IMG/VR virus record: IMGVR_UViG_3300031555_001441 | Span: 64,001-128,000 of that record | DNA from: a virus | Taxonomy: Duplodnaviria > Caudoviricetes | Length of the DNA: 64,000 nucleotides | Direction: 5' to 3' (one strand) | Shown: positions 1 through 64,000 of the stretch, piece after piece | Numbering within the stretch: the first letter of the stretch is position 1 | How the letters are laid out: each line of letters opens with the position of its first letter | Translations under genes and position numbers: made by a program | The notes under the pieces: model-generated | The model's input: only the letters and a program-made list of their open reading frames with translations | Told to the model about the DNA's origin: nothing | Database searches by the model: none

Positions 1-933
1 TTCCGCGTTGGTAAATCTCAACACTGTCCACCCTAAATTGTTTAGACATTGCACTTTCTTTGCATCCAACAACCGATGCGATTTCATATTGTGATCTACA
101 CCATCCACCTCTATTCCGAGAAATATTTCGGGATATGCTAGGTCGAGTGCGTATTTCGAAGGATAGTGATTTGGATTGTTTTTTCGATCTATACCCACAG
201 TCACGGAGTACTCTAATTTCCATTGAGGTCCTAGCTGAGATTTGAGCAGCATCTGCGGCTTGGTGAAGTGTCCGTTCCCACCACGTGCAACAGGCGGCAT
301 ATGTAAAGTACCATTTTGCTCTCGCGTCTGGATCATCTTCGCTACTACATCTGGATTGCTCATCGGATTGTGTTGTTTCATACGTTCTGATGCCTGTGGG
401 CTGGGCCTTCCTATGCTGTAACTGGTTGTCAATGCATAACGACAAGTATTGGAACATGTCTTCTTGTTCAGATTGGAAGAGTTCACTACAAATGAATTTC
501 CACACCAAGCGCACACACGAGTTATCACAAGTTTCGCAGTTTGTTTTCGCATCCGAATCAGATGATTCGCACATTTCGGAGAGCAGGCTGTTCGTGGATC
601 GCTGTTTCGAATCTCCATCTGCTTCCCACAAACTGGACAGATAAACATATGCCAGTGTTTTGAATGTTCCTCCGATAATCGTTCCAAATTTGGATTCTGC
701 GCTCTCCAAACTCCTCCGCACTGCGGTGAGCACGTGATTGAATTCACGCTCTGTGGTGTCCAGAACATCTTTCCACATATTGGACACTTTTTCTGTATCG
801 AACCAGGATGACGATTCGACATTTCGTTGTGCATATAGATCGCACGACACGCCTTGCTGCATAGCACTTTCTGATCGCTGGCATAACGCACCTCGAACAT
901 TTTGCCGCATTGTTTGCAACGACGTTGAATCAT
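1..933 (-). CDS. Zinc-finger plus Vsr/DUF559-like endonuclease in the +1 frame inside the intein; runs off the window
   Basis: AAGGAG RBS then ATG 933; 311 codons with no stop; four CxxCG...CSxxC repeats; C-terminal YALDLAYPEIFLGIEVDGVDH...LGWTVLRFTNAE. Confidence 0.88.
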   Translation of the reverse strand, partial: MIQRRCKQCGKMFEVRYASDQKVLCSKACRAIYMHNEMSNRHPGSIQKKCPICGKMFWTPQSVNSITCSPQCGGVWRAQNPNLERLSEEHSKHWHMFICPVCGKQMEIRNSDPRTACSPKCANHLIRMRKQTAKLVITRVCAWCGNSFVVNSSNLNKKTCSNTCRYALTTSYSIGRPSPQASERMKQHNPMSNPDVVAKMIQTREQNGTLHMPPVARGGNGHFTKPQMLLKSQLGPQWKLEYSVTVGIDRKNNPNHYPSKYALDLAYPEIFLGIEVDGVDHNMKSHRLLDAKKVQCLNNLGWTVLRFTNAE

Positions 934-1186
934 ATAGTTGATCTCCTTGTTGTAAATATTTAGCAGGTATCCACCCGTCATTAGTAAAAAACAAGTGATC
1001 TTGAGTTGTTACTAATCTACGACCTCCTACTGATATAGATATAAGGTTTTCTGGTTTCACTCTGTTCTTGAATACCTGTGTCACCGTCGCTTGACCTGTC
1101 ATGTTATATATGAGGTCTCCCGGTTGAATATCCTTGATTTGTATTTTACCTGCAGGTGTTGATATCCATGTATTTCCAGGAAAACA
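1..1186 (-). mobile_element. Intein inserted right after Walker B (IIDE/C)
   Basis: Block A CFPGNTWISTPAGKIQIKDIQPGD starts at 1186. Block B LVTTQDHLFFTNDGWIPAKYLQQGD follows. RVDSVEIY at the window edge resembles the start of the C-terminal splicing region. Confidence 0.92.
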
Positions 1187-1498
1187 TTCATCGATGATGA
1201 ATACCTTGTAATCACATCCTACTGGATATGCTCTCGCTTGCTGCATTATATCACGAACAGTGTCAACACCACTGTGTGAGGCAGCATCTAGCTCAATAGG
1301 CTCTCCTTTGCCGTTGTTTAAAACACGAGCCATGCATTTTAACAAAGTGGTCTTACCACAACCTGCTGGTCCAATCAACAGGAAATTTCGAAGTTCTAAC
1401 GGCTTAGTTTCACATATGGATTTTAGTATCTTGACCACAGTTCCCTGCTCTGTAACATCATCCCATGTTTTTGGCCTGTATTTATTTGCTAAATTCAT
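1..1498 (-). CDS. dnaX: DnaX (Pol III gamma/tau)-like clamp loader with an intein; runs off the window
   Basis: Manual translation from ATG 1498 (GGAG RBS): MNLANKYRPKTWDDV, Walker A GPAGCGKTT, IELDAASHSGVD, Walker B KVFIIDE. The frame is open to base 1. Absent from the ORF track because no stop lies in the window. Confidence 0.93.
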   Translation of the reverse strand, partial: MNLANKYRPKTWDDVTEQGTVVKILKSICETKPLELRNFLLIGPAGCGKTTLLKCMARVLNNGKGEPIELDAASHSGVDTVRDIMQQARAYPVGCDYKVFIIDECFPGNTWISTPAGKIQIKDIQPGDLIYNMTGQATVTQVFKNRVKPENLISISVGGRRLVTTQDHLFFTNDGWIPAKYLQQGDQLYDSTSLQTMRQNVRGALCQRSESAMQQGVSCDLYAQRNVESSSWFDTEKVSNMWKDVLDTTEREFNHVLTAVRRSLESAESKFGTIIGGTFKTLAYVYLSSLWEADGDSKQRSTNSLLSEMCESSDSDAKTNCETCDNSCVRLVWKFICSELFQSEQEDMFQYLSLCIDNQLQHRKAQPTGIRTYETTQSDEQSRCSSEDDPDARAKWYFTYAACCTWWERTLHQAADAAQISARTSMEIRVLRDCGYRSKKQSKSLSFEIRTRPSISRNISRNRGGWCRSQYEIASVVGCKESAMSKQFRVDSVEIYQRG

Positions 1499-1544
1499 AT
1501 GATTTCTCCAATCATGAATAGTGATGTATATGTACTATAACGAT

Positions 1545-2324
1545 TCATCGTCCATACTCCTTGCATTTCTTGTGGTAAGGACAGTAGTTGGGCGAACACC
1601 ATTTGTCGCCTTTTGGAAGACCTTCAGGTGCTAGATTTTTGTCAACCATGTCGAGAACATACTCTAATCGATGCTTGATTTCATCTTGTTGTGCAAGTGA
1701 CACTGATAACGAATAACATTTCAGATCACCATACCATCGGTCTTGATAAAGAAATAAAACATCATTAAGATTAAGAAGTGTTGCGTACAGCATCGCTTGA
1801 TCAATGTGTTCTGCTTTTGCGAATGTTAAATCTTGCCAACTAGCGTATTCACATGTTTTTATCTCTAGAAGTGTGAGCTTATCTTTCCAACGAATGATTC
1901 CATCGCATGCGAATCGTATTGGAGGTCTAGCTATCTCAATTTGAGTTTCTAACTTGTTACTAGACTGTTTCGCTGTATACTCATACGAAAAATTTATTGA
2001 TTTTAGATAAGTACAAACATCTATCCAATCTTCTTTCAGAAATTCTCTTAGATCAGACTGAATTATTTCATGACAAGCTGTTCCGATTCTTGATATGAAA
2101 TCTAAGCCCTTATCAGGTTGTTTCAATTCATCAGGCTGAACACCTCTGAGCCGAAACCACGAACGTCTATCACATCTGAAAGAAGAAGCGGCGAAAGTCC
2201 TGTGAGAAGGCTCCGCCGCTTGTCTTACTATCTTTTGATTCAGTTCGTTTTCGTAAAATTCAAGTAGTTCCGCACTGGCGGTTGAATTGAAAGGTGCAAC
2301 ACTATCTAATTTACGAAACGCCAT
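1545..2324 (-). CDS. Cas4-like PD-(D/E)XK exonuclease
   Basis: CDGII...LLEIKT and QAMLY motifs; one N-terminal Cys plus C-terminal CSPNYCPYHKKC, a typical Fe-S staple. Confidence 0.8.
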   Translation of the reverse strand: MAFRKLDSVAPFNSTASAELLEFYENELNQKIVRQAAEPSHRTFAASSFRCDRRSWFRLRGVQPDELKQPDKGLDFISRIGTACHEIIQSDLREFLKEDWIDVCTYLKSINFSYEYTAKQSSNKLETQIEIARPPIRFACDGIIRWKDKLTLLEIKTCEYASWQDLTFAKAEHIDQAMLYATLLNLNDVLFLYQDRWYGDLKCYSLSVSLAQQDEIKHRLEYVLDMVDKNLAPEGLPKGDKWCSPNYCPYHKKCKEYGR

Positions 2325-2330
2325 AGTAGA

Positions 2331-3446
2331 TTACTCCGCTACACTTGAAAGCATTGACGTGCAATCTTTGTTCCAGAAGAGCAGTCCGATGACTACAGAT
2401 TCCTCAAGCATCGGATATATGCAAACTTTATCACCATCGACGTAGTTAGCTACAATGGATTTAAGAGTATCTACTCGGAATTCACCTGTGTATACATCAG
2501 GAGTAATACCAGTTGCAGCTACCTCGCACTTGAGCGTATCTGTATAAAGTTTAACTTGTCCATCTCCTACGGACACAAATATCGTATCTTCAGTCGAGGT
2601 AGAAAGCAATGTTGCTTGCCCTAAGAACTTATTGATTGCAGCTGCGCTCGTTTCAACATAATTCGATACTGGATGCTTCATCATGTTGAGGAATATTGCA
2701 GAGTTATAACTACCTACGCCTTCATCGGTTTCATACTGAGGCTGGAATTCTGATACATATGAATAGCTGTCCAGCTGAAGAGATATCAGATAGCTGCGGT
2801 CATAGCGTGTTAATTTTGCACCTTCAGGAAGTGCATTGAATAGATTCACTATTGTTTCAGAAAGTAGACAAGTTGTCCCAAGATTGCTTCTTTTAGAATG
2901 TGTAAACAAGCTGTTATCAAAATCGCCGACAAGAACATCACCGGTATCACCTATCCACACTTTAGTATATACAGGATGCGTGAAAGACATTGCTATTGCA
3001 AACATCTGATGATCTTTGACAAATCTCCATGCATCTTTGTCAATATCAACAGAGACTCCGGACTGATCTGATACATCCTTTGGGCTATTAAGTTCAAGCT
3101 CAATGCTATCTATCATCTTCGGAAGTGTAAATTTGGATTTACCTGAGTGTAAAACGAGCCCATTCTCTATGAACTCAAGTGTGACTGTCGCGGTTTCAAA
3201 TGTAGACACAAGCTGTTTCAATAAGAGGCTGTCTACAAATATAGATTCAGATGCATCTGCATCGCCAGCACCCTTTACAATCAGTTGCGTTACAATAGAT
3301 TCAGCTTCTAGATTAACTCTGAGCGATGTCTTTGTAGCAGTCAGCTGAGCTAAACAGCTCTTTCTGTAGTACTTTGACACGTTTGAATTGATGATTCCGA
3401 GATTGAGTGCATCGGAAAGCGGTTTTGTGTTGCATGTAAACTGCAT
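2331..3446 (-). CDS. dnaN: DNA polymerase sliding clamp, DnaN/beta-like
   Basis: 371 aa; MQFTCNTKPLSDAL start and SGKSKFTLP resemble beta clamp; lies between polymerase and clamp loader. Confidence 0.7.
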   Translation of the reverse strand: MQFTCNTKPLSDALNLGIINSNVSKYYRKSCLAQLTATKTSLRVNLEAESIVTQLIVKGAGDADASESIFVDSLLLKQLVSTFETATVTLEFIENGLVLHSGKSKFTLPKMIDSIELELNSPKDVSDQSGVSVDIDKDAWRFVKDHQMFAIAMSFTHPVYTKVWIGDTGDVLVGDFDNSLFTHSKRSNLGTTCLLSETIVNLFNALPEGAKLTRYDRSYLISLQLDSYSYVSEFQPQYETDEGVGSYNSAIFLNMMKHPVSNYVETSAAAINKFLGQATLLSTSTEDTIFVSVGDGQVKLYTDTLKCEVAATGITPDVYTGEFRVDTLKSIVANYVDGDKVCIYPMLEESVVIGLLFWNKDCTSMLSSVAE

Positions 3447-3451
3447 AACAT

Positions 3452-4675
3452 TTAATCTCCTTGTAAAACTTTTCTTTTGATATGAGAAGTAAATTCTTCT
3501 ATATGTATTCTATAACGATTCATGTATTCTACGATGCGATCCTCCAGTTCCTGTGTAGCTTTACCATTCACGCCATGCGCAGCGTCGCCTCTAGGTTTAC
3601 TTCCATCTTCTTCTTTGAATACTGGAAGTGTAAATTCTAGATCGACCAGCTGGTACTGTAGCCACTTTAGATGTTCCGGATCCATTGTATATATGTCTTG
3701 TATGTTTTCAAGTTTCTCAACTTCAGGATATGGGCACGGATATTCAAGTCCATACCAACGAATTGTTGTGGTTACATCACAGCTTATCGGGAACGGTAAG
3801 AAACTACCAGCTTCACTCATAGTAGTACTGAGTATGTTAGCACCTTCTTCTGCATACTGTATTGGAACTTCTGCAATCAATTCATCATGAACAGGAAGCA
3901 AGAATCGACCTCCTATAGATTGCCACGTTGGATTGTTTTCCAGCTGAATCATAGCAAGTTTGGTCATTTCTGCTGCAGACCCTTGAATTATACTGTTTGT
4001 GCATTGTCTAGTTGCTTCAGTTATCTTTGGTCGATTGTTGATAACTTTAATGTGCTCTTCGTATAACTCTTTAGTTCTCCGAGCGATTTGACCGAAGTAC
4101 TTGTATCCTTTGAATTCTCGCATGAGCTCTTCGACAATACGTTGCGGAATTTCATTTTTAGTGTTCTGCAAAGTAGATACATCTAATGGATCAACATCTG
4201 GGTTGACGTATCCCTTCATCGGTAAAAATTCAAATTCAGGCAACTGCATATCTGGTATGTGACGACGACGTCCTAATATAGTTTCAACATATCCATGCGT
4301 CCTTGCCATATTTTGAGAACTCAACATCAACTGACGCAAATTTGGAAACGCATTCAGAACAGCATCATATATCTTTTGTGCTTTAGAAGTTTTATCATCT
4401 TCAGTCATATCATCACGTGTACCAAACAATTGCTCTGCAATTGACGGAACAGATCTTCCGTAACATATGCCCAATACAATAACTTTGGCTTCTCCACGTC
4501 TGGCTTTACCATCAGGTTGATATTCATGTGTTTCTGGATGAAACTCCAAACATTTTTCATATGGAAGATTAAATGCTAAACTTGCTATTGTAGCATATAT
4601 GTCCTTGCCCTCTTTAAAAGCTTTTATCATGTTTGGATCTTGAGATACAAATGCTGTGATCTTTGGTTCTTGCTG
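3452..4675 (-). CDS. polA: Family A DNA polymerase, exon 2
   Basis: QQEPKITAF continues motif A; motif B RGEAKVIVLGICYG; NSIIQGSAAEMTK; motif C LPVHDELIAE. Confidence 0.93.
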   Translation of the reverse strand, partial: QQEPKITAFVSQDPNMIKAFKEGKDIYATIASLAFNLPYEKCLEFHPETHEYQPDGKARRGEAKVIVLGICYGRSVPSIAEQLFGTRDDMTEDDKTSKAQKIYDAVLNAFPNLRQLMLSSQNMARTHGYVETILGRRRHIPDMQLPEFEFLPMKGYVNPDVDPLDVSTLQNTKNEIPQRIVEELMREFKGYKYFGQIARRTKELYEEHIKVINNRPKITEATRQCTNSIIQGSAAEMTKLAMIQLENNPTWQSIGGRFLLPVHDELIAEVPIQYAEEGANILSTTMSEAGSFLPFPISCDVTTTIRWYGLEYPCPYPEVEKLENIQDIYTMDPEHLKWLQYQLVDLEFTLPVFKEEDGSKPRGDAAHGVNGKATQELEDRIVEYMNRYRIHIEEFTSHIKRKVLQGD

Positions 4676-5073
4676 CAACTTAGTTATGTGCTCGCTACGC
4701 ACTTCTCTTATTGCTAAGAGTGTCGGACTATCTCTTGAACAAATGATTCTGTTACCAAATCATCTGCACCTACGAATTTCCATTTAATGGATTTACTATG
4801 AACTAATATCATTCATAAACCAACTCGCTTGAGCTGTACTCTACTCACTTGGTTATCTTAATTCGCCTAAGTTATCACTTATTTATGTATTTCTACAATT
4901 GCGAATATCTAGCTTTCGATAGTCTCTACACACGATATATCCATTTGAATCTACAAATAAATTGATTAGTTGAATATGAATATATCTTGCTCGATATTGT
5001 CCTGTATCTTGAACCAATAAATACAGGAGTTCATCGACTTAACGTAGTTTTATACTACAGCCAACCTCTGTAA
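4676..5073 (-). mobile_element. Group I intron, 398 nt, no long ORF
   Basis: Removal restores SSDYS/QQEPK. The exon ends in U and the intron ends in G. P1 is CUACAGU paired with GCUGUAG, with U.G at the splice site. P7 elements AGAGACUAUC and GAGAUAGUCC are present. Confidence 0.93.
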
Positions 5074-6426
5074 ACTGTAGTCGCTACTCATCAGTACATA
5101 TCCAGGAGTAGCTCTGAATATATGTCGAATATCTTCTGCATGTGACGGGATATTCTGAAGATTCGGCGAAGCTGAACTCATACGTCCCGTTGCAGCTCCA
5201 ACAGAGTTAAATACTGCATGAATTCGGCTATCTGGCGTAGTCGCTTTCGGCAATTTATCAACATACGTTGATATCAACTTATCTGCATTTCGCATCTTAA
5301 CAATCTGCTTTGTTACAGGTAGATTGAGATCGTTGAGAACATTCTTGTCAACACTTTTACCGATATCAAGTTTCATCAATTCCTTCAACAAATAAGGAAC
5401 ATGTATATTGGAATTATGATTGAAATCCTGCCCGGATTTGAAAGGACATTTAATTCTCAAATTATAAAGACTTGTGTCTAATATAGACTGAACCATATCC
5501 GCAAGCACTTGCTGTTCATTCTTCTGAATAGCTTCATACTTGATCTTTATTCTAGATGCAACTTCTGTGTCAAGATACATTCCGCGTCTATGCAGATTCT
5601 GACAAACTCGTATCATCGGAATCTCTACGTTCCACACAAGATCAGCTACAGCTTCAAGATGAGCTTTCTGACATTTTGGATGTTCTTTAGTAACATAAGG
5701 AAGTTGCCACTTAAATAACTCAAATGTTATTTTAGCATCATTGGCTGCATAAAGTTTAGCAACTTCAGGTTTACAATATGGAAACAGTTCAGGTGTGAAG
5801 AAATCTGAGAACTTCTTCGGATCTCCCTTACCTTTAAGAACATATTTGTTGTAGAGCCCCTTTAATGAGTTATCCTTCTCATTTTCTTTGAGGCACCTCC
5901 ATGCAAGGATAACATCATAATAGCAACTGTCCAACAAGTCTACTTTAAGATCTTTATAAATCATAGATAAGTCGAAATCTGCATTTGCAAATATCAACTT
6001 AACTTTATTATCAGCTAGACGCTGAAATTCTTGACCAATTTGTTCATACGATAATTGATCTTTGTAAGGTTCATCAAATATCGGAATGAGATGTTTGCTA
6101 GGTATGTAGCATTCTACACCGTTAGGATAATAAAGTGAAGCACCTACAATAGTATCATGTATTCTATCAAGACCTGTAGTTTCTGTATCAATACCTGCCC
6201 ATCCGACTTCAATACATTTATCGACATATTCATGAAGCTGATCAACTGAGGTGATGAGTATTGCGGGCGAATCTTTGAAATATTCTTTAACAGTCTCTGA
6301 AATTGAATTCAACTCAGAATTCATGCCCTTAACAGATGTTTTTGATGGCGGGGCAGTTGGTACTAGCTGACTCTTAGCCGCAACTTGATTTATTGCATCA
6401 ATTTGAGCTTGATTAAATAATGGCAT
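5074..6426 (-). CDS. polA: Family A DNA polymerase, exon 1 (3'-5' exonuclease and start of polymerase domain)
   Basis: IDTETTGL, YAANDAKIT, TGRMSSASPNLQNIP; start moved to the MPLF ATG behind a purine-rich RBS. Confidence 0.93.
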
Positions 6427-6520
6427 ATAGTTTTCCCCCTTTCTCAATTTATTTATTCATATATCCAATATGCCGATCACACAAAGTTTGTGCAGATCGG
6501 CATTATTGTTTGAAAAGCTA

Positions 6521-7228
6521 TCAGAAGTCTACAGGTTCGTCATCAAGAGATTCAACGTTTTCAAACTCAGTTGAATCGTCAGGAACACTTATAGTCGGTG
6601 CAGCAGCTGTTGTGATTGAACGAGGCTGAATCTGATAGTTCGGAAGCGAACTGTTGCTGTAAGCTTCGGTAGACCCTTCTGACGTAGTTAGATGCGTCGA
6701 AAGCAAGTTGGTCAGTTCAGCGGCAGACAGTTCTTTACAGATGTTGGAGTAATAGTCCGGGAATGTGATGTTGTTTGCTTTCAGGATATCATCATACTTC
6801 AGAACGGAGTTTCTGCCGATAGCTGTTATCTGATAAACAGTATTTACGTCTCCGGCAGCCCCTTTACGAGTGATTCTGAATACATATTCAGACGGATTCG
6901 GAAACTTAGTAAATACATCCTGACTGAACTGTGCCTCGAACCTAATACCTCTGTCCCAAAATTCAATTGCATTTGTAGACAGATTGTAAATCGGTATGAA
7001 GAGCTTAGTTTGAACTCTGATGCCTTTGGCACACGCCGGACATCCACGACCACAGCAGTGTACATATCCGCTGTAATCAGCAGACTTTATGTAGTGCGTA
7101 TCCGCAACTAACACATCATCCAGACTCTGATACAGGAAGATCACATCTGCGTAATCGCCGTCGTTTCTTAGCAGAAACAATCCGCCAAATTTTTCTTCAT
7201 TGTAAGCTTTTACTGATTTGAATGCCAT
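6521..7228 (-). CDS. Single-stranded DNA-binding protein (putative)
   Basis: HCCGRGCPAC zinc site, FRITRKG...TVYQI, acidic tail ending DDEPVDF, next to the polymerase. Confidence 0.75.
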   Translation of the reverse strand: MAFKSVKAYNEEKFGGLFLLRNDGDYADVIFLYQSLDDVLVADTHYIKSADYSGYVHCCGRGCPACAKGIRVQTKLFIPIYNLSTNAIEFWDRGIRFEAQFSQDVFTKFPNPSEYVFRITRKGAAGDVNTVYQITAIGRNSVLKYDDILKANNITFPDYYSNICKELSAAELTNLLSTHLTTSEGSTEAYSNSSLPNYQIQPRSITTAAAPTISVPDDSTEFENVESLDDEPVDF

Positions 7229-7276
7229 GATATCATTCTCCTTTGATATAAATTGATTTATGTATTCAATAACGAT

Positions 7277-7720
7277 TCAACATTTTGCAGTGTAAGTTGC
7301 ATATGAATCGGCATTTTCTCTTAATCTCATCTCTGTTACAACTACTCCAGGTGAGTATGCATCTAAAGTAGCTTGCAACTGCAATGCTATTTGTTCGCAT
7401 ATAGTTTCAGCACTTACTACACTGCTATACGCCTTTGTGGGAACACCTAATCCGTCAAATGTAGCTGCGACGGATTGTGCTTGTAGATCTTTGTGATAGT
7501 ATAAAAATGTATGATTTGGAACACATGCGCTTAAGTGAGCGCGCAGCATCTTGAATTCATATACAAGTGATGACGCATCGGACTGCAACGTGTTCTGAAC
7601 TGTAGCTTCAACTAAATATCGACAGCCTTGTAACATGTACTTATGAGATAAGATATCTTGTACTAGATACACACAGTCAAACTCTATTCGTTGTGTAACT
7701 GTATTATTTTTTGTGATCAT
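7277..7720 (-). CDS. QueD/PTPS-like T-fold protein with degenerate active site
   Basis: Pattern QGCRYLVEATV...LVYEFKMLR...NHTFL...SAETI...RLRENADSYATY parallels QueD HGHxYxVEV...MVxDFxxLK...DHxxL...TAENI...VxETxxSYA; GGAGG RBS. Confidence 0.6.
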   Translation of the reverse strand: MITKNNTVTQRIEFDCVYLVQDILSHKYMLQGCRYLVEATVQNTLQSDASSLVYEFKMLRAHLSACVPNHTFLYYHKDLQAQSVAATFDGLGVPTKAYSSVVSAETICEQIALQLQATLDAYSPGVVVTEMRLRENADSYATYTAKC

Positions 7721-8222
7721 AGCTGACCTCCAGCGCATGTAATCCAGATATCGTACCACACCAATATTGATCTGCAGGATTATCTACAGATGTTATAACA
7801 TATATTCCATTTGATGTGCAATGTAACGCAAGCGGTACATCATCAATCTCAAATCCGCCTATATAGTCGTTATCGTCTAACGGTACGATTTGATCAGGAT
7901 GCTGTCTTAACATATTGTATTTATCACTCAACAGATCGTCTATTAACTCATGTTTGCGTCTGTTCTTTGTCGATACACTGAGCAATGGTAAATGTGAGTT
8001 ATCTATCATAAACTGAATCAGCAAACATATCGCACCTAATACTCCAACACAGACGGCACCTCCGATCCATGTCATAACACTTGTATCCGATGTCATCTCG
8101 GATAAAGTAATTTCTCCGGACTGGAATTTCTGTTCCTCAGTATCAATACGCAGTACAACAAACAGTGCACATAAGATAGCAGCTATTATGAATACAATTC
8201 CCACAACTTTAAATATTTTCAT
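7704..8222 (-). CDS. Membrane protein with two predicted TM helices
   Basis: Two hydrophobic segments in the N-terminal half. Confidence 0.7.
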   Translation of the reverse strand: MKIFKVVGIVFIIAAILCALFVVLRIDTEEQKFQSGEITLSEMTSDTSVMTWIGGAVCVGVLGAICLLIQFMIDNSHLPLLSVSTKNRRKHELIDDLLSDKYNMLRQHPDQIVPLDDNDYIGGFEIDDVPLALHCTSNGIYVITSVDNPADQYWCGTISGLHALEVSYDHKK

Positions 8223-8250
8223 GATCTTAACTCCCTATAATATATTACAT

Positions 8251-8901
8251 TCAATTAAATACATCAAGATAATCAGCTAACTTGATTCGAAGTTCGGCGA
8301 TTATTTCCTGTTTCCTGGATTCAGATACTTTAGGAAGCGACGGATCCGACCTACCTAATAACTTAGAAACAACAGACATTGTATCTTCTCCCATAGATTC
8401 TATCGTAGCCCAGAACTCTTCACGAGACTTTTCTTTAGTATAATCAGTAGTATCTGGAATTGTATCGAATAAATCAAGCTCATCGCCTGTTTCACTGATA
8501 ACGATATTGCTGCTTTCAAGCTGATACCTCTCACGATCTCGCTTTATATCATGGCAGATACAATACATACAATTGTATGCTACTCGATATACATAAGATG
8601 CTGAAAACCTCTCAGGCTTCGCTTTGATTACAGGTACATTTTTCATCAAGTACTGGAGACAGGTACTTACGCCATCTTCTTCTGTAGTATAGAAACTTCT
8701 TGTTTTGAACCATGCAAGTGTTATCTGATCGTAGAACTGAACATACAAAGCCGCTGCCTTAGAATCATCTGCTAACGCAGACCATTCATCAAAAGACAGC
8801 GGACTTTCATATCCGAGAAATGATTTGAAAGAATTGTAAGTAGCTCTCAGCGGCGACGTGCAGGTAGTAGTTTCCATCTCTGAAATGTTATTCTGTGCCA
8901 T
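8251..8901 (-). CDS. Divergent sigma-factor-like protein
   Basis: EEDGVSTCLQYLMK...ERFSASYVYRVAYN resembles sigma70 region 2; AAGGAG RBS; TATAAT box upstream. Confidence 0.5.
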   Translation of the reverse strand: MAQNNISEMETTTCTSPLRATYNSFKSFLGYESPLSFDEWSALADDSKAAALYVQFYDQITLAWFKTRSFYTTEEDGVSTCLQYLMKNVPVIKAKPERFSASYVYRVAYNCMYCICHDIKRDRERYQLESSNIVISETGDELDLFDTIPDTTDYTKEKSREEFWATIESMGEDTMSVVSKLLGRSDPSLPKVSESRKQEIIAELRIKLADYLDVFN

Positions 8902-9016
8902 GACACTATTCTCCTTGATATGTGTTGATGTATTTTGATGTTTGAACTGTTATATATTGTACATATATTATAAGCGATACATGATTAAAAAATCTTTATT
9001 TTTATTTTAAATAAAT

Positions 9017-9241
9017 TTAAATTATTTTGTTTGTCTTAACAGATGAGCTCTCATCTATCACTGTTGCATATTCAGCTGTTCTAGTAAGCGCATTGAATCC
9101 TTCATCGTATCCGTGCTGATATCCATCTGAGTATCCGTCCGAATAACCAGAAGCATACGCCTTATGAAGCTCCTGTTTGAAATTATCTGTTTTGCAATAA
9201 TGAGCACAAAAACGACTGAAAAGTCTTTCACGTAGTTTCAT
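9017..9241 (-). CDS. Hypothetical protein with GYxDG repeats
   Basis: ORF with GGAGG RBS; GYSDGYSDGYQHGYDEG. Confidence 0.65.
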   Translation of the reverse strand: MKLRERLFSRFCAHYCKTDNFKQELHKAYASGYSDGYSDGYQHGYDEGFNALTRTAEYATVIDESSSVKTNKII

Positions 9242-9461
9242 CAGAACGATTCCTCCACAATTTATAAAGTTTGATGATGTGAACAATTACGCATACACCA
9301 TTCAATAACCATACACTAATAGATCCAATCAAAAATCCATACACTACAAAAACAATCGAACCTAGTATGTTTATGCGCCGAATATTTACTTCAGATTTCT
9401 GTAAAAATGATAACAGCACTAAACATGTTGCAGCTATTCCTACAAGTTCAATCCAATTCAT
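9228..9461 (-). CDS. Small YgjV-like membrane protein
   Basis: IELVGIAATCLVLLSF...IRRINILGSIVFVVYGFLI...LLN pattern. Confidence 0.65.
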   Translation of the reverse strand: MNWIELVGIAATCLVLLSFLQKSEVNIRRINILGSIVFVVYGFLIGSISVWLLNGVCVIVHIIKLYKLWRNRSDETT

Positions 9462-9796
9462 TGCTTGTCTGTGTTGAGTTCTGCATTCCATGCATCTACA
9501 TCAACACCTTCCTCCTTCAATTTGTATTTTGCTAACCACACATACTTATCTGGTGCTTCATAATGTTCAATCAATTTTTTATATTCTGCTCTAACTGACT
9601 CCCAAAAATCACGAAGACGTTTCTTCTTCCAACCTTGCGTTACCATTAAAGTATACAGAACCATTGCATCTAAGTTTGAAATCAACTCATCAGAAGCCTC
9701 AATTATCTGTCTATTGACTTCAATATCAATCGCCTTCTGTTCATCTGCAGTAAATTCGGCACCATATACCTTACCCTTATATTTCTTTACAAACAT
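9458..9796 (-). CDS. Hypothetical protein
   Basis: ORF track; operon packing. Confidence 0.7.
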   Translation of the reverse strand: MFVKKYKGKVYGAEFTADEQKAIDIEVNRQIIEASDELISNLDAMVLYTLMVTQGWKKKRLRDFWESVRAEYKKLIEHYEAPDKYVWLAKYKLKEEGVDVDAWNAELNTDKQ

Positions 9797-9801
9797 ATAG
9801 A

Positions 9802-10794
9802 TTACTCCCGCTGTTCATATAATTTTTTAAAAGTTGCTTCATCACAATCATTTACATCTTTCCCGTCTGGCATCGGTATTGTCCAAACAATCGCAACCGA
9901 TGACAAATATCTTTTCAGTTTAGCTGCACCTTTGCGACCGGCATCATCACCGTCTGTAGCAATAACGAACTCTGATGCACCTAGCTCTTTGAGCTGCTGA
10001 ATTTGATATGAATTTCCTGTTCCTAACAATGCTACTGCCGGAAATCCATATTTTACTGCAACTAATGCATCTAGACAACTTTCACAGATTATAACCGATT
10101 TGCAGCAATATGGAATCATCTCAATTCCATAAACAGGTTTTGTGACATTCTCGGGATAGTTGAACAATTTACCTTCAATAGATCTTCTACATAAGAAGAG
10201 GGTTCTTTTTTGTTTGTCTCGAACTGGAAATGTAATACATGGTACAGGCTTTTTTCGTCCAGGAGGTACCCAATTCATATCAACACCGATGTCGTAATCA
10301 GCAATTATCTGATCAGTCAGTCCTCTTTGATACATGTAAGGAACAACATAGCGGTAAGTTGCGAGCTCTTCTTCTGAAACATATTGTACTGCAGATTGAG
10401 TTTGAGCTGATATATAATCAAGTGCAAATTTATTTGAAACAGCTTCCATCAAGTTATTTGGTATCAGATCTTCATAATCAACTTCTGCTTCAAATCCAGG
10501 GACATTTGCACTCAACCATTCTAGTCCGGATGATCCAATCGACTTACGCTTAAGAATTTCGGTAATCATATCAGGAAGCGGTCTTGCAAATCCACAACTG
10601 AAACAATGTGCAAAACCTTCGGGGTACTTCTGTCCATTCTTATATTGAGATCTGATCAGAATTCCAAATGACGGTTTTCGTTCATTTCCATCGCTATGAA
10701 ATGGACAAAAACATTGATACCAGTCTCCTGATACTTTGTGTGTCCTTATTAGACCATGCTGAGCAAGTGTATTAACTATCAGTTCTACGTCCAT
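9802..10794 (-). CDS. dnaG: DNA primase (CHC2 zinc finger plus TOPRIM)
   Basis: CPFHSDGNERKPSF...HCFSCG; ICESCLDAL; ATDGDDAG; KDVND. Confidence 0.92.
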   Translation of the reverse strand: MDVELIVNTLAQHGLIRTHKVSGDWYQCFCPFHSDGNERKPSFGILIRSQYKNGQKYPEGFAHCFSCGFARPLPDMITEILKRKSIGSSGLEWLSANVPGFEAEVDYEDLIPNNLMEAVSNKFALDYISAQTQSAVQYVSEEELATYRYVVPYMYQRGLTDQIIADYDIGVDMNWVPPGRKKPVPCITFPVRDKQKRTLFLCRRSIEGKLFNYPENVTKPVYGIEMIPYCCKSVIICESCLDALVAVKYGFPAVALLGTGNSYQIQQLKELGASEFVIATDGDDAGRKGAAKLKRYLSSVAIVWTIPMPDGKDVNDCDEATFKKLYEQRE

Positions 10795-11113
10795 TGAATC
10801 TTACCTTACTATATCCACAACAGCCATATAAAGCATTATGAATAACTTTGAAATTGTGCACTATATTTACTGGTAGATCATTATTTTTAATAAGCGAAGT
10901 TACAAATGCAATTGTTTCATTGAGCACAACAGAATCTATAGGAACATGACGTTTATGTCGCGTGTAACAGCCTAGCACATGTAGTATTGCCGACAATATA
11001 TTTAGCTCATACAGAAATTCATAACTATTAGATGCAGAATCTAAGCTATTCCACATATCAGATATCATTTCAAATGATTTATGTATATCGTCAGCAGAAA
11101 TCGATTGAATCAT
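10772..11113 (-). CDS. Hypothetical protein
   Basis: ORF between helicase and primase with GAGG RBS. Confidence 0.6.
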   Translation of the reverse strand: MIQSISADDIHKSFEMISDMWNSLDSASNSYEFLYELNILSAILHVLGCYTRHKRHVPIDSVVLNETIAFVTSLIKNNDLPVNIVHNFKVIHNALYGCCGYSKVRFNGRRTDS

Positions 11114-11126
11114 ATCTACACCTCAA

Positions 11127-12479
11127 TTAAAATTCAACATCTTCGTAGTTATCATCCCAAGGCATTGTACTTGAATCTGCAAGAGTTGCAGATGTATTTG
11201 ATGTGATAGTTGGCATCTGAACAGATGGTTTTATCATTGTCGTAGCAACGTCATCATCACCTCCAGGTAGATACTGCATGTTTCCGGTATTAACATCCCA
11301 AGCATAACTGAGAACAGGTTTCTGATTGTTTGCTGTACGAGACTTCTCTAATCGAATGTCCAGGACATGTTTATCAAATATTTGTCGGATCGCAAATGCT
11401 TGCGTAGCAATTCGTCCTGGATGGTCACTTCCTTCAATGTTGTATAATGACGGAAATGGATCACCTTTATCATCTCTACATTCTTTGGTTTCTCTATTTG
11501 CTTGCATAGCAACTACAACAACACAACCATATTGTTTACTTAATTTAAATAAACTAGTACATATATTCTTATATCGAATGTAATCTGTATCGGCTTTGTT
11601 AACATCGGTCATATAAGATAGACCATCAATGATGAGTAATTTAATTCCGTGCTTTTTCACAAGCTGCTCAAGCCCTAAGATGTTTACCTCATTTGAAGGC
11701 ATATCCTTATCTTCTAGTACAAAAACACTTGTATCTTCTTTCATCAAATTTTTGATATATTCATAATAGTTAGCATCATATTTTCCCTGATGTAACTGAC
11801 TATTCTGAAAGTGCCCGCGCCATGTATCAAATCGAGTTCCAAGATAAGAAGCTTGCATCTCCGGAGAATAATAGAGGACCGGAAATCCATGTTTCTGCGC
11901 AGACTCCATTATCTTTGTACAGACCCAAGATTTACCTGTATTAGTACGAGCAAATATCAGCACTAATTCCTCAACTGTTGAAAATCCTCCATACATCAAT
12001 TTATCAATCTCAGCAAATCCAGTAGGAATTCGCGCTTGCTTGTTAAATTCAACTATCTGATCACTTCTGAGTTTAGCATCTTTGACAATGTCCATTGGAT
12101 GCGTATTTGATAATTCAGAAACTTTATCGCATTGTCTAGATAAATATTGCCAAGCTTCCGTTACATCTCCGGCACCTAGATCCTTCAACTTATTAAAGGT
12201 CTCAATCAGCATTATGTGCTGTTTGTTTTTTCGCATCTCCTCAGACAAGTAAGAGAGCGGTTCAGCAACTGATACTAGATTAATTTCTGGAAATTCTGAC
12301 TGAAAAGTAAATACATCCGGTACAGATCTATATTGTTGCCTGTGCTGAAATATAAAATGAATATGCGGTTTGAAAACTGAATAATATGACTCATCGAACT
12401 CAAGCAACGAATCTACTTCAGATTCGTCAGTGCTTGTAAGAATTTTTGATATTACTTGCAGCTCTATAGATGTGATCAT
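11127..12479 (-). CDS. dnaB: Replicative DnaB-like helicase
   Basis: IPTGFAEIDKLMYGG, ARTNTGKS, YSPEM, LLIIDGL, MQANR. Confidence 0.92.
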   Translation of the reverse strand: MITSIELQVISKILTSTDESEVDSLLEFDESYYSVFKPHIHFIFQHRQQYRSVPDVFTFQSEFPEINLVSVAEPLSYLSEEMRKNKQHIMLIETFNKLKDLGAGDVTEAWQYLSRQCDKVSELSNTHPMDIVKDAKLRSDQIVEFNKQARIPTGFAEIDKLMYGGFSTVEELVLIFARTNTGKSWVCTKIMESAQKHGFPVLYYSPEMQASYLGTRFDTWRGHFQNSQLHQGKYDANYYEYIKNLMKEDTSVFVLEDKDMPSNEVNILGLEQLVKKHGIKLLIIDGLSYMTDVNKADTDYIRYKNICTSLFKLSKQYGCVVVVAMQANRETKECRDDKGDPFPSLYNIEGSDHPGRIATQAFAIRQIFDKHVLDIRLEKSRTANNQKPVLSYAWDVNTGNMQYLPGGDDDVATTMIKPSVQMPTITSNTSATLADSSTMPWDDNYEDVEF

Positions 12480-13099
12480 GATTTCACCACCTTAGCTGCT
12501 TCAATGAGCTTTGTTTTTAGAAGAGAGAAAAATCTACTGGACTTACTGCTTACTAAATTTCCTAACGGAGGAGACACTATAAGTGTTGTATGTTCACCAT
12601 CTTCACGTAGTTGCAGAAGATTGAGTAATGTTTGCGATTCAAAGTCCCCGAAATTGACATAATCAATACCAGATATGATAAGTACTTTTGCTGACTCTGC
12701 CCATATCTGCATATATTCAAGAGCTTCCATATCAGTTTTAGCTGACCAACTCTTCTTCATATCATCTAAGTATTTAGCGTACTTTAAATTGTATACAGTG
12801 CAATGAAGCCTACTACCTTGCCAATTACTGCATATAGCAGAATACGTAAATATGTCTGAATATTGAGCAGTTGTTCTGCGAGAAGACGACCCTACAACAT
12901 ATACTCCTGTTTTGTTTTCAATCTGAGACAACAAGGCCAAACTAGCATCATAATCAATTGTCATATCTGAAAATACAAAACTGCTTAGAGATATATTATT
13001 TCGTTCTAGAAGATACGATGTCTCTGCTAATGTAGGGCAAGACTTATCACAGAATGGTTCAATACAGTACGGAGTAAATATACAGTTATGCATTTTCAA
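12476..13099 (-). CDS. DnaC/IstB-like helicase loader with degenerate P-loop (putative)
   Basis: N-terminal Cys cluster; AKVLIISGIDYVNFGDFESQTLLNLLQLR...TLIVS; directly upstream of the helicase. Confidence 0.55.
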   Translation of the reverse strand: MKMHNCIFTPYCIEPFCDKSCPTLAETSYLLERNNISLSSFVFSDMTIDYDASLALLSQIENKTGVYVVGSSSRRTTAQYSDIFTYSAICSNWQGSRLHCTVYNLKYAKYLDDMKKSWSAKTDMEALEYMQIWAESAKVLIISGIDYVNFGDFESQTLLNLLQLREDGEHTTLIVSPPLGNLVSSKSSRFFSLLKTKLIEAAKVVKS

Positions 13100-14198
13100 T
13101 TCTCCTTAGTACTGGATTTCGTGTTTGCTTGTATGATACACGAGCGCGCACACACTGACGTGCTATTTCAAGTATATCTGAATATCCGTATCTTATGTAG
13201 CTGGATATAGGCATAAACAATGTTAAAAACGGATCTAGAGAACCATACAGTGGATATTGATGTTCGATGTGTTTAACATCTCGTTCTAATAGATAACGTC
13301 TTACAACATATTCTTTGATATACTCAGATGTAAATGGAATTGTTTTAGATTCAGGAAGTGCATTCCAAATATCTGCAGTTCTGTATAACTGACCGTCTAC
13401 TTCTATGTGTGAATAGAAACTCACAAGCTCATCATCAATTACTCGATACAACTTGAAAATATGTGGATATTTTATTAGATTGTCAATAAGTTGATTTTTT
13501 GTATATCCTTCAATTGGAAGAATACTGCCGAGTTCATCATCATTGTCTAACGTTGGTTGATATTCGTAGAGAGTAGCTGCACGCGTTTGAATGAATCTGT
13601 TCGGAAACAGTTTATATAGATCATCTGCAGTCATCTTAGAAACATCAGTTGTGCATGATATTTCATTTTGACGTTTTGGTATTTCAGGATATGATCGATA
13701 TATTACATACGGAGTATTATCAATTAGTTGTGCTTTCCATGGATCTTTGATGTTAAACTGTGGAACTATAGGTGGCCTTAAATACAAGTCCTCTTTAGGC
13801 GTCGGAGGTGTGTCAAAAGAAGTTATCGGTACTGCGGGTTGAATAGGGCTGACCGGCTCTTCAGTTTTTGCTTCGTAGCTATCTACAATTGCTATGTCCC
13901 ATATTATATCTTTTTCATTTATATATAGATCTTTAAGAATCGCTCTACAGATACTATCATCAGATATTTCACAATTGAGTACTTCCGCCGATTTCATTAT
14001 TTCGGGTATGACATCATTAGAGATAACTATCAATGAGATTGAATTCATCACAGCTACAATGTGTTGACGCTGTCGATAGATTCCTGAATACACTTTAATA
14101 GCTGCAGAAACTACATTAGCGTGCAACGTAGAGAGCTGAGCTCTGCACGATGGCGGATATTTTAATTTATCTGGAATTTCAGAAAACTTTATTTTCAT
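13086..14198 (-). CDS. Hypothetical protein
   Basis: 370-aa ORF in the replication operon. Confidence 0.75.
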   Translation of the reverse strand: MKIKFSEIPDKLKYPPSCRAQLSTLHANVVSAAIKVYSGIYRQRQHIVAVMNSISLIVISNDVIPEIMKSAEVLNCEISDDSICRAILKDLYINEKDIIWDIAIVDSYEAKTEEPVSPIQPAVPITSFDTPPTPKEDLYLRPPIVPQFNIKDPWKAQLIDNTPYVIYRSYPEIPKRQNEISCTTDVSKMTADDLYKLFPNRFIQTRAATLYEYQPTLDNDDELGSILPIEGYTKNQLIDNLIKYPHIFKLYRVIDDELVSFYSHIEVDGQLYRTADIWNALPESKTIPFTSEYIKEYVVRRYLLERDVKHIEHQYPLYGSLDPFLTLFMPISSYIRYGYSDILEIARQCVRARVSYKQTRNPVLRRIENA

Positions 14199-14203
14199 AT
14201 TAT

Positions 14204-15082
14204 CTAGTCCTTAATCAATTTACACTTTTTAAGCAACTCAGAATTCATCTTGTAGTCTTCATAAGCATCAAGAACTCCGGGATTGTATTGTCCACACAAT
14301 CTGTATACACAATCTTCTGTAGGATACATCTCGTTATCTGATAATGAACATAACTGAGATAAACCATTATCTAACAATACATCCCACAAGACTGCAGCTG
14401 TTAGTGTAAGTTGTGAAGCGTCAGGATATCTGTTGAAAGAATATATGAAATACGGAACTGCATAAACATTAGAAGTATCTGTTTCAATAGATCTACACCA
14501 TTCTTCAAATTTCTGTATGAATTGATCTTCTGTATCTACGTTTACATTGTATCCATATACAATAACGATATCTCGGATCCAACCTGGAACACGCTTCATA
14601 TTATAATGAAAATTTGAACATGATTTTGTTAAGAATCTTGTTTTGAACCAATAATCTAATAATTCAGCACATTTTTGTGCACTGCGCAGTGATATGTGTT
14701 TAGTTACTAGAGTTTCAAACACCTTTGCATATTCTACTAACGCTTGTTTTCTTGATACTGAAGCTGTGTTAGATGTCGATACTGCAGAAGATACAGAAGA
14801 CGTCGAAACAAATGATTTCAATCGATTAAGTTCAGCTTGCATACCATCTAAAACAGCAGCAATATCTGGATTTGAAGATTGTGAAAATTCGACTTCATCC
14901 ATGTTAGATAAAGTTTCATCTTCAAGTATTGTATAGATGATTCTAACAACTTCGCTGCAAGTAGCTGCAACTTCTTTCAGACGAGCTTTCGACTTTCCAT
15001 ACATTGTATGCGAACTTTCTGAAATATCTTTAACATATCCTAACAGACGCTTCACCTGGAGTTCAGCACTGTTAATATCCAT
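14204..15082 (-). CDS. Hypothetical protein, first gene of the replication operon
   Basis: 292-aa ORF with AGGAGG RBS. Confidence 0.75.
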   Translation of the reverse strand: MDINSAELQVKRLLGYVKDISESSHTMYGKSKARLKEVAATCSEVVRIIYTILEDETLSNMDEVEFSQSSNPDIAAVLDGMQAELNRLKSFVSTSSVSSAVSTSNTASVSRKQALVEYAKVFETLVTKHISLRSAQKCAELLDYWFKTRFLTKSCSNFHYNMKRVPGWIRDIVIVYGYNVNVDTEDQFIQKFEEWCRSIETDTSNVYAVPYFIYSFNRYPDASQLTLTAAVLWDVLLDNGLSQLCSLSDNEMYPTEDCVYRLCGQYNPGVLDAYEDYKMNSELLKKCKLIKD

Positions 15083-15123
15083 TGAGGCAAGTTACCTCCT
15101 TTGCTACAAGATGATATTAAAAA

Positions 15124-15264
15124 TGAGTGTGACGTTCGTTTAGGCTACCTCATCAGCGAGCTACACACGATATCGCTACATATGGATCGGCACACTCAAT
15201 AGCTGATGATGCAGATTGTAGTGCGGCCACTTTCTGCCGATAGCCCAAACGAACGCCGCACTCG
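15124..15264 (-). ncRNA. Structured leader RNA candidate
   Basis: 23-bp closing stem with G.U pairs on the minus strand; inner helices UCGGCA/UGCCGA, AGCGA/UCGCU, CAUCAGC/GCUGAUG. Confidence 0.65.
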
Positions 15265-15291
15265 TTGTTTGTATTTTGTATCTTCAACATT

Positions 15292-15320
15292 ATTATAAGA
15301 TAGATTGAATCATAAATCAA
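15292..15320 (-). promoter_or_regulatory. Sigma70/SigA-type promoter
   Basis: TTGATT-17 nt-TATAAT on the minus strand. Confidence 0.7.
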
Positions 15321-15497
15321 TATTATTTGATTAAGATTTTATTAAATTATTTTTTCGCCATATGATTGTGTGTACAGTTTATAACGATTTGCATAATTGG
15401 TAAAAATTAAATACGCTATAATAAATATAATTCATTTTATTTCATATATAAATTCATATATTTCATATTTGTATTCATATATTTCATATATTGTTCG

Positions 15498-15729
15498 TCA
15501 ATATACCCAATTTTGATTAAATTGATCTACAAAATACCCGGTTTTGGCCAATTTGATGATTTACAAAATACCCGGTTTTGGCCAATTTGATGATTCAATG
15601 ATACAATAGCATTTTACAAAATACCCGATTTTGGCGAATTTGAAATTGTAAAAACACCCGGTTTTGGCGAATTTGAAATTACTTATATTATATAACGAAT
15701 CTACAAAATACCCGGTTTTGGCCAATTTG
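15498..15729. repeat. Iteron-like direct repeats; replication origin candidate
   Basis: AAAATACCCGGTTTTGGCCAATTTG at 15531, 15565, 15618, 15651 and 15705, plus a degenerate copy near 15500; AT-rich flanks. Confidence 0.8.
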
Positions 15730-15803
15730 TAAAACAATAATTTCATAAGATTTTCATAATCAGATATTGAATAAAAATTTAAAAATAAATTTTTGAATAT
15801 CTA

Positions 15804-15832
15804 TTGACTTTTTTATAATAATAATATAAAAT
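15804..15832 (+). promoter_or_regulatory. Sigma70/SigA-type promoter
   Basis: TTGACT-17 nt-TAAAAT upstream of the plus-strand gene. Confidence 0.75.
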
Positions 15833-15912
15833 AAACTTGTAGATAGAAGAAGATTGATCAAAAAATTTACGAAAAATTTTAACATACATAATCACATTAT
15901 AGGAGGGTTGAT

Positions 15913-16677
15913 ATGAGTACATATTCAAGAGATTACATCAAACAGCGTACACTCGAAATATATAAATCTATGCCGCAAAACAAAGAGCAGCGCAAAGCTT
16001 GTTTGAAAGAACGTGATGAAATCATTGAGTTGAATTACACATTTTTTGGATACATAGCATCACATACATTTATAAATAATCCTTCTGTTACATATGAAGA
16101 TAAATTGCAGTCAGCTCTTATGCACTTCTGTGAATGTTTTTGGTGGTACATGTGGGAGGGTGATGAAACACATAAAGGATATAGAACAGATTTGGCTTGG
16201 ACTGTTTTCTTCAAACCGCGTATAGGTGAAATGATAGAGCGAGAATTGAATGAAGTAAAATATTCAATTCGACGCTCTTTATGTATGAAAGCCGGAGCAC
16301 AGCTTGGTAAGCACTGGGCACAAGTCAGATATGAAGATCTTGATAAAGTCAATCTTCCGCCGGAGGAGATGGCTTCACTTAAATCAATGTTTGGTACTAT
16401 GTACTGGGCAGATTTATCTGAACATGAATTGTATATTCCGGCTCCAACAGAACGTGAATCCGAATTCGCAAATCCTTCAGATAATTATAATACTGTGGAA
16501 GAACTTCTTATTCATGAAATGGTTGTGGAAGAGAAAAAACTTACAGATTCAGATCTGTTGCAGATTGCTGATATGTATGGGCTTGATTACTATGAATTGA
16601 AACGTAAACTTCCTGAATGCGAAGCTACACTGTATAAAAGATTAAAAGACAGTTTAGATCTGTATAATATGGATTAG
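15913..16677 (+). CDS. Divergent sigma-factor-like protein
   Basis: RDEIIELNYTFFGYIA...YEDKLQSALMHF...WTVFFKPRIGEMIEREL parallels sigma70 region 2; AGGAGG RBS; own promoter and terminator. Confidence 0.65.
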   Translation: MSTYSRDYIKQRTLEIYKSMPQNKEQRKACLKERDEIIELNYTFFGYIASHTFINNPSVTYEDKLQSALMHFCECFWWYMWEGDETHKGYRTDLAWTVFFKPRIGEMIERELNEVKYSIRRSLCMKAGAQLGKHWAQVRYEDLDKVNLPPEEMASLKSMFGTMYWADLSEHELYIPAPTERESEFANPSDNYNTVEELLIHEMVVEEKKLTDSDLLQIADMYGLDYYELKRKLPECEATLYKRLKDSLDLYNMD

Positions 16678-16694
16678 ATAATTGAACAAAAAAG

Positions 16695-16729
16695 AAAAGC
16701 GCCTGATGCTGTTCAGACGCTTTTTTTTT
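16695..16729. terminator. Bidirectional intrinsic terminator
   Basis: AAAAGCGCCTGA-loop-TCAGACGCTTTTTTTTT between convergent genes. Confidence 0.8.
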
Positions 16730-16741
16730 GTTGTATGAGAA

Positions 16742-17710
16742 TCAAACAGCGATTTTGTCCATCACTTTCAACAGCTTTGCTGAAAGATTAGGTTCAGTTG
16801 AGATAGAAAGTCCGGGTATAACTTTCATTCGTCTGTTAAGGTCATATACACTTTCTAACTTGACAAAGTAGTGCTGTTCGTAGTCGAGTGCAGCTTGAAG
16901 CAGCTGATACCGCGTTCCATGATAGTTTGCAAGATTATCCATCTCCATACAATTCATGAAAGTTTCTCTCTTTACTGAAATTGTTTCATTAGCTTTGTTC
17001 TCCAACGGAGTTCCGTCTGCTATCTGATATGGGAACAGGATATCAAGCGCAGTATTGATGTAACTTTCGGATGTTTTCTCCTTTAACAGATTCGCAGCAG
17101 ATTTGTTGAGTGCTAGAATTGCCCTATCAACCGAAGAAAGAATCTGACTTGCGATTGCTTCATTTTCATCTTTAGTAGTTGCCAACGGAACTCGGAGGCA
17201 ATATGTGTTTTTAGATAATGCTTGATTGAGAGTATTCTGACACACTACACGAATGGGTGTGTTAAGAATAGTTATGCGTCCGTCTGATTTAGTATGATCA
17301 TTTACAACAACGAAATAATGATCAACATCATCATCGACAACTTTGAACTGATCTCGAATCTTGTAGCAAGCAAACACGTTTTCACCTCTGCCTAAACTAG
17401 CAGCTGTCTCTACATCGAGAGATTTTCCTACAAGAAAATCAAAAGTTTCGAATGCATCAATGTTCTGAATGAGCTCCGGAACTTTATTTACAAGAGCTAA
17501 TACAGCATCATTATCTTCTCTGTAGATCGCATGGTAGCTCTTTATGTGATCGTGGCGATCAGTGAAGATAGGTAACGCAGCTACGGTCCAGTCAAACTTG
17601 CCAGCTGCAACCAGCTCGCGGGCTGATTTCGGGCTTTCAGTTAATATCTGACCTTCTCGATGCCAGGGCACTTCTCCTACGTATATCATGGAATCAATGT
17701 TTGCACTCAT
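16742..17710 (-). CDS. DUF932 family phage/plasmid protein
   Basis: VPWHREG, ETAASLGRGENVF, NDHTKSDG...TPIRVVCQNTL. Confidence 0.85.
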   Translation of the reverse strand: MSANIDSMIYVGEVPWHREGQILTESPKSARELVAAGKFDWTVAALPIFTDRHDHIKSYHAIYREDNDAVLALVNKVPELIQNIDAFETFDFLVGKSLDVETAASLGRGENVFACYKIRDQFKVVDDDVDHYFVVVNDHTKSDGRITILNTPIRVVCQNTLNQALSKNTYCLRVPLATTKDENEAIASQILSSVDRAILALNKSAANLLKEKTSESYINTALDILFPYQIADGTPLENKANETISVKRETFMNCMEMDNLANYHGTRYQLLQAALDYEQHYFVKLESVYDLNRRMKVIPGLSISTEPNLSAKLLKVMDKIAV

Positions 17711-17761
17711 GTGTGAGTACCTCCTTCATATTTGTTGTGTATTCTATAACGATTCATAAAA

Positions 17762-17787
17762 AAAGAACTGAGTTTTCTCAGTTCTTT
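17762..17787 (-). terminator. Intrinsic terminator
   Basis: AAAGAACTGAG-TTTT-CTCAGTTCTTT hairpin with a U tract on the minus strand. Confidence 0.75.
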
Positions 17788-17789
17788 CA

Positions 17790-18239
17790 TCAGTCAATAT
17801 AATCTAGATCTCGTGCAGCTTGTACGACCTCTTGGAATGAATGACCGTCATTGAGTAATTCTAACACTACATTATCTAAATCAAACTGATCGGATAGTTC
17901 GTATTCAGTGATATATTTATGCACTGTTTTGCTATCTGCGTTTTGAACAAGACCTAGTCGATCTAGAGTTTCAACTGAAAATCTATCGAGCATTTCTTCA
18001 GGCTCAACTTCTTCGTTGTTAAGATCAATAGGTTCATAATTAGATTCGCATACTATCAAGTTATCATCATCGTCAATGATTGCGCTGATAAATGCAACAT
18101 CTAGATCTCTTAACGCATTCCAGCCGACATCTTGTAACCTTTGAATGAGGATAATGTTTGCATTTTGTCTGCGAAGATCTCTGATTGTATCCTCAAGATT
18201 AAATCTGTAGAATATTGTCTCTTGTACATATTCTCTCAT
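17790..18239 (-). CDS. Hypothetical acidic protein
   Basis: ORF with GGAG RBS. Confidence 0.7.
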   Translation of the reverse strand: MREYVQETIFYRFNLEDTIRDLRRQNANIILIQRLQDVGWNALRDLDVAFISAIIDDDDNLIVCESNYEPIDLNNEEVEPEEMLDRFSVETLDRLGLVQNADSKTVHKYITEYELSDQFDLDNVVLELLNDGHSFQEVVQAARDLDYID

Positions 18240-18250
18240 GTTTGTTCTCC

Positions 18251-18634
18251 TTAGTTTACGGCATTCGGCAACTTACCACGTTTATCACCTGTAAGTTTGC
18301 TGTATTTAAAGTTATTGCGTAAATTAACGTAGTAGAAATGTCCCTTGCTAGGAGCTGTCACCCATTTTCTATATAGAGATATCGGCACATCATATAATAC
18401 GTATATATCACCTGGACCACCCGTTTTGTCTGCTTTGAACTGAACATATACGTCACCTGTTTTATCGTGTCTATCTCGTATGTTGATGTTGTAACCCCAT
18501 ACATTGCTGGATTTAACTCTTACAATGTGCGTCATTATATCTTTTGTCGAGATCGACGCTTGTATTATTGATTTTCTTTCAGCCGAATCGCAGAAGCAGA
18601 TTTCTGCAATTGAAGCTCGAATCAATCTTTTCAT
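18251..18634 (-). CDS. KTSC domain protein
   Basis: VKSSNV...VYVQF...YVLYDVPISLYRKWVTAPSKGHFY. Confidence 0.8.
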   Translation of the reverse strand: MKRLIRASIAEICFCDSAERKSIIQASISTKDIMTHIVRVKSSNVWGYNINIRDRHDKTGDVYVQFKADKTGGPGDIYVLYDVPISLYRKWVTAPSKGHFYYVNLRNNFKYSKLTGDKRGKLPNAVN

Positions 18635-18647
18635 TTAATTTAATTCC

Positions 18648-19136
18648 TTATGTAGATGTAAATATTATATGCAATTGAGCTGCGATGTCATCTGCAGTCA
18701 TTTCGTTTGATGCAGATACTATATCAACTGCAATTGAGATAAATTGTTCTCGTTTTTCATGTGTGCGTTGAATCAACTCTGGTGTTATCTTGAACAAAGG
18801 ATATTTGTTTGGTCCCGTCTGTGTTGCTTTGAAATATCCAAGATCCGCACGCGCATCTTTCAACGATTCGCCTAACTCTTTTCTGAATAACTTCTCATAT
18901 GTATTGATGGATAACTTCTTGTTATTCGGCTTCACCTCATAATCATTGATGATGGATACGAATTCGGACAATTCGTCTATCCAGTGATTCAAATCTCGAG
19001 TGCTATCATCATATATCAATACTTTCAGAAGATGCTCGTGTATAGCAGGCATTAGATGCTCAATGCGATCCTCTACTATCTTGCGAGGATGTGCGAATGC
19101 GAATATATTTTGTTTTAATCGTATAAGTCGTTTCAT
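18648..19136 (-). CDS. Hypothetical protein (MKRLI N-terminus)
   Basis: ORF with GGAG RBS, preceded by motif ACCTTNTATA. Confidence 0.7.
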   Translation of the reverse strand: MKRLIRLKQNIFAFAHPRKIVEDRIEHLMPAIHEHLLKVLIYDDSTRDLNHWIDELSEFVSIINDYEVKPNNKKLSINTYEKLFRKELGESLKDARADLGYFKATQTGPNKYPLFKITPELIQRTHEKREQFISIAVDIVSASNEMTADDIAAQLHIIFTST

Positions 19137-19156
19137 CTGTGCATCTCCATCCTTTA

Positions 19157-19975
19157 TTATAAAAGGTCCATCATTTGTTGACCGGCAGTGGTTTGATTGC
19201 GTAGCTGCTGCGTTTGAGAGATATTAAGACTCAATTCAGGATGTTCGTTGTAACATCGTTGAATCCAGTATGTCTCTCTGTTCAGCAAGTTCTCCGTCAA
19301 CGAAACTATCTCGATTATCTCAAACAAATAATCTGTAATATTATCGACCGGGAAGCGATCCGTTTTCATGTGCTCTGCCCATCTGAACATAGGCATATAT
19401 TTTGTTTGGCCTACATAAAACTCTCGTGTAGATTTCTTTGTTATCTTATATATGTATCCAGCTATTTTTGATGTGAACATATCGCGTGTAACAAAGAACT
19501 CACTGTCATCTTCTGGTTTCAATTTGAGTTTTTCGTCATACTTGTATTGATCTTTACACTTTGTGCAACAGAACCGCTTGTATTTGTAGTCCTGAATATT
19601 GTAGAAATCATGACGAATCTCATAGTCCTCAAAGGCGATAGGCCTGCTGTAATATGTGGTCACATGTGCGTGACAGTTATCGCATTCAAACTCAATTCGG
19701 TTGAAATATCGCTCAGTTGTAAAGCAATGTTCCCCGATTATGATGCAATACATATCGCCGGGCTGAAGTTTCTTGCTGTATGCAAAAGGAATATTACCGT
19801 ATGTATCTCGTATTATAGATTTAAATTGATCTCGACTGTCGCACACTATCACATCCATCAATAACTCGATGTTAGATCCCTTACTAGCACTTGAGTAAAA
19901 TCCAAAGGCGATCTCATCAGTTGACGAGATCGGCTCTTCAGGCACTTGATAGATTCTGTATATTATTTCAAGCAT
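19157..19975 (-). CDS. Zinc-binding protein with C-terminal GIY-YIG nuclease domain
   Basis: GYIYKITKKSTREFYVGQT...RWAEH...RETYWI...LN; CDNC...FCCTKC. Confidence 0.75.
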   Translation of the reverse strand: MLEIIYRIYQVPEEPISSTDEIAFGFYSSASKGSNIELLMDVIVCDSRDQFKSIIRDTYGNIPFAYSKKLQPGDMYCIIIGEHCFTTERYFNRIEFECDNCHAHVTTYYSRPIAFEDYEIRHDFYNIQDYKYKRFCCTKCKDQYKYDEKLKLKPEDDSEFFVTRDMFTSKIAGYIYKITKKSTREFYVGQTKYMPMFRWAEHMKTDRFPVDNITDYLFEIIEIVSLTENLLNRETYWIQRCYNEHPELSLNISQTQQLRNQTTAGQQMMDLL

Positions 19976-19976
19976 A

Positions 19977-20249
19977 TTATTCGGACGCTTCCTCTATACT
20001 GTCAATGGCTGCTTGAAGCGTATCCGCGGCATCTTCAAGCGAAGAGAGCGCTTCCTCCAGGTTGGAAACTGCGGCATCTGCTTTTTCATATCTTTCAGAA
20101 TTCTGAAAACTTTCAGGAATGTTGTCGCGACACTCTTCCTCTTCATCCTTTATGGATTCAAGATCATCTTTGGTAGATTCAATATCTCCGAGTATACTTT
20201 CAATTGCACTGATTACATCAGCAAGTGATTTACGTCTTACATCGTTCAT
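19977..20249 (-). CDS. Hypothetical helical phage protein
   Basis: ORF; DEEEECRDNIPESFQNSERYE. Confidence 0.75.
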   Translation of the reverse strand: MNDVRRKSLADVISAIESILGDIESTKDDLESIKDEEEECRDNIPESFQNSERYEKADAAVSNLEEALSSLEDAADTLQAAIDSIEEASE

Positions 20250-20677
20250 TTTATATTCTCCTCATTTTTATGTATTTCATATTCACTGATAGTAGGCCAA
20301 TTTTCATCAGGCCAATCCATTCCAGGGTCATCTGCCCAAGGTTGATATGATTCTTCTTCATGAATGTAGTCAGCATACAACTGCTTCAACGAATCATCTG
20401 ATTCTGAATCCTTCTGGGCAGCTCGAATCAATGTGTCATCCGAATTGACAACTGATCGAGTTGTAGACACATCGTAGTATTCATCTTCTTCTGTATAAGG
20501 ATCAATTAGATCGCTTGGATCTTCCTCAAAGTATGGACAATGTAATACACCACCAAACTCTTCATATTCTGCAAACTCGAGATCCGTCATCAGATCCTCT
20601 TTAGTGCACTCTGAATAGCCCACACTGTAATCTTTAAACAGGTGTTTGCACCTACCGCACTTGATGTACTCAGTCAT
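20246..20677 (-). CDS. Hypothetical protein
   Basis: ORF with AAGGAG RBS; N-terminal Cys cluster. Confidence 0.7.
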   Translation of the reverse strand: MTEYIKCGRCKHLFKDYSVGYSECTKEDLMTDLEFAEYEEFGGVLHCPYFEEDPSDLIDPYTEEDEYYDVSTTRSVVNSDDTLIRAAQKDSESDDSLKQLYADYIHEEESYQPWADDPGMDWPDENWPTISEYEIHKNEENIK

Positions 20678-20695
20678 TGTATCGTTCTCCTTCGC

Positions 20696-20902
20696 TCATC
20701 TCCCGCACAAGCTATCGTACTGCTTCTTTGTCATCAACACGATGTCATCTGAATGCTCTGCACGTCCGGTTTGAATCAGGTCTCGAACCTCTTCTTCGTT
20801 TATCTTAGTATCATTAAACAGGGCTACCAGATTCATCGAATACTCTCCACCGATAACTCGTGTGAATTCTATCATCATTATATGTTCAGTCATGTTGATC
20901 AT
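20696..20902 (-). CDS. Hypothetical protein
   Basis: ORF with AGGAG RBS. Confidence 0.65.
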   Translation of the reverse strand: MINMTEHIMMIEFTRVIGGEYSMNLVALFNDTKINEEEVRDLIQTGRAEHSDDIVLMTKKQYDSLCGR

Positions 20903-20908
20903 CGCTCC

Positions 20909-21196
20909 TTATCTATCGCCGAAGTATTCACCGTTCTCAATGTCGCGGACGCATCTGAGCAGTTCCTCAAGTGAGTTGCTGTTCATGATATCTTCCCACT
21001 CTCGAGGGCTGAGGACCTGACATTCTCTGTATCCGACGCGGCAGATGGTTGTCCACATCCAATCCTGACCCAGGTCAAGATAGACATCTTCGACTGTGTA
21101 AGTTGCGTTGTGCTTGCTGTCGTAAGTGAGCATCCGAGCTACTATCTGTAACTTCTTGTATTCTGGTTCGGTTTCTTTAACGATTCTGTATTTCAT
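20909..21196 (-). CDS. Hypothetical protein
   Basis: ORF with AGGAGG RBS. Confidence 0.7.
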   Translation of the reverse strand: MKYRIVKETEPEYKKLQIVARMLTYDSKHNATYTVEDVYLDLGQDWMWTTICRVGYRECQVLSPREWEDIMNSNSLEELLRCVRDIENGEYFGDR

Positions 21197-21197
21197 G

Positions 21198-21374
21198 TTA
21201 GTTGTCCTCCTTATAGATGAGATCGGCGAGTAGCTTGTCTACGGGCTTGCCGGTTGATTTTGATTCTTCAAATAACTTATTAGCGATTTTCTCGCTCTCA
21301 TTTCGCGTGTAGTTACCGACATCTTGAAGAATGTCGATAACTAACGCGAAGTTCTTAGTTGTTTTCAGCTTCAT
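21198..21374 (-). CDS. Small hypothetical protein, 58 aa (not in the ORF track)
   Basis: Manual translation MKLKTTKNFALVIDILQDVG...; GAGG RBS; fills an operon gap. Confidence 0.6.
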   Translation of the reverse strand: MKLKTTKNFALVIDILQDVGNYTRNESEKIANKLFEESKSTGKPVDKLLADLIYKEDN

Positions 21375-21603
21375 GTTCTACCTCGTCTCTGATTTCGAGG
21401 TCTATGTCTATGATTTCGTCCATTTCGACTCCGAGCTCTTCGAGCTCATGAATCAACTTTGTGACCTCCTGGCCGCCTTCAGATGTCTGATAATAATGAC
21501 GAGCAGCTTCTTTGAACTGATCAATTGTGCAATCGATAGCGTTGAGTCTCATCTGCTCCATCATGTAGTTGGTTCTGAGAACCATTCGGCTCAACGTCAT
21601 CAT
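21355..21603 (-). CDS. Hypothetical protein
   Basis: Start moved to MMTLSR behind GGAGG. Confidence 0.65.
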   Translation of the reverse strand: MMTLSRMVLRTNYMMEQMRLNAIDCTIDQFKEAARHYYQTSEGGQEVTKLIHELEELGVEMDEIIDIDLEIRDEVEHEAENN

Positions 21604-21887
21604 ATCGCCACCTCCATTTCTACGATCTCTGAAGTAGATTTCCAGAAGTCTGTGTTCTCGGGATTCTTGTATGCGTAAGCTCTGACAACGTCGCACTTGC
21701 GAGTGTAACCATATGCTTTAACTGCAGCAGCATGAAGTTCTTTGTACATCCCGGTCTTCTTCGGATGGTCACCTAAGTAAGCGATAAGAGCTTCGTTTCT
21801 GCCGATGTAAGCGATTGCAGTCTCGCCTGCGAAGTTCGGATTCTCTAAAGTTGCGATAGATGTCTCTTTCACCATGTAATACTTCAT
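21600..21887 (-). CDS. Hypothetical protein
   Basis: ORF with AAGGAG RBS downstream of the promoter-like repeat. Confidence 0.7.
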   Translation of the reverse strand: MKYYMVKETSIATLENPNFAGETAIAYIGRNEALIAYLGDHPKKTGMYKELHAAAVKAYGYTRKCDVVRAYAYKNPENTDFWKSTSEIVEMEVAI

Positions 21888-21913
21888 CTTGTAAACTCCT
21901 TCTCTTGAAGAAT

Positions 21914-22013
21914 TGATTTATTTTACAAGTATATTATAAGCCCTTCTGATTAAATCAGTATTATATATTTATTAAATTTTTATAAATTTTAAAGATCAAT
22001 ACATAGAAAAAGC
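21914..22013 (-). promoter_or_regulatory. Dispersed AT-rich promoter-like repeat, copy 1
   Basis: Near-identical to 52108-52183 and 61611-61710; TATAAT boxes and a CTGATTAAATCAG palindrome. Confidence 0.75.
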
Positions 22014-22037
22014 TCCGATGTATTTCGGAGCTTTGTT

Positions 22038-23510
22038 TCATATTACTCTATTGAGTGCTTTATCATACGACCAAGGCTGTATTTGTTCAAATGCATGTGC
22101 AATAGCAAACACATCTTCATCTTGATACTGCTTTCCGATGATCTGCATCCCTACCGGAAGCCCATCGTTTGTCATACCTGCCGGAACAGATGCAGCTGGA
22201 TATCCGACGAAGTTGACCAGGGGTGTTTCGGCAAATGCAATGAATCCTATATTTGGATCAATTGCAACTCCGTCTACTTCCTTTACACATCCGTTGTCTT
22301 CATTGCGAAGCGGCGGACATATTGATGTCGGAGAGACGATTGCGTAATATCCTTGATCAAATACATCTTCAAAGTTGTCAAGAATATCTGTCCGAATCTC
22401 ATTGAACGTGCGCATGCTGTGAATATCAGTATCATATGCGATTTTATTGAATTTTATAAACTCTTCTGGTAGCTCATCTCTGTGATCCTTAACCAGATCG
22501 AGTCCTTGACCTCTCCATAACTCTAAGTCGAGAGCGGTATCAAGCGATATTGACCATGCCCAGCAATACATTATACTGTATGCGGGAAACTTGAAGTTGA
22601 AATTGACGAAGTCTACGTGTGCTCCAGCTTCTTCAAGTCGTTTAGCTGCATTGAATACTATTTCACGAACTTCACTATCCGTTGAGAAAAGATTGAAGTC
22701 ATATGTAAATGCGATCTTCTTTCCCTTGATCGGCTTCTTCATCAACTCTAAGAAATCCTTATTGTTGTTGATCGGAAGACTGATCGGATCTCTCGGATTG
22801 TATCTCGCCATTCCGTTGAGCATCTGCGCGCTATCTTCAACTGTTTTTGTAAGTGCACCATTGAAACAATATGGATGTGTAGCTGACCAACCATCTGGCC
22901 TACAGTAACTTGGAATAGTTCCCAGCGATGCTTTGAAGCCGAAAAGATTGCACCAGCCTGCGGGAATTCGTATAGATCCACCTGCATCTCCACCTTCCCC
23001 AAGAAGAATGAGACCGTCTGCAACAGCTGCTGCGGTACCGCCAGAAGATCCACCTGACGTTCTTCCGGTATCAAATGGATTCTTAGTAGCACCATACATC
23101 TTGTTGATGCAAGCTCCACTGAATCCAAATGCCGGCGCATTTGTTTTTCCTACCGCTATAGCACCAAATTCTTTTGCAGCGGTGTAAAACATAGAATCTG
23201 CATCGTCAACTGCAACGAGTGATTTTACGCCGCCGTGAGAATTTGTCCACCCCTTCTTAGATGGTAAGAAATCTTTAAGGGCAACAGGAACTCCAGCAAA
23301 AGGTCCACAGTATTCTCCTGACTGAATACGCTTTTCCAGCTGACGTGCTTCCTCCATTGCATCCTCAATCTTTGTGTAGGTAAATGCATTGATTGACGGA
23401 TTTCTAGCTTGTATGCGTTCTGCAAAGTAGTTGATTACTTCCGTAGGTGAAACTTGTTTAGTGTTAACAAGCTCACCTAACTGTACTCCGGATAATCTTT
23501 CCAGCTCCAT
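22038..23510 (-). CDS. Amidase-signature family enzyme (GatA-like fold)
   Basis: GVPVALKD, GKTNAPAF, SGGSSGGTAAAV, GGDAGGSIRIPA, GLPVGMQIIG. Confidence 0.95.
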   Translation of the reverse strand: MELERLSGVQLGELVNTKQVSPTEVINYFAERIQARNPSINAFTYTKIEDAMEEARQLEKRIQSGEYCGPFAGVPVALKDFLPSKKGWTNSHGGVKSLVAVDDADSMFYTAAKEFGAIAVGKTNAPAFGFSGACINKMYGATKNPFDTGRTSGGSSGGTAAAVADGLILLGEGGDAGGSIRIPAGWCNLFGFKASLGTIPSYCRPDGWSATHPYCFNGALTKTVEDSAQMLNGMARYNPRDPISLPINNNKDFLELMKKPIKGKKIAFTYDFNLFSTDSEVREIVFNAAKRLEEAGAHVDFVNFNFKFPAYSIMYCWAWSISLDTALDLELWRGQGLDLVKDHRDELPEEFIKFNKIAYDTDIHSMRTFNEIRTDILDNFEDVFDQGYYAIVSPTSICPPLRNEDNGCVKEVDGVAIDPNIGFIAFAETPLVNFVGYPAASVPAGMTNDGLPVGMQIIGKQYQDEDVFAIAHAFEQIQPWSYDKALNRVI

Positions 23511-23513
23511 AGA

Positions 23514-24251
23514 TTACACCTTCACATTGTATTTGTTGAGATATTCCGCACCGACATCTTCTTTCTTCCACTTCCTCGCTATCTTGTAGCCTAAAGGGGA
23601 GAAGATGGCTTCTATAGCGAGTTCCAAAAGCATCATCAAGAATGAACATACAAACACCTGCTGAATTGTCCATCCAAAGAAGATGAATGATACAAACAAT
23701 GCAAATATGAAGTTATCTACAAACTGACCGGCAGCTGTTGAAATGAAACTTCTTACAGCAAATCCGCCGAAAGTATCTTTCTTGTCAACAAGTTTACCTA
23801 TCCCTTTGTTGACAAGAGAATTAACTAGACCTCCAAGGAACATCGCCGCCGCTGAACCGACAACTACATACCATGTTGATGCAAACGTGGAATCCAGCGC
23901 AGCGTTGATAGCAGCACTGATTTCAGGGGTTGCTCCGGCATAACTAGATGCCCAGATTCCGGGAATAGAAACAATTGCAGCATATAGAAGTGCAGTAAGC
24001 AAACTTATTATTGTTGCAATTGTGTTGAGTATGGTTGCAGCTTTTGGTCCAAAGCGTTTGCAAACTGCATCCATACACAGAAATGATATCCATGAAACAA
24101 ATATGCCTGCAGTCGATGCTAACCACGGAAGGTTGAAAATCGACTTGTTGGCCAGTAAATTCATGGATATCACGGATAGAATGAATACTGCTGTTACGAT
24201 ACCTGGTATCGCTCTCATAGTGTCTTTGACTTGTGTTAACAATTTCTTCAT
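23514..24251 (-). CDS. VUT/YhhQ family queuosine-precursor transporter
   Basis: MNLLANK, FLCMDAVCKRFGPKAA, RSFISTAAGQFVDNFIF; about six TM segments; GGAGG RBS. Confidence 0.85.
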   Translation of the reverse strand: MKKLLTQVKDTMRAIPGIVTAVFILSVISMNLLANKSIFNLPWLASTAGIFVSWISFLCMDAVCKRFGPKAATILNTIATIISLLTALLYAAIVSIPGIWASSYAGATPEISAAINAALDSTFASTWYVVVGSAAAMFLGGLVNSLVNKGIGKLVDKKDTFGGFAVRSFISTAAGQFVDNFIFALFVSFIFFGWTIQQVFVCSFLMMLLELAIEAIFSPLGYKIARKWKKEDVGAEYLNKYNVKV

Positions 24252-24265
24252 GTTAACTACCTCCA

Positions 24266-24312
24266 TTATTTTTATTTTAAGACGGGCTGTCAGGATGTTA
24301 CAAAACCGTCTT
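24266..24312 (-). promoter_or_regulatory. PreQ1-I-like riboswitch candidate
   Basis: AAGACGG-UU-UUGU-loop-C-CCGUCUU followed by an A-rich tail ending AUAA beside the RBS; upstream of a VUT gene. Confidence 0.5.
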
Positions 24313-24332
24313 ATTTGCATTCTTCGTATTGA

Positions 24333-24839
24333 TTATTTGTTTCTATCTAAAACAGAAGAGTAGTCGCCTACACGAAGATCGTTGCAGATATCTCTGACCT
24401 TCTTGAGCAGATGCCGCACATTTCGACAATCTTCTTTATTAATCAATACAGTGTATATGATAGGGCTATCTGGTTGCAGATCTGTAAGCTTCATAGGATG
24501 ATCAGATACTCTGAATTTGACTTCAACAGGTTGTCCTAGTATATCTTCAAGACCTTCATAGTACTCCGGTTTAACTGCAATGTAGTACGAATAGCTGTCC
24601 CCACTTTGATATTCGTGCAGTATTTGCAAACCATGATGCAGTATGATCTGCATCACGTTGTATATCAAGTCGTTGTATGCTGCTCTTTGTTCTTCAGTTA
24701 TTTGATATTCTTGCTGAATACTAGATCGACGAGTTAAGTAATCAACAGTTCGTGCTGCAGCTACATCATCCGAGTAATGATTCAAAATTACATCAATGCA
24801 AATCAAGTATCGTGGAGCATTCTGTGTTGATCTTTTCAT
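24333..24839 (-). CDS. Hypothetical protein
   Basis: ORF; SYSYY...VKFRVSDH motif. Confidence 0.7.
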   Translation of the reverse strand: MKRSTQNAPRYLICIDVILNHYSDDVAAARTVDYLTRRSSIQQEYQITEEQRAAYNDLIYNVMQIILHHGLQILHEYQSGDSYSYYIAVKPEYYEGLEDILGQPVEVKFRVSDHPMKLTDLQPDSPIIYTVLINKEDCRNVRHLLKKVRDICNDLRVGDYSSVLDRNK

Positions 24840-24881
24840 TCTTATTTCCTACTTCAGTTATATATATACTATAACGATTCA

Positions 24882-25325
24882 TCAATAGTGACCATACAAA
24901 TCTTCGTCAGTTTCTTCTTCCTCACTACGCCATTCAAATTCAAACGGACCGTCACATTCATATATAGATCCACGTTTACCTACATCATAGCTGCTGAGAT
25001 AGTCTTCATCAAGACATTCATCTGCAAGTTTCTTAAGCAAGTCCTCGTAATCGTCTTCGCTGTGGCAATCTTCGATACCTTCAAGTATGTAGCGCGCGCC
25101 GTCTGCATATTTGTAGAGCCAGTTAGCATAATCAGACAGATCGTTTGCCCAGCCCTCAAGATCATATGTGTTATCAAATACGTCACCGTCATTGTACCAT
25201 TTGTAAATCAACTTGTTGATAGCAGTGACGATTTGATTCATCATCTTTTCGCCTTCGCCACGGTCTGGAAGATACTTATTAAGTATATCTTCAAATTTAT
25301 TGTAGTAACTCCATTCAACTGACAT
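24882..25325 (-). CDS. Hypothetical acidic protein
   Basis: ORF with AGGAG RBS; YKWYNDGD. Confidence 0.75.
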   Translation of the reverse strand: MSVEWSYYNKFEDILNKYLPDRGEGEKMMNQIVTAINKLIYKWYNDGDVFDNTYDLEGWANDLSDYANWLYKYADGARYILEGIEDCHSEDDYEDLLKKLADECLDEDYLSSYDVGKRGSIYECDGPFEFEWRSEEEETDEDLYGHY

Positions 25326-25378
25326 TTGTTATTATCTCCTATTACGTTTATTTATGTATATATAAGGTATGCTACGAA

Positions 25379-26113
25379 TTAATCAAATTTATATTTTCTG
25401 CGAATTGATGCAAATACAGATCCGTCGTAATCTTCAAACAGCTCCTCAGGTGTTCCTTCAAACAGCGTGATCTCCGGTGGATTTGTTTCAGCATCATGTC
25501 CTATCCAAATACGTGCGGGCATATTATTTATATTACCGAAGGTGTCCCACATGAAGTTTTCTATTGTAGATCGCCAGTTGTATCCTTGTGAAGATATTCT
25601 GAAGTAGATAGTATCTTCTCCAACAGAATCCAATTTACCTCCAGCTCGAACCCTTAGAAAATTCTGATTCAAATAGTATGCAATCTTACCTGCAATCTTA
25701 ACATCGTCAAGTCGTTCCCAATTCTCAATGATAGCGAAACTTTCATCCTCTTTCATACCTGTCATGATATCAAGAAGAAGCGATTTTGTTGTCTCACATG
25801 GATCATAAGTATCACAGTACATGATATTGTAGAGAAGATCATCAAACGTAGCATCATAATCGGCATACAATTCTTGTGATACACGAACATACAACCAGTC
25901 TGTAGCAGCTTTACGTATTGGACCACTTAGATCATTATCAAATATCCAGTCAACAACACGTTCAATTTCTGAATAATTATCTTGAGCTGTTCCTGGATTC
26001 GGATGATATGCGTTGTCAATACAGTTATATACATCTCCGTACTTATCTAACATCACGCATTCACCATGGATGACGTATCCTGTAGGTGCTTTATTACACA
26101 GTATCTTTTTCAT
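25379..26113 (-). CDS. Hypothetical protein
   Basis: 244-aa ORF. Confidence 0.75.
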   Translation of the reverse strand: MKKILCNKAPTGYVIHGECVMLDKYGDVYNCIDNAYHPNPGTAQDNYSEIERVVDWIFDNDLSGPIRKAATDWLYVRVSQELYADYDATFDDLLYNIMYCDTYDPCETTKSLLLDIMTGMKEDESFAIIENWERLDDVKIAGKIAYYLNQNFLRVRAGGKLDSVGEDTIYFRISSQGYNWRSTIENFMWDTFGNINNMPARIWIGHDAETNPPEITLFEGTPEELFEDYDGSVFASIRRKYKFD

Positions 26114-26496
26114 CAGAATAAGAATTCATACTCCTTATATGCTTTTGAGATGCGTTTGCATATCTTTTTAAAGATCAACGCAGCCCCTTCCTCTATATTA
26201 TATAACGATTCTGGTTCATAAATATCGAAACCAAGTGTTCTCTCTTCAGGGCTGAGTTCTATCACATTGACTCTTATTTTGTTGAGATATGTCGTGATAT
26301 TGAGGTCTAACACCATTTCATGAACTTCAGGATCTGATACATTTTCCACATATGGCTCTCTATATAGTAAGGTGATGTATACATCGAATGTGTTAGGCGT
26401 AGTTTTGAATTTAAATGCACCGTCAAGCCAGTTATACATGTATCGACCTATCATGTTAACTTGTTGACTTGCAGGAATCTTCTTAAATGTTTTCAT
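26113..26496 (-). CDS. Hypothetical protein
   Basis: ORF coupled to its neighbours; start uncertain (26496 or 26511). Confidence 0.7.
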   Translation of the reverse strand: MKTFKKIPASQQVNMIGRYMYNWLDGAFKFKTTPNTFDVYITLLYREPYVENVSDPEVHEMVLDLNITTYLNKIRVNVIELSPEERTLGFDIYEPESLYNIEEGAALIFKKICKRISKAYKEYEFLF

Positions 26497-27776
26497 GTTA
26501 TATCCGTCCATTCTCCATTTACATATCTATGTATCTTTAGTTTGCGTTCCCACTGTCCTGCAGATGAATTATACTGCCATAAGCCTAGGCTTGATATCGG
26601 AACAGCTACCCAAGTTCCTGTAGTTGCATCATATTTATGTACGATTGAAGCTGCGGGGGTTTGTGACCAGTTAGAATACAGCTGTATTAAACTAGAATCC
26701 GACGGCAGCGGATCAGATGGCTGAATCAGCGTTCCACCAGGTGTCAGTGACCATCCGTCAAAAGTATATCCAGTTCGAGTAGGTACTGGAAGCTGTCCAA
26801 ACACAGGCTGTTGCCACTGTGCATACAATGTTAAATTAGCATTACTTGTATATGATTGTGCAACTGTGTATGTGGTTCCGGTTCCGGCTGCATTAGTATT
26901 CCAATTGATAAATGTTTTGGTGTATCGTTGCGTTTCAGGAGTTGCTACATCTGAAGGCACATTGAAATGAACAAAATATGGACCCGCAGGAACATCAGGA
27001 CCGCGTCTTATCAATATAGGGCCATCTAAAGATTTGACAGCTACATATGTAGAAGTGTTCCCGTCAAACTGTCCTCCGTTAGCATTATATGTTATCACAG
27101 CATTTTCAAGTGCATCTTTTAATGAGAATGTAGATGCCCATCCCCACCAGTCAGCTCCAGAAGTGTGTGTGGTAAATTGATTAAATTTAACATACAAACT
27201 CGCAAACGCGTTCATGGACTGATACTCTGATTTAAGATAGAAATATAATCTTTCATTAGATGTATCTGCAATGAATGTAGCTGTAGCACCATCAGGAGCA
27301 TCTGTATATACATCACCATCAGATAGTACACGAGTTGCTACCACAATGTGAGGAGGTTCATACATGTGCGAAGTTGGATCATATATCGAAGAATCTGTTG
27401 ATGCAAATATCGCATTTATACGAGGTAAAGATGCACCTCCAATTGTCCACGAATAGGGATTAACAGCTGGAAGTGATGTGATTCCATATTGACTTGATGT
27501 TATGTGATTGTATACTAGTTCAACTTCTTTATTTGTTCCTGATGTATTGACTGCGCTATCAGGAGTTAATATTAGATACAGACCAAATGGTCGCTGGTTG
27601 AGCCAGCGTGCATTATGTGCTGAATACTTAGATCGGACGAGTTTCAAATATGTGATATAGATTTTTGCAGGATTGGATTCGTCAACTTCTAAGGTAGCCG
27701 TAAGTCTATCTTCGCCCGTACCTCCTACTTCAGTCCCAACTAAATGATTAACTATCTTATATTTAAATCTTGCCAT
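26493..27776 (-). CDS. Virion protein with InlB B-repeat (Listeria-Bacteroides repeat) domains
   Basis: ITYNANGG, FINWNTNAAGTGT...LTLYAQW, PTRTGYTFDGW. Confidence 0.75.
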   Translation of the reverse strand: MARFKYKIVNHLVGTEVGGTGEDRLTATLEVDESNPAKIYITYLKLVRSKYSAHNARWLNQRPFGLYLILTPDSAVNTSGTNKEVELVYNHITSSQYGITSLPAVNPYSWTIGGASLPRINAIFASTDSSIYDPTSHMYEPPHIVVATRVLSDGDVYTDAPDGATATFIADTSNERLYFYLKSEYQSMNAFASLYVKFNQFTTHTSGADWWGWASTFSLKDALENAVITYNANGGQFDGNTSTYVAVKSLDGPILIRRGPDVPAGPYFVHFNVPSDVATPETQRYTKTFINWNTNAAGTGTTYTVAQSYTSNANLTLYAQWQQPVFGQLPVPTRTGYTFDGWSLTPGGTLIQPSDPLPSDSSLIQLYSNWSQTPAASIVHKYDATTGTWVAVPISSLGLWQYNSSAGQWERKLKIHRYVNGEWTDIT

Positions 27777-27805
27777 ATGTGTTCACCTGCTGTAAATTTA
27801 ACTGA

Positions 27806-29032
27806 TCACCAGCCGATGCCGATAGAACCATCAGGAATATTAGGATCAGCTAGCGGTTCAGTTTTTGAAATATATAGACGAACTGCAGCATTAGTTCCGG
27901 GATGGAATGTTATGTATCCATTCGGCATGTCTTCTTTGATAGATTTTAGATGATATCCGAGTATATCAATAGCTTCATTGCGAGCTAGTGCATTTAACAA
28001 CATTGACCATATTATATTGTGACTGTGATCGAGGTCTCTTGCTTCAATAGTTGAAGGTGAGGAAGGAAGCGACGGTACTACAGTATTAGGATTCTCTGAG
28101 ATAGTATAATCAACACCATCTTCATCAGTGAGCGATAGTGCTTTGAATGTGTCACCAGATTGATCAAATTCTACCAGCTGTGCCGGACCTTGTGTGTGCG
28201 AATATGGATCATTATAGTTGATGCTGTTGACCAATATTTCTACAGATTCTGGAAGGTACTGTAGATAAAGATTTGGTACTGTGAATATTACTTTTGCTGC
28301 CCAAGGGAATACAGCCGGACCTAAGTAGTCGCCATCTTGCGGATCTGCAGTTGTCCAAGAGTCCATTCCAGCTGTCCCATTCAGTACGCTGCTATCTGTA
28401 AATCCTGTTAATATGATATAGGGTTCACGACCTGCTTGAATTTTAGAAGTCAGTTCTAGTCGTAATACAGGAGCTACAGAGAGGTCCGGTGTAAATGCAG
28501 ATACAGGCTCAGTAGCTGACTGAGGTGTCCATGTACCTGCTTGAAGAAGTATGCCGTCAAGTATCTTAGGATAGCTCTCATTTAATCTAAGACGTCGTTT
28601 CTGAAGCATCCATCCTGATATATCCGAAGACATCGGAAGTTGTGCGGGGTCTGCTACTGATCCAGATGGATGATTATCAGGATCATTTCCAAGCATCCAT
28701 CCGTAACTTTGAACTTTGTACGGAAAGATTGTTTCACCTGATTCAAATAGACCTTCGCCATCGAAGTAAGAAGCATATATAGTATTCGCTGCCCTCAATC
28801 TAGTATTTGTAGGTAGTTGAATATCTAATCGATATCTACGTGCAGAGCCTACATACGTACCGAGATCTGCAGGTACTCGTAGTACAAGCGACGTGCCCAT
28901 AGCAATAGACGACGATAACCATTCCTTGGGAGATGCTGGAACAGCATCAGGATCTGTAGATTTGACTTGTTTCACATACTCTTCATAAGCATTCAAGCCC
29001 ATCACACGACCTTCATCCCATAATTCTGCCAT
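27806..29032 (-). CDS. Putative tail/baseplate protein
   Basis: GLNAYEEY...EWLSS N-terminus; structural-gene context. Confidence 0.6.
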   Translation of the reverse strand: MAELWDEGRVMGLNAYEEYVKQVKSTDPDAVPASPKEWLSSSIAMGTSLVLRVPADLGTYVGSARRYRLDIQLPTNTRLRAANTIYASYFDGEGLFESGETIFPYKVQSYGWMLGNDPDNHPSGSVADPAQLPMSSDISGWMLQKRRLRLNESYPKILDGILLQAGTWTPQSATEPVSAFTPDLSVAPVLRLELTSKIQAGREPYIILTGFTDSSVLNGTAGMDSWTTADPQDGDYLGPAVFPWAAKVIFTVPNLYLQYLPESVEILVNSINYNDPYSHTQGPAQLVEFDQSGDTFKALSLTDEDGVDYTISENPNTVVPSLPSSPSTIEARDLDHSHNIIWSMLLNALARNEAIDILGYHLKSIKEDMPNGYITFHPGTNAAVRLYISKTEPLADPNIPDGSIGIGW

Positions 29033-29159
29033 AATATGTTAAACCTCCTAGATTCACGATTGTATACTTTTATAGAAGGTTTACATGCATATGAATATAA
29101 AAAATAGAATGCTAAGTAGCATTCTATTAAATATGAATATTAGCAGATGAGGAATTTTG

Positions 29160-29690
29160 TTATTCAGTAGTGACGTAAAAGTCTATTACAAAGGACGTAG
29201 AATCACCCGGGGCTAATGTAACTGGTGATTCCAATACTTCACGGTACAATAAGTATTGACTGCTATTGCCAGTTGCGCCAATAGCACTGCCGGCGATAAG
29301 TTGCGATTTATATCCGATTTCACCTATTATCATATTAGTACTACCATTATTTGTGACAATAACAGTAATTCGTTTAATAATACGATTTAGACTTTCGTCA
29401 CTGATTGGAGTTGTTGATACCTTACCTGAAATATTTGAGCCTATGGTTGACTCTAATTGGTAGTCATTAACACTCGGAGGGGTTGTACCAGAGCCTACAG
29501 ACCAACCTTGTGCACTATAATTTGTAGTGAAACTATCCATACTATCGCTTGACGGATAGGCATAGCTTTGTACGGGTACAAGATATCTTTCAACTCCGCT
29601 TATATCACGAACTTTAATGTATGTCGTTTTATTATAGTTGTTGCCGAGCATAACTATTTTTGAAAGATTTATAAAGTTATTAGTCAGCAT
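29160..29690 (-). CDS. Putative tail-fibre-associated protein
   Basis: VGSGTTPPSVNDYQLE...IGEIG...LLYREVLESPVTLAPG. Confidence 0.6.
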   Translation of the reverse strand: MLTNNFINLSKIVMLGNNYNKTTYIKVRDISGVERYLVPVQSYAYPSSDSMDSFTTNYSAQGWSVGSGTTPPSVNDYQLESTIGSNISGKVSTTPISDESLNRIIKRITVIVTNNGSTNMIIGEIGYKSQLIAGSAIGATGNSSQYLLYREVLESPVTLAPGDSTSFVIDFYVTTE

Positions 29691-29907
29691 TTATTATTAC
29701 CTCCATTTGATTATTATTTGTGACATCTTCTGCGGTAAGTATGTGATTTACTATTGGCACAACAGTTAATTCTGTTTGTACAGAACTACCTCCGTTATCT
29801 GTACTAAACGTTACATATTCTCCAGGATGATCGGCGTCTTCGAGTTGCACGTTATCTATATTTTGAATAACGTCGTTTCCTAGTTTTACATTTTTCTTAG
29901 GCGTCAT
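29680..29907 (-). CDS. Small virion protein; N-terminus paralogous to 30032-30682
   Basis: KNVKLGNDVIQNIDNVQLEDAD versus RNIKLGNDVINDIETVKIEDAN. Confidence 0.65.
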   Translation of the reverse strand: MTPKKNVKLGNDVIQNIDNVQLEDADHPGEYVTFSTDNGGSSVQTELTVVPIVNHILTAEDVTNNNQMEVIINAD

Positions 29908-30031
29908 ATTGTTGTTAAATAAACCTCCTCTGTTCTTATACTTGCTGCATCTATATAAGGTTGCAGTAGTAGAAAATAAATAAAGAGAACAACTAAAAGT
30001 TGTTCTCTAAACCGATGATTTTTTTGTGTTG

Positions 30032-30682
30032 TTATCTTAGAGGAAGTCCGGATTCGACATTCTCATAGAGCCAATTTATAAAGGTTTCATCTGTTATGTT
30101 TTGATCACCAGATATAGTAATAGTTTTATATAATGTACTATACCAATTATTATTGGCATAAGCTATCAAAGAATTATTGTTGTTATTATTAGTAAATCCA
30201 TATTTAAAATAATTATCATAAAAATCAATATAAATAAATTCATAATTATTATATGAACTATTTTTAAAATTTATATTATATTGACCAGAAATAGAAATAT
30301 TTATATTATCTTTAAATACAATAACATCACCATCGTGTAATACTAACACATCAGTAAAATCAGCATACAACGAAACTTCATCTGATTGAGGTGTATATGG
30401 AAATGTTACACGAGTTGATGCATCACCTTTGACGCTATTCCATCCACTAAACGACGCTGAAGGCTTCGTTGGATTGACGGGAGCCGATACAGATCCACCG
30501 GACTGCACCATACTGATTGCATATGTGTTGTCATCGTAGTTTATGAATTTAACTGAATGTCCACCCGAGATTGTAGAGCCTAGCGAGAATGCGACATATT
30601 GCCCTGAGTTATTAGCATCTTCAATCTTTACAGTTTCTATATCATTGATTACATCGTTGCCGAGTTTTATGTTTCTGCCCAT
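30032..30682 (-). CDS. Virion protein with a B-repeat-like domain
   Basis: HSVKF...APVNPTKPSASFSGWN...SLYADF; AGGAG RBS. Confidence 0.65.
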   Translation of the reverse strand: MGRNIKLGNDVINDIETVKIEDANNSGQYVAFSLGSTISGGHSVKFINYDDNTYAISMVQSGGSVSAPVNPTKPSASFSGWNSVKGDASTRVTFPYTPQSDEVSLYADFTDVLVLHDGDVIVFKDNINISISGQYNINFKNSSYNNYEFIYIDFYDNYFKYGFTNNNNNNSLIAYANNNWYSTLYKTITISGDQNITDETFINWLYENVESGLPLR

Positions 30683-30777
30683 AGCTGAAATCGCTCCTAG
30701 AATATAATTTGTTGTAAATATACAAGGTTGCATAATGTTAAATGCCCTACTATAGAAGTAAGGGCATCATCAACATA

Positions 30778-33147
30778 TTATGTTGCAGGAACTATTGTGT
30801 TTGATGTGTAGTATGTTGTATTAATTGTAGGAGTACTTTTAAAAGAACCACCTGTAATTGCAAACATCAGATATAAAGAATTGCTGTCAGTAGAGCCATT
30901 ACCTTCAGAAGGGATACGATATGGTGTATTATATTCAGAAGTTTGAGTATCTGACAACTTTATGGAGGTACAACCGTAAAACATACCATCATAACAATAA
31001 TCAGCCAACGTAGTAGCAGGTAAAGCAGGAAGAGTCGTAAGAGAAGTACATCCGTAAAACATCTGATAATAACAACTATTAGCTAACGTAGTAGCAGGTA
31101 AAGCTGGTACTGTTGTGAGAGAAGTACATCCCATAAACATATAACAGTAGCAGAAATTACCTAACGTAGTAGCTGGTAATTCTGGAGCAGTTGTGAGAGA
31201 GGTACAGCCTCTGAACATACTTTGATAACAATTCTCAGCTAACGTAGTAGCAAGTAAAGCAGGAGGAGTCGTAAGAGAGGTACAACCATTAAACATAGTA
31301 TCATAACAACTCTCAGCTAACGTAGTAGCAGGTAAAGCAGGAGAAGTCGTAAGAGAGGTACAGTTATAGAACATACTGTTATAACATGACAATGCCAAAG
31401 ACGTAGCTGGTAGAGCTGGGGCTATTGTGAGAGAAGTACAGTTTCCGAACATACCTTGATAGCAACGACTAGTTAATGCAGTAGCTGGTAATGCTGGAGC
31501 TGAAGTAAGAGATGTACAACCGTCGAACATATAACTGTAGCAGTTTCTAGATAACGCAGTAGCTGGTAATTCCGGAGCAGTTGTAAGCGAGGTACAACCA
31601 TAGAACATATATTGATAACAACGGTCAGCCCACATAATAGAGCCCCTCAACGTTGTAGCAGGTAATTCTGGAGCAGAGATAAGAGCAGTACAACCATAGA
31701 ACATATAACTGTAGCAGTCTAGACCCATTGTCGGGTGATTACCATCAGTTACAGTCTGATAATCTAGCAGGTTCTCAATATTTCCGCTACATGAAATATT
31801 TGACCCAGACAACACCCATCTCGAACTTAAACTATTGCTATTACCAGTTATTCCTTTATTTCCTGTACCTCTAAGGTACAGTTTATTATTAGATCCACTA
31901 CTAAGCGTTGTAGTTCCATCCCAAGTATTCCATGTTGTTGTATCTGTAGAATACTCTAATGTTCCACCCCAGTGCTTTACATTGTCATAAACATTTAATG
32001 TAAATGAATTAGGACTACTAAATGTTACGTATGAATTTTGAGGAGGTTGTTCTTGATTCCGCTTCACATATCCATGTGATGCAATTCCCCACAAGTAATA
32101 GGTTGTATTAATTAAAGGAGTACCTGTAAAAGTACCTCCGGTATTAGCAAACATGCTGCTCAATGCATTATTTGCATCAGTACCTGTACCGCTTAATGGA
32201 ATTCGGTATGGAACTTGATAATCTCCTGTTTGAGTATCTGATAATTTCATAGAGGTACAGCCACTGAACATCCCATTATAACAACTCTCAGCTAACGTAG
32301 TAGCTGGCAATGCTGGAGCTGCTGTAAGAGCTTTACAATCAGAGAACATACTCCGGTAACAACTATAAGCTAACGTAGTAGCAGGTAATTCCGGAGCTTT
32401 TGTAAGAGACGTGCAGTAGTGAAACATCTCATAGTAACACTTCCCAGCCAATGCGGTGGCTGGCAATGCTGGAGCTGTTTTAAGTGAAGTACAGCCATTG
32501 AACATGTCCTCATAACAACTATAAGCTAACGTAGTAGCGGGTAATGCTGGGACTGTTGTGAGAGAAGCGCACCCATAGAACATGAAATCATAACAACTCT
32601 CAGCTAACGTAGTAGCTGGCAATTCAGGAGCTGTCGTGAGAGCAGTACATCCTGCAAACATGTATCTATAGCACTCACTGACCAACGTAGTAGCTGGCAA
32701 TGCCGGAGCTACGGTAAGAGCTGTACAGTTCTGAAACATAGCCTCGTAACAAGTGGTAGTTAATGTAGTAGCTGGTAGTTCCGGAGCTGCTATAAGAGCT
32801 TTACAGCCGGAGAACATAACACCATAACAACCACCAATCATTGTAGGATGATTTCCTGAAGCTACTGTTTGATAATCAAGAAGATTTTCTATGTTTCCTA
32901 TGCAGGAAATATTCGATCCAGTTAGTCCCCAGCGACGCTTACTGACATTTGATGTTATATAAGTATTTCCTGTACCCCTTAAGTATAATTCATTATTAGG
33001 TCCACTGCTGAGAGTTGTTCCAGTCCAAACATTCCATGTAACAGTATCAGTAGAGTACTCAATAGTTCCATTCCAGTGTTTTGTTAAGTCGTAAACCTGT
33101 AAAGTAAATGAACTAGGACTACTAAAAGTTAAATAAGGATTTGGCAT
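30778..33147 (-). CDS. Receptor-binding-like protein with two modules of 24-aa BspA-like repeats
   Basis: Repeated APALPATTLAxxCYxxMFxGCTSLTT; the N-cap, repeats and C-cap module occurs twice. Confidence 0.8.
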   Translation of the reverse strand: MPNPYLTFSSPSSFTLQVYDLTKHWNGTIEYSTDTVTWNVWTGTTLSSGPNNELYLRGTGNTYITSNVSKRRWGLTGSNISCIGNIENLLDYQTVASGNHPTMIGGCYGVMFSGCKALIAAPELPATTLTTTCYEAMFQNCTALTVAPALPATTLVSECYRYMFAGCTALTTAPELPATTLAESCYDFMFYGCASLTTVPALPATTLAYSCYEDMFNGCTSLKTAPALPATALAGKCYYEMFHYCTSLTKAPELPATTLAYSCYRSMFSDCKALTAAPALPATTLAESCYNGMFSGCTSMKLSDTQTGDYQVPYRIPLSGTGTDANNALSSMFANTGGTFTGTPLINTTYYLWGIASHGYVKRNQEQPPQNSYVTFSSPNSFTLNVYDNVKHWGGTLEYSTDTTTWNTWDGTTTLSSGSNNKLYLRGTGNKGITGNSNSLSSRWVLSGSNISCSGNIENLLDYQTVTDGNHPTMGLDCYSYMFYGCTALISAPELPATTLRGSIMWADRCYQYMFYGCTSLTTAPELPATALSRNCYSYMFDGCTSLTSAPALPATALTSRCYQGMFGNCTSLTIAPALPATSLALSCYNSMFYNCTSLTTSPALPATTLAESCYDTMFNGCTSLTTPPALLATTLAENCYQSMFRGCTSLTTAPELPATTLGNFCYCYMFMGCTSLTTVPALPATTLANSCYYQMFYGCTSLTTLPALPATTLADYCYDGMFYGCTSIKLSDTQTSEYNTPYRIPSEGNGSTDSNSLYLMFAITGGSFKSTPTINTTYYTSNTIVPAT

Positions 33148-33173
33148 TATTTATCATCCTCCTAAGTAGATAA

Positions 33174-35111
33174 TTATGCATTAGGATCTGGAGCATATAT
33201 TGTGATTCCGTCGATTACTGCTATTGGAATACCTGTGGAAAGTACTTGGACTACTGTACCTTCTTGGGGCATGTTGACGTTCTTCCACTTCTGAGAAGCA
33301 CTATCGTATGTGATACCTTGTCCGTCAGAAACATTGTTGATAGCAACGTCTGTTAAGTCAACAAGTGCTGAAGCACCGCCACCACCTTGTTGAATCGCTT
33401 GATAGATACCGTCGGAAGTAACTCCATTCAGACTTCCTTGAGTTGGAGTATTATCAAGAGGTGTATGTGTTAACCAAGTAACAGATCCATCAGGATTCTC
33501 AACGAGTCCATTAGGATATAATTTGCTGTTAGACGTATAAAGAGTTGTATTTATACTAATAGACTGAGCAGTACCTCCTGTTCCTTCAATCATCATATCC
33601 AAACTGTTAGAACCCGCTGTTCCTGTTCCAGACGCAGGAACTCTATATGAACCAACATAATTACCTACTTGAGTACTCGAAAATTTAATCGAAGTACAAC
33701 CATTGAACATATACTCATAACAAGCCTCAGGTAACACAGTGGCGAATAAAACAGGAAGTACCTCAAGGGATGTACACCCTCTGAACATCTCATAATAACA
33801 ATCCTTAGTCAACGTAGTAGCAGGTAAAGCAGGGGGAGTTGTAAGAGCAGTACAACCTTCGAACATACTGAAATAACATCCATTAGCTAACGTAGTAGCT
33901 GGTAGGAGATCAAACGGAACATCTACAAGAGATGTACAACCACGGAACATACGACAATAGCAATTTTCAGCTAATGCAGTAGCTGGCAGTCTTACTGTCA
34001 GCGGACTTTTCAACGATGTACAATTATCAAACATGCCTTCAAAACTTCTAACTCCTACTGAAGTAGCTAATATTTTAGGAGTGGAAGTAAGAGCAGTACA
34101 ACCGGAAAACATATCAGCATAACACATAGCCCCTACAGCACGAGCAGGTAAAACATGAGGTGAATTCACAAGAGACCTACATCCATTGAACATGAAAGAG
34201 TAACATGATATCAGAGAACCTAAATTTGTTGCTGGTAGCTCAGGAGCATATTTAAGAGAGGTGCAGCCCGAAAACATATAAGAATAGCACTCATCATGCA
34301 GTACAGTAGCAGGTAATTCTGGAGCTACTACAAGAGAGGTACAACCTTGAAACATTTGTTTGTATCCGTATAATTCTACATTAAGTGATCCAAGATATGG
34401 AGCACCTGAAAGCGCAGTACAATTCTTAAATAAACTACGGAATGCACTAGCACTCATCTTTGGATGCAAACCTTTTTCTACACTTTTATAATCTAATATG
34501 CTCTCTAGGTTACCTGAACATTGTATAAGAGATCCTGTAAGAACCCAAGGATAGAAATTATATTGAGCCGCTGTTACATAAGTATTACCTGAACCTCTTA
34601 AGTATATTTTATTGTTAGCACTGCTTACTGTTCCACCTGACCAGGTATGCCAATTGACTGCATCCGTAGAATACTCAATAGTTCCATCCCACGCTTTTAT
34701 ATTATTTGTTACTTGTAATGTAAATGAGTTGTTACTAGTAAAGACTATATAACTCGAAATTTCATTTCTCATTTGGGACAGCGAAACAGCATCAGTATTG
34801 TACTGCGTATACGGTAGTCCAGTCACTCTATTGTTTTGCATGTTGATAGTTCCTGACATAGACCCGCCGCTGAGACTCAATTTATTACTTATTTCATCAA
34901 CTAACTCTTGTTTTATTTGATCTATCTCCTCAGGAGTTACACCTTCAGGAGCATATATAGAAACTCCGGCTATTTCAGCTATCTTAACGCCTTCTGAGAG
35001 TTTAGCACTTATCGAAGTTTTATCTACTTTAAGACTTCCATCGGCATTCATCTTCAGCAGAAGCGACTTAATAGCTCTATTAAGATGTTCTTCACCTAAA
35101 AACTTTTTCAT
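33174..35111 (-). CDS. Tail-fibre-like protein with 24-aa BspA-like repeats
   Basis: KLSLSGGSMSGTINMQNNRVTGL fibre motif plus the same repeat module. Confidence 0.8.
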   Translation of the reverse strand: MKKFLGEEHLNRAIKSLLLKMNADGSLKVDKTSISAKLSEGVKIAEIAGVSIYAPEGVTPEEIDQIKQELVDEISNKLSLSGGSMSGTINMQNNRVTGLPYTQYNTDAVSLSQMRNEISSYIVFTSNNSFTLQVTNNIKAWDGTIEYSTDAVNWHTWSGGTVSSANNKIYLRGSGNTYVTAAQYNFYPWVLTGSLIQCSGNLESILDYKSVEKGLHPKMSASAFRSLFKNCTALSGAPYLGSLNVELYGYKQMFQGCTSLVVAPELPATVLHDECYSYMFSGCTSLKYAPELPATNLGSLISCYSFMFNGCRSLVNSPHVLPARAVGAMCYADMFSGCTALTSTPKILATSVGVRSFEGMFDNCTSLKSPLTVRLPATALAENCYCRMFRGCTSLVDVPFDLLPATTLANGCYFSMFEGCTALTTPPALPATTLTKDCYYEMFRGCTSLEVLPVLFATVLPEACYEYMFNGCTSIKFSSTQVGNYVGSYRVPASGTGTAGSNSLDMMIEGTGGTAQSISINTTLYTSNSKLYPNGLVENPDGSVTWLTHTPLDNTPTQGSLNGVTSDGIYQAIQQGGGGASALVDLTDVAINNVSDGQGITYDSASQKWKNVNMPQEGTVVQVLSTGIPIAVIDGITIYAPDPNA

Positions 35112-35140
35112 ATATAAATTGTTCTCCTCTCACTGTTATC

Positions 35141-35533
35141 TCAATCATAATACCAAACAAGCTTTCCTGGGAATGAACTGTTTGGATAAAACCATCGCGT
35201 ATTACCTCCAAAGCTGAACTCAGCACCGCCACTCCAAATATCTTCAGGATTAAAGCTTACATAATTTAACTTACATAACATTTTTCCTGTTTTACCAGAT
35301 TCCAGAAAATTCGGATATTCATTGTAGAAGAATACCTGATAACCGTCTTTGACATATTGATATATCTCCTCTATTGATATATCTAAGATATGATGACCAC
35401 TCGGTTCATCATAGTAATTATCTATGCACTTTATTTTACCGTGTCCTAGAGACACAATCCCTTCTTCAATATTATTCAGTCTGTCAGCTGTAATAATATC
35501 AGAAGGTCTCCAAATATGCTGTGTATAACTCAT
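35141..35533 (-). CDS. Fibre/adapter protein
   Basis: WRPSDIITADRLNNIEEGI N-terminus. Confidence 0.7.
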   Translation of the reverse strand: MSYTQHIWRPSDIITADRLNNIEEGIVSLGHGKIKCIDNYYDEPSGHHILDISIEEIYQYVKDGYQVFFYNEYPNFLESGKTGKMLCKLNYVSFNPEDIWSGGAEFSFGGNTRWFYPNSSFPGKLVWYYD

Positions 35534-35557
35534 ATTACTTCTCCTTCACGATTTATG

Positions 35558-36301
35558 TTACTCAGCACTATTATCAAAAATAGAGCCGATACGAACGCGA
35601 TATGATCCGGGACATACTATAGGACTTCCTTCTTCTGGATAGAAGAATGATGTGAATACCCAGTTTTCCAAATTTGAATCACATGTTATTTTACACGCAG
35701 GATTGTCCACTTGATCTGTAAATACTAACCGACCGTCTTCATCACTACGACGATACAAAAATACTGAATGCAGATAGTCTAAAGAAGCTACATTTATAAC
35801 AAATTTATCTATAGGATAATCTTTGTAGCTCTCATCAGAAAATACCAGTGAAGCAGGCTGATCTGAGAGAGTGATATCTGTGTTTAGAAATTCAATGTAA
35901 GCAGTAGATGTTGAATAGATAGGCGATGCAGATAAATCTTCAGTGTAGAAGGCGTAAGTATCACCATATTTTCCTAATTGTACGGTAGCGGACGCTCCAT
36001 TATTATGTAACTCGTAACTGTATAAATCTCGTAGGTTATGATATTCTTCATTCATGAAAGACTCACGCAGATCACATTGAATCCACTTGCCTTCATTTAT
36101 AATACTCATAATGTCGTTAACACTTAAAGGTAGTGAAATTGTAAATGCTGAAGTATCTCCATCAACTGTATCTACATTGTATGCTTCAGCTATGACTTTA
36201 ACTATATTAAATACAGGTTCTACTGAATTTTCTATTCTATTCAAATCTTCTGAAGTTATTAGCTCATCAGATTCCCAGTGTTTTGAAATAGGCTCTGCCA
36301 T
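35558..36301 (-). CDS. Fibre/adapter protein
   Basis: WESDELITSEDLNRIENSV N-terminus. Confidence 0.7.
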   Translation of the reverse strand: MAEPISKHWESDELITSEDLNRIENSVEPVFNIVKVIAEAYNVDTVDGDTSAFTISLPLSVNDIMSIINEGKWIQCDLRESFMNEEYHNLRDLYSYELHNNGASATVQLGKYGDTYAFYTEDLSASPIYSTSTAYIEFLNTDITLSDQPASLVFSDESYKDYPIDKFVINVASLDYLHSVFLYRRSDEDGRLVFTDQVDNPACKITCDSNLENWVFTSFFYPEEGSPIVCPGSYRVRIGSIFDNSAE

Positions 36302-36321
36302 TTAGTAAATCCTCCTTACAA

Positions 36322-37377
36322 TTAATCTACATCTCGTGAGAACATTTCATCTAACGAGTTCGAAAAATAACTATATCCAGAACTGTCAGCAAATGATGTA
36401 CTATATTCATGGAGTTCAGATATCTCAACAGGGAGATAAGAGTAGCTCTCTGATGGTACTCTTACAGGAACATCGTCGTACTCAGCATACACTTCTATAT
36501 GATATGTTCCCGGTTCAACATTTGTTGGTTGATGAGTCCATTTATTGAAATAACAAACGATGCAGCTATTGCAAGTCCAGTCAAATTTACAGCACCTATA
36601 AACATCTTCGTTGTAATATACACCTTCGAGATCAGCGTGTGAATAATACTGAACTCCGTCAACTTTAACCACCATTCTACTAGCAGGTAGAGCAGGAACA
36701 GTATAACCAATAGACGTTTGTTCTAACTGACTCCAGTTGCTTATTATAGTGTCAGATTCAGCTATAAATGTCTGAGAAGGTGCTACAACTGTGACCCCAT
36801 CTGCTTGAGTAATTTGAACTGTGTAAGTTCCAGCTGCACTAGCAGTACACCAAATTTCAGGAGCCTGCTCACCAATAGCACCATCACTAACTATAAAATC
36901 TACACCTTCAACTGTGCCACAGTATGTATACTCATTACTCGTATCTGTCCAACCTCTCGTCAGTGTTCCTGATACGCCATTAACTGATACAGTTACTATC
37001 CAATCTGACCTACCGCCCTCTTGAGTCAGAGGAATATGCGAATCTGCAGTTGCATCTGACGGGACTACTATTGTATTATCAACAATGAGAGTTCTTGCAT
37101 TCACAGACTTATTGTCGTCAAATACTGATAAAGGATAATCGCTATAAAAATTGTTAGGATTAGATGAATCTTGCGAACGTTTCAGTTTAACAATAGTTCC
37201 ACGATTCACAGCTTCTATCATTTCTCGCGGAGTAATATTCAATATAATTCGATCTGAGTCTACTGTTGAAGTAACATCTCTCACCTCAAGGTTTTGAGGA
37301 TTTGCAATCTTATTTTCAATCTCGTTCAATCTAGCAGATGTTATCTTTTCACCTGGTGTCCATGTGTGTTTACTCAT
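36322..37377 (-). CDS. Fibre/adapter protein
   Basis: WTPGEKITSARLNEIENKI N-terminus; GAGGTG RBS. Confidence 0.7.
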   Translation of the reverse strand: MSKHTWTPGEKITSARLNEIENKIANPQNLEVRDVTSTVDSDRIILNITPREMIEAVNRGTIVKLKRSQDSSNPNNFYSDYPLSVFDDNKSVNARTLIVDNTIVVPSDATADSHIPLTQEGGRSDWIVTVSVNGVSGTLTRGWTDTSNEYTYCGTVEGVDFIVSDGAIGEQAPEIWCTASAAGTYTVQITQADGVTVVAPSQTFIAESDTIISNWSQLEQTSIGYTVPALPASRMVVKVDGVQYYSHADLEGVYYNEDVYRCCKFDWTCNSCIVCYFNKWTHQPTNVEPGTYHIEVYAEYDDVPVRVPSESYSYLPVEISELHEYSTSFADSSGYSYFSNSLDEMFSRDVD

Positions 37378-37388
37378 ATCATCACACC

Positions 37389-37781
37389 TCACTCACTTAA
37401 TATTGCAGCACCGACGTGACATTCATCAGCTACTGCTGTAACTAAATCAGTTTCTGTATCGAGGCCCATACTGTTTAAGAAATCAATTGTATCTTGAATA
37501 TCAACAAAATCAGTATCTTCTGGAATAATAGGACGATTGTCTAGATCTAAATAGTTACCTGATGTAGCAACAGCTGCAAAATCAGGTTTATTTGCTATGT
37601 TAGCCCAGTCAACTGAACTAGCAGATCCTCCTCCGAATACTTCAGAACCTACGTATATTTGTTTAGTGTTTTCATCAAAGTAAATTGTATTACCGTCAGG
37701 CGTAGCAGGAAGTGTTCCTCCTGTACGGATATAAACAAATTTCACTTTGTCACCTGAAATAGGTATTCTCCATATCGACAT
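37389..37781 (-). CDS. Virion fibre-like protein
   Basis: IYFDENTKQIYVG; VDWANIANKPDFAAVATSGNYLDLDNRP. Confidence 0.7.
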   Translation of the reverse strand: MSIWRIPISGDKVKFVYIRTGGTLPATPDGNTIYFDENTKQIYVGSEVFGGGSASSVDWANIANKPDFAAVATSGNYLDLDNRPIIPEDTDFVDIQDTIDFLNSMGLDTETDLVTAVADECHVGAAILSE

Positions 37782-37850
37782 AATGTTTGTATTATACTCC
37801 TTACTGATGTTATGTTATTATAGAAGGTTAAACAATAAGAAAAAGAAATT

Positions 37851-37881
37851 GTGGGCAGCTTGTTTAAATACAGCTGCCCAC
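37851..37881 (-). terminator. Intrinsic terminator
   Basis: GTGGGCAGCT...AGCTGCCCAC hairpin after the 860-aa gene. Confidence 0.7.
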
Positions 37882-37904
37882 TACATTATGTGCTTTAGTT
37901 GTCT

Positions 37905-40487
37905 TTATGTTGTTGCTTTTTCGTATGCGAGGAGGACGCCTTTGAGAGATGCTTTGAAAGCTTCCAGCGTCGAATACGCAGAATCCGTAATAGCGACCAT
38001 GGTATTGCTCTCGCCTCCACTTGTACCTGTACCGACCTCTTTATCTGCAATTCTGTTCGCGCCAACGCCACCCGTAGCATATCTTGAACACAATAGAGGT
38101 GCTTTTTCGCTGGAAGCATAACCTGTTTTCAAATCTTGTATTATACAATAATATTGATTTTGTATAGCCGTTGACGCACTCCAATTTTTAGTGCTTAAAT
38201 CTATAACTGCCGTGGTATTAAAATCTATTTCTTTCTTAAAAGCCAGCAACTGTCTCAACGTACCGTCGCACGCTTCTTTTACCTCTGTCGTATAATCAAC
38301 TACACCTTTGATAGTGTCGGGGTCTGTCGGGGCAAGGTTGTCGCCTTTTAAGGCTATCTTGTGCATATCGCCATCGGTGATGTTATGGAGCGTATCTATC
38401 TCTGCTTTGTAGTCTACGGGATAGAATATCAGATTGCCCTGCGGAACGCCGTTCGGGCAGTCGAAAGACATTGTGCCGAAATCGTCTATTGCTACGTTCT
38501 CGGGGAAATGTGTACCTTGTTCGGTAGTTTTTGCAGAGTCGGCAAGTTCATATTCAAGATATACGCCTGACATTGCGGTCTTAAAAGCGGCGGGGTCTGT
38601 ATAGGCGTTGTTTCTCAAATAAACTGTGGAAGCGTCTCTTATCTCTATTGCTTTATCAGGAATAGAATCTGCTGATGTAGTAGAGGGCTGAATGGTATAA
38701 GCCGAGCAACGTGCGTTGCGTGTACCACCGAAATCTGACGGCATAGACGCAGGATAAAATACATCGCTTTGAGCCACATAACCATAAGTCAATGTCCCCA
38801 AATCCACTTTGCCTGTCTCTTTATGCACTACACCATCAGGCGTTTTATAGTCAAACGCTAACAGAGGCTCATCACCTGTGTCAATGTTCGCAAGTTCCTC
38901 ATAGGGATAATACTGGTCGTAGCCGCTTTCGCCTTCGTAGTAGAGGGAGATTGTGGTATCATTCTTATAGGTTGTGCCATAACTCGTCTCAAAATAAAAT
39001 GCCATATAACAAGCATTGTTAGGCGTCGTAAATGCAAAACCCGGGCTTCTGCCTGTGTAGGAAAGATAATTGCCATCGGCATCATACCATATCATCCAGT
39101 ATGCTGCACCAGCAGAACCGCAATATTTATAGTATGTCGTATTAGGAATAATACGAATGAGATTTTTACACCTTATGTTTGAACTACTACTATATTTTGC
39201 ACCTGTATTTACATCATATGTGCCTTCTTCCCATTCTTCGTCCCACACATTTCTCCCTTTTGCTTTCAGATACCTGCCGTTACAATCGGTCAAAGTACCT
39301 ACATTATAGGATAAATCTCCCTGATAGTATCTGAAGAAATCTTCGGGGTGATTTAGCAGGTGGGTCGGGATTTTGTCGTTACTGCCGAACCAGAGGGTAA
39401 GGTCAATGACGAGCGGATTTTTGATATGAATTTCAGTATTAAGACCTTCGTTTTCTATCGGGAAGATATATAAATTGCCAGTTGTGCCATTAGAAATAGC
39501 AGTGGAAATCCCCGAATAATGTGCAATAGAAGTAGATAATACTGCGTTAAATACAGCAACACCGCCACCACTACCGTAATACATTCTTAATGCAAGAGCC
39601 GCTTCTGCGTATCCCTCAAAATAAAGCAAATATTTGTGCCCGCTAATCGTAGGAATACCAGTATTGCATTTTACTCCGTTGTTCCGCGTTTCACTTGTAA
39701 AAACCGCCTCGCCGTTGGTAAATGTTGCAGTAACGCCGCCTTCAGCAGACCAGTTCGTTGAATTTATTGCTTTTGCCGCTTGATTAACAACAACTGTGTT
39801 TCCCCTTTTCTCTTTTAACTGGCAATATGAACCCGTATCTATCTTTCCTTCACCATTTGCACAGCCGGAGCCTTGTAGAATAAAAGGAGCTGACTGCGAA
39901 ATTCCACTATCAGAGGAATAAGGTGTAAAATTGTCAGCATAACCAACGATCATCAATCGATAATGACCGCGCTGTTTAGCATAGATAGAAACAAGATCAT
40001 CACCTATTGTAGCTTCTCTCCATCGTGCACTGTTCCAGGTTCCTGCAGTTTGTTGTATACATACATATAGTTTACGATTTGTAATCGCAGCTCCGTATAT
40101 GCAATAATCTCCTGGAACATATACTCGAGTTGTATCATACAGTTCAGCGACCATTTTAAATGATGCTGTTACGGCGTCTCCTGTTGATTTGGAATCTGCA
40201 GCGTATCCTTGAAGAGTGAGAGTAGTATCGAGAGGCGTGCTTGTGTATGCACCAGCACTTGCCCAACCTGTACCATCCCAATAATAGATATCACCATGTG
40301 TATAAGAAGCTGTAGTAGTTCCTAGATAGACGTAAGAAAGCGTATGATCAGCAGTTGCGAAATCACTAGGATCTATGATAACTTTTAAGCTGCCGATCTC
40401 TGCTTTAGTTGCAAATATAGTTTTGTATTTTGCAGTAGCTTGTGTACTATAATTTTGCAAATTGGAGTCACTTACAAAGTTAGGCAT
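37905..40487 (-). CDS. Large tail fibre / receptor-binding protein
   Basis: LDTTLTLQGYAADSKSTGDA, LVIDLTLWFGS, FKTAMSGVYLEYELA; 860 aa. Confidence 0.7.
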   Translation of the reverse strand: MPNFVSDSNLQNYSTQATAKYKTIFATKAEIGSLKVIIDPSDFATADHTLSYVYLGTTTASYTHGDIYYWDGTGWASAGAYTSTPLDTTLTLQGYAADSKSTGDAVTASFKMVAELYDTTRVYVPGDYCIYGAAITNRKLYVCIQQTAGTWNSARWREATIGDDLVSIYAKQRGHYRLMIVGYADNFTPYSSDSGISQSAPFILQGSGCANGEGKIDTGSYCQLKEKRGNTVVVNQAAKAINSTNWSAEGGVTATFTNGEAVFTSETRNNGVKCNTGIPTISGHKYLLYFEGYAEAALALRMYYGSGGGVAVFNAVLSTSIAHYSGISTAISNGTTGNLYIFPIENEGLNTEIHIKNPLVIDLTLWFGSNDKIPTHLLNHPEDFFRYYQGDLSYNVGTLTDCNGRYLKAKGRNVWDEEWEEGTYDVNTGAKYSSSSNIRCKNLIRIIPNTTYYKYCGSAGAAYWMIWYDADGNYLSYTGRSPGFAFTTPNNACYMAFYFETSYGTTYKNDTTISLYYEGESGYDQYYPYEELANIDTGDEPLLAFDYKTPDGVVHKETGKVDLGTLTYGYVAQSDVFYPASMPSDFGGTRNARCSAYTIQPSTTSADSIPDKAIEIRDASTVYLRNNAYTDPAAFKTAMSGVYLEYELADSAKTTEQGTHFPENVAIDDFGTMSFDCPNGVPQGNLIFYPVDYKAEIDTLHNITDGDMHKIALKGDNLAPTDPDTIKGVVDYTTEVKEACDGTLRQLLAFKKEIDFNTTAVIDLSTKNWSASTAIQNQYYCIIQDLKTGYASSEKAPLLCSRYATGGVGANRIADKEVGTGTSGGESNTMVAITDSAYSTLEAFKASLKGVLLAYEKATT

Positions 40488-40502
40488 ACGTTTTACCCCT
40501 TA

Positions 40503-40688
40503 CTATTGTATATTATTCACAATCTCAGTGATCTGCTCAGGTGTTAATGGAGTTGCACCTTTGAAAGGAAAATCACCTACATATATTGTGAGGTTAGGAG
40601 AGTCGAAATAAACGGTACTAGGATCTGGACTTACAGGCATTGACTGTCCTTGAGGTATCCATTCAAATTTAACTAGTCCTGAAGGCAT
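40503..40688 (-). CDS. Small virion protein
   Basis: VYFDSPNLTIYVGD resembles the 37389-37781 product. Confidence 0.6.
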   Translation of the reverse strand: MPSGLVKFEWIPQGQSMPVSPDPSTVYFDSPNLTIYVGDFPFKGATPLTPEQITEIVNNIQ

Positions 40689-40690
40689 AC

Positions 40691-41497
40691 TCATTCTGTA
40701 ATCACCTCCCACTTAGGAAGCGTAGCGATCTGACTTATAATAGCGTTGATAGCTTCGCCAGTCGCTCCAGCATCAGCAGCTACATTAGACTGAGTCAATG
40801 TAGGATCTGTTGTTCTATATAGAACAAGATTAGTACCGTCATCAGGTTGTATAGGTTCTTCCGAATCTGTTGAACTGAGCACAAGTCTCAGCTGATACTG
40901 AGTTTGAAGTTCAGAGAGATTTGCAGTATCTACAAAGTAGTAAGGTGTTGGTTCAAGAGATTCTCCGTTCCAGATTCCTTGATAATTACCTGCGTTATCA
41001 TATGCAAATACTTCTACACGATATCCAGATACTGGTGCAACATCTGTAATCCCGGATGGCAGTATCGACGTTCTAATAGCAGATTCAGATTCTATCTCAA
41101 CGCCTGTAGCAAATGAAAGTGTTCCCTGGTCCCAAAGTTCAGAAGATGTTTGTTTCCAATATATATCATTTATTATTTGTTGAACTTGCTGTTGCAGTTC
41201 AGCTACTTCCTCTTCCGGTGTAGGAGGACAAGGCGGTACAGGAGGGCATGGTGGACATGGAGGACACGGTTGTATTGCACGTGGATCTACTACTATACAT
41301 GTTTGAAGATCTTCATCAGAAACCGGTATAACCTCATTTGCTGGAATTGAATTAAAATACCATCCCATACGCTGTTCATTTTGATATGTGTACCAACCAT
41401 TATGCACTATCCATCTGACATTAGGAAATCTAGATAGAAGCACAACAGTTCCATCATATAGTCGCACACATGTATTAGGTATTTTTAAATACATCAT
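40691..41497 (-). CDS. Virion protein with Pro/Cys-rich linker
   Basis: PCPPCPPCPPVPPCPP; TDPTLTQSNVAADAGATGEAI. Confidence 0.7.
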   Translation of the reverse strand: MMYLKIPNTCVRLYDGTVVLLSRFPNVRWIVHNGWYTYQNEQRMGWYFNSIPANEVIPVSDEDLQTCIVVDPRAIQPCPPCPPCPPVPPCPPTPEEEVAELQQQVQQIINDIYWKQTSSELWDQGTLSFATGVEIESESAIRTSILPSGITDVAPVSGYRVEVFAYDNAGNYQGIWNGESLEPTPYYFVDTANLSELQTQYQLRLVLSSTDSEEPIQPDDGTNLVLYRTTDPTLTQSNVAADAGATGEAINAIISQIATLPKWEVITE

Positions 41498-41509
41498 ATT
41501 TTAATTACC

Positions 41510-41752
41510 TCAATTCTTAATCAAATAAATATCGTCAAGATCAGTGTCATACAATGGTTTGACTGTCTGATCACTCATGTTTATGAGATGCCATCCACAT
41601 GTTTTTCGGTTACCTCCCCAAGCATACCAACCAAACATAACACGCCACAACGTCGTTTCAAATCTTCCTAATTTGACACATTGTCCTGAAAATAATGTGA
41701 TATTCAGATCTGGTAAGTATAGCGAAGGCATTTTGCATGCTGTTTCAAACAT
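41510..41752 (-). CDS. Small protein similar to the N-terminus of 40691-41497
   Basis: LYLP...VKLGRF...WRVMFGWY...GW versus LKIP...VLLSRF...WIVHNGWY...GW. Confidence 0.65.
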   Translation of the reverse strand: MFETACKMPSLYLPDLNITLFSGQCVKLGRFETTLWRVMFGWYAWGGNRKTCGWHLINMSDQTVKPLYDTDLDDIYLIKN

Positions 41753-41822
41753 AGATAAACACCATCCTATCTTTTAATTACATTATGTATAAAAGGTTCA
41801 GATGGTGTTTTTATAGCAGATC

Positions 41823-42776
41823 TTACTTAGCGTCGATTATCTTATTGATCTGTGACATGAACTCATTATAATATGTTAAAGCAATATCTGCAACATATTT
41901 CATATCAGGATGAGGAGCTCCTGTAGTTCCTCTAGATCTGACGTCGAAGAAATGATCCCATTCATTAAGATAAGCGGACATTATTACTTCTGTTTTGAGA
42001 GAATTTGGCAGAATAGCTCGGGCCTGCTGCGGTTGAAGTCCCTGTTCTATCATTTCAAAATATGTTTTCTCAATGACGTCGAGCGTTTCTATGTACCGGT
42101 CTTTTGCAGCATCTGACCAGCTGTCCCAAGTTGACGGTTCGATGAATGTGAGCTCACCGCCGAACTTGCCTTGTGTGTAGTTACAGTATCTGGTAGACTC
42201 TTGTGCGAAACTTCTTCTGTGACGGACTATCTCATGAGATACTCCGCGGTCACATATGAATTTACAGGTCCACAGCGTATGATACTTGATATTATCTTTT
42301 GCGTTATCTGTATATTCTCGAAAAAGCTCCCTCATCTCGTCATCAGATATGATGCGTATCTTCCATGAATTGAGATACACTTGTTCTTGATCTGTTTTAA
42401 CACATGCTTGAAACGCCTTCATGAATCTGAAACTGCTCCATCTCGGATTGTTCAAGTGAGACAGAGACAATGTTACCACATATGTATTGCCATCGAGCCC
42501 ATAACCTCCCACATCAAGTTCCGTGATGCGCACTCGTTCCATTGTATTGAACTCATCAGGTAAATGTGTGTAACAAGGTACATCAACTCGAAAATGCACG
42601 ACAGCATGTTCAAGCATTGCGAGATGCTGCCGTTTGATCAGCCCCTCGACAAATTTGTAACAGCTATCTTCAGTTATTTTGTCCTCTGACTTGTAACATG
42701 TTCTGCCGATTCGTTCTATCTTCTTATAAACATCAGATTCTAGGATCGGCTCAGCCGTTGCTTTGATAATTTTCAT
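41823..42776 (-). CDS. thyX: FAD-dependent thymidylate synthase
   Basis: IGRTCYKSE, HLAMLEH, DRGVSHEIVRHRRSFAQESTRYCNY, ARAILPNSLKTE. Confidence 0.95.
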   Translation of the reverse strand: MKIIKATAEPILESDVYKKIERIGRTCYKSEDKITEDSCYKFVEGLIKRQHLAMLEHAVVHFRVDVPCYTHLPDEFNTMERVRITELDVGGYGLDGNTYVVTLSLSHLNNPRWSSFRFMKAFQACVKTDQEQVYLNSWKIRIISDDEMRELFREYTDNAKDNIKYHTLWTCKFICDRGVSHEIVRHRRSFAQESTRYCNYTQGKFGGELTFIEPSTWDSWSDAAKDRYIETLDVIEKTYFEMIEQGLQPQQARAILPNSLKTEVIMSAYLNEWDHFFDVRSRGTTGAPHPDMKYVADIALTYYNEFMSQINKIIDAK

Positions 42777-42805
42777 AAAATATTTATCTCCTTTTATATT
42801 AGATT

Positions 42806-43087
42806 TCAAGTTATATCAACACGATGTGCATACATTCCCCATTTGCATTCTGTAGGTTTGAAATGCACTACGTTGAAAGCATATCCGATTATATCACCAT
42901 ACAATGATTGATCTAATCCAGCACTAGTAACGATGATATTTTTCATATCAAGTCGTTTTCTAACTTCAGAAACAGTCATATATCTAGCACCTGCGTCGCG
43001 TCGAGCATTTTTATGTTGAAGCAATATGCTCTCATCATCTCTGATATGCAGAAGATGAATAACTTGTTTAAGCGTAATTCGGCTCAT
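42806..43087 (-). CDS. Hypothetical protein
   Basis: ORF coupled to the ligase stop. Confidence 0.6.
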   Translation of the reverse strand: MSRITLKQVIHLLHIRDDESILLQHKNARRDAGARYMTVSEVRKRLDMKNIIVTSAGLDQSLYGDIIGYAFNVVHFKPTECKWGMYAHRVDIT

Positions 43088-45042
43088 TCGTGCATGTAGT
43101 CCTTTCTGAAGTTTTCTTCACTTACTTTCGGAATGTTCCATTTATCAGCTTTCTGATTTTTAGCGCTGCTGCTGTTGGGATCATCAGTTATCAAGCAGAA
43201 TGTGTCTTTGCAGATTTCTGCGGCCTTAAATCCATATTTAAGAAGCTCTTTTTCAAAATCTGCACGTTTAACTGATAACTTACCTGTTATCGCTACAAGC
43301 CTTGTATCTGCTTTGTCCGAAGACGTGGACCAATCTATCTTGTCCCAAATATATGCAAGACGTCCTATTTTATCTACATTTGCACAAAGGGCTTCTGCGT
43401 TTGAATTCCCGATATAGGCTGTAAGACGAATGATATCTGTCGACTTATTGTAAAGCAAATCTGTTAAGAATAACTGAGCTTTTTCAGGATCTCTTGCGAA
43501 CTTCTCACAAGTTACATCTCCGAATCTTGGAATGTTGAGAGCTTGAAGAGCTTCTTTAATTGAATACGACTGTCGAGCTTTGAAGCTTTCTATCATCTTT
43601 CGCATCAAGCCTTCGTGACCCTCTGTCGAAAATATTGATCCGATATTTTCAGAAGTTATGTCCCTGATGAAATACATGAATGTCTCAACCGACGGATCTC
43701 CTACAGGAATAATTTTATTCATGTATTTTGCTCTGAGATCTTCCTTCAATCCGTCAACTGGAGCAAGTGTATCTAACCAAACTGTCAGATCCTGCTGTAA
43801 TAGATTTGGACATTTCTTATTGTTGCACTGAAGCTGAACACCATTCCAAATCATAGTTTCATGACAAGAGGGACACTCTAACGGAATTGATATGTACGTG
43901 CAGCTTTCAAGTACCGATACAATATAGGGGATGATCTCTCCACGTTTTGTTATCTGTATCTTTGCACCCTTTCCGATCATGTTGTCCTTTATATATTGAG
44001 CGTTAAATCCTGTTGCATACTGAACAGTAGTTCCTGCAAGCTCTACGGGTTCAACTTTTACACGAGGTATGTAATAGTTTGTTTTGCTAAGATTCCACTC
44101 AACATCAACAACTGTTGTTTCTTTTATCTCGGACGGAAATTTATACGCAACTGATTCATAGGTGATATAAGGCGCTTGATTGGTATTGATTTGTTTTGTG
44201 ATAACGATACCGTCTGCGGGAAATTTACCGTACCATCTTCGCTGAAGGTTATCCATTTCTTCATCAAGATTTGTCGATGTCAAGCATTTCCAAGATTCTC
44301 GAGGAGCTGTCCAGAAGAACTGATCTTCCAGGAAGTTCCACATCGCAGAGTCGCTGCTAAAAATGTCTATATTAGATGAACACTCCCACCCGACTACGCT
44401 ATATACCAATATATGTAAGTAAGGAAGCTCGTCTGTCGCTTCTTTACGATTGATGATACCTGCAGTTGCATTTCTAGGATTTTTAAGTTCAGGATGTATA
44501 TCAAGAAGTCGATTGAAGTTAGCATACGACATTACTATTTCGCCCCGGACAGCTCCTGTGAACCATCTTGCTTCAATGTCCTCTAGATCCCTATTGATCT
44601 TTAAGACTTTGTCTGTAATGTCAATGCCGATGTTACCGTCGCCTCGAGTCAACGCTTGAACTAAGTGTCCATGTTCATAATACAGAACAACGCTGATACC
44701 GTCAAGTTTAAGAGATGCTGTGTACTGTGCTGAAGGATCATTCGATTTGATGTTGAATGCTCTTTTGAACTCATCGCCGGTTCTTATCTTATCAAGTGAG
44801 CCGGCAGGTCCATATTTGTGAGGAACTTTCTGTCCAGGTGTGCTGTCTTCATCAACGGAGTAGCCCCAGCCTACTTCAGTCACTACTGGATTGTCCGGGT
44901 CAAGAGTTTTGAGTTCGTTGACCTTTGCATCAAATTCAGCATCAGTCAGATTTGATGTTCCATCTGTGTAATACTTCTGTGCAGCATCTTTCACTTCATT
45001 CGCAAGAGCTACTACAATCTTGTTTGCAAGTAACTTGTTCAT
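43084..45042 (-). CDS. ligA: NAD-dependent DNA ligase
   Basis: KLDGIS, LTRGDG, VRGEI, NPRNATAG, DGIVI, zinc finger CPSC...C...C, C-terminal BRCT. Confidence 0.95.
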   Translation of the reverse strand: MNKLLANKIVVALANEVKDAAQKYYTDGTSNLTDAEFDAKVNELKTLDPDNPVVTEVGWGYSVDEDSTPGQKVPHKYGPAGSLDKIRTGDEFKRAFNIKSNDPSAQYTASLKLDGISVVLYYEHGHLVQALTRGDGNIGIDITDKVLKINRDLEDIEARWFTGAVRGEIVMSYANFNRLLDIHPELKNPRNATAGIINRKEATDELPYLHILVYSVVGWECSSNIDIFSSDSAMWNFLEDQFFWTAPRESWKCLTSTNLDEEMDNLQRRWYGKFPADGIVITKQINTNQAPYITYESVAYKFPSEIKETTVVDVEWNLSKTNYYIPRVKVEPVELAGTTVQYATGFNAQYIKDNMIGKGAKIQITKRGEIIPYIVSVLESCTYISIPLECPSCHETMIWNGVQLQCNNKKCPNLLQQDLTVWLDTLAPVDGLKEDLRAKYMNKIIPVGDPSVETFMYFIRDITSENIGSIFSTEGHEGLMRKMIESFKARQSYSIKEALQALNIPRFGDVTCEKFARDPEKAQLFLTDLLYNKSTDIIRLTAYIGNSNAEALCANVDKIGRLAYIWDKIDWSTSSDKADTRLVAITGKLSVKRADFEKELLKYGFKAAEICKDTFCLITDDPNSSSAKNQKADKWNIPKVSEENFRKDYMHE

Positions 45043-45046
45043 ACTA

Positions 45047-46000
45047 TTATTTCTTGTGCCTCCTAACGATATCTTCCATCTCTTTAAACAGATTTTGAAA
45101 ACTTTGATCATATTCTTCATCAGTCATATCGCGTACTTTATCTATTTCAAAGTACACACGATACAGAGATTCATCGATTTTATCTAGTTTAGTAATCATA
45201 ACACCTTCTGCAATTTGATCTGCATTTATCTCTCCGTCAATCTTGTAAAAAGAGACTCCATGACGCCATGGCTTCTTATCGAATCTATATTTCTTCAAAT
45301 GAGATCTGAGTGTTCTGCGTTCTTCTGGAGAAACTGGAGCGAATACATTGTATGCTCTGATAGTCATACACTCTACCCAGGCCTTGCAGAAGTTGATAGT
45401 TTCTTCATCTGATATAATAGAATAAACTGTGTTAGTATTGTATGTGCTATCGTAAGGTTGCCAAGGTGCATGCTTCTCTAAGTCGAAGTAGTAATCGTCG
45501 ATGAATAAGACATCACCCTCTTCCAACCATTCATGTTCTGTATCAAATAAGCGTCGGCTTTTTCTTTCTGACTTTCTAGTCAAATCTGTATATACATCTG
45601 AAGTCGGCGCTTTATCAAGTACATCTATATGAAATGCAACTGTATACTTATTCGGATTTATAGAGAGTGGTTCTACTGCATATATCATAGTGCCATATGC
45701 AATCCATTCATCATCAACAGCAGCATCAATCATGTAGGATGCTTTTCCCGTGTACCACGGGTATCTATTAAAATTGTATTTAGATTCAAGTTCCTGCAGC
45801 TCTTGCTTCTCCTCCTCTGTGTTTACTCCAGAAATGTTATATCCCCGAATAAGTATACAACGCATCCAGGCCTTACAAAATTCAATAGTTGCTTCATCAG
45901 ATATGATGCAGTCAACCATGATATCGCGATTACTGAATAATGGACATCTAGAATCTATATCAAATTGATATTCAGATATCTTCAATATATTTTGAGACAT
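45047..46000 (-). CDS. Hypothetical protein with internal domain duplication
   Basis: IISDEATIEFCKAWMRCILIRGYN versus IISDEETINFCKAWVECMTIRAYN. Confidence 0.75.
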   Translation of the reverse strand: MSQNILKISEYQFDIDSRCPLFSNRDIMVDCIISDEATIEFCKAWMRCILIRGYNISGVNTEEEKQELQELESKYNFNRYPWYTGKASYMIDAAVDDEWIAYGTMIYAVEPLSINPNKYTVAFHIDVLDKAPTSDVYTDLTRKSERKSRRLFDTEHEWLEEGDVLFIDDYYFDLEKHAPWQPYDSTYNTNTVYSIISDEETINFCKAWVECMTIRAYNVFAPVSPEERRTLRSHLKKYRFDKKPWRHGVSFYKIDGEINADQIAEGVMITKLDKIDESLYRVYFEIDKVRDMTDEEYDQSFQNLFKEMEDIVRRHKK

Positions 46001-46364
46001 TATCTATACCCCTTTCACTCATCTGTTGTTTATATTTATCTACACATTCTATAACGATTCATAAAAAATAGATCGGCTGTTATGGGAGTTGGAGCCGATC
46101 TATCTATGATGCCCTCGAGAATCTTTTCATCCGGGCCAGATGAATTCCAAAATAATTAAAGAAGTTATGCAGAGATTCTCGTGCTGCTGTGGAAATTGTA
46201 GGTGCCGTCCTACTGCGTGCTTCTCAAGATGCTTTGACTCAGAAGCCGTGAGGTATTTAAAGGAGACCACAAAGAACACACTTTTTCGGTCTTAGGGAGC
46301 ATCTTGTGCCCTGACGTATGGAAAACCACGCGTATTCAAAATGAGTGGACAACGACGTTGTTGA

Positions 46365-46437
46365 TCTGAGTGAAGGGATTTGAACCCCCGACCTGATGGT
46401 CCCAAACCACCCGCTCTACCAACTGAGCTACACCCAG
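46365..46437 (-). tRNA. tRNA-Pro(UGG)
   Basis: Cloverleaf; anticodon arm GGUGG-UUUGGGA-CCAUC; CCA not encoded. Confidence 0.9.
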
Positions 46438-46465
46438 ATACTGGGAAGGATTATTCTTCCCATTC

Positions 46466-46538
46466 TGGAAGGAACGGTAGGAGTCGAACCTACTTAAGTC
46501 AGTAGCGCTACTTCTGACTCTTGTCCGAAATCATCCCC
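46466..46538 (-). ncRNA. tRNA-like RNA with atypical D and anticodon arms
   Basis: T arm GUAGG-UUCGACU-CCUAC, G.U-rich acceptor stem, 3' CCA; AGUCAG/CUGACU arm with an 11-nt loop. Confidence 0.6.
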
Positions 46539-46555
46539 ATATGAATGTTGGCATC

Positions 46556-47071
46556 TTATTTTGCATACAGCGCATTGTTGACAATAGTGTATCCATGTTT
46601 ATATAACGATTCATCGCTATTGATTGTATCTCCTGTAAGGAGTTCATCGAGCAGCTCCCGAATCAATCTGACTTCATTCTTGATGATTATGTCAGGAGCG
46701 TCAAGAACAATGAGTTTTGATAATCTTATATTTCTGTTATATATGTTTGCGAGCAGCCGAGCTACATATGCAAATGAAATCATATCGTCATCATATATTC
46801 GGAGGACATCGTCTACGGGAATTTCATTGATACATACATCAGAGTAGTTATGCTCTTTTCTGAATTCGGCTACTTTCCGGTCAGCAAGCTCTCTGAAATC
46901 TTCATCGTGAGAAAAATATTCAAACACTGTATACTCCAGCTTTTCATCAGGCGTAAGCATTTTGTAATCAGTTTGTGTAAGCAGCATCTCAGCACAGTCT
47001 CTTTCGGTCATGTCCATATCAGATAGTGCGGACAGCGGAATAATCGATACAGGAAATTTGATGTTTTTCAT
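46556..47071 (-). CDS. Hypothetical protein
   Basis: ORF with AAGGAG RBS. Confidence 0.7.
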   Translation of the reverse strand: MKNIKFPVSIIPLSALSDMDMTERDCAEMLLTQTDYKMLTPDEKLEYTVFEYFSHDEDFRELADRKVAEFRKEHNYSDVCINEIPVDDVLRIYDDDMISFAYVARLLANIYNRNIRLSKLIVLDAPDIIIKNEVRLIRELLDELLTGDTINSDESLYKHGYTIVNNALYAK

Positions 47072-47108
47072 TATTTGATACTATCTCCTTATTACTATGA
47101 ATATGCAG

Positions 47109-47180
47109 AGCTGGTGAATGGAGTCGAACCATCAATCCGTGCATTACAAGTGCACTGCTCTACCATTGAGCCACACCAGC
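47109..47180 (-). tRNA. tRNA-Thr(UGU)
   Basis: Cloverleaf; GUGCA-CUUGUAA-UGCAC. Confidence 0.9.
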
Positions 47181-47188
47181 AAATTAAA

Positions 47189-47328
47189 TTGAACCTAAAT
47201 GACGAATGCGGTTATTCCAGCCTCAACACACGACTATTGTGCGCACTCACGGTGTACTATAGCGGTTTCTGTGGAGTCTGCTTGCAATCAGACGTTATCC
47301 ACCATTTGCTCACTTCATTTAGATTCAA
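47189..47328 (-). ncRNA. Structured RNA candidate, ~140 nt
   Basis: Complementary ends (TTGAACCTAAATGA / TCATTTAGATTCAA) between RNA genes. Confidence 0.5.
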
Positions 47329-47331
47329 AGT

Positions 47332-47632
47332 GTAAGGACTAGCGAATCACCTTACTGTACCTATCTCCGCTTTCAAGGCTTTCGATTGCGCTCTATTAGG
47401 TAGAATTACACAACACTTTTAATTCAGATTCCTGACTTGACTCAGCATGAGTATCTGAACACCTAATAGAGAAATCAATTTAATAAAAGTTACCGTCACT
47501 TTCGCTCGGATTGATTACCGCGTTTCCTGCCTCATGGCAGTCACTCTTGTTCTGTCTTTGCAGTTGAGTTACGTCTCCCTATCATGATTCCGTTTGATCT
47601 GTCGGAGCAGCACGGAGATCGGTTAGCCTTGC
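47332..47632 (-). ncRNA. Structured RNA candidate, ~300 nt
   Basis: Complementary ends, an internal CTATTAGGT/ACCTAATAG helix, and a 16-mer shared with the 1.15-kb RNA. Confidence 0.55.
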
Positions 47633-47659
47633 TATTATTTCAAGCCAACAGTAACTTTT

Positions 47660-47736
<77 letters not shown>

Positions 47737-47854
47737 ATGAATTTGAAAGTTCAGTCCGCCTTTCAGCCATTCCAGTAAGGGCGATACACAGCTTACAAGT
47801 CTCTGGCATCTGATACCTACGAGAGGTAACCATAACACGCGTTGTTATGTATTA

Positions 47855-47969
47855 TAGGCTGTTCTACACACATTTAACTACTTCTGTCCAGTTCGTCTAC
47901 TAACCCAAGCGTCCTATCCAGCAACGCTCCCGATATTCGGACGGGCGTTCATCCGCATCGTAGCACCTA
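47855..47969 (-). ncRNA. ~110-nt RNA family, copy A
   Basis: UAGGUGCUACGA...UAAAUG...GAACAGCCUA. Confidence 0.6.
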
Positions 47970-47989
47970 CGTATTATATAACGATTCTA

Positions 47990-48370
47990 TTATTTAACTA
48001 TGTCCTTGCTCAACAGATGAAAACATAAGAATTCGTAATTTTTAATCAAATGTGTATTTGTCGACTCATCATACTCTATATAACCAGTACCGTAAGGTGT
48101 TAAATAATAATCAGACATCATAATATCTGCGATTGATTGCAAACTAGGTGATAGGACTGTCTCTGCAGACTTATTGTCATCGTTAAGATCCGTAACAAAC
48201 CCTAACCACTCACCTTCTCTACTGAATATATGTGTAGGATGCTCTTCAGATATCTGAGAAGCTAGAGATTTATAGAAATCTTTCGGATATGTCCAACCTG
48301 ATCTACGTTCGGTTTCAGTTGAGTTTAATGGCATCAATTGAAACGTGCATTTTACTTTCTCAGTACTCAT
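47990..48370 (-). CDS. Hypothetical protein
   Basis: ORF with GAGG RBS. Confidence 0.65.
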   Translation of the reverse strand: MSTEKVKCTFQLMPLNSTETERRSGWTYPKDFYKSLASQISEEHPTHIFSREGEWLGFVTDLNDDNKSAETVLSPSLQSIADIMMSDYYLTPYGTGYIEYDESTNTHLIKNYEFLCFHLLSKDIVK

Positions 48371-48380
48371 GTTGTACCTC

Positions 48381-48743
48381 TTACTTATCTAAATGACACT
48401 TATAATGTTCACTGTGATCATATATGAGTGTTGGATCATCCCTTAAGCCGAATTCTGTTTTAATTCGAGGAATAAAGTTCTCAGAAATGTTCGGGTTCAT
48501 ATAGATAACAGCTCTGCCCTTGTTGTCGATATCAACACGGCCTCTTGGATAGTATTTGAAATTGTGTTTGCAGCCTTTCGGCTTGACGTAGGGCCACAGT
48601 CTTTCGTGATTGTATGTGTTGCCGGACTTTGCGATTCCCTCGGTGTAATCATCTTCTACAAACGGGAACGCTAACAGCTCGTCATCTACTATCCAGAACA
48701 CGCCGCGTCTCGTTTCTTTTGCAGCTGTTATCAATCTTTTCAT
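48381..48743 (-). CDS. Hypothetical phage protein (MKRLITAA N-terminus)
   Basis: GVFW...NHERLW...YYPRGRV...DHSEHYKC. Confidence 0.75.
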   Translation of the reverse strand: MKRLITAAKETRRGVFWIVDDELLAFPFVEDDYTEGIAKSGNTYNHERLWPYVKPKGCKHNFKYYPRGRVDIDNKGRAVIYMNPNISENFIPRIKTEFGLRDDPTLIYDHSEHYKCHLDK

Positions 48744-48775
48744 AAGTTACGTCTTTCTCAATTTAAACACAATCA

Positions 48776-49007
48776 AATCATCTCAAGGCTACCACTCCGC
48801 ATCTACTCGCAAGCTCTAAATAAGATACTCACTTGCTCCTAGCTCGAAAGCTTTTCCTACCTCCTCGAAGTTGGGCTGATATTTCGCCTACAGACCAGTT
48901 CTCTTAAGAGTTTACAACCGTGTCTCCCTTCGGTGAGCTCTTTCTTTCTCATCAATTCGGACTCTCGATCTCTGACCTTCGCTTACTATATAAACCTCGA
49001 GATGATT
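48776..49007 (-). ncRNA. Structured RNA candidate, ~230 nt
   Basis: Closing stem AATCATCTCAAGG / CCTCGAGATGATT (U.G on the minus strand); no credible ORF. Confidence 0.5.
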
Positions 49008-49193
49008 AACCACGGAACTTTTCACGCCTGCTCCTGCATCGTAGGTAGCATCCGTTTCAATTCTATAAACCCCAGCGTAGGGTGGCAATATATTTTGACA
49101 TGCCGTACTCGTGCTACGCACATACCAGTGAATTTACGGTATATATCATTTCAACCGAAGGCTTCACCCTGCTAACTTAATGGGACTAATCCC

Positions 49194-49267
49194 TGGAGCA
49201 GATACGGAGAATCGAACTCCGACGATGAGATTGGAAATCTCAGGTTCTACCATTAAACTACATCTGC
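49194..49267 (-). tRNA. tRNA-Gly(UCC)
   Basis: Cloverleaf; UGAGA-UUUCCAA-UCUCA; CCA encoded. Confidence 0.93.
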
Positions 49268-49407
49268 ATATTGAATCTGAAGAAAGAATATAAGTTATTC
49301 CTAATCAACACAACGACTATTAAAACGCACGTGCTCACGATGTATTATATAGGTTTCTCAAAGCCACTCTGCAGAGTGATATTTTTCGTCTCTCAATCTT
49401 CAGATTT

Positions 49408-49535
49408 TGGTGCACTCTACAAGATTCGAACTTGTCTAAACTGTCTGTAGCTTCTTCTACATATCAGCTCTTAGTTTCAGGCATCAAGAAGTATTGCCTT
49501 AGACCTTAGTGTTCTTCCAAATGAACTAAGAGTGC
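49408..49535 (-). ncRNA. tRNA-like RNA with expanded anticodon domain, 128 nt
   Basis: Perfect acceptor GCACUCU/AGAGUGC-ACCA, D arm and T arm ACAAG-UUCGAAU-CUUGU; ~75 nt between D and T arms. Confidence 0.75.
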
Positions 49536-49719
49536 AGAATTGAGCCTCAGGGCGTCCCCATGTTGGCTCAGTGACAGTTGTGGTGTTCAGTCACTTCGAG
49601 TCAGTAGACTGTCAACTACTTAGCACAACTTTTAAGGATGAAGTTTGTGCCTTATCATAACCGCCCGTGTCGTAGGTCGCCCGCCACCTTTTTTGAACAT
49701 GAGGCATGGAAGCTTCCTC

Positions 49720-49788
49720 AGCTAACAATGAGAGTCTAACTCATGTCTTCACCCCGAAGGGTCGCACTCCACGTTGTGCTATGTTAGC
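49720..49788 (-). ncRNA. tRNA-like RNA with a UUCG tetraloop in place of the anticodon loop
   Basis: Acceptor GCUAACA/UGUUAGC; D arm GCAC/GUGC; ACCC-UUCG-GGGU; T arm AUGAG-UUAGACU-CUCAU. Confidence 0.7.
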
Positions 49789-49797
49789 ATATTAAGT

Positions 49798-49937
49798 TGA
49801 TGCAGGTAAGGATTTCCACCTTACATGAGCAAGTCTAAGTACACGATTTGACATTTTGTGGAATTACACCTCTACGGGTACCGCAATCTTACTATCTCTA
49901 CTCTTGTTCAAGCGTCTACGTATTCCGCCACTGCATC
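49798..49937 (-). ncRNA. tRNA-like RNA with expanded anticodon domain, 140 nt
   Basis: Acceptor GAUGCAG/CUGCAUC; Leu-like D arm GGCGGAAUACGUAGACGC; T-like arm GUAAGG-UGGAAAU-CCUUAC. Confidence 0.7.
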
Positions 49938-50046
49938 TGAGAGCCTAGACCTATATCACTCTCCGGTCCTCTGCAAGCTCTTTGAGGACTTTATCCGTTT
50001 CTGCGCGCATCCGACGAATACACTCGGACATTTCTAAATTGAATTG

Positions 50047-50161
50047 TAGGCTGTTCATCAAACTCCATTTAACATGTACTGCTGCTCTATCCGATTTACG
50101 CTCAGGAACCTCCTGCATCTCGTCAAATACCGCTTACGATTCGGAAGCTTCGTAGCACCTA
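50047..50161 (-). ncRNA. ~110-nt RNA family, copy B
   Basis: UAGGUGCUACGAAGC...GCAGCAG...UAAAUGGAG...GAUGAACAGCCUA. Confidence 0.65.
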
Positions 50162-50328
50162 CAACTCTTGTTGTTTCTTCCCTGTGTCGTAGAGAACACA
50201 CGCCTTTCACTGTAGTAGAAAAAGTAATTACTGCACGCTCGATTCTACCGTACTGACATAACGACCAAAAATGTTATGGAAATTTATTGGATCTCAGTAA
50301 CTTGGAACGTCATTACCGAGAAGCGGTC

Positions 50329-50403
50329 TGGCTGAGGTAGCTGGATTTGAACCAGCGATGCAGGAGTCAAAGTCCTGTGTCTTGACCACTTGACTATACC
50401 CCA
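50329..50403 (-). tRNA. tRNA-Gln(UUG)
   Basis: Cloverleaf; CAGGA-CUUUGAC-UCCUG; CCA encoded. Confidence 0.95.
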
Positions 50404-50422
50404 ATATTTTGCAAGATTATAA

Positions 50423-50598
50423 TGGTTGTGAAGGTTGGACTTGAACCAACTTAATAACGTGCCTACATGTTATCGGCGTTGTGATTTCAATCACTTCAAG
50501 AAGCAGTTTCTTACCTTACTCGAGATATTCTCAGTCTTACTTCTAACGTTGTCAGCGGAACATGCACCCGCCCGACTCGACCCTTCGCCTTCTTCACT
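50423..50598 (-). ncRNA. tRNA-like RNA with expanded central domain, ~175 nt
   Basis: GUGAAG/CUUCAC acceptor, 3' ACCA, T arm GUUGG-UUCAAGU-CCAAC; central GUGC-AUGUU...AACAU-GCAC helix. Confidence 0.65.
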
Positions 50599-50613
50599 AT
50601 ATCTTTTTAAACT

Positions 50614-50682
50614 AGGATTGTGTGAGAGTCGAACTCACTCCTGCAGTTTCTGAGGCTGCTGTGCGCCGTACACCATCGCTCC
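50614..50682 (-). pseudogene. Degenerate tRNA (apparent CAG anticodon)
   Basis: D, anticodon and T arms recognisable; three mismatches in the acceptor stem; no long variable arm. Confidence 0.5.
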
Positions 50683-50752
50683 ATATAGATTGTACTTTCT
50701 TACTTACGTAGAAGAAACTTTTAAGAAGACGGATACATACTAAAAGCTTAAT

Positions 50753-51904
50753 ATGGAGTTGGCAGTCTTTCCCACTGACTGCCTGAGACTCTATCTCTCA
50801 TCACAGTCCTCTGTCACATTACTGTGCTCTTCGGCTTTTACCTCCACTAACGGAGGCGAGAGTCTCCCTGACATCCTTAGTACTTGCACAATCTGGCTTC
50901 ACTTAATAGGAACATCGCTACGTTTCAGGTATAAGTACCAACAGCTTCGCCTCCCTCCGCAGGGACTTCCTCTGGACTCAGACCAGACTTTCCACCATTG
51001 AATACATACGATGCTATTCCATGTCGCATCCTATTTAAGTATATCGGAGTTTCACCGACACCTTACGAGAATCCGAACCCACCAATTCTCTGAGTACTAC
51101 TGGCTCGCTTTAGTAATGCGATGCCTGACTGTTCCGAAGTTCGTCCGCAACTGTCTGAGTTTAACGGGCTATTTCTCCTTACTGAATCCTGAGACTCGGA
51201 TTGATTACCGAGGAGAGATTCAACGGCTCTTTTTGTGCCGAAGTCTCTATTAACCTTCGGCTAAATTCCTCTCTTCGAAAATCTCTGCGCAGATAAGAGG
51301 AATACTTTAGGATGTAGTGGCAACCTCACTTTACTATAATCCACTACGTTACTCGAAGTACCTCTCCGAATTTTTCGGCTTTCGCTAATCCAGTCTTACA
51401 ACCTCGTACCTATTTACGGAGATACGCTGACCGAAGGTTTTAGTTAGAATAAGTGTAGCACCAACCTCATTTGTGAAACTTGCTACCTACGGAGATACTT
51501 TTGCGCATTTCACGCATCCATCACCGTTCTTAGATCACTATCGTGTCTAAAGGTTGTTGATCTTAACTGGTACCTGAACCCACGAGTACCTTGGCGTTGT
51601 TGCACGCGTGTCCATCATTCAAGATATAACGGGCGACGTCCTTCCCGATCACGTATCATCGCTTTGATCAGAAGCGACTTCGAGATCAGCACCACTATTC
51701 ATCTGAGGTAGATTTAATTCATCAACCACTTATCTGACTCTACGACCTTGTACTTCGGTGGTCATGCACCTTCAGATCTCACTTTATTTCGAGCCTGTGA
51801 GCAGGACTTGGTGTGGAGAGCCTTTCTGTAGATACTTTCATGTGACTTTTTCACCTTTAGAGCGTACTCGCGAATACGACATCTTCAAGCTTCTCTAACT
51901 CCAC
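50753..51904 (-). ncRNA. Large structured non-coding RNA candidate, ~1.15 kb
   Basis: No minus-strand ORF of 60 aa or more; ends pair (UGGAGUU/AACUCCA); many hairpins and long-range helices; begins right after tRNA-Leu CCA. Confidence 0.75.
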
Positions 51905-51988
51905 TGGTGCACCTGGAGAGACTTGAACTCTCACCCATCTTGGACTGGACCCTAAAACCAGCGCGTCTGCCATTTCCGCCACAGATGC
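51905..51988 (-). tRNA. tRNA-Leu(UAG)
   Basis: Cloverleaf with variable arm; anticodon loop UUUAGGG; CCA encoded. Confidence 0.9.
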
Positions 51989-51999
51989 ATGTATTATAT

Positions 52000-52100
52000 C
52001 AGGCTGTTCATCCCACTCCATTTACCACTGCTGCTGCGTCCATTTACTCCGTTCCAGAAAGCTATTAAGGCGATCTGCGGTATAGGCTTCGTGGCACCTG
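52000..52100 (-). ncRNA. ~110-nt RNA family, copy C
   Basis: CAGGUGCCACGAAGC...GCAGCAG...UAAAUGGAG...GAUGAACAGCCUG. Confidence 0.65.
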
Positions 52101-52107
52101 ATATATT

Positions 52108-52183
52108 TGATTTTTACAAGTATATTATAAGCCCTACTGATTATGTCAGTATTATATATTTATTAAATTTTTATAAATTTTAG
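52108..52183 (-). promoter_or_regulatory. Dispersed promoter-like repeat, copy 2, heading the RNA island
   Basis: Near identity to copies 1 and 3. Confidence 0.75.
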
Positions 52184-52220
52184 AGATAAATACTAATAAA
52201 ATCTGTATCTTTCTCAATTA

Positions 52221-52409
52221 TTAAAGGTCCAACGCAGATCTGATTGATGTCAATTGATTCTCAAATTCTTTCTGATACTTATCTCGTAAACAATTAAGTT
52301 CAGAAATGTACTGTGATCTTAATTCTTTGAATATGTCCATGGAATGTTTAAGTTCAACTGCTTTTTGAATCACTTCCGAATCGCATCCGATGATCTTGTA
52401 TTCTGCCAC
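52221..52409 (-). CDS. Small hypothetical protein
   Basis: GTG start with AGGAG RBS. Confidence 0.55.
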   Translation of the reverse strand: MAEYKIIGCDSEVIQKAVELKHSMDIFKELRSQYISELNCLRDKYQKEFENQLTSIRSALDL

Positions 52410-52428
52410 TTGAGTCTGTCTCCTACTG

Positions 52429-52809
52429 TTAATATCTTTGAATCAGTTCAAATCCGTGTTTATTGCAGACATCTTCGACTGCTGCTTTCTGACATAACGC
52501 AATCGTTCTGAGATCTGAAGCTACTACGATTCCTTTAGCATCTAGTAATATATAACGATCTCGAGTGCTATTGTACAGCACGATATACTTAGAAATCAAA
52601 GTAGAATTTCTGTAAGTCCGCATTGAAAAGAGACCTTTTTCAATTTTACTCTGGTCTGCCGGATCAAAATCAAGTACTGGAAATTTCTGATGTACTAAGA
52701 TGCACTTTCCTTGTGCCGGAACTTCTTTCTGTAGATTTACAGAAGAGCCCATTAGTAACATGTATCGATCAGATCCTGTATCTTTTGCAAGTACTCTTTC
52801 GGGTGTCAT
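52429..52809 (-). CDS. Hypothetical protein
   Basis: ORF with AGGAG RBS. Confidence 0.65.
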   Translation of the reverse strand: MTPERVLAKDTGSDRYMLLMGSSVNLQKEVPAQGKCILVHQKFPVLDFDPADQSKIEKGLFSMRTYRNSTLISKYIVLYNSTRDRYILLDAKGIVVASDLRTIALCQKAAVEDVCNKHGFELIQRY

Positions 52810-53004
52810 AGTGTGTATCTCCTATATTCCTAATATATTGGCGAGTATCTGTTCTTTTCCATATACGCCATTATTGATAAGCTCATGTTTGAATCGTTCG
52901 TAGTCCTGCCAAGTTGCTTTTCGATGCTGTCGTTTCAGCTGTTCTTTGTACTTCTGAGCACGAGCTAATATTTCATCGGCAATAGTAGAATCTGATAACA
53001 TCTC

Positions 53005-54822
53005 TCATCCTCCTATTTCTATCATTTTAGCTTCAAGCTGCTCAAGTGTTGGAACTTTAACACCGGCAAATATCATCTGAATATCCTTCATATTCAATAA
53101 CGATTCGAAGACTTTGTCGATATTTATATCGTCAAGATGATCAAACGAGTCGTCTATCATAACAAGTTTCAGAGGACACTCGGCAAACTTGATGATAGAA
53201 ATGAGGAGAGCAAGATTAAACAAGCATTTCTCTCCAGAAGATAACATATCATAAGGGACATAACCTAAAGGGAAAGTTAGACCGTAAGAGAAACTATTCG
53301 ATTTACCTTCTGTAACAAACGTGATTGATACATCGTCACCGAAGAATTTTTGAATGATAGGTTTCATGTCGTTAATGAGTACGTCAAATGGATTTGTACC
53401 TGAATTGTGACTCTGTAATCCATTGACACTTGTGAGTTTGTCCCACACCTTATATGCATCTAACAGATTTGAAACCTCAAACTTCTGTTTGGTCATTGTA
53501 TCAATAAGATTTGTATACTGTTCATTTGCAATGACTTTCGCCTGCAGGTCAGACAGCTCAGCGAGTCTATTATTCCAGTAACTTACATCGATATCAAGAT
53601 CTGTCAATCCTTCCGGCAGTTTCAGAAGAGTAGCTTTGAGTGCATCACGTCTTTCATATCTGTGTTTGATATCAAGCTGTTTAGCTGATGCTTCTTGAAA
53701 CTTCGACGCGATGTCACGTCGAGATGTTTCAAAGTTGTTTAGATCTGAACTGCATTTATCGAATTCATCCTGCTTAGCTTTCAGCTGCATTCTAGTGTCT
53801 TCAATCATGTTACGAACGGATTCACACTCAGTCTTGGTATACGGGCAAACTCCAGAACTGTTAGCAACATCCGTCAACTTCAAAATATCAGCGCTAAGCT
53901 GATTATATTTAGTACGAAGCGGTTCAATTTCAGCGTCTATTTGTTTAGCTTGCACTGCAAGATCAGCTCGGGCAGACTCTAGCTCTACGTAGTACGGATC
54001 AAGTTCTGCAGTTTCGACAGTACCTGCATACTTACAGAGCTCTTCATTTACTTTAGCATTTGCAGACACTATTGCATTGTATTCAACTGCAACTTTCTGC
54101 TTAACACGAGCGTCTGTAATATCTTGTGCAAGTTGTAACTTATCTACACCGGCTGCGTCTTCATAGTAAATGAGAGACTGAACGGTGGATGTAATTCTCT
54201 GAAGTTCTGATTTTGTTACCGATGTGAGCATTTTGAATCGTTCGTTTGCACTACGGATTTCGTCTACACCTGATAGATTGAATCCGTTGATTGCATCTAT
54301 AGTTTCCGCTATATCCTTGTCCGATACTGTGATATTGTTTTCTTCGAGACACTGACGTAATTCTGTTTCCCAATCTGTATGGAACTCCGCTGACGGTAGG
54401 AAGTTAATGAACCAGTCTTTCAGCTTGTTTGCAGTCATACCGACAAACTCAGTGAAGTTGAATATCGGCAACTCTATGGATCTCAAAATGACTTCAATAT
54501 TGTATGAACCAGGCTGCACTGATATCGAAGGAAGAATGTTTGTTCCGGAACGTATCCATTCACGTGTGACTGTTACTTCAGTTCCGTTGTCATCCAGAAG
54601 AAGCGTGATGCTCAAGAGACGCGACGACGCATGTGCAAAGATAGCAGATTTATTCTTATCAGTTCCCGGAATGTATCCAAGAAGTGCAAGCTGAATGGCT
54701 TGAAGCACTGTTGATTTGCCAGCACCATTCTGTCCATGCAGATAGTTGAAGTTCTGATCAAACTTATATGTCTTTCTGGCTACATTGTGCAGACCTTCAA
54801 TTGTTACTGATTTGATATACAT
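53005..54822 (-). CDS. Rad50/SbcC-like SMC ATPase
   Basis: GQNGAGKST, coiled coil with central CPYTKTEC hook, LSSGEK signature, VMIDD. Confidence 0.88.
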   Translation of the reverse strand: MYIKSVTIEGLHNVARKTYKFDQNFNYLHGQNGAGKSTVLQAIQLALLGYIPGTDKNKSAIFAHASSRLLSITLLLDDNGTEVTVTREWIRSGTNILPSISVQPGSYNIEVILRSIELPIFNFTEFVGMTANKLKDWFINFLPSAEFHTDWETELRQCLEENNITVSDKDIAETIDAINGFNLSGVDEIRSANERFKMLTSVTKSELQRITSTVQSLIYYEDAAGVDKLQLAQDITDARVKQKVAVEYNAIVSANAKVNEELCKYAGTVETAELDPYYVELESARADLAVQAKQIDAEIEPLRTKYNQLSADILKLTDVANSSGVCPYTKTECESVRNMIEDTRMQLKAKQDEFDKCSSDLNNFETSRRDIASKFQEASAKQLDIKHRYERRDALKATLLKLPEGLTDLDIDVSYWNNRLAELSDLQAKVIANEQYTNLIDTMTKQKFEVSNLLDAYKVWDKLTSVNGLQSHNSGTNPFDVLINDMKPIIQKFFGDDVSITFVTEGKSNSFSYGLTFPLGYVPYDMLSSGEKCLFNLALLISIIKFAECPLKLVMIDDSFDHLDDINIDKVFESLLNMKDIQMIFAGVKVPTLEQLEAKMIEIGG

Positions 54823-54874
54823 TTGTTTTACTCCTTATATTTATTTACATGTTCAATAACGATTCATGAAAAAC

Positions 54875-55276
54875 TTATCTAATACGTCTCCAGCGACGTT
54901 GTTTCTGCATAAAGGAGAATTCATATGCATACATTCCTGGAATCAAAATATGAGGTTTCAATATTACTTGTCCTGACAACAATATGCTTTGAATCAAGTT
55001 TGGGAAATGTTCTATGATAACATGATCCTGGACTCGCTGTAGATCTGCGCTCTTTCGACGATGCACGTTAGGATATACGTTGGTATCAGGCAACACAGAT
55101 ATCAGACATCTATCTTCATACTCTGCAATACTAACTACGATTGCAACTCTATTTCGCTTTGAATCTATATGATACGCAATACTGCGCAGCACATCAGCCG
55201 TCATTTTCGAATGATAATTGTTCTTGTTCATATTCATATAAATCTCCTGTCCATATATAAAGATGACGTTTGGCAC
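54875..55276 (-). CDS. Hypothetical protein (start uncertain)
   Basis: ORF overlapping the helicase end. Confidence 0.5.
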   Translation of the reverse strand: MPNVIFIYGQEIYMNMNKNNYHSKMTADVLRSIAYHIDSKRNRVAIVVSIAEYEDRCLISVLPDTNVYPNVHRRKSADLQRVQDHVIIEHFPNLIQSILLSGQVILKPHILIPGMYAYEFSFMQKQRRWRRIR

Positions 55277-56828
55277 GTGTTATACCTACATAATAAAGAT
55301 TGAGGTTTTCTTCATTAGTTAATCGAAACGATTTACCTCCTACATTCAGTAACATCACTGAATCATATTCAAGACCCTTCACTGAATGAATAGTTCCTAC
55401 ATAAATATCTGCAAGGGCAATATCAGTCGCATCATCTTGAGCATACATCTCTAATAGCTTGTCTAACAGCTCTGATCTTCTATGAATCTCAACGTCGCTA
55501 GGAAGACGCTTTGGACCTATATGTTCAACAAATTTGTGCATGTCATACTGCGATTTGATGCTCATGAGTTCTTGTTTGTAGTTACAAAGTAGTTCTACTG
55601 TATCAACAAGATAATCAGCTTCCCACGATCTTACAAAGTCTGTTACAAACTCATCAAATGTAAGCTTGTGTTCATATATCCGATGAATATATTTAAGATA
55701 AGTTCCAGCTCGCAGTTTACTAGCCAACCATGTTATGGCATACTCTGGATCTTTCAGTGATCTGATAATAGCTGCAGTTTGATTAGCTTCCGAATCTTTT
55801 AACGTGATAGGAATGTTGAGAGATTTCATCAAATTTGCAATTTGTTGAACTTCGGAATTTGTCCTAACTAAAATTGCACATGTTCCTCCGTTATTGACGT
55901 GAAAACGATTACAATCAATCAGTATTTGCTTCAACGTATCTAATTGATCATAATGTGTGCAAAACACAGGATCACCTTCGACACATGAATTTATCTTGAC
56001 ACGGTAACTTTCTTCACCGTGTTCACTGTTATGATTTGCAAAATCACAGATCTGCGATGTTGACCGATAATTATAAGTGAGTTTCACTTTGTACCAATTG
56101 TTATCATCTGCAAGATTCTTAACAATAGATGAATCGGCACCTCTGAACGCATATATAGCTTGCAATGCGTCAGCAACTACAAATAACTTAGATGTTTGAA
56201 ATGACGATACAAACTCCCACTGTTTCGGATCTGTATCCTGAAATTCATCTACAAATATGTATTCGTATTTCGCTTTATATTTCTGAATACAACTCGCGTC
56301 TTCTACAAACAGTTTACATACATCATAGCACATTATATCAAACGTGATAAGATTTCTGTTCAACAGAATTCTCTTTGTTGCTTTATGTAGTGTACTTCGT
56401 ATAAATTCTGATGCTATTTGAAGTTTCTTCTCTGATAATTTGATTCCAGACTGCTCGGCAGCCATTTTTGAAATCTCTTTCATCTCAGCTTCGGTTGCAA
56501 TGTCAGGTACAGTACCATAACCAATCGCTTCTCTGACAATAGAATCTGATGCTATCAATGAATAACAGAAGCTATGAAATGTTCTAAAATTTGGAAATGT
56601 TGGATTATCTTGATCTTTTCTTCGATTGAGGTATCGAGTTTGCATTTCAAATGCGGCCGCATTAGTAAAAGTTAATACTAACATAGCCGAAGGTGAAACA
56701 CCATCATTGACAAGTCTCAATATTCGTTCTATCATACAGTGTGTTTTACCACAACCGGCTCCGGCTAAACAAAGTATCTTATCATTATTAGTGTAAACAG
56801 CTTCTCTCTGTTCTTTGTTTAATTCCAT
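55194..56828 (-). CDS. UvrD/PcrA-like SF1 helicase
   Basis: AGAGCGKT, LTFTNAAA, TFHSF, VDEFQD, QAIYAFRGA, NYRS, TIHSVKGLE, YVGITRAK. Confidence 0.95.
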   Translation of the reverse strand: MELNKEQREAVYTNNDKILCLAGAGCGKTHCMIERILRLVNDGVSPSAMLVLTFTNAAAFEMQTRYLNRRKDQDNPTFPNFRTFHSFCYSLIASDSIVREAIGYGTVPDIATEAEMKEISKMAAEQSGIKLSEKKLQIASEFIRSTLHKATKRILLNRNLITFDIMCYDVCKLFVEDASCIQKYKAKYEYIFVDEFQDTDPKQWEFVSSFQTSKLFVVADALQAIYAFRGADSSIVKNLADDNNWYKVKLTYNYRSTSQICDFANHNSEHGEESYRVKINSCVEGDPVFCTHYDQLDTLKQILIDCNRFHVNNGGTCAILVRTNSEVQQIANLMKSLNIPITLKDSEANQTAAIIRSLKDPEYAITWLASKLRAGTYLKYIHRIYEHKLTFDEFVTDFVRSWEADYLVDTVELLCNYKQELMSIKSQYDMHKFVEHIGPKRLPSDVEIHRRSELLDKLLEMYAQDDATDIALADIYVGTIHSVKGLEYDSVMLLNVGGKSFRLTNEENLNLYYVGITRAKRHLYIWTGDLYEYEQEQLSFENDG

Positions 56829-56910
56829 GTTTGATCTCCTCAGTTATAAAAAAAATAAGAACATGTATATCTTAACGATGTACATGTTCTATAACGATTC
56901 TTACTCTTGA

Positions 56911-57867
56911 TCAGATACCTCGAACGTCAACTGCGTCAACTGTGCTCTTATTCATATTTATATTGTACTTCGCTGATGAGAAATCATATCCGTCATCTTC
57001 ATTCCAGTACACTATATCGGATTCGTCAACATGAAGTGTTATCTTGGCCTTCAGCTGATATCGACCTTTTATTGCTGGGATGTAAGGCAGAAGCAGCTCA
57101 TCAACAGCTTCAATGACAGATGTGTTGTCCATCAGCTCGAATTCAGGATAATTCTCAGATATCCATCTCCATCCCCTATCTGTTTGAGCTGCCCAATCAG
57201 TGGATTCATATTCCCACTCATCAGCGTTCCTTACGGCTATGATAGTGTCAATGTTGATCTCAAATTCTTCTTCAGTGTTGAAAATCTCTTCAGGTTCTTC
57301 AGGATCTTCTGGACCAAGCTCATATGGATTCCACATGAATTCTTGCGCAGCATTAACATCGTTTGTATAATTATAATATCTGCGATATTCAGCTACAGCT
57401 TCGTTGACCACCTGCGGTATGTACTTGTCAATATCTGATGGCTTCTTTATCTTGCGCATATCGATATTAAACGATACAGAAATTTCAGATTCATCGTCAT
57501 TAACATCAAAGTCAACTACAACTCGGTTGTAATCTACTATGTAGATGTCCCTCATCTGTACCCATACGTCTTCGTCTTTTCTCAATTCATCTGAAATTCT
57601 TGATGCAACTTTATCACCGAATTCCATCAATTCTTCAGTAGTAAAATACTGATATGGATCTATGTCATAAGCTCCGCCGTAATTTCTGCGAGCTGCGGTG
57701 ATAGGTTCATTTGATTCAGCTTCGGAAGTAGTTGCGTGACCACGTTTCTTCATATCGTCATACACGAATTGAATACTGTCTCGCAACAGCTTATGAAAAT
57801 CTAGTTCATCAACTCGTCTATCAAATTCTTCATCAGAAAGTGAAGTATGTAACACATATTCTTTCAT
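56911..57867 (-). CDS. Acidic hypothetical protein, possible internal virion protein
   Basis: Acidic 318-aa ORF with internal PITAA and DVNAA motifs. Confidence 0.7.
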   Translation of the reverse strand: MKEYVLHTSLSDEEFDRRVDELDFHKLLRDSIQFVYDDMKKRGHATTSEAESNEPITAARRNYGGAYDIDPYQYFTTEELMEFGDKVASRISDELRKDEDVWVQMRDIYIVDYNRVVVDFDVNDDESEISVSFNIDMRKIKKPSDIDKYIPQVVNEAVAEYRRYYNYTNDVNAAQEFMWNPYELGPEDPEEPEEIFNTEEEFEINIDTIIAVRNADEWEYESTDWAAQTDRGWRWISENYPEFELMDNTSVIEAVDELLLPYIPAIKGRYQLKAKITLHVDESDIVYWNEDDGYDFSSAKYNINMNKSTVDAVDVRGI

Positions 57868-58841
57868 CGATTATTTCTCCTTCCTTCTTTCTTGAATGTG
57901 TCTACTAAGCGTCGAATACTTGCTTTATCCGCCTCGGTTATATTATCTTTTTCTTTCTTCATGAATACAGTTAGTAAATACACACGATCTGTATTCAAGA
58001 AACTTACATATATAACTCTGCCACTGCGACTCTTACTACGCCCTTCGACCCTCATGCGAATCTTACGAGCTCCATTTGTGTCTATTATTAGATCTCCTGC
58101 AGTCTCGGGATCTTTGAGTATATCATTCTCAAGAGCACGTAACACATCGTCTGAAAGTCCAAGGTATTGCCAAGCAGCAGTAAACGCAGGTGCTTCTATA
58201 AACATCTTTGATGATTCATTACATTCTATAACGATTTGTTGGTTTGATCTGATGCTTCGAGTATTGTGTGCTACAATCAACTTACCTCTACGTGTAGCAT
58301 CAGGGAACACTTCTCTTATTTCGTCAAGATATCCTTCAGTCTTTCTATTCAGTTGATAGCCAGCCTTTGTCGGACCTTCGTTGCCTTCGCCTGTTCCTTC
58401 ATATACAGTAATGTAGACCGTGCCACTTGGTTTAACAAGTTTCTTAATATTCTGAAGGACATTCTGTCTGACTTCAGGTTCTTTGATAACATTAAGGACG
58501 TTAGAACATGTAGCCGTATCTGCACCATTGTGTTCTTTCACAAGTCGTATAACTTCCTTATTGTGGTCAGCTGTCCTATTATACGGATCATATACAAGAT
58601 TGACGACATCATACTGTACTAGATATTCAGCTGCCGTATCTGCACGGCCACCACCATAATCTAGGTTGATTGTTCCCGGTTCCCAGTTCTTTACAAGCCG
58701 AAAAACTGCAGGTACTTTGCTGAAATTTATAGATGTATTTTCAGATGTAAACTCTTGGTCGATTTCTTTTATATCATCTTCATACTGCTCAAATGATGTG
58801 TCTTCTTGAGCAGCAACTATTCGTTTATGTTTTATTCGCAT
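57864..58841 (-). CDS. Class I SAM methyltransferase-like domain fused to a RelE/HigB2-like domain
   Basis: NLDYGGG, VYDPYN, CSNVLNVI; then GDLIIDTNGARKIR...RVIY...YLLTVFMKKEKDNIT. Confidence 0.75.
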   Translation of the reverse strand: MRIKHKRIVAAQEDTSFEQYEDDIKEIDQEFTSENTSINFSKVPAVFRLVKNWEPGTINLDYGGGRADTAAEYLVQYDVVNLVYDPYNRTADHNKEVIRLVKEHNGADTATCSNVLNVIKEPEVRQNVLQNIKKLVKPSGTVYITVYEGTGEGNEGPTKAGYQLNRKTEGYLDEIREVFPDATRRGKLIVAHNTRSIRSNQQIVIECNESSKMFIEAPAFTAAWQYLGLSDDVLRALENDILKDPETAGDLIIDTNGARKIRMRVEGRSKSRSGRVIYVSFLNTDRVYLLTVFMKKEKDNITEADKASIRRLVDTFKKEGRRNNR

Positions 58842-58843
58842 TC

Positions 58844-59038
58844 TTATTTCTCCGTTTCTTTTGTAGCTGCCCGTCTGATTTCTCGAATTTCATGTTTGTG
58901 TTTACCTTCAAGATAACAAGCATACGAACAATAATGAACTATACTGTGATCAAACTTCAACTTATATACATTGAATCGAGGTTTTATGAATTTCTTCTGA
59001 CAGATCGGGCACACCCATAATCCGTCAGCTGGCTTCAT
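58844..59038 (-). CDS. Small zinc-finger protein
   Basis: CPICQKKF...YCSYAC. Confidence 0.65.
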   Translation of the reverse strand: MKPADGLWVCPICQKKFIKPRFNVYKLKFDHSIVHYCSYACYLEGKHKHEIREIRRAATKETEK

Positions 59039-59424
59039 CTGTCCTGTACCTCAGTCACAATCCATTTCAGAATCTGATCTGATTCATGCTCGCAGAGCGG
59101 ACAAATTCCGGATATCTTCTTGACATCTTGATCACTCTTTATAACAGCAGATATGAAGATACCATGACATCTATCACATTCTGCTATGTAATGATCGGCA
59201 ATGTTGTTATCAATTTCAATCGTCGGATCGTCTTCAGTGATATCGTCTAGTTGATCTTGAATATCTTCGACGTCATCTGAAAGATCATCTATAGCATCAG
59301 CAGCATCTTCATCGTCTTCTAGAACTTCCTCGTCAGTGAGTTCTACATCACCGGTATCCGAGTCACCCCATATATCATCGTCTGCTGCAGTTATAGGTAC
59401 TTTACGATTTGCTGTTATTTTCAT
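59035..59424 (-). CDS. Acidic protein with C-terminal zinc ribbon
   Basis: PITAA motif, acidic tract, CDRC...CPLC. Confidence 0.7.
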   Translation of the reverse strand: MKITANRKVPITAADDDIWGDSDTGDVELTDEEVLEDDEDAADAIDDLSDDVEDIQDQLDDITEDDPTIEIDNNIADHYIAECDRCHGIFISAVIKSDQDVKKISGICPLCEHESDQILKWIVTEVQDR

Positions 59425-59490
59425 ATTACAAACATCTCCTCATATTTTAGTTATATAAATATAGAAGGTTAAACATAAAAGTTATGTAGG

Positions 59491-60348
59491 TTATTTGATA
59501 TAGTTAGTAACTGCAAGCCGATCTGCAAACTGAAGCATATAGACGAGAGGATAGTTTTCATTTGCATAATGAAGATCATTCATTTCGTTATCAGCGACAT
59601 TGTATTCACCCATGTGCCATCTAATGGCAAGACTCTCTTCTTCGTTCAATCTGAAGAATTTCATGACCATCATCAAAGAGGATACGCCATGTCCAAATGG
59701 ATACACTCTGCGCTCTGTCGTTCTGTATGCTATCTGCTGCGACCACACACCTGTTGCATCGTCTTTGACATTCTTCATGTAGGATTCATACAATCCAATT
59801 TTGCACCAGTCGTGCACCAGAGCAAGCAGAATGATATCTTCAATGCATTCTGTAGGAAACAGACCGGTCTCAAACAGTTTAGCTGCTTCTAGAGCAACTC
59901 TCAGAGTGTGATACAATAAGCCGCCGGCTACTGCATCATGATAGATAGTAGATGCGGGCGCATCAAAAAAGTCAGTATTATGCAGCCAATTCAGACATCT
60001 TGTTACCTGCTTCATAGGAACATCTTCAGAATAATAGGGCAGCTCCTGTGCATCTACGTTTCTGTAGGGCTTTTGATATCTGAGAAGTATGCAAGCTGTC
60101 AGGAGATCATCATACAGATCAACTTGAATCCCATGCGAAAGCGGATGTATGCTGTTCATCTTAGAGAAGGACAGTAATCTATATTCAGGACGTTGCTTAA
60201 ATAGTTCAAAATCGGAATCCAAGAAGTGATCATTCAGACTCAAATCTTCTTTGTGTTCTGGATCATATCTAACAACCGTACGGGTATTTGTAGCAAATGC
60301 GATCCAGCCCGTCACATCTTTGTAAAATTTATAGACGAGTTCATTCAT
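59491..60348 (-). CDS. HD-domain phosphohydrolase
   Basis: APASTIYH...GGLLYHTL, LVHDWCK, GHG, AIRWHMG, FAD. Confidence 0.85.
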   Translation of the reverse strand: MNELVYKFYKDVTGWIAFATNTRTVVRYDPEHKEDLSLNDHFLDSDFELFKQRPEYRLLSFSKMNSIHPLSHGIQVDLYDDLLTACILLRYQKPYRNVDAQELPYYSEDVPMKQVTRCLNWLHNTDFFDAPASTIYHDAVAGGLLYHTLRVALEAAKLFETGLFPTECIEDIILLALVHDWCKIGLYESYMKNVKDDATGVWSQQIAYRTTERRVYPFGHGVSSLMMVMKFFRLNEEESLAIRWHMGEYNVADNEMNDLHYANENYPLVYMLQFADRLAVTNYIK

Positions 60349-60718
60349 TGTTGTGTTCCTTATCATCCTTGTCATCATGATGATCATTCATCAATTCATG
60401 TAATGCATTCAAGTCTATCTTTATAGACTGTATATGCATACCATTGGCATCTTGATCATGATCTTCACACAGATCCGAATCTGTATCTGTATCTGAATCG
60501 TCGTCAGATTCGATCTCTTTTTCGTATGCAAATAGTAATGCATTTGAAAAAGAATGCTGAATGTACATCAACGTGCGAGCCTTGAACTCTTCAGGAGCAC
60601 AGTTAACTAACGCGCTTGCTAAACTAGCAGCAATGTGTTCGGCATCTTGCATCAGCGTAGTCAAGCTACCTTTAACTTTACAACTTACAGATTCTTCAGT
60701 GGCGACTATTTCTATCAT
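60341..60718 (-). CDS. Hypothetical protein
   Basis: ORF with AAGGAG RBS. Confidence 0.65.
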   Translation of the reverse strand: MIEIVATEESVSCKVKGSLTTLMQDAEHIAASLASALVNCAPEEFKARTLMYIQHSFSNALLFAYEKEIESDDDSDTDTDSDLCEDHDQDANGMHIQSIKIDLNALHELMNDHHDDKDDKEHNNE

Positions 60719-60905
60719 CTTAATCGATCTCCTTGTATTCAGATTTCATGTATACTGCGATTGCGTCTGCAGTAGACTGATTGTTTGATTTTGGTATGTT
60801 GAGATGTTCACAAAGCTCAGATTCCGGAACTTCAAATATAGCATCTATCATGGAACCTATACTAAGTGTTGAAACAGCATGTTCAAACTGAGTCATGATA
60901 TCACC

Positions 60906-61133
60906 TCACCAGATTCTAGACCCTTGAGTTTCAGCCATCGTTTGATAGGCTTTCAACTCTGCAAGAGTGATGTTGTGTATAACGATTGTAAGTTCTCCGT
61001 CCCGCTTCACAATGTCGTAACGAACTGCTCTGCGTCCCTTACCTGGGCGCTTAAAAGCTGCCCGAGTTGCCTCAGTATAGATATGAGCGTATTGATTCGG
61101 ATAATCGAATACAAACGGTTCTACAAGTTTCAT
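60906..61133 (-). CDS. Hypothetical protein
   Basis: ORF with AGGAGG RBS. Confidence 0.65.
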   Translation of the reverse strand: MKLVEPFVFDYPNQYAHIYTEATRAAFKRPGKGRRAVRYDIVKRDGELTIVIHNITLAELKAYQTMAETQGSRIW

Positions 61134-61144
61134 GTGTTACCTCC

Positions 61145-61591
61145 TTAATATTCGTAATCGTAGTAGTAATCAGCAATGCCGAAAGACACATTCATGCGAT
61201 AGTACTTGCTCTGTTTGCCTTTTTCTTTGATTTTGTTTATGTCGTAGCCGTTGATGGCGAGATAGATCTGTTCCTCAGCAGTGAGTTCTTTGCTTACCAT
61301 TTCGCGTGTTACAGTTGATACTGCATACCAATAATTGCCGCGCTTCACCATTTCTTTTGTAGGATTGTTTGTGTTGCTGACGAGCTTCCATTCGTTGCTG
61401 TAAGGACCTCCAACGCACTTGTGATCGTATTCACGAACTACTACATGTTTCTGATCATAAACTTCGATGACCTCGTATGCGTGTCTATCGCTGTACAGAT
61501 ACTCTGTCATACCTGTACCAACTTTTATCTCTTCGGTGAACATGTGATTTTCTTCTAATCTGTTGTTAAGACTTCCGTACCATTTCTGCAT
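61145..61591 (-). CDS. Hypothetical phage protein
   Basis: VGTGMTEYLYSDRHAYEV; follows promoter-like repeat copy 3. Confidence 0.75.
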   Translation of the reverse strand: MQKWYGSLNNRLEENHMFTEEIKVGTGMTEYLYSDRHAYEVIEVYDQKHVVVREYDHKCVGGPYSNEWKLVSNTNNPTKEMVKRGNYWYAVSTVTREMVSKELTAEEQIYLAINGYDINKIKEKGKQSKYYRMNVSFGIADYYYDYEY

Positions 61592-61610
61592 CTCTGTGAT
61601 CTCCTTGTTT

Positions 61611-61710
61611 TGATTTATTCTACAAGTATATTATAAGTCCATATGATTATATCAGTATTATATATTTATTAAATTTTTATAAATTTTAGAAATCAAAACA
61701 TAGAAAAAGC
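61611..61710 (-). promoter_or_regulatory. Dispersed promoter-like repeat, copy 3
   Basis: Near identity to copies 1 and 2. Confidence 0.75.
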
Positions 61711-61760
61711 GTCTGATGCAAGAACATCAAACGCTCGAAAGAGAGGTATAATAATGAGAA

Positions 61761-62054
61761 TTAAATGCCGTCGTAGTGATCTGTATGATTTGCATCGGAA
61801 GCAATCTTCGTTACAGCTTGATGTGCTCCCGTAGCAGCAAGCCCAGACGCAATACCGCTTGCTATTGATGTCAGGAACGGAATTATTTCAAAAGTTTCCA
61901 TTCCGAAGAAGTATACAATGATACCTAGAACAAATCCAATTATACCACACATGAGGGGTATCCATTTGGTGTTCCATTTTGTAAGTTTATAAAGCTGCCC
62001 ACAGCCGAAAGCTATCGCTGTGATTGCAGGGATAGTTGCAATTCCAAGATTCAT
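61761..62054 (-). CDS. Holin
   Basis: Three hydrophobic segments; KWIPLMCGIIG...GIASGLAATGAHQ. Confidence 0.8.
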   Translation of the reverse strand: MNLGIATIPAITAIAFGCGQLYKLTKWNTKWIPLMCGIIGFVLGIIVYFFGMETFEIIPFLTSIASGIASGLAATGAHQAVTKIASDANHTDHYDGI

Positions 62055-62106
62055 AACACGTACCTCCAAGTTTATATTTATTCAATTATTATATAAGGTC
62101 CTGCTC

Positions 62107-62583
62107 TTAGATGTATTCTTCTATTTCACCTTCATAGTCGAGCATTTTCTTTCTATTGTTTGGAATGGTTCGTATCTCTTTATAAGGGATAGTCCATTTA
62201 GCAATCTTCAGTATGTTAAGAGATTTGATACCTTGATCTTCAAGAGCTTTGATATCTTCTATATGAAAACAAAATGCACGTTTGTAGTATGTGAATAGAA
62301 CAATGACCAAACCATACACATGCGCTATTTTCGACTTCTCAAGAAGTTTATCGTGCTGAGAGTCAGATATCATTGAAAAGTCAAACCGATCTTTTTCAGT
62401 TTCTTTACTCTCAATGTAGTACTCATTTGGACTTTTAAATACTTTGAAATCGGCAGGATTTCGGCTGACTTGATAATATCCTGACATCTGTGCGTACAGC
62501 CGGTCAGTTGAATATCCGTCTTGCGGACGATCTAACCATTTCCTTATTTGAGTTTCAGCATCTGTTCCTGTACGGTCATTCAT
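62107..62583 (-). CDS. recU: RecU-like Holliday junction resolvase
   Basis: PADF...YIESKETEKDRFDFSMISDSQ...GLVIVLF. Confidence 0.75.
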   Translation of the reverse strand: MNDRTGTDAETQIRKWLDRPQDGYSTDRLYAQMSGYYQVSRNPADFKVFKSPNEYYIESKETEKDRFDFSMISDSQHDKLLEKSKIAHVYGLVIVLFTYYKRAFCFHIEDIKALEDQGIKSLNILKIAKWTIPYKEIRTIPNNRKKMLDYEGEIEEYI

Positions 62584-62599
62584 TATAGTTACTTATACC

Positions 62600-62863
62600 T
62601 CATCCAAGATATTCATAGTCACTGTATTCATCCTTTTCATAGAGTCTGCGAACTTGTTTGAGAAGACTCATTCGTGAAGCTTCTACATGTGATGCTAGAT
62701 CGTTACATATCTCGTCCATAGGATCTCTGTGATTGTAACCAGCGTTAAGATCATTTATCTCCTCATACAGAGCTTCAAGCTTTGCAGCTATCTTATCAAG
62801 ATCATAAAGTTCATCGGCAACTTCCTGATCCTCAGGCATTGATGCTTTAACATACTTTTTCAT
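62600..62863 (-). CDS. Hypothetical protein (MKKYVKAS N-terminus)
   Basis: ORF track. Confidence 0.65.
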   Translation of the reverse strand: MKKYVKASMPEDQEVADELYDLDKIAAKLEALYEEINDLNAGYNHRDPMDEICNDLASHVEASRMSLLKQVRRLYEKDEYSDYEYLG

Positions 62864-62881
62864 ATTAACTTAAGTTCCTTT

Positions 62882-63193
62882 CTACATTCTTGAATCGCAT
62901 TCGCTCATCAACTCATCTATGTAAGCTTCTGTATCTAGATCCATCTCGACCTCTTTTTTGTCTACTGCATCATATATGTAAAGATTGTCCAGAAATTTAA
63001 ATGTGTTTTCAGGTCCGTCAAAAACTAGATTATCAAAAATAGCATCAGCTTGTCTTATACAGATTTCGTTTGCATTTATAAGTGAACGAGATGCACCTCG
63101 TAGAACAGACTTACCTGTGTAAGGTGATATTGTTCTGATCTCATATCTATATTTATATGGACCATAATTTGCTGTTCTTACGTATTTTTTCAA
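62882..63193 (-). CDS. Hypothetical protein (MKKYVRTA N-terminus)
   Basis: TTG start with GGAGG RBS. Confidence 0.65.
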   Translation of the reverse strand: MKKYVRTANYGPYKYRYEIRTISPYTGKSVLRGASRSLINANEICIRQADAIFDNLVFDGPENTFKFLDNLYIYDAVDKKEVEMDLDTEAYIDELMSECDSRM

Positions 63194-63199
63194 TTAGGA

Positions 63200-63892
63200 T
63201 CAACCCTCCCAGCTATCATCCAATAACGATTCATCCTCATCTTCATCAAATCCGGTGTAAGAATCGAACCACTTCCACGCAGACTCTGCACTGTCAGCAG
63301 TCCAATCTGCATAATCTTCATCCGGTGGATACAGATCAGGATCGCCAAACATGCAGATCCAAAGGTCTTCATCTTTCTTCTTATACATCGTGTAATCTGT
63401 CAAGAAGCCGTCTGCATCAGGAACTGTCTTATGCGCAACTTCTTCCCAATCATCGTAGTTAGATTCATGGACGTCTATTCCGTTCCAATCATAAGCAGAT
63501 TCAATAGTGTCGTCTTTTGTATTTCCGAATTCTTGTTTGAGATATCCGACTATATAATCAACGTCATCATCAATCGTATCAACGCTCTTAGACAGATCTT
63601 TGAATGGAATATCGACAACGTGAACTTGTTCCTTATCGGGAACAGATACCGTTACGAAATCTTTGCGCTGTTCCCAACTGAAATCGTTCATGAAATCCTT
63701 CACAGCAGCACTGACCTTTTTCTTCAGTTCACTGAAATAGTTATCGTCATTTGCGCTTGCTACAGGTTCAACTCCGATGTTAGCTGTGTTAGTTGCGGAT
63801 TCAACAGCTTCATCAATTGTACCGCCGAGTTCTATTATCTTATTTTCAACAGCATCTTTGAACTGTTCAGGAGTTCCAAAATTCTTTTTCAT
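63200..63892 (-). CDS. Acidic hypothetical protein
   Basis: 230-aa ORF with AVESA, PVASA and TIESA motifs. Confidence 0.7.
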   Translation of the reverse strand: MKKNFGTPEQFKDAVENKIIELGGTIDEAVESATNTANIGVEPVASANDDNYFSELKKKVSAAVKDFMNDFSWEQRKDFVTVSVPDKEQVHVVDIPFKDLSKSVDTIDDDVDYIVGYLKQEFGNTKDDTIESAYDWNGIDVHESNYDDWEEVAHKTVPDADGFLTDYTMYKKKDEDLWICMFGDPDLYPPDEDYADWTADSAESAWKWFDSYTGFDEDEDESLLDDSWEG

Positions 63893-64000
63893 TATGAATT
63901 GTACCTCATTCCGTTATAACATTTGCAATTCTTTGCGTGAATTCATTCAGACCTGATCTGAGTTGCGCAATTATTTCTTCTGCGGCACTCTGAGATTCAC

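Follow-up and report, generated by a model that had tools for sequence, protein, structure and literature searches.

Homing endonucleases encoded out of frame within inteins were first proposed by Gorbalenya in 1998, a proposal that we take from its citation in two recent studies (10.1101/2025.01.02.630785; 10.64898/2026.09.14.751524). Non-canonical inteins of this kind have been described in actinobacteriophages by Gosselin, Arsenault and Gogarten (10.1101/2025.01.02.630785), with antisense LAGLIDADG, antisense VSR-like and frame-3 endonuclease VII-like endonucleases. The inteins interrupt DNA polymerase, minor capsid, terminase and thymidylate synthase genes, and the authors propose invasion by free-standing endonucleases and extein switching via nucleotide-binding sites. 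Phillips, DeSimone and Gogarten (10.64898/2026.09.14.751524) have reported a cyanobacterial dnaX intein with an out-of-frame +2 LAGLIDADG endonuclease and frame-dependent selection. Vsr-like nucleases are also found in the 'fractured genes' (Dassa et al. 2009, PMC2677866), where a free-standing Vsr-like gene lies between the halves of split inteins, including gp41-1, and overlaps the C-half by 6-69 bp. I-Bth0305I (Taylor et al. 2011, PMC3239194; PDB 3R3P) is the prototype of the EDxHD homing endonucleases.

The 64,000-nucleotide stretch analysed here (the window) corresponds to bases 64001-128000 of one phage-like contig of 144,269 bp and 38.5% GC. At its edge lies what is very probably a mobile contiguous class-1 intein, inserted at the Walker B motif (IIDE/CH; the slash marks a junction here and below) of a phage DnaX-like clamp loader, and with the endonuclease encoded by its own gene, overprinted on the intein linker in the +1 frame. 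Like the actinobacteriophage inteins, the element is a contiguous phage intein in which a separate endonuclease ORF sits between the splicing blocks and the host frame stays open, and a VSR-like (3R3P/EDxHD-like) nuclease is also among the types of that set. The arrangement that defines non-canonical inteins with overlapping endonucleases, an ORF in another frame between the splicing blocks of an uninterrupted host frame, is thus present. The VSR-like nuclease of the actinobacteriophage set is antisense, however, and its only same-strand case is endonuclease VII-like, whereas here a VSR-like nuclease occupies the +1 frame of the sense strand; the zinc-ribbon array and the use of Walker B sites of clamp loaders and helicases also set the present element apart.

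With the cyanobacterial dnaX intein the element shares the dnaX host family, an ORF overlapping a low-confidence linker, a putative Shine-Dalgarno (SD) sequence, frame-dependent selection in favor of the endonuclease frame and a patchy distribution among intein-free alleles. It differs in combining a Vsr/EDxHD nuclease with zinc ribbons in place of LAGLIDADG, in the frame used (+1 instead of +2), in residing in phage and not bacterial genes, and in a splicing domain closest to gp41-1. The resemblance to fractured genes extends to the order on one strand of N-intein, Vsr-like gene and C-intein, to a nuclease 3' end that overlaps C-intein coding sequence, to phage replication genes as hosts, and to a splicing domain homologous to gp41-1 in which the nested start falls at the gp41-1 split position. 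Fractured genes nevertheless have a broken host, a stop after the N-intein, a spacer of 27-51 nt and splicing in trans, whereas here the host frame reads through the nuclease gene and the contiguous intein is predicted to splice in cis. Like I-Bth0305I, the nuclease has an N-terminal DNA-binding region followed by a Vsr-like catalytic domain at the C-terminus, and is phage-borne within a self-splicing element of a replication or repair gene; I-Bth0305I, in contrast, lies in a group I intron loop, is not overprinted on protein-coding sequence and carries an N-terminal NUMOD/HTH region instead of zinc ribbons. In the literature covered, to which subscription journals mostly did not belong, we found no account of a sense-strand +1 Vsr/EDxHD gene with zinc ribbons, of its near-universal nesting or of a link to gp41-1. 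The concept of out-of-frame intein endonucleases is already published.

A contiguous intein in a phage clamp-loader gene

The DnaX-like clamp-loader gene is encoded on the minus strand, starts at window position 1498 and forms an uninterrupted ORF of 781 codons when the DNA past the window edge is included. The features of the locus, in window coordinates, are as follows.

1187..1498, minus strand: N-extein of the DnaX-like clamp loader, aa 1-104, with Walker A GPAGCGKT and ending ...FIIDE at Walker B (ORF and translation)
1..1186, minus strand: class-1 intein as assigned from sequence, host aa 105-541 (437 aa), the window part being aa 105-499 (Cys1, TxxH block B, HN/C junction)
934..1186, minus strand: intein N-terminal splicing region with blocks A and B, single-frame coding (AF2 pLDDT; aligned to gp41-1 residues 8-94)
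943..948, minus strand: SD-like AAGGAG, 9 nt before the nested ATG, made of intein Gly-Asp codons (sequence)
1..933, minus strand: nested putative homing-endonuclease gene in the +1 frame, product P0001, 330 aa (ORF; homologues; purifying selection in relatives)
442..918, minus strand: four zinc-ribbon units CxxCG...CSxxC, P0001 aa 6-164, presumed DNA-recognition array (translation; Pfam; AF2)
1..270, minus strand: Vsr/DUF559 (EDxHD-type) nuclease domain, aa 222-330, running off the window (Pfam; invariant columns; PDB profile; VIA)
1..60, minus strand: doubly constrained zone in which one set of bases encodes LGWTVLRFTNAE, a nuclease motif, and FRVDSVEIYQRG, an intein strand (both motifs conserved)

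Pfam searches with the clamp loader's N-terminal part returned AAA and Rad17 above the cut-off and a weak match to DNA_pol3_delta2, and precomputed annotation assigns PF13177 and PF22608 to the window's own clamp-loader product and to its relatives. Walker A (GPAGCGKT), Walker B (IIDE) and the DNA_pol3_delta2/DnaX lid domains identify the host as a DnaX-like AAA+ clamp loader. The gene is in synteny with a clamp-like gene, PolA and RecA, and the extein is most similar to clamp loaders of Firmicutes phages (37-40% identity). Removal of the intein leaves a 344-aa clamp loader with a normal ...IIDECHAFS... sequence, in keeping with the length of intein-free homologues (~340-345 aa), and the DE-CH junction formed upon excision agrees with empty sites, such as IIDECHAFS.

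The boundaries of the intein are IIDE/CFPGN...LLVHN/CHAF. Its last 42 codons (...VTMYDLEISGHPSYFANELLVHN, followed by the +1 Cys) occupy the 126 nt immediately beyond the window's first base (1-126 nt), and reading the contig past the window reaches, in the host frame, a proper C-terminal splice motif (...YDLEISGHPSYFANELLVHN/CHAFSS). All the residues expected at the splicing centers are in place: a Cys at intein position 1, directly after the N-extein (IIDE/CFPGNTW) and invariant in 8 of 8 relatives; the block B TxxH, here TTQDH, with T61 and H64 invariant in the relatives; and the C-terminal His-Asn with Cys at +1, likewise invariant. The AF2 model of the 437-aa intein, built on only 8 sequences, has pLDDT values of 75-86 for residues 1-90 and of 70-83 for residues 411-437, and of 25-60 for the ~320 residues between these two confident regions. 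A Foldseek search with the confident parts placed the gp41-1 intein on top (6qaz; E 4.9e-6, 32% identity, rmsd 1.7 A), followed by more intein and bacterial intein-like (BIL) splicing domains. A profile of the intein also matched the gp41-1 intein in the PDB (E 9e-12), and the Spirulina DnaX mini-intein gave only a weak match to the splicing domain. In the models, the combined N- and C-terminal splicing regions have a predicted Hint fold. Judged by Cys1, TxxH, HN/C, the Hint fold and the restored host length, the element is a class 1 intein, with splicing itself being a prediction.

A zinc-ribbon Vsr-type nuclease gene nested in the +1 frame

The nested ORF lies wholly within the intein and extends for 330 aa from its SD-ATG, and for 355 codons from stop to stop. 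Codons 1-311 are inside the window; the remaining 19 codons and the stop lie beyond its first base, so that the stop, obtained by extending the contig, is 60 nt past the window edge, just upstream of intein block F. The original prediction, made from the letters of the window, had read the dnaX/intein frame as free of stops from 1498 to 1 and the +1 frame as open from 933 to 1 behind its own AAGGAG-ATG, encoding four CxxCG...CSxxC zinc fingers and a Vsr/DUF559-type nuclease. Minus-strand frame reading bears out both open frames, with the ATG at 933 and AAGGAG at 948-943, and the nature of the product is upheld by its translation and by the domain, conservation and structure analyses below.

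The four zinc-ribbon units of P0001 span aa 6-29, 50-72, 99-121 and 141-164. This region has weak zinc-ribbon/treble-clef Pfam matches and is modeled by AF2 as beta-hairpin plus helix units, the number of which differs among relatives. Between it and the nuclease domain lies a helical region in which NPM and RGGNG motifs are conserved. No NUMOD Pfam match, of the kind expected for an N-terminal NUMOD/HTH region as in I-Bth0305I, was obtained, and zinc ribbons are found in its place; the ribbons are presumably a different DNA-binding module on the same nuclease type.

The nuclease domain itself matches Pfam DUF559 (E 1e-6), and a profile of 14 homologues matched 3HRL (8e-14) and I-Bth0305I (3R3P; 0.005) in the PDB. 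The AF2 model of the 330-aa protein has a mean pLDDT of 77.5, exceeding 90 over most of the nuclease domain, and VIA comparisons with residues 218-330 yielded Z scores of 12.2 for 3hrl (rmsd 1.2, 86 aa), 11.3 for 3r3p and 9.9 for 1cw0, a Vsr-DNA complex; the alignment of the domain to 3r3p covers 90 residues at an rmsd of 2.4 A. A Foldseek search with the whole 330-aa model gave no matches at E <= 0.001, with 3r3p, 3hrl and 1vsr on top at probabilities of 0.95-1.0 and weak E-values. Among 14 family members, D264, E275, G278, H281 and D290 do not vary and D277 and K293 hardly do; P0001 has them all, in a catalytic constellation (P0001 numbering) that aligns to 3HRL/3R3P. The family motif GW.V.RF is also conserved, as GWxVLRF, and all 17 family-invariant columns are kept.

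The start of the nested gene is conserved as well. The ATG occupies an identical position in 9 of 9 clamp-loader loci, at the codon junction after intein GDxxY (here ...GDQLY/D) and with GGAG-like bases upstream, and the context GGAGAT-N7-TATG is kept across these loci with minor SD variants. This position aligns with the end of the gp41-1 N-half, that is, with the gp41-1 split point. Of 62 nested starts, 26 have an SD-like motif in front of them, compared with 12% of control ATGs. From the constant ATG site in the nine loci, the SD made of Gly-Asp codons and this enrichment, we infer that the nuclease is translated separately, from its own SD-ATG on the same mRNA.

At its other end, the nuclease gene overlaps a conserved intein strand, FRVDSVEIY. 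The intein-frame translation had been described as motif-free filler until RVDSVEIY, a description that has to be amended: RVDSVEIY belongs to a conserved intein strand that shares its bases with the conserved nuclease motif LGWTVLRFTNAE. Both motifs of this doubly constrained zone are kept in clamp-loader and helicase loci whose GC content differs widely.

Avoidance of stop codons in the host frame

Across the 107 long ORFs of the genome, the alternative frames present stops at 10.3% and 6.6% of codons, and the next-longest open alternative-frame runs are of 102 and 133 codons, against 346 and 355 at this locus. On these genome-wide run lengths, a chance ORF was rejected. To quantify the avoidance of stops, the synonymous codons of the nested gene were shuffled in 2000 trials that held its protein and codon usage constant. 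The shuffled sequences carry 20.4 host-frame stops on average expectation (minimum 10), and none is observed, whereas the third frame contains 31 stops for 25.8 expected. The avoidance can be traced to individual codons, since T-ending nuclease codons account for 0 of 90 codons preceding those that start with AA, AG or GA, and for 97 of 264 elsewhere. The same pattern of purged stops is seen at all the other loci. These results show that selection keeps stops out of the host frame by way of the third-position bases used in nuclease codons, and agree with the earlier supposition that stops had been purged from the host frame.

Recurrence of the +1 layout

The +1 layout was present in all of the first 22 loci inspected (22/22). 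In a tblastn search of phage records with the nuclease, every match lay under an annotated 'helicase' CDS. These helicase-borne loci are from Corynebacterium phage phi673, the Vibrio phages CP-T1/Rostov M3, 1.088.O/K391/1.194.O and 104E43.1/159E43-1b, and Pseudomonas phage MR14, and their helicases carry an intein at DE/C...HN/CHH with the nuclease homologue again as a +1 ORF. Eight further clamp-loader loci, sharing both element and synteny, came from metagenome contigs. At the DNA level the whole gene had no match in 50,697 phage records, and a single-protein scan of IMG/VR returned no close relative, but an alignment-based scan of IMG/VR did find 240 loci. Among the 80 of these that were examined (61 distinct), the nuclease gene is nested in the +1 frame in 80/80, within host ORFs of 650-2200 codons that encode clamp loaders, SF2/SNF2 helicases and a terminase-like protein, and the insertion is mostly at or next to Walker B. 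In species-representative prokaryote genomes (GTDB), 24 of 26 full-family matches are nested in +1, whereas most of the generic DUF559 genes are not nested in this way. When 1.84 billion representatives were searched with a profile, 957 proteins matched at E <= 1e-30. Overall, more than 120 independent loci keep the layout, including those of the cultured phages CP-T1, phi673 and MR14, and conservation of the +1 product, which had been put forward as a check on the original prediction, is thereby established.

Selection, mobility and distribution

Substitution classes were counted in four close pairs of helicase loci. Such counts were used instead of dN/dS because synonymous sites at the locus under study, whose nearest nuclease relatives are only 46-63% identical, would be saturated. 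The ratios of overlap substitutions that are synonymous in the nuclease frame alone to those synonymous in the host frame alone are 29:1, 26:0, 6:1 and 19:2 in the four pairs. This bias indicates that the nuclease protein is preserved by selection, and that the host frame is constrained mainly against stops; the per-frame comparison suggested along with the original prediction hence reveals, in helicase-borne relatives, purifying selection on the nuclease frame. Pairwise comparison of the nine clamp-loader loci gives a higher identity for the nuclease than for the linker in 36 of 36 pairs, with means of 55% and 39%.

In the helicase-borne relatives, elements can be markedly less diverged than the genes that harbor them. 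Between Vibrio phages 1.088.O and K391 the element is 5-6% diverged and the flanking exteins 22-24%, and between two JGI contigs 0 of 1023 intein bases are changed, as against 26 of 900 extein bases. For these relatives, such low divergence of the element points to recent horizontal transfer. In the clamp-loader clade the intein is instead the more diverged part (41-52% identity, versus 56-66% for the extein), which limits the signal of recent transfer to the helicase-borne relatives. The distribution among clamp loaders is patchy, with 847 homologues devoid of the intein. The closest of these, P0065 (344 aa), is 82% identical to the spliced extein, compared with 56-66% for intein-bearing relatives; its contig has the same gene order, and its empty site equals the junction at 45 of 60 bases. 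The empty site of locus L183, ...ATTATTGATGAA/TGTCACGCG..., is a candidate nuclease target.

Proposed mechanism and alternative explanations

Taken together, the data are best accounted for by the following sequence of events. The whole precursor would be translated, including the ~320 poorly structured linker residues, and the intein would then splice out to leave the 344-aa clamp loader, as the purge of stops and the intact splicing motifs suggest. On the same mRNA, ribosomes would start independently at AAGGAG-N9-ATG and yield free nuclease. The nuclease is predicted to cut intein-less alleles near GAYGAR/TGYCAY in co-infecting relatives, and repair would copy in intein and nuclease as a single unit; this homing step is proposed on the basis of family membership and distribution. 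The overlap would bind both genes to one piece of DNA and, given that any frameshift also kills the essential host gene, would shield the nuclease gene against decay by frameshift. Hops between clamp loaders and helicases would be explained by the Walker B sequence that they share, an idea that Gosselin et al. advanced for other inteins. As for its origin, a free-standing gene may plausibly have invaded a mini-intein, which would fit the break point shared with the homologous gp41-1 split intein. Two simpler architectures were considered and rejected: a split intein, given that the host frame is continuous across the nuclease gene here and in all other nested loci, and an in-frame endonuclease domain, given that the nuclease is in the +1 frame.

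The alternative that deserves most attention, although we regard it as unlikely, is that the nuclease is expressed but no longer homes, having been co-opted for phage-phage exclusion or attack on host DNA, or merely riding on a vertically inherited intein. The lower identity of the clamp-loader intein relative to its extein is what long vertical residence would produce, and neither phage records nor IMG/VR provided a near-identical copy of the element in divergent exteins. Against this, intein-free alleles are closer to the extein than any intein-bearing one, a pattern that needs either transfer or repeated loss; sister elements in helicases present clear signs of recent transfer, and the family-invariant nuclease residues are all intact. 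It is much less probable that this phage carries the +1 ORF as a relic in decay, which has yet to gain a stop, leaving the host frame as the only functional one. Close relatives with which to measure selection on this particular copy were not found in phage records or IMG/VR, yet its open +1 run far exceeds the genome's next-longest (355 versus 133 codons), its family-invariant columns (17/17) and its SD-ATG are kept, and all nine clamp-loader lineages have an open ORF with higher identity in the nuclease frame.

Slightly more improbable still is the production of the nuclease, not from its own start, but as an N-extein/N-intein/nuclease fusion through programmed +1 ribosomal frameshifting. 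The 75-nt overlap of both frames upstream of the ATG would allow for it, and some relatives lack a clear SD, but the ATG stays at the same site, preceded by GGAG-like bases, in every clamp-loader locus (9/9); an unsystematic look at the sequence also noted no slippery motif. An assembly or sequencing artefact, in which an indel shifts an ordinary in-frame endonuclease domain out of frame, had been named at the outset as an outcome that would overturn the original prediction, and we assign it the lowest probability and regard it as effectively refuted. It would require two compensating indels together with a chance open host frame of 330 codons, the codon-level purge of stops cannot come from an indel, and the joining of frames by such an error is excluded because the layout recurs across more than 120 independent assemblies, among them those of the cultured phages CP-T1, phi673 and MR14.

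Implications

Beyond the mobile, overprinted intein of this clamp loader, a broader and more tentative possibility, which we put at somewhat less than even, is that the zinc-ribbon/EDxHD lineage is obligately overprinted. Under this scenario, one ancient +1 capture in a gp41-1-type intein would have been followed by co-diversification of the unit and by its hopping among Walker B or Walker B-near sites of many P-loop NTPases. If so, the split inteins of 'fractured genes' would have these contiguous elements as their sister or progenitor; one linker nonsense mutation plus an internal start would interconvert contiguous and fractured forms, and overprinting would be an evolutionarily stable strategy and not a transient accident.

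Given the 957 cluster representatives at E <= 1e-30 and the nesting of nearly every sampled locus, a homing endonuclease in a second frame appears to be the normal state for one whole nuclease lineage, and not a curiosity of a few inteins. Since gene callers either report a single protein of the pair or break up the host gene, these nucleases are systematically missed. The homology to gp41-1 and the shared break point provide a concrete link between contiguous inteins and the fast split inteins of protein engineering, and the combination of a zinc-ribbon array of variable length with a small Vsr-type nuclease constitutes a natural, modular and predicted site-specific nuclease.

Insertion sites and recent transfer of the element

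In six IMG/VR loci (L050, L082, L091, L073, L097 and L063), the same nested nuclease was found in inteins located at other junctions:

Terminase-like protein: intein junction DEASR|C...HN|CKE
SNF2-like helicases, up to 2200 aa: intein junctions DEIHK|C...SN|CKD and DE|C...SN|CH

The presence of the nested nuclease in inteins at differing junctions indicates that several insertion sites near Walker B are used by the element. Comparison of the helicase genes (1567-4269) of Vibrio lentus phages 1.088.O, K391 and 1.194.O (L008 versus L012/L013) revealed nucleotide differences of 5-6% in the intein and nested nuclease versus 22-24% in the flanking helicase exteins, which are hence 4-5 times more diverged. 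These loci constitute a clean case of an intein recently transferred among cultured phages.

Of the 26 full-family matches in GTDB genomes, only those from an Oscillospiraceae MAG (L113) and Polaromonas glacialis (L119) lack an enclosing, longer +1-shifted ORF. These two are possibly free-standing nuclease relatives and, hence, candidates for the ancestral state.

Genomic context of the clamp loader

The clamp loader belongs to a conserved replication module:

Window 1545-4702 and L001 (window plus 6000) 3358-5151, minus strand: replication module

This module comprises PolA, a 371-aa clamp-like protein, a 259-aa PD-(D/E)xK-like protein whose C-terminal end carries a Cys cluster, the clamp loader, a 199-aa protein and a RecA-like protein, in a gene order conserved in relatives with and without the intein. 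Some related clamp-loader genes (P0021, P0025 and P0033; 1121-1134 aa) presented additional matches to Pfam LAGLIDADG/Hom_end domains and approximately 340 aa of extra length, suggesting a second, canonical intein within the same gene.

Gene calling at nested loci

Gene calls at nested-nuclease loci (L004, L005, L007; P0022) were inconsistent, with some encompassing the nested nuclease and a truncated C-terminal host fragment, and others the host alone. The clamp-loader product of the window seems to be recorded just as a 443-aa C-terminal piece. As a result of this inconsistent gene calling, either the nested nucleases or their full-length hosts are systematically absent from protein databases.

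Follow-up and report, generated by a model that had tools for sequence, protein, structure and literature searches.

A riboswitch-like leader, a divergent VUT transporter and an amidase: a candidate phage cassette for salvage of the queuosine precursor preQ1

What use would a phage have for a transporter and an amidase placed behind a structured RNA? The question is raised by a two-gene unit on the minus strand of a window of 64,000 nucleotides (the whole stretch of DNA analysed), which belongs to a 144-kb gut or rumen phage whose genome is 96% complete. The unit consists of a structured leader, a VUT/YhhQ-family transporter, an amidase-signature enzyme and an intrinsic terminator, in that order. 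An initial annotation had proposed that it is a phage-borne cassette for deazaguanine salvage, and the present analysis supports this proposal. For queuosine, a micronutrient-like modification of tRNA, gut microbes and their hosts rely largely on salvage. To our knowledge, several transporters and processing enzymes of this salvage are acknowledged to be missing.

The genes and the terminator are as first annotated. The transporter lies in an open reading frame at 23514-24320(-), and translation probably begins at the ATG at 24251, with GGAGG ahead of it, giving a protein of 245 amino acids (23514..24251). It matches Pfam Vut_1 (PF02592, E 2e-18) at 67.5 bits, above the cut-off of 27.2. The amidase gene (22038..23510, minus strand) begins 3 nt after the transporter stop and encodes 490 amino acids with no apparent signal peptide (PF01425, Amidase, E 5e-86, 290 bits). 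Four nucleotides past its stop, the terminator (22009..22034, minus strand) ends the unit with a 10-bp stem containing five G-C pairs, a 6-nt loop and a T run; the stem ends in TTT, followed by TTCTATGTAT. Among annotated phages, blastn with the 5-kb region gives zero matches, and tblastn with the amidase finds only relatives of less than 30% identity.

The transporter belongs to a divergent subfamily of VUT/COG1738. Against the NCBIfam model for queuosine precursor transporters (TIGR00697, cut-off 50.95), the phage protein scores 35.4 bits and its bacterial counterpart 48, both under the cut-off, whereas the canonical QPTR that adjoins queF scores 116. The phage protein shares 22% identity with the canonical QPTR found in related bacteria.

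A survey of VUT and amidase neighbourhoods, which had been suggested as a check on the salvage proposal, finds the pairing conserved in phages as well as on bacterial chromosomes. The two genes are adjacent on six phage contigs (L001, L002, L003, L004, L278 and L180) and in 24 of the 25 bacterial loci examined, the one exception being interrupted by a contig end. In one phage relative (L007), switch and transporter are present and the amidase is absent. The partner SDR of other phages has no match in the bacterial family described below at E <= 1e-40, an uninformative result.

This family provides the clearest view of what the pair replaces. Among its 143 genomes, TGT is found in 141, QueF in 60, the amidase in 26 and true QueC in 3. 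Amidase and QueF occur together in a single genome (G471; Fisher p = 4e-6, uncorrected for relatedness), and both are also found on one phage fragment (L223). QueA is present in all five amidase-bearing genomes tested. In a tree of TGT, a single gene, amidase and QueF genomes are interleaved in at least five sister contrasts. Genomes with QueF use the canonical QPTR, while the partner of the amidase is a VUT of a different subfamily. A simple swap of cassettes at one locus was considered and rejected, since the QueF of this family does not adjoin the divergent VUT. As 58 genomes have neither amidase nor QueF, direct uptake of preQ1 can evidently proceed with no helper enzyme. Judged by gene content, the pair-bearing rumen or gut bacteria can neither make nor reduce the queuosine precursor. 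The alternation of the transporter-amidase pair with QueF in close relatives thus names a concrete missing salvage enzyme, one so far undescribed, for which the amidase is a strong candidate.

Where the salvaged base goes in the phage is suggested by the rest of its genome. Elsewhere on it lies a DpdA-like gene (G000:C1:57820-58779(-); phrog_887, E 1.2e-43), which shares 41-42% identity with the one in the que operons of the phage contigs L253 and L256. The Pfam models for QueC, QueF, PTPS and TGT have no match in the 96%-complete genome. A "QueD-like gene" named in the initial annotation (7277..7759, minus strand, 160 aa) shows only a weak PHROG similarity (phrog_2389, E 6.8e-6), and PTPS (PF01242) is the model without a match; this frame serves as context only. 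Because a DpdA-like DNA transglycosylase is present and queC and queF are absent, the cassette probably feeds the modification of phage DNA. Two complete relatives (G489 and G490) likewise have DpdA and lack QueF.

Alternatively, the cassette might serve translation, raising queuosine in host and phage tRNA during infection. The phage does encode a tRNA-Asn(GUU) at 47661..47736(-), found as first annotated by ARAGORN and Rfam; it is a possible queuosine substrate and is context only. The bacterial pair, moreover, clearly serves the tRNA pathway, given the TGT and QueA of its hosts. A direct tie between the phage tRNA and the cassette, as had been suggested, is nevertheless unsupported: the DpdA-like enzyme is the likelier consumer, it occurs in all four large amidase-bearing relatives tested as well, and in the motif-bearing relative L256 a full preQ1 synthesis operon adjoins DpdA, the known layout of DNA-modifying phages. 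Service to tRNA in place of DNA is therefore unlikely, and the two uses are not mutually exclusive.

The leader that precedes the transporter is one of a family of RNAs. It occupies 24259..24312 on the minus strand and scores 85.8 bits (E 4e-14) with the covariance model R1. From 5' to 3' it consists of the 5' strand of a 7-bp helix P1 (24306-24312; AAGACGG/CCGUCUU), a loop of 20 nt (24286-24305; UUUUGUAACAUCCUGACAGC), the 3' strand of P1 (24279-24285), an A-rich tail (24265-24278) and the Shine-Dalgarno (SD) sequence GGAGG (24260-24264). The hairpin, tail and SD had been noticed from the single sequence; they recur far above chance in a family of 73 copies, 56 of them distinct, nearly all from phage contigs. 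The loose DNA pattern initially used gave mostly chance matches and gave way to a covariance model together with a tighter pattern; 4 of the 92 pattern matches in genome_contigs are real, and all four are phage-like contigs inside MAGs. The bacterial loci have a near-invariant leader in common, with compensating changes in P1 in another family (L285).

P1 is 93% paired across the family, with 113 double-change cells, and six of its seven pairs have both sides changed. Its covariation is 0.774 compared with 0.161 in shuffles, and none of 500 shuffles attains 0.774. Around this freely covarying stem lie single-stranded invariant stretches. Among the 56 distinct copies, an invariant G|UUUUGUA follows the 5' strand of P1, an invariant C stands just 5' of the 3' strand, next to the invariant closing C, and the tail has the form YAAAAAUAA; a further stretch, UGA(C/A)ANC, is found in the loop.

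The second helix had originally been placed between UUGU and AUAA. This is not borne out, and the pairing that covaries is that of an anti-SD stretch in the loop with the SD. In the window, P2 pairs ACAUCC (24293-24298) with GGAGGU (24259-24264) on the minus strand, leaving about 7-8 nt of loop ahead of the anti-SD stretch. This copy of the helix is weak, with five Watson-Crick pairs flanking a single A.G mismatch (-4.3 kcal/mol). Among the tests of this pairing, only the comparison of rare variants is informative. The loop variant CUCAU pairs with its own tail AUGAG (1/1) and with 0/55 other tails, CUACU with its own AGUAG (1/1) and with 2/55 others, and ACCUU with its own tail in 2/2 cases and with 5/54 others. 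Over the whole family, an energy test of own against other tails does not reach significance (the observed value is attained in 582 of 5000 permutations), because most copies have an identical SD.

The genes behind the motif point to its role. The first gene downstream is VUT in 48 copies and QueF in 23, and the QueF operons that it heads are queF-queC-queD-queE. Proteins of three further downstream clusters were considered as products of new pathway genes and rejected: those of 362-376 aa are a sliding clamp, those of 277 aa a Cas4-like nuclease and those of 147 aa a resolvase, all encoded by replication genes nearby.

No Rfam family matches the leader, those of preQ1-I, -II and -III included. 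The preQ1-I model (RF00522, gathering score 39 bits) gives no match at E <= 10 to the leader, either in a 351-nt scan or in a scan of the whole genome, nor in four pair-bearing bacterial genomes, the phage relatives or the bacterial leaders. A hit to the Rfam family tsr33 (27.6 bits, where the gathering score is 109; E 0.11) was rejected as a chance likeness of hairpin and A-rich sequence. Since the Rfam preQ1 models fail on the leader, the identity of the ligand rests on regulon and resemblance.

Types I-III of preQ1 riboswitches and the signature of their pocket are reviewed in PMC11625349. As in preQ1-I (RF00522), the leader appears to form an H-type pseudoknot, for which P1 covariation and the rare compensating variants of loop and tail give evidence. 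The pocket signature is present too: UU stands directly past the 5' strand of P1, the invariant C precedes the 3' strand over an invariant G-C closing pair, and L3 is A-rich. P2 takes in the SD, and the genes controlled are those of queuosine synthesis and transport. The initial annotation had called the leader a preQ1-type riboswitch and had named Infernal preQ1 models as a check. Topology and regulon uphold the first point; the UUGU/AUAA pseudoknot is not upheld, and the Infernal preQ1 models do not match the leader. The leader may accordingly be read as an expanded preQ1-I-like riboswitch with preQ1 as its putative ligand.

It is also conceivable that the leader is a constitutive structure that masks the SD, a site bound by some protein of phage or host, or a sensor of the imported precursor in place of preQ1. 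The silence of Rfam and the short loop-SD helix of the window's copy would fit such a role. However, long invariant single strands around a covarying stem, tandem copies of the motif (on L266), its position before non-homologous genes of one pathway, and the UU and C pocket signature with an A-rich L3 that it has in common with preQ1-I (PMC11625349) all speak for a riboswitch of the preQ1 type, which leaves these possibilities distinctly unlikely.

What the amidase acts on is suggested by its relatives and its setting. Among solved structures, the aryl acylamidase 4YJ6/4YJI comes closest (E 1.4e-106 over residues 7-482), followed by the GatA class at 1e-45. The triad K79/S155/S179 and the motif GGSSGG can be read from the translation and are aligned to 4YJ6. 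Bacterial orthologues are 59-64% identical, and in an unrooted tree phage and bacterial copies stand apart (support 82/72), the direction of transfer not being given. Because the gene is part of a queuosine-precursor uptake operon, a deazaguanine substrate is suggested, and because the nearest structure is that of an amine-releasing aryl acylamidase, the most likely substrate is an imported N-acylated preQ1, from which the enzyme would release the free base, rather than 7-amido-7-deazaguanine. Acylated preQ1 had been the second example offered in the initial annotation and is the best fit to the evidence. N-formyl-preQ1 occurs in phage DNA (PMC10516641). The annotation had also placed such enzymes outside the described queuosine pathway, which agrees with the papers searched on queuosine salvage and phage deazaguanines, where the amidase is unmentioned; literature searches on amidases in this salvage likewise gave nothing of relevance. 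We know of no N-acyl-preQ1 pool in gut or rumen.

A general hydrolase of aryl acylamides or xenobiotics, travelling with the transporter so that the pair handles some amide unrelated to queuosine, is quite improbable. Its nearest characterised homologue does break down acetaminophen-type compounds, and the transporter does fall under the NCBIfam cut-off for queuosine precursors, but the same RNA motif fronts the queF-queC-queD-queE operons, pair and QueF are nearly mutually exclusive in a queuosine-salvaging family, and on L223 the amidase lies within a que operon. Hydrolysis of 7-amido-7-deazaguanine (ADG) to 7-carboxy-7-deazaguanine (CDG), the leading example in the initial annotation, which would feed QueC or carboxy-deazaguanine in DNA, is very improbable: ADG is a natural amide within the pathway, dADG and dCDG are present in phage DNA and the DpdA2 of VH7D inserts CDG at very low efficiency (PMC10516641), but the amidase-bearing bacteria lack QueF (25/26) and true QueC (26/26) while keeping TGT and, where tested, QueA (5/5), so that CDG would be an unusable dead end, the phage itself lacks QueC, and the nearest solved relative frees an amine from an N-acyl amide and is no primary-amide hydrolase.

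The reading favoured here, with confidence a little above even, is that the cassette salvages the 7-deazaguanine base preQ1 under feedback control; its ligand, substrate, direction of regulation and DNA destination are parts that we infer. The leader would fold into an H-type pseudoknot from the 7-bp P1, the 20-nt loop and the A-rich tail, with the anti-SD of the loop pairing the SD. Binding of preQ1 (possibly preQ0) would stabilise the pseudoknot and block translation of the transporter. At low levels of the base, the divergent VUT would bring in an amide-blocked preQ1, the best candidate being an N-acyl derivative of the 7-aminomethyl group such as N-formyl-preQ1. The cytoplasmic amidase would then convert the N-acyl form to free preQ1. 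In bacteria, TGT and QueA would take this on to tRNA queuosine; in the phage, the DpdA-like transglycosylase would most likely pass it to phage DNA.

A bolder combination of these parts, held with somewhat less than even confidence, is that the amidase is an undescribed N-acyl-preQ1 amidohydrolase which, with an importer of this VUT subfamily, replaces the preQ0 importer and QueF in gut or rumen bacteria; that phages captured the pair for a salvage-only DpdA modification of their DNA; and that its gate is a new subclass of preQ1 riboswitch absent from the libraries. The pair would imply that an unrecognised amide-blocked preQ1 circulates in gut and rumen communities. To phage biology, it would present a large phage that apparently modifies its DNA with a 7-deazaguanine which it does not make itself, under riboswitch feedback. 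For RNA biology, it would represent an expanded preQ1-type aptamer missed by current covariance models, small enough at about 54 nt for binding and structural work. Literature searches on a fourth preQ1 class, or on phage preQ1 riboswitches with YhhQ, gave nothing relevant.

Each part of the cassette can be compared with a known system. The leader departs from preQ1-I in size, its aptamer of about 54 nt exceeding the usual 34-45 nt or so. P1 has 7 bp compared with about 5, the 20-nt loop with its invariant UUUUGUA and UGA(C/A)ANC stands where preQ1-I has an L1 of 1-3 nt, L3 has 13-14 nt, and the family is almost confined to phage contigs.

E. coli YhhQ/QPTR (COG1738) is an importer of preQ0 and preQ1 (PMC5372724, PMC11130926). 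The phage transporter resembles it in belonging to Vut_1, in pathway context and in riboswitch control. YhhQ/QPTR stands alone or with QueF, whereas the phage transporter is coupled to an amidase (the relative L007 excepted). The amidase, for its part, has full-length similarity to the aryl acylamidase 4YJ6/4YJI and the same Ser-cisSer-Lys signature. That class cleaves N-acyl amides and releases the amine, but 4YJ6/4YJI acts on xenobiotic anilides, and the phage enzyme sits in a queuosine-precursor uptake operon.

Phage clusters for 7-deazaguanine DNA modification consist of DpdA with FolE/QueD/QueE/QueC, with or without QueF (PMC6884629, PMC10516641). This phage has the DpdA-like transglycosylase, and its relatives have queF-queC-queD-queE. 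Unlike those clusters, it lacks the synthesis genes and carries an importer and an amidase under riboswitch control instead, a reliance and a control that are unmentioned in the two papers.

The closest parallel in logic is the salvage of queuine by Clostridioides difficile through the hydrolase QueK, the lyase QueL and ECF-QueT, as summarised in PMC11130926. There too a queuosine-related compound is imported and then converted by dedicated enzymes to preQ1, with a preQ1 riboswitch controlling the operon. The C. difficile enzymes are unrelated ones, QueK being a nucleoside hydrolase and QueL a radical-SAM lyase; the transporter is of another family and no amide bond is involved, whereas the phage cassette would reach the same base through an amidase.

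The whole cassette is encoded on the minus strand. Its leader, an intergenic stretch of 81 nt (24252-24332), stands 5' of the gene for a VUT/COG1738 transporter of 245 amino acids (23514-24251). The likely start of this gene is the ATG at 24251, with GGAGG ahead of it; a longer open reading frame, reaching 24320, would traverse the leader. An amidase-signature protein of 490 residues (22038-23510) starts 3 nt past the transporter stop. Read from its sequence, it has the GGSSGG signature, the triad Lys79/Ser155/Ser179, and no apparent signal peptide. The terminator (22009-22034), made up of a 10-bp hairpin and a T run, lies 4 nt past the amidase stop. The parent of the window is a single virus record of 144,269 bp, rated 96% complete, of which the window is bases 64001-128000. 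Six tRNAs lie within it, tRNA-Asn(GUU) among them. Just upstream of the cassette, two minus-strand genes (26493-27776 and 30032-30733) encode proteins with Listeria-Bacteroides repeat domains (Pfam Flg_new), which are probably surface or tail-associated.

Pairing of the transporter with the amidase is conserved and not peculiar to phages. In metagenomes, the amidase falls into more than 120 sequence clusters above 60% identity. Three clusters were looked up, giving one phage-like contig with the leader motif (R1) and two bacterial chromosomal contexts, each with a VUT gene directly upstream. An orthologue is present in 3 of 349 genomes of a class-wide sample and, in the family of one of those three, in 26 of 143 genomes, with 59-64% identity to the phage protein. 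The VUT gene is immediately upstream in 24 of 25 bacterial loci examined, the remaining locus being cut by the contig end. On many phage contigs a short-chain dehydrogenase (SDR) takes the place of the amidase next to VUT behind the R1 motif, for example at L029:1368-2785 (minus strand) and on L023, L102, L120, L153, L199 and more. Among the gene sets behind the 73 motif copies, 26 include the SDR, which looks to be another partner enzyme, as undescribed as the amidase.

Within the bacterial family, TGT is found in 141 of 143 genomes and real QueC in only three; the family therefore lives by salvage. All five of the amidase genomes tested for QueA have it. Of the 143 genomes, 60 carry QueF and 26 the amidase, with an overlap of one (Fisher p = 4e-6, uncorrected and with genomes treated as independent), while 58 genomes have neither. 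The two are found together in that one bacterial genome and in one phage fragment. On a nucleotide tree of a single gene, TGT, the QueF and amidase states alternate among close relatives, with at least five sister contrasts. The transporters are also distinct: QueF genomes have a canonical QPTR-queF operon (TIGR00697, 116 bits), and the amidase's partner falls below the TIGR00697 cut-off and is 22% identical to the canonical QPTR. This alternation with distinct transporters thus points to two alternative two-gene routes to the same end. To judge by sequence, context and distribution, one route would import preQ0 and reduce it with QueF, and the other would import a different compound and hydrolyze it with the amidase.

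Hydrolysis of 7-amido-7-deazaguanine (ADG), one of the examples given in the initial annotation, is not supported. With QueC and QueF both missing from the amidase genomes, what the enzyme releases must itself be preQ1, and this rules out the conversion of ADG to CDG as a useful step. By a wide margin, the nearest solved structure is an aryl acylamidase (4YJ6/4YJI, E 1.4e-106), the next being GatA (1e-45). Enzymes of the aryl acylamidase class cleave N-acyl amides and liberate the amine; preQ1 has a primary aminomethyl group. The predicted substrate is an N-acyl form of preQ1. A natural example documented from phage DNA is 7-(formylamino)methyl-7-deazaguanine (PMC10516641).

A possible role for the cassette in the phage is to serve tRNA queuosine. 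Another role is suggested by a DpdA-like transglycosylase (phrog_887, E 1e-43), encoded outside the window among replication genes of the same phage (G000:C1:57820-58779). The DpdA-like gene at the end of the que operons in relatives shares 41-42% identity with it. Pfam models for QueC, QueF, PTPS and TGT have no match in the phage genome, and its only QueD-like gene is a weak reading frame at 7277-7759 of the window. Two complete relatives carrying the cassette have DpdA and lack QueF. The family that probably hosts the phage cannot make preQ0, and the phage therefore seems to bring its own module for base supply. This host-type import-and-deblock module would be expressed only at a low base level and would secure the base for DNA modification, which seems the role best fitting sequence, context and distribution.

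Upstream of the window, in the region G000:C1:55919-59142 (L283:1919-5142), the genes flanking the DpdA-like gene encode HNH endonucleases and a dATP/dGTP pyrophosphohydrolase-like protein (phrog_801, E 8e-12); the latter could deplete dGTP or favour modified DNA. In a related phage (G487:C1:31225-32205, the record of locus L001), the DpdA-like frame has three in-frame stops (one TGA, two TAA) and may be broken, interrupted or misassembled.

The leader belongs to a real RNA family. It recurs on phage contigs encoding relatives of both proteins, with stem sequences that differ and pairing that is kept. The R1 covariance model, built from six copies and run on loci fetched by DNA pattern, found 73 copies (56 distinct), nearly all on IMG/VR phage contigs; four are on phage-like contigs binned into MAGs. 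In the 7-bp stem P1, pairing reaches 93%, and changes on both sides occur at six of the seven pairs (113 cells). P1 covariation scores 0.774 where shuffles give 0.161, and the score collapses once the partner is shifted by one to three columns. The closing G-C pair, UUUUGUA after the P1 5' strand, UGA(C/A)ANC ahead of the 3' strand and YAAAAAUAA in the tail are invariant.

Between UUUUGUA and UGA, the loop consists of an anti-SD sequence. Comparing own with other tails across the whole family gave no significant result (582/5000), because most copies have an identical SD. Each of the rare variants CUCAU/AUGAG, CUACU/AGUAG and (A)ACCUU/AAGGUU matches its own tail but hardly ever that of another copy. 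The window's own copy forms ACAUCC/GGAGGU with one A.G mismatch. The UUGU/AUAA pseudoknot proposed earlier lacks the kind of support that these rare matched variants give to anti-SD/SD pairing.

A VUT transporter gene comes first after 48 motif copies and queF after 23. The queF operons go on to encode QueC, then QueD-like and radical-SAM (QueE-type) proteins. Some contigs, such as L029, have two motif copies, one ahead of each unit. Such a gene set is what a preQ1 riboswitch would control. At L266:4242-4317 and 4500-4568 (plus strand), the motif stands twice in tandem before one VUT gene, and at L001:3189-3220 a nine-codon upstream reading frame separates the motif from a second VUT SD. Two phage QueF genes (L199:4117-5661, minus strand; L219:574-2085, plus strand) are split by an intein with an HNH or HTH endonuclease domain, Pfam Intein_splicing and QueF lying within one frame of 503-514 residues.

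The bacterial transporter-amidase loci share a nearly invariant leader, CAAGCAG-UUCGGGUCCGAUAUC-CUGCUUG-UAAAA..AAAACCAAAGGAG, with the same layout as the phage motif, but shorter. Its stem has compensating changes in a genome of another family, and it has no Rfam match. In QueF-bearing genomes of the 143-genome family, QPTR-queF operons (L367:1487-1640, L374, L375) have another leader, CGACAG-UUCGUUUGUGCCAUC-CUGUCG-UUAAACAAAACCAGGAC, likewise with no Rfam match and followed by a terminator hairpin. It has the core UUUGU.CCAUC in common with the phage motif and is probably its transcriptional sister variant.

A literature search found no paper describing the R1 motif, and no copy has a match at E <= 10 to any Rfam 15 family, RF00522, RF01054 and RF02680 included. 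The hallmarks of preQ1-I are SD pairing, an A-rich L3, UU on top of the 5' strand of P1 and a C that precedes its 3' strand (PMC11625349). All of these are present in the R1 architecture, but its loop, at 20 nt, and its L3, at 13-14 nt, far exceed those of preQ1-I in length. Because it has the hallmarks and the regulon, yet differs in these lengths and has no Rfam match, the motif is a non-member by the Rfam test and preQ1-I-like in its working principle.
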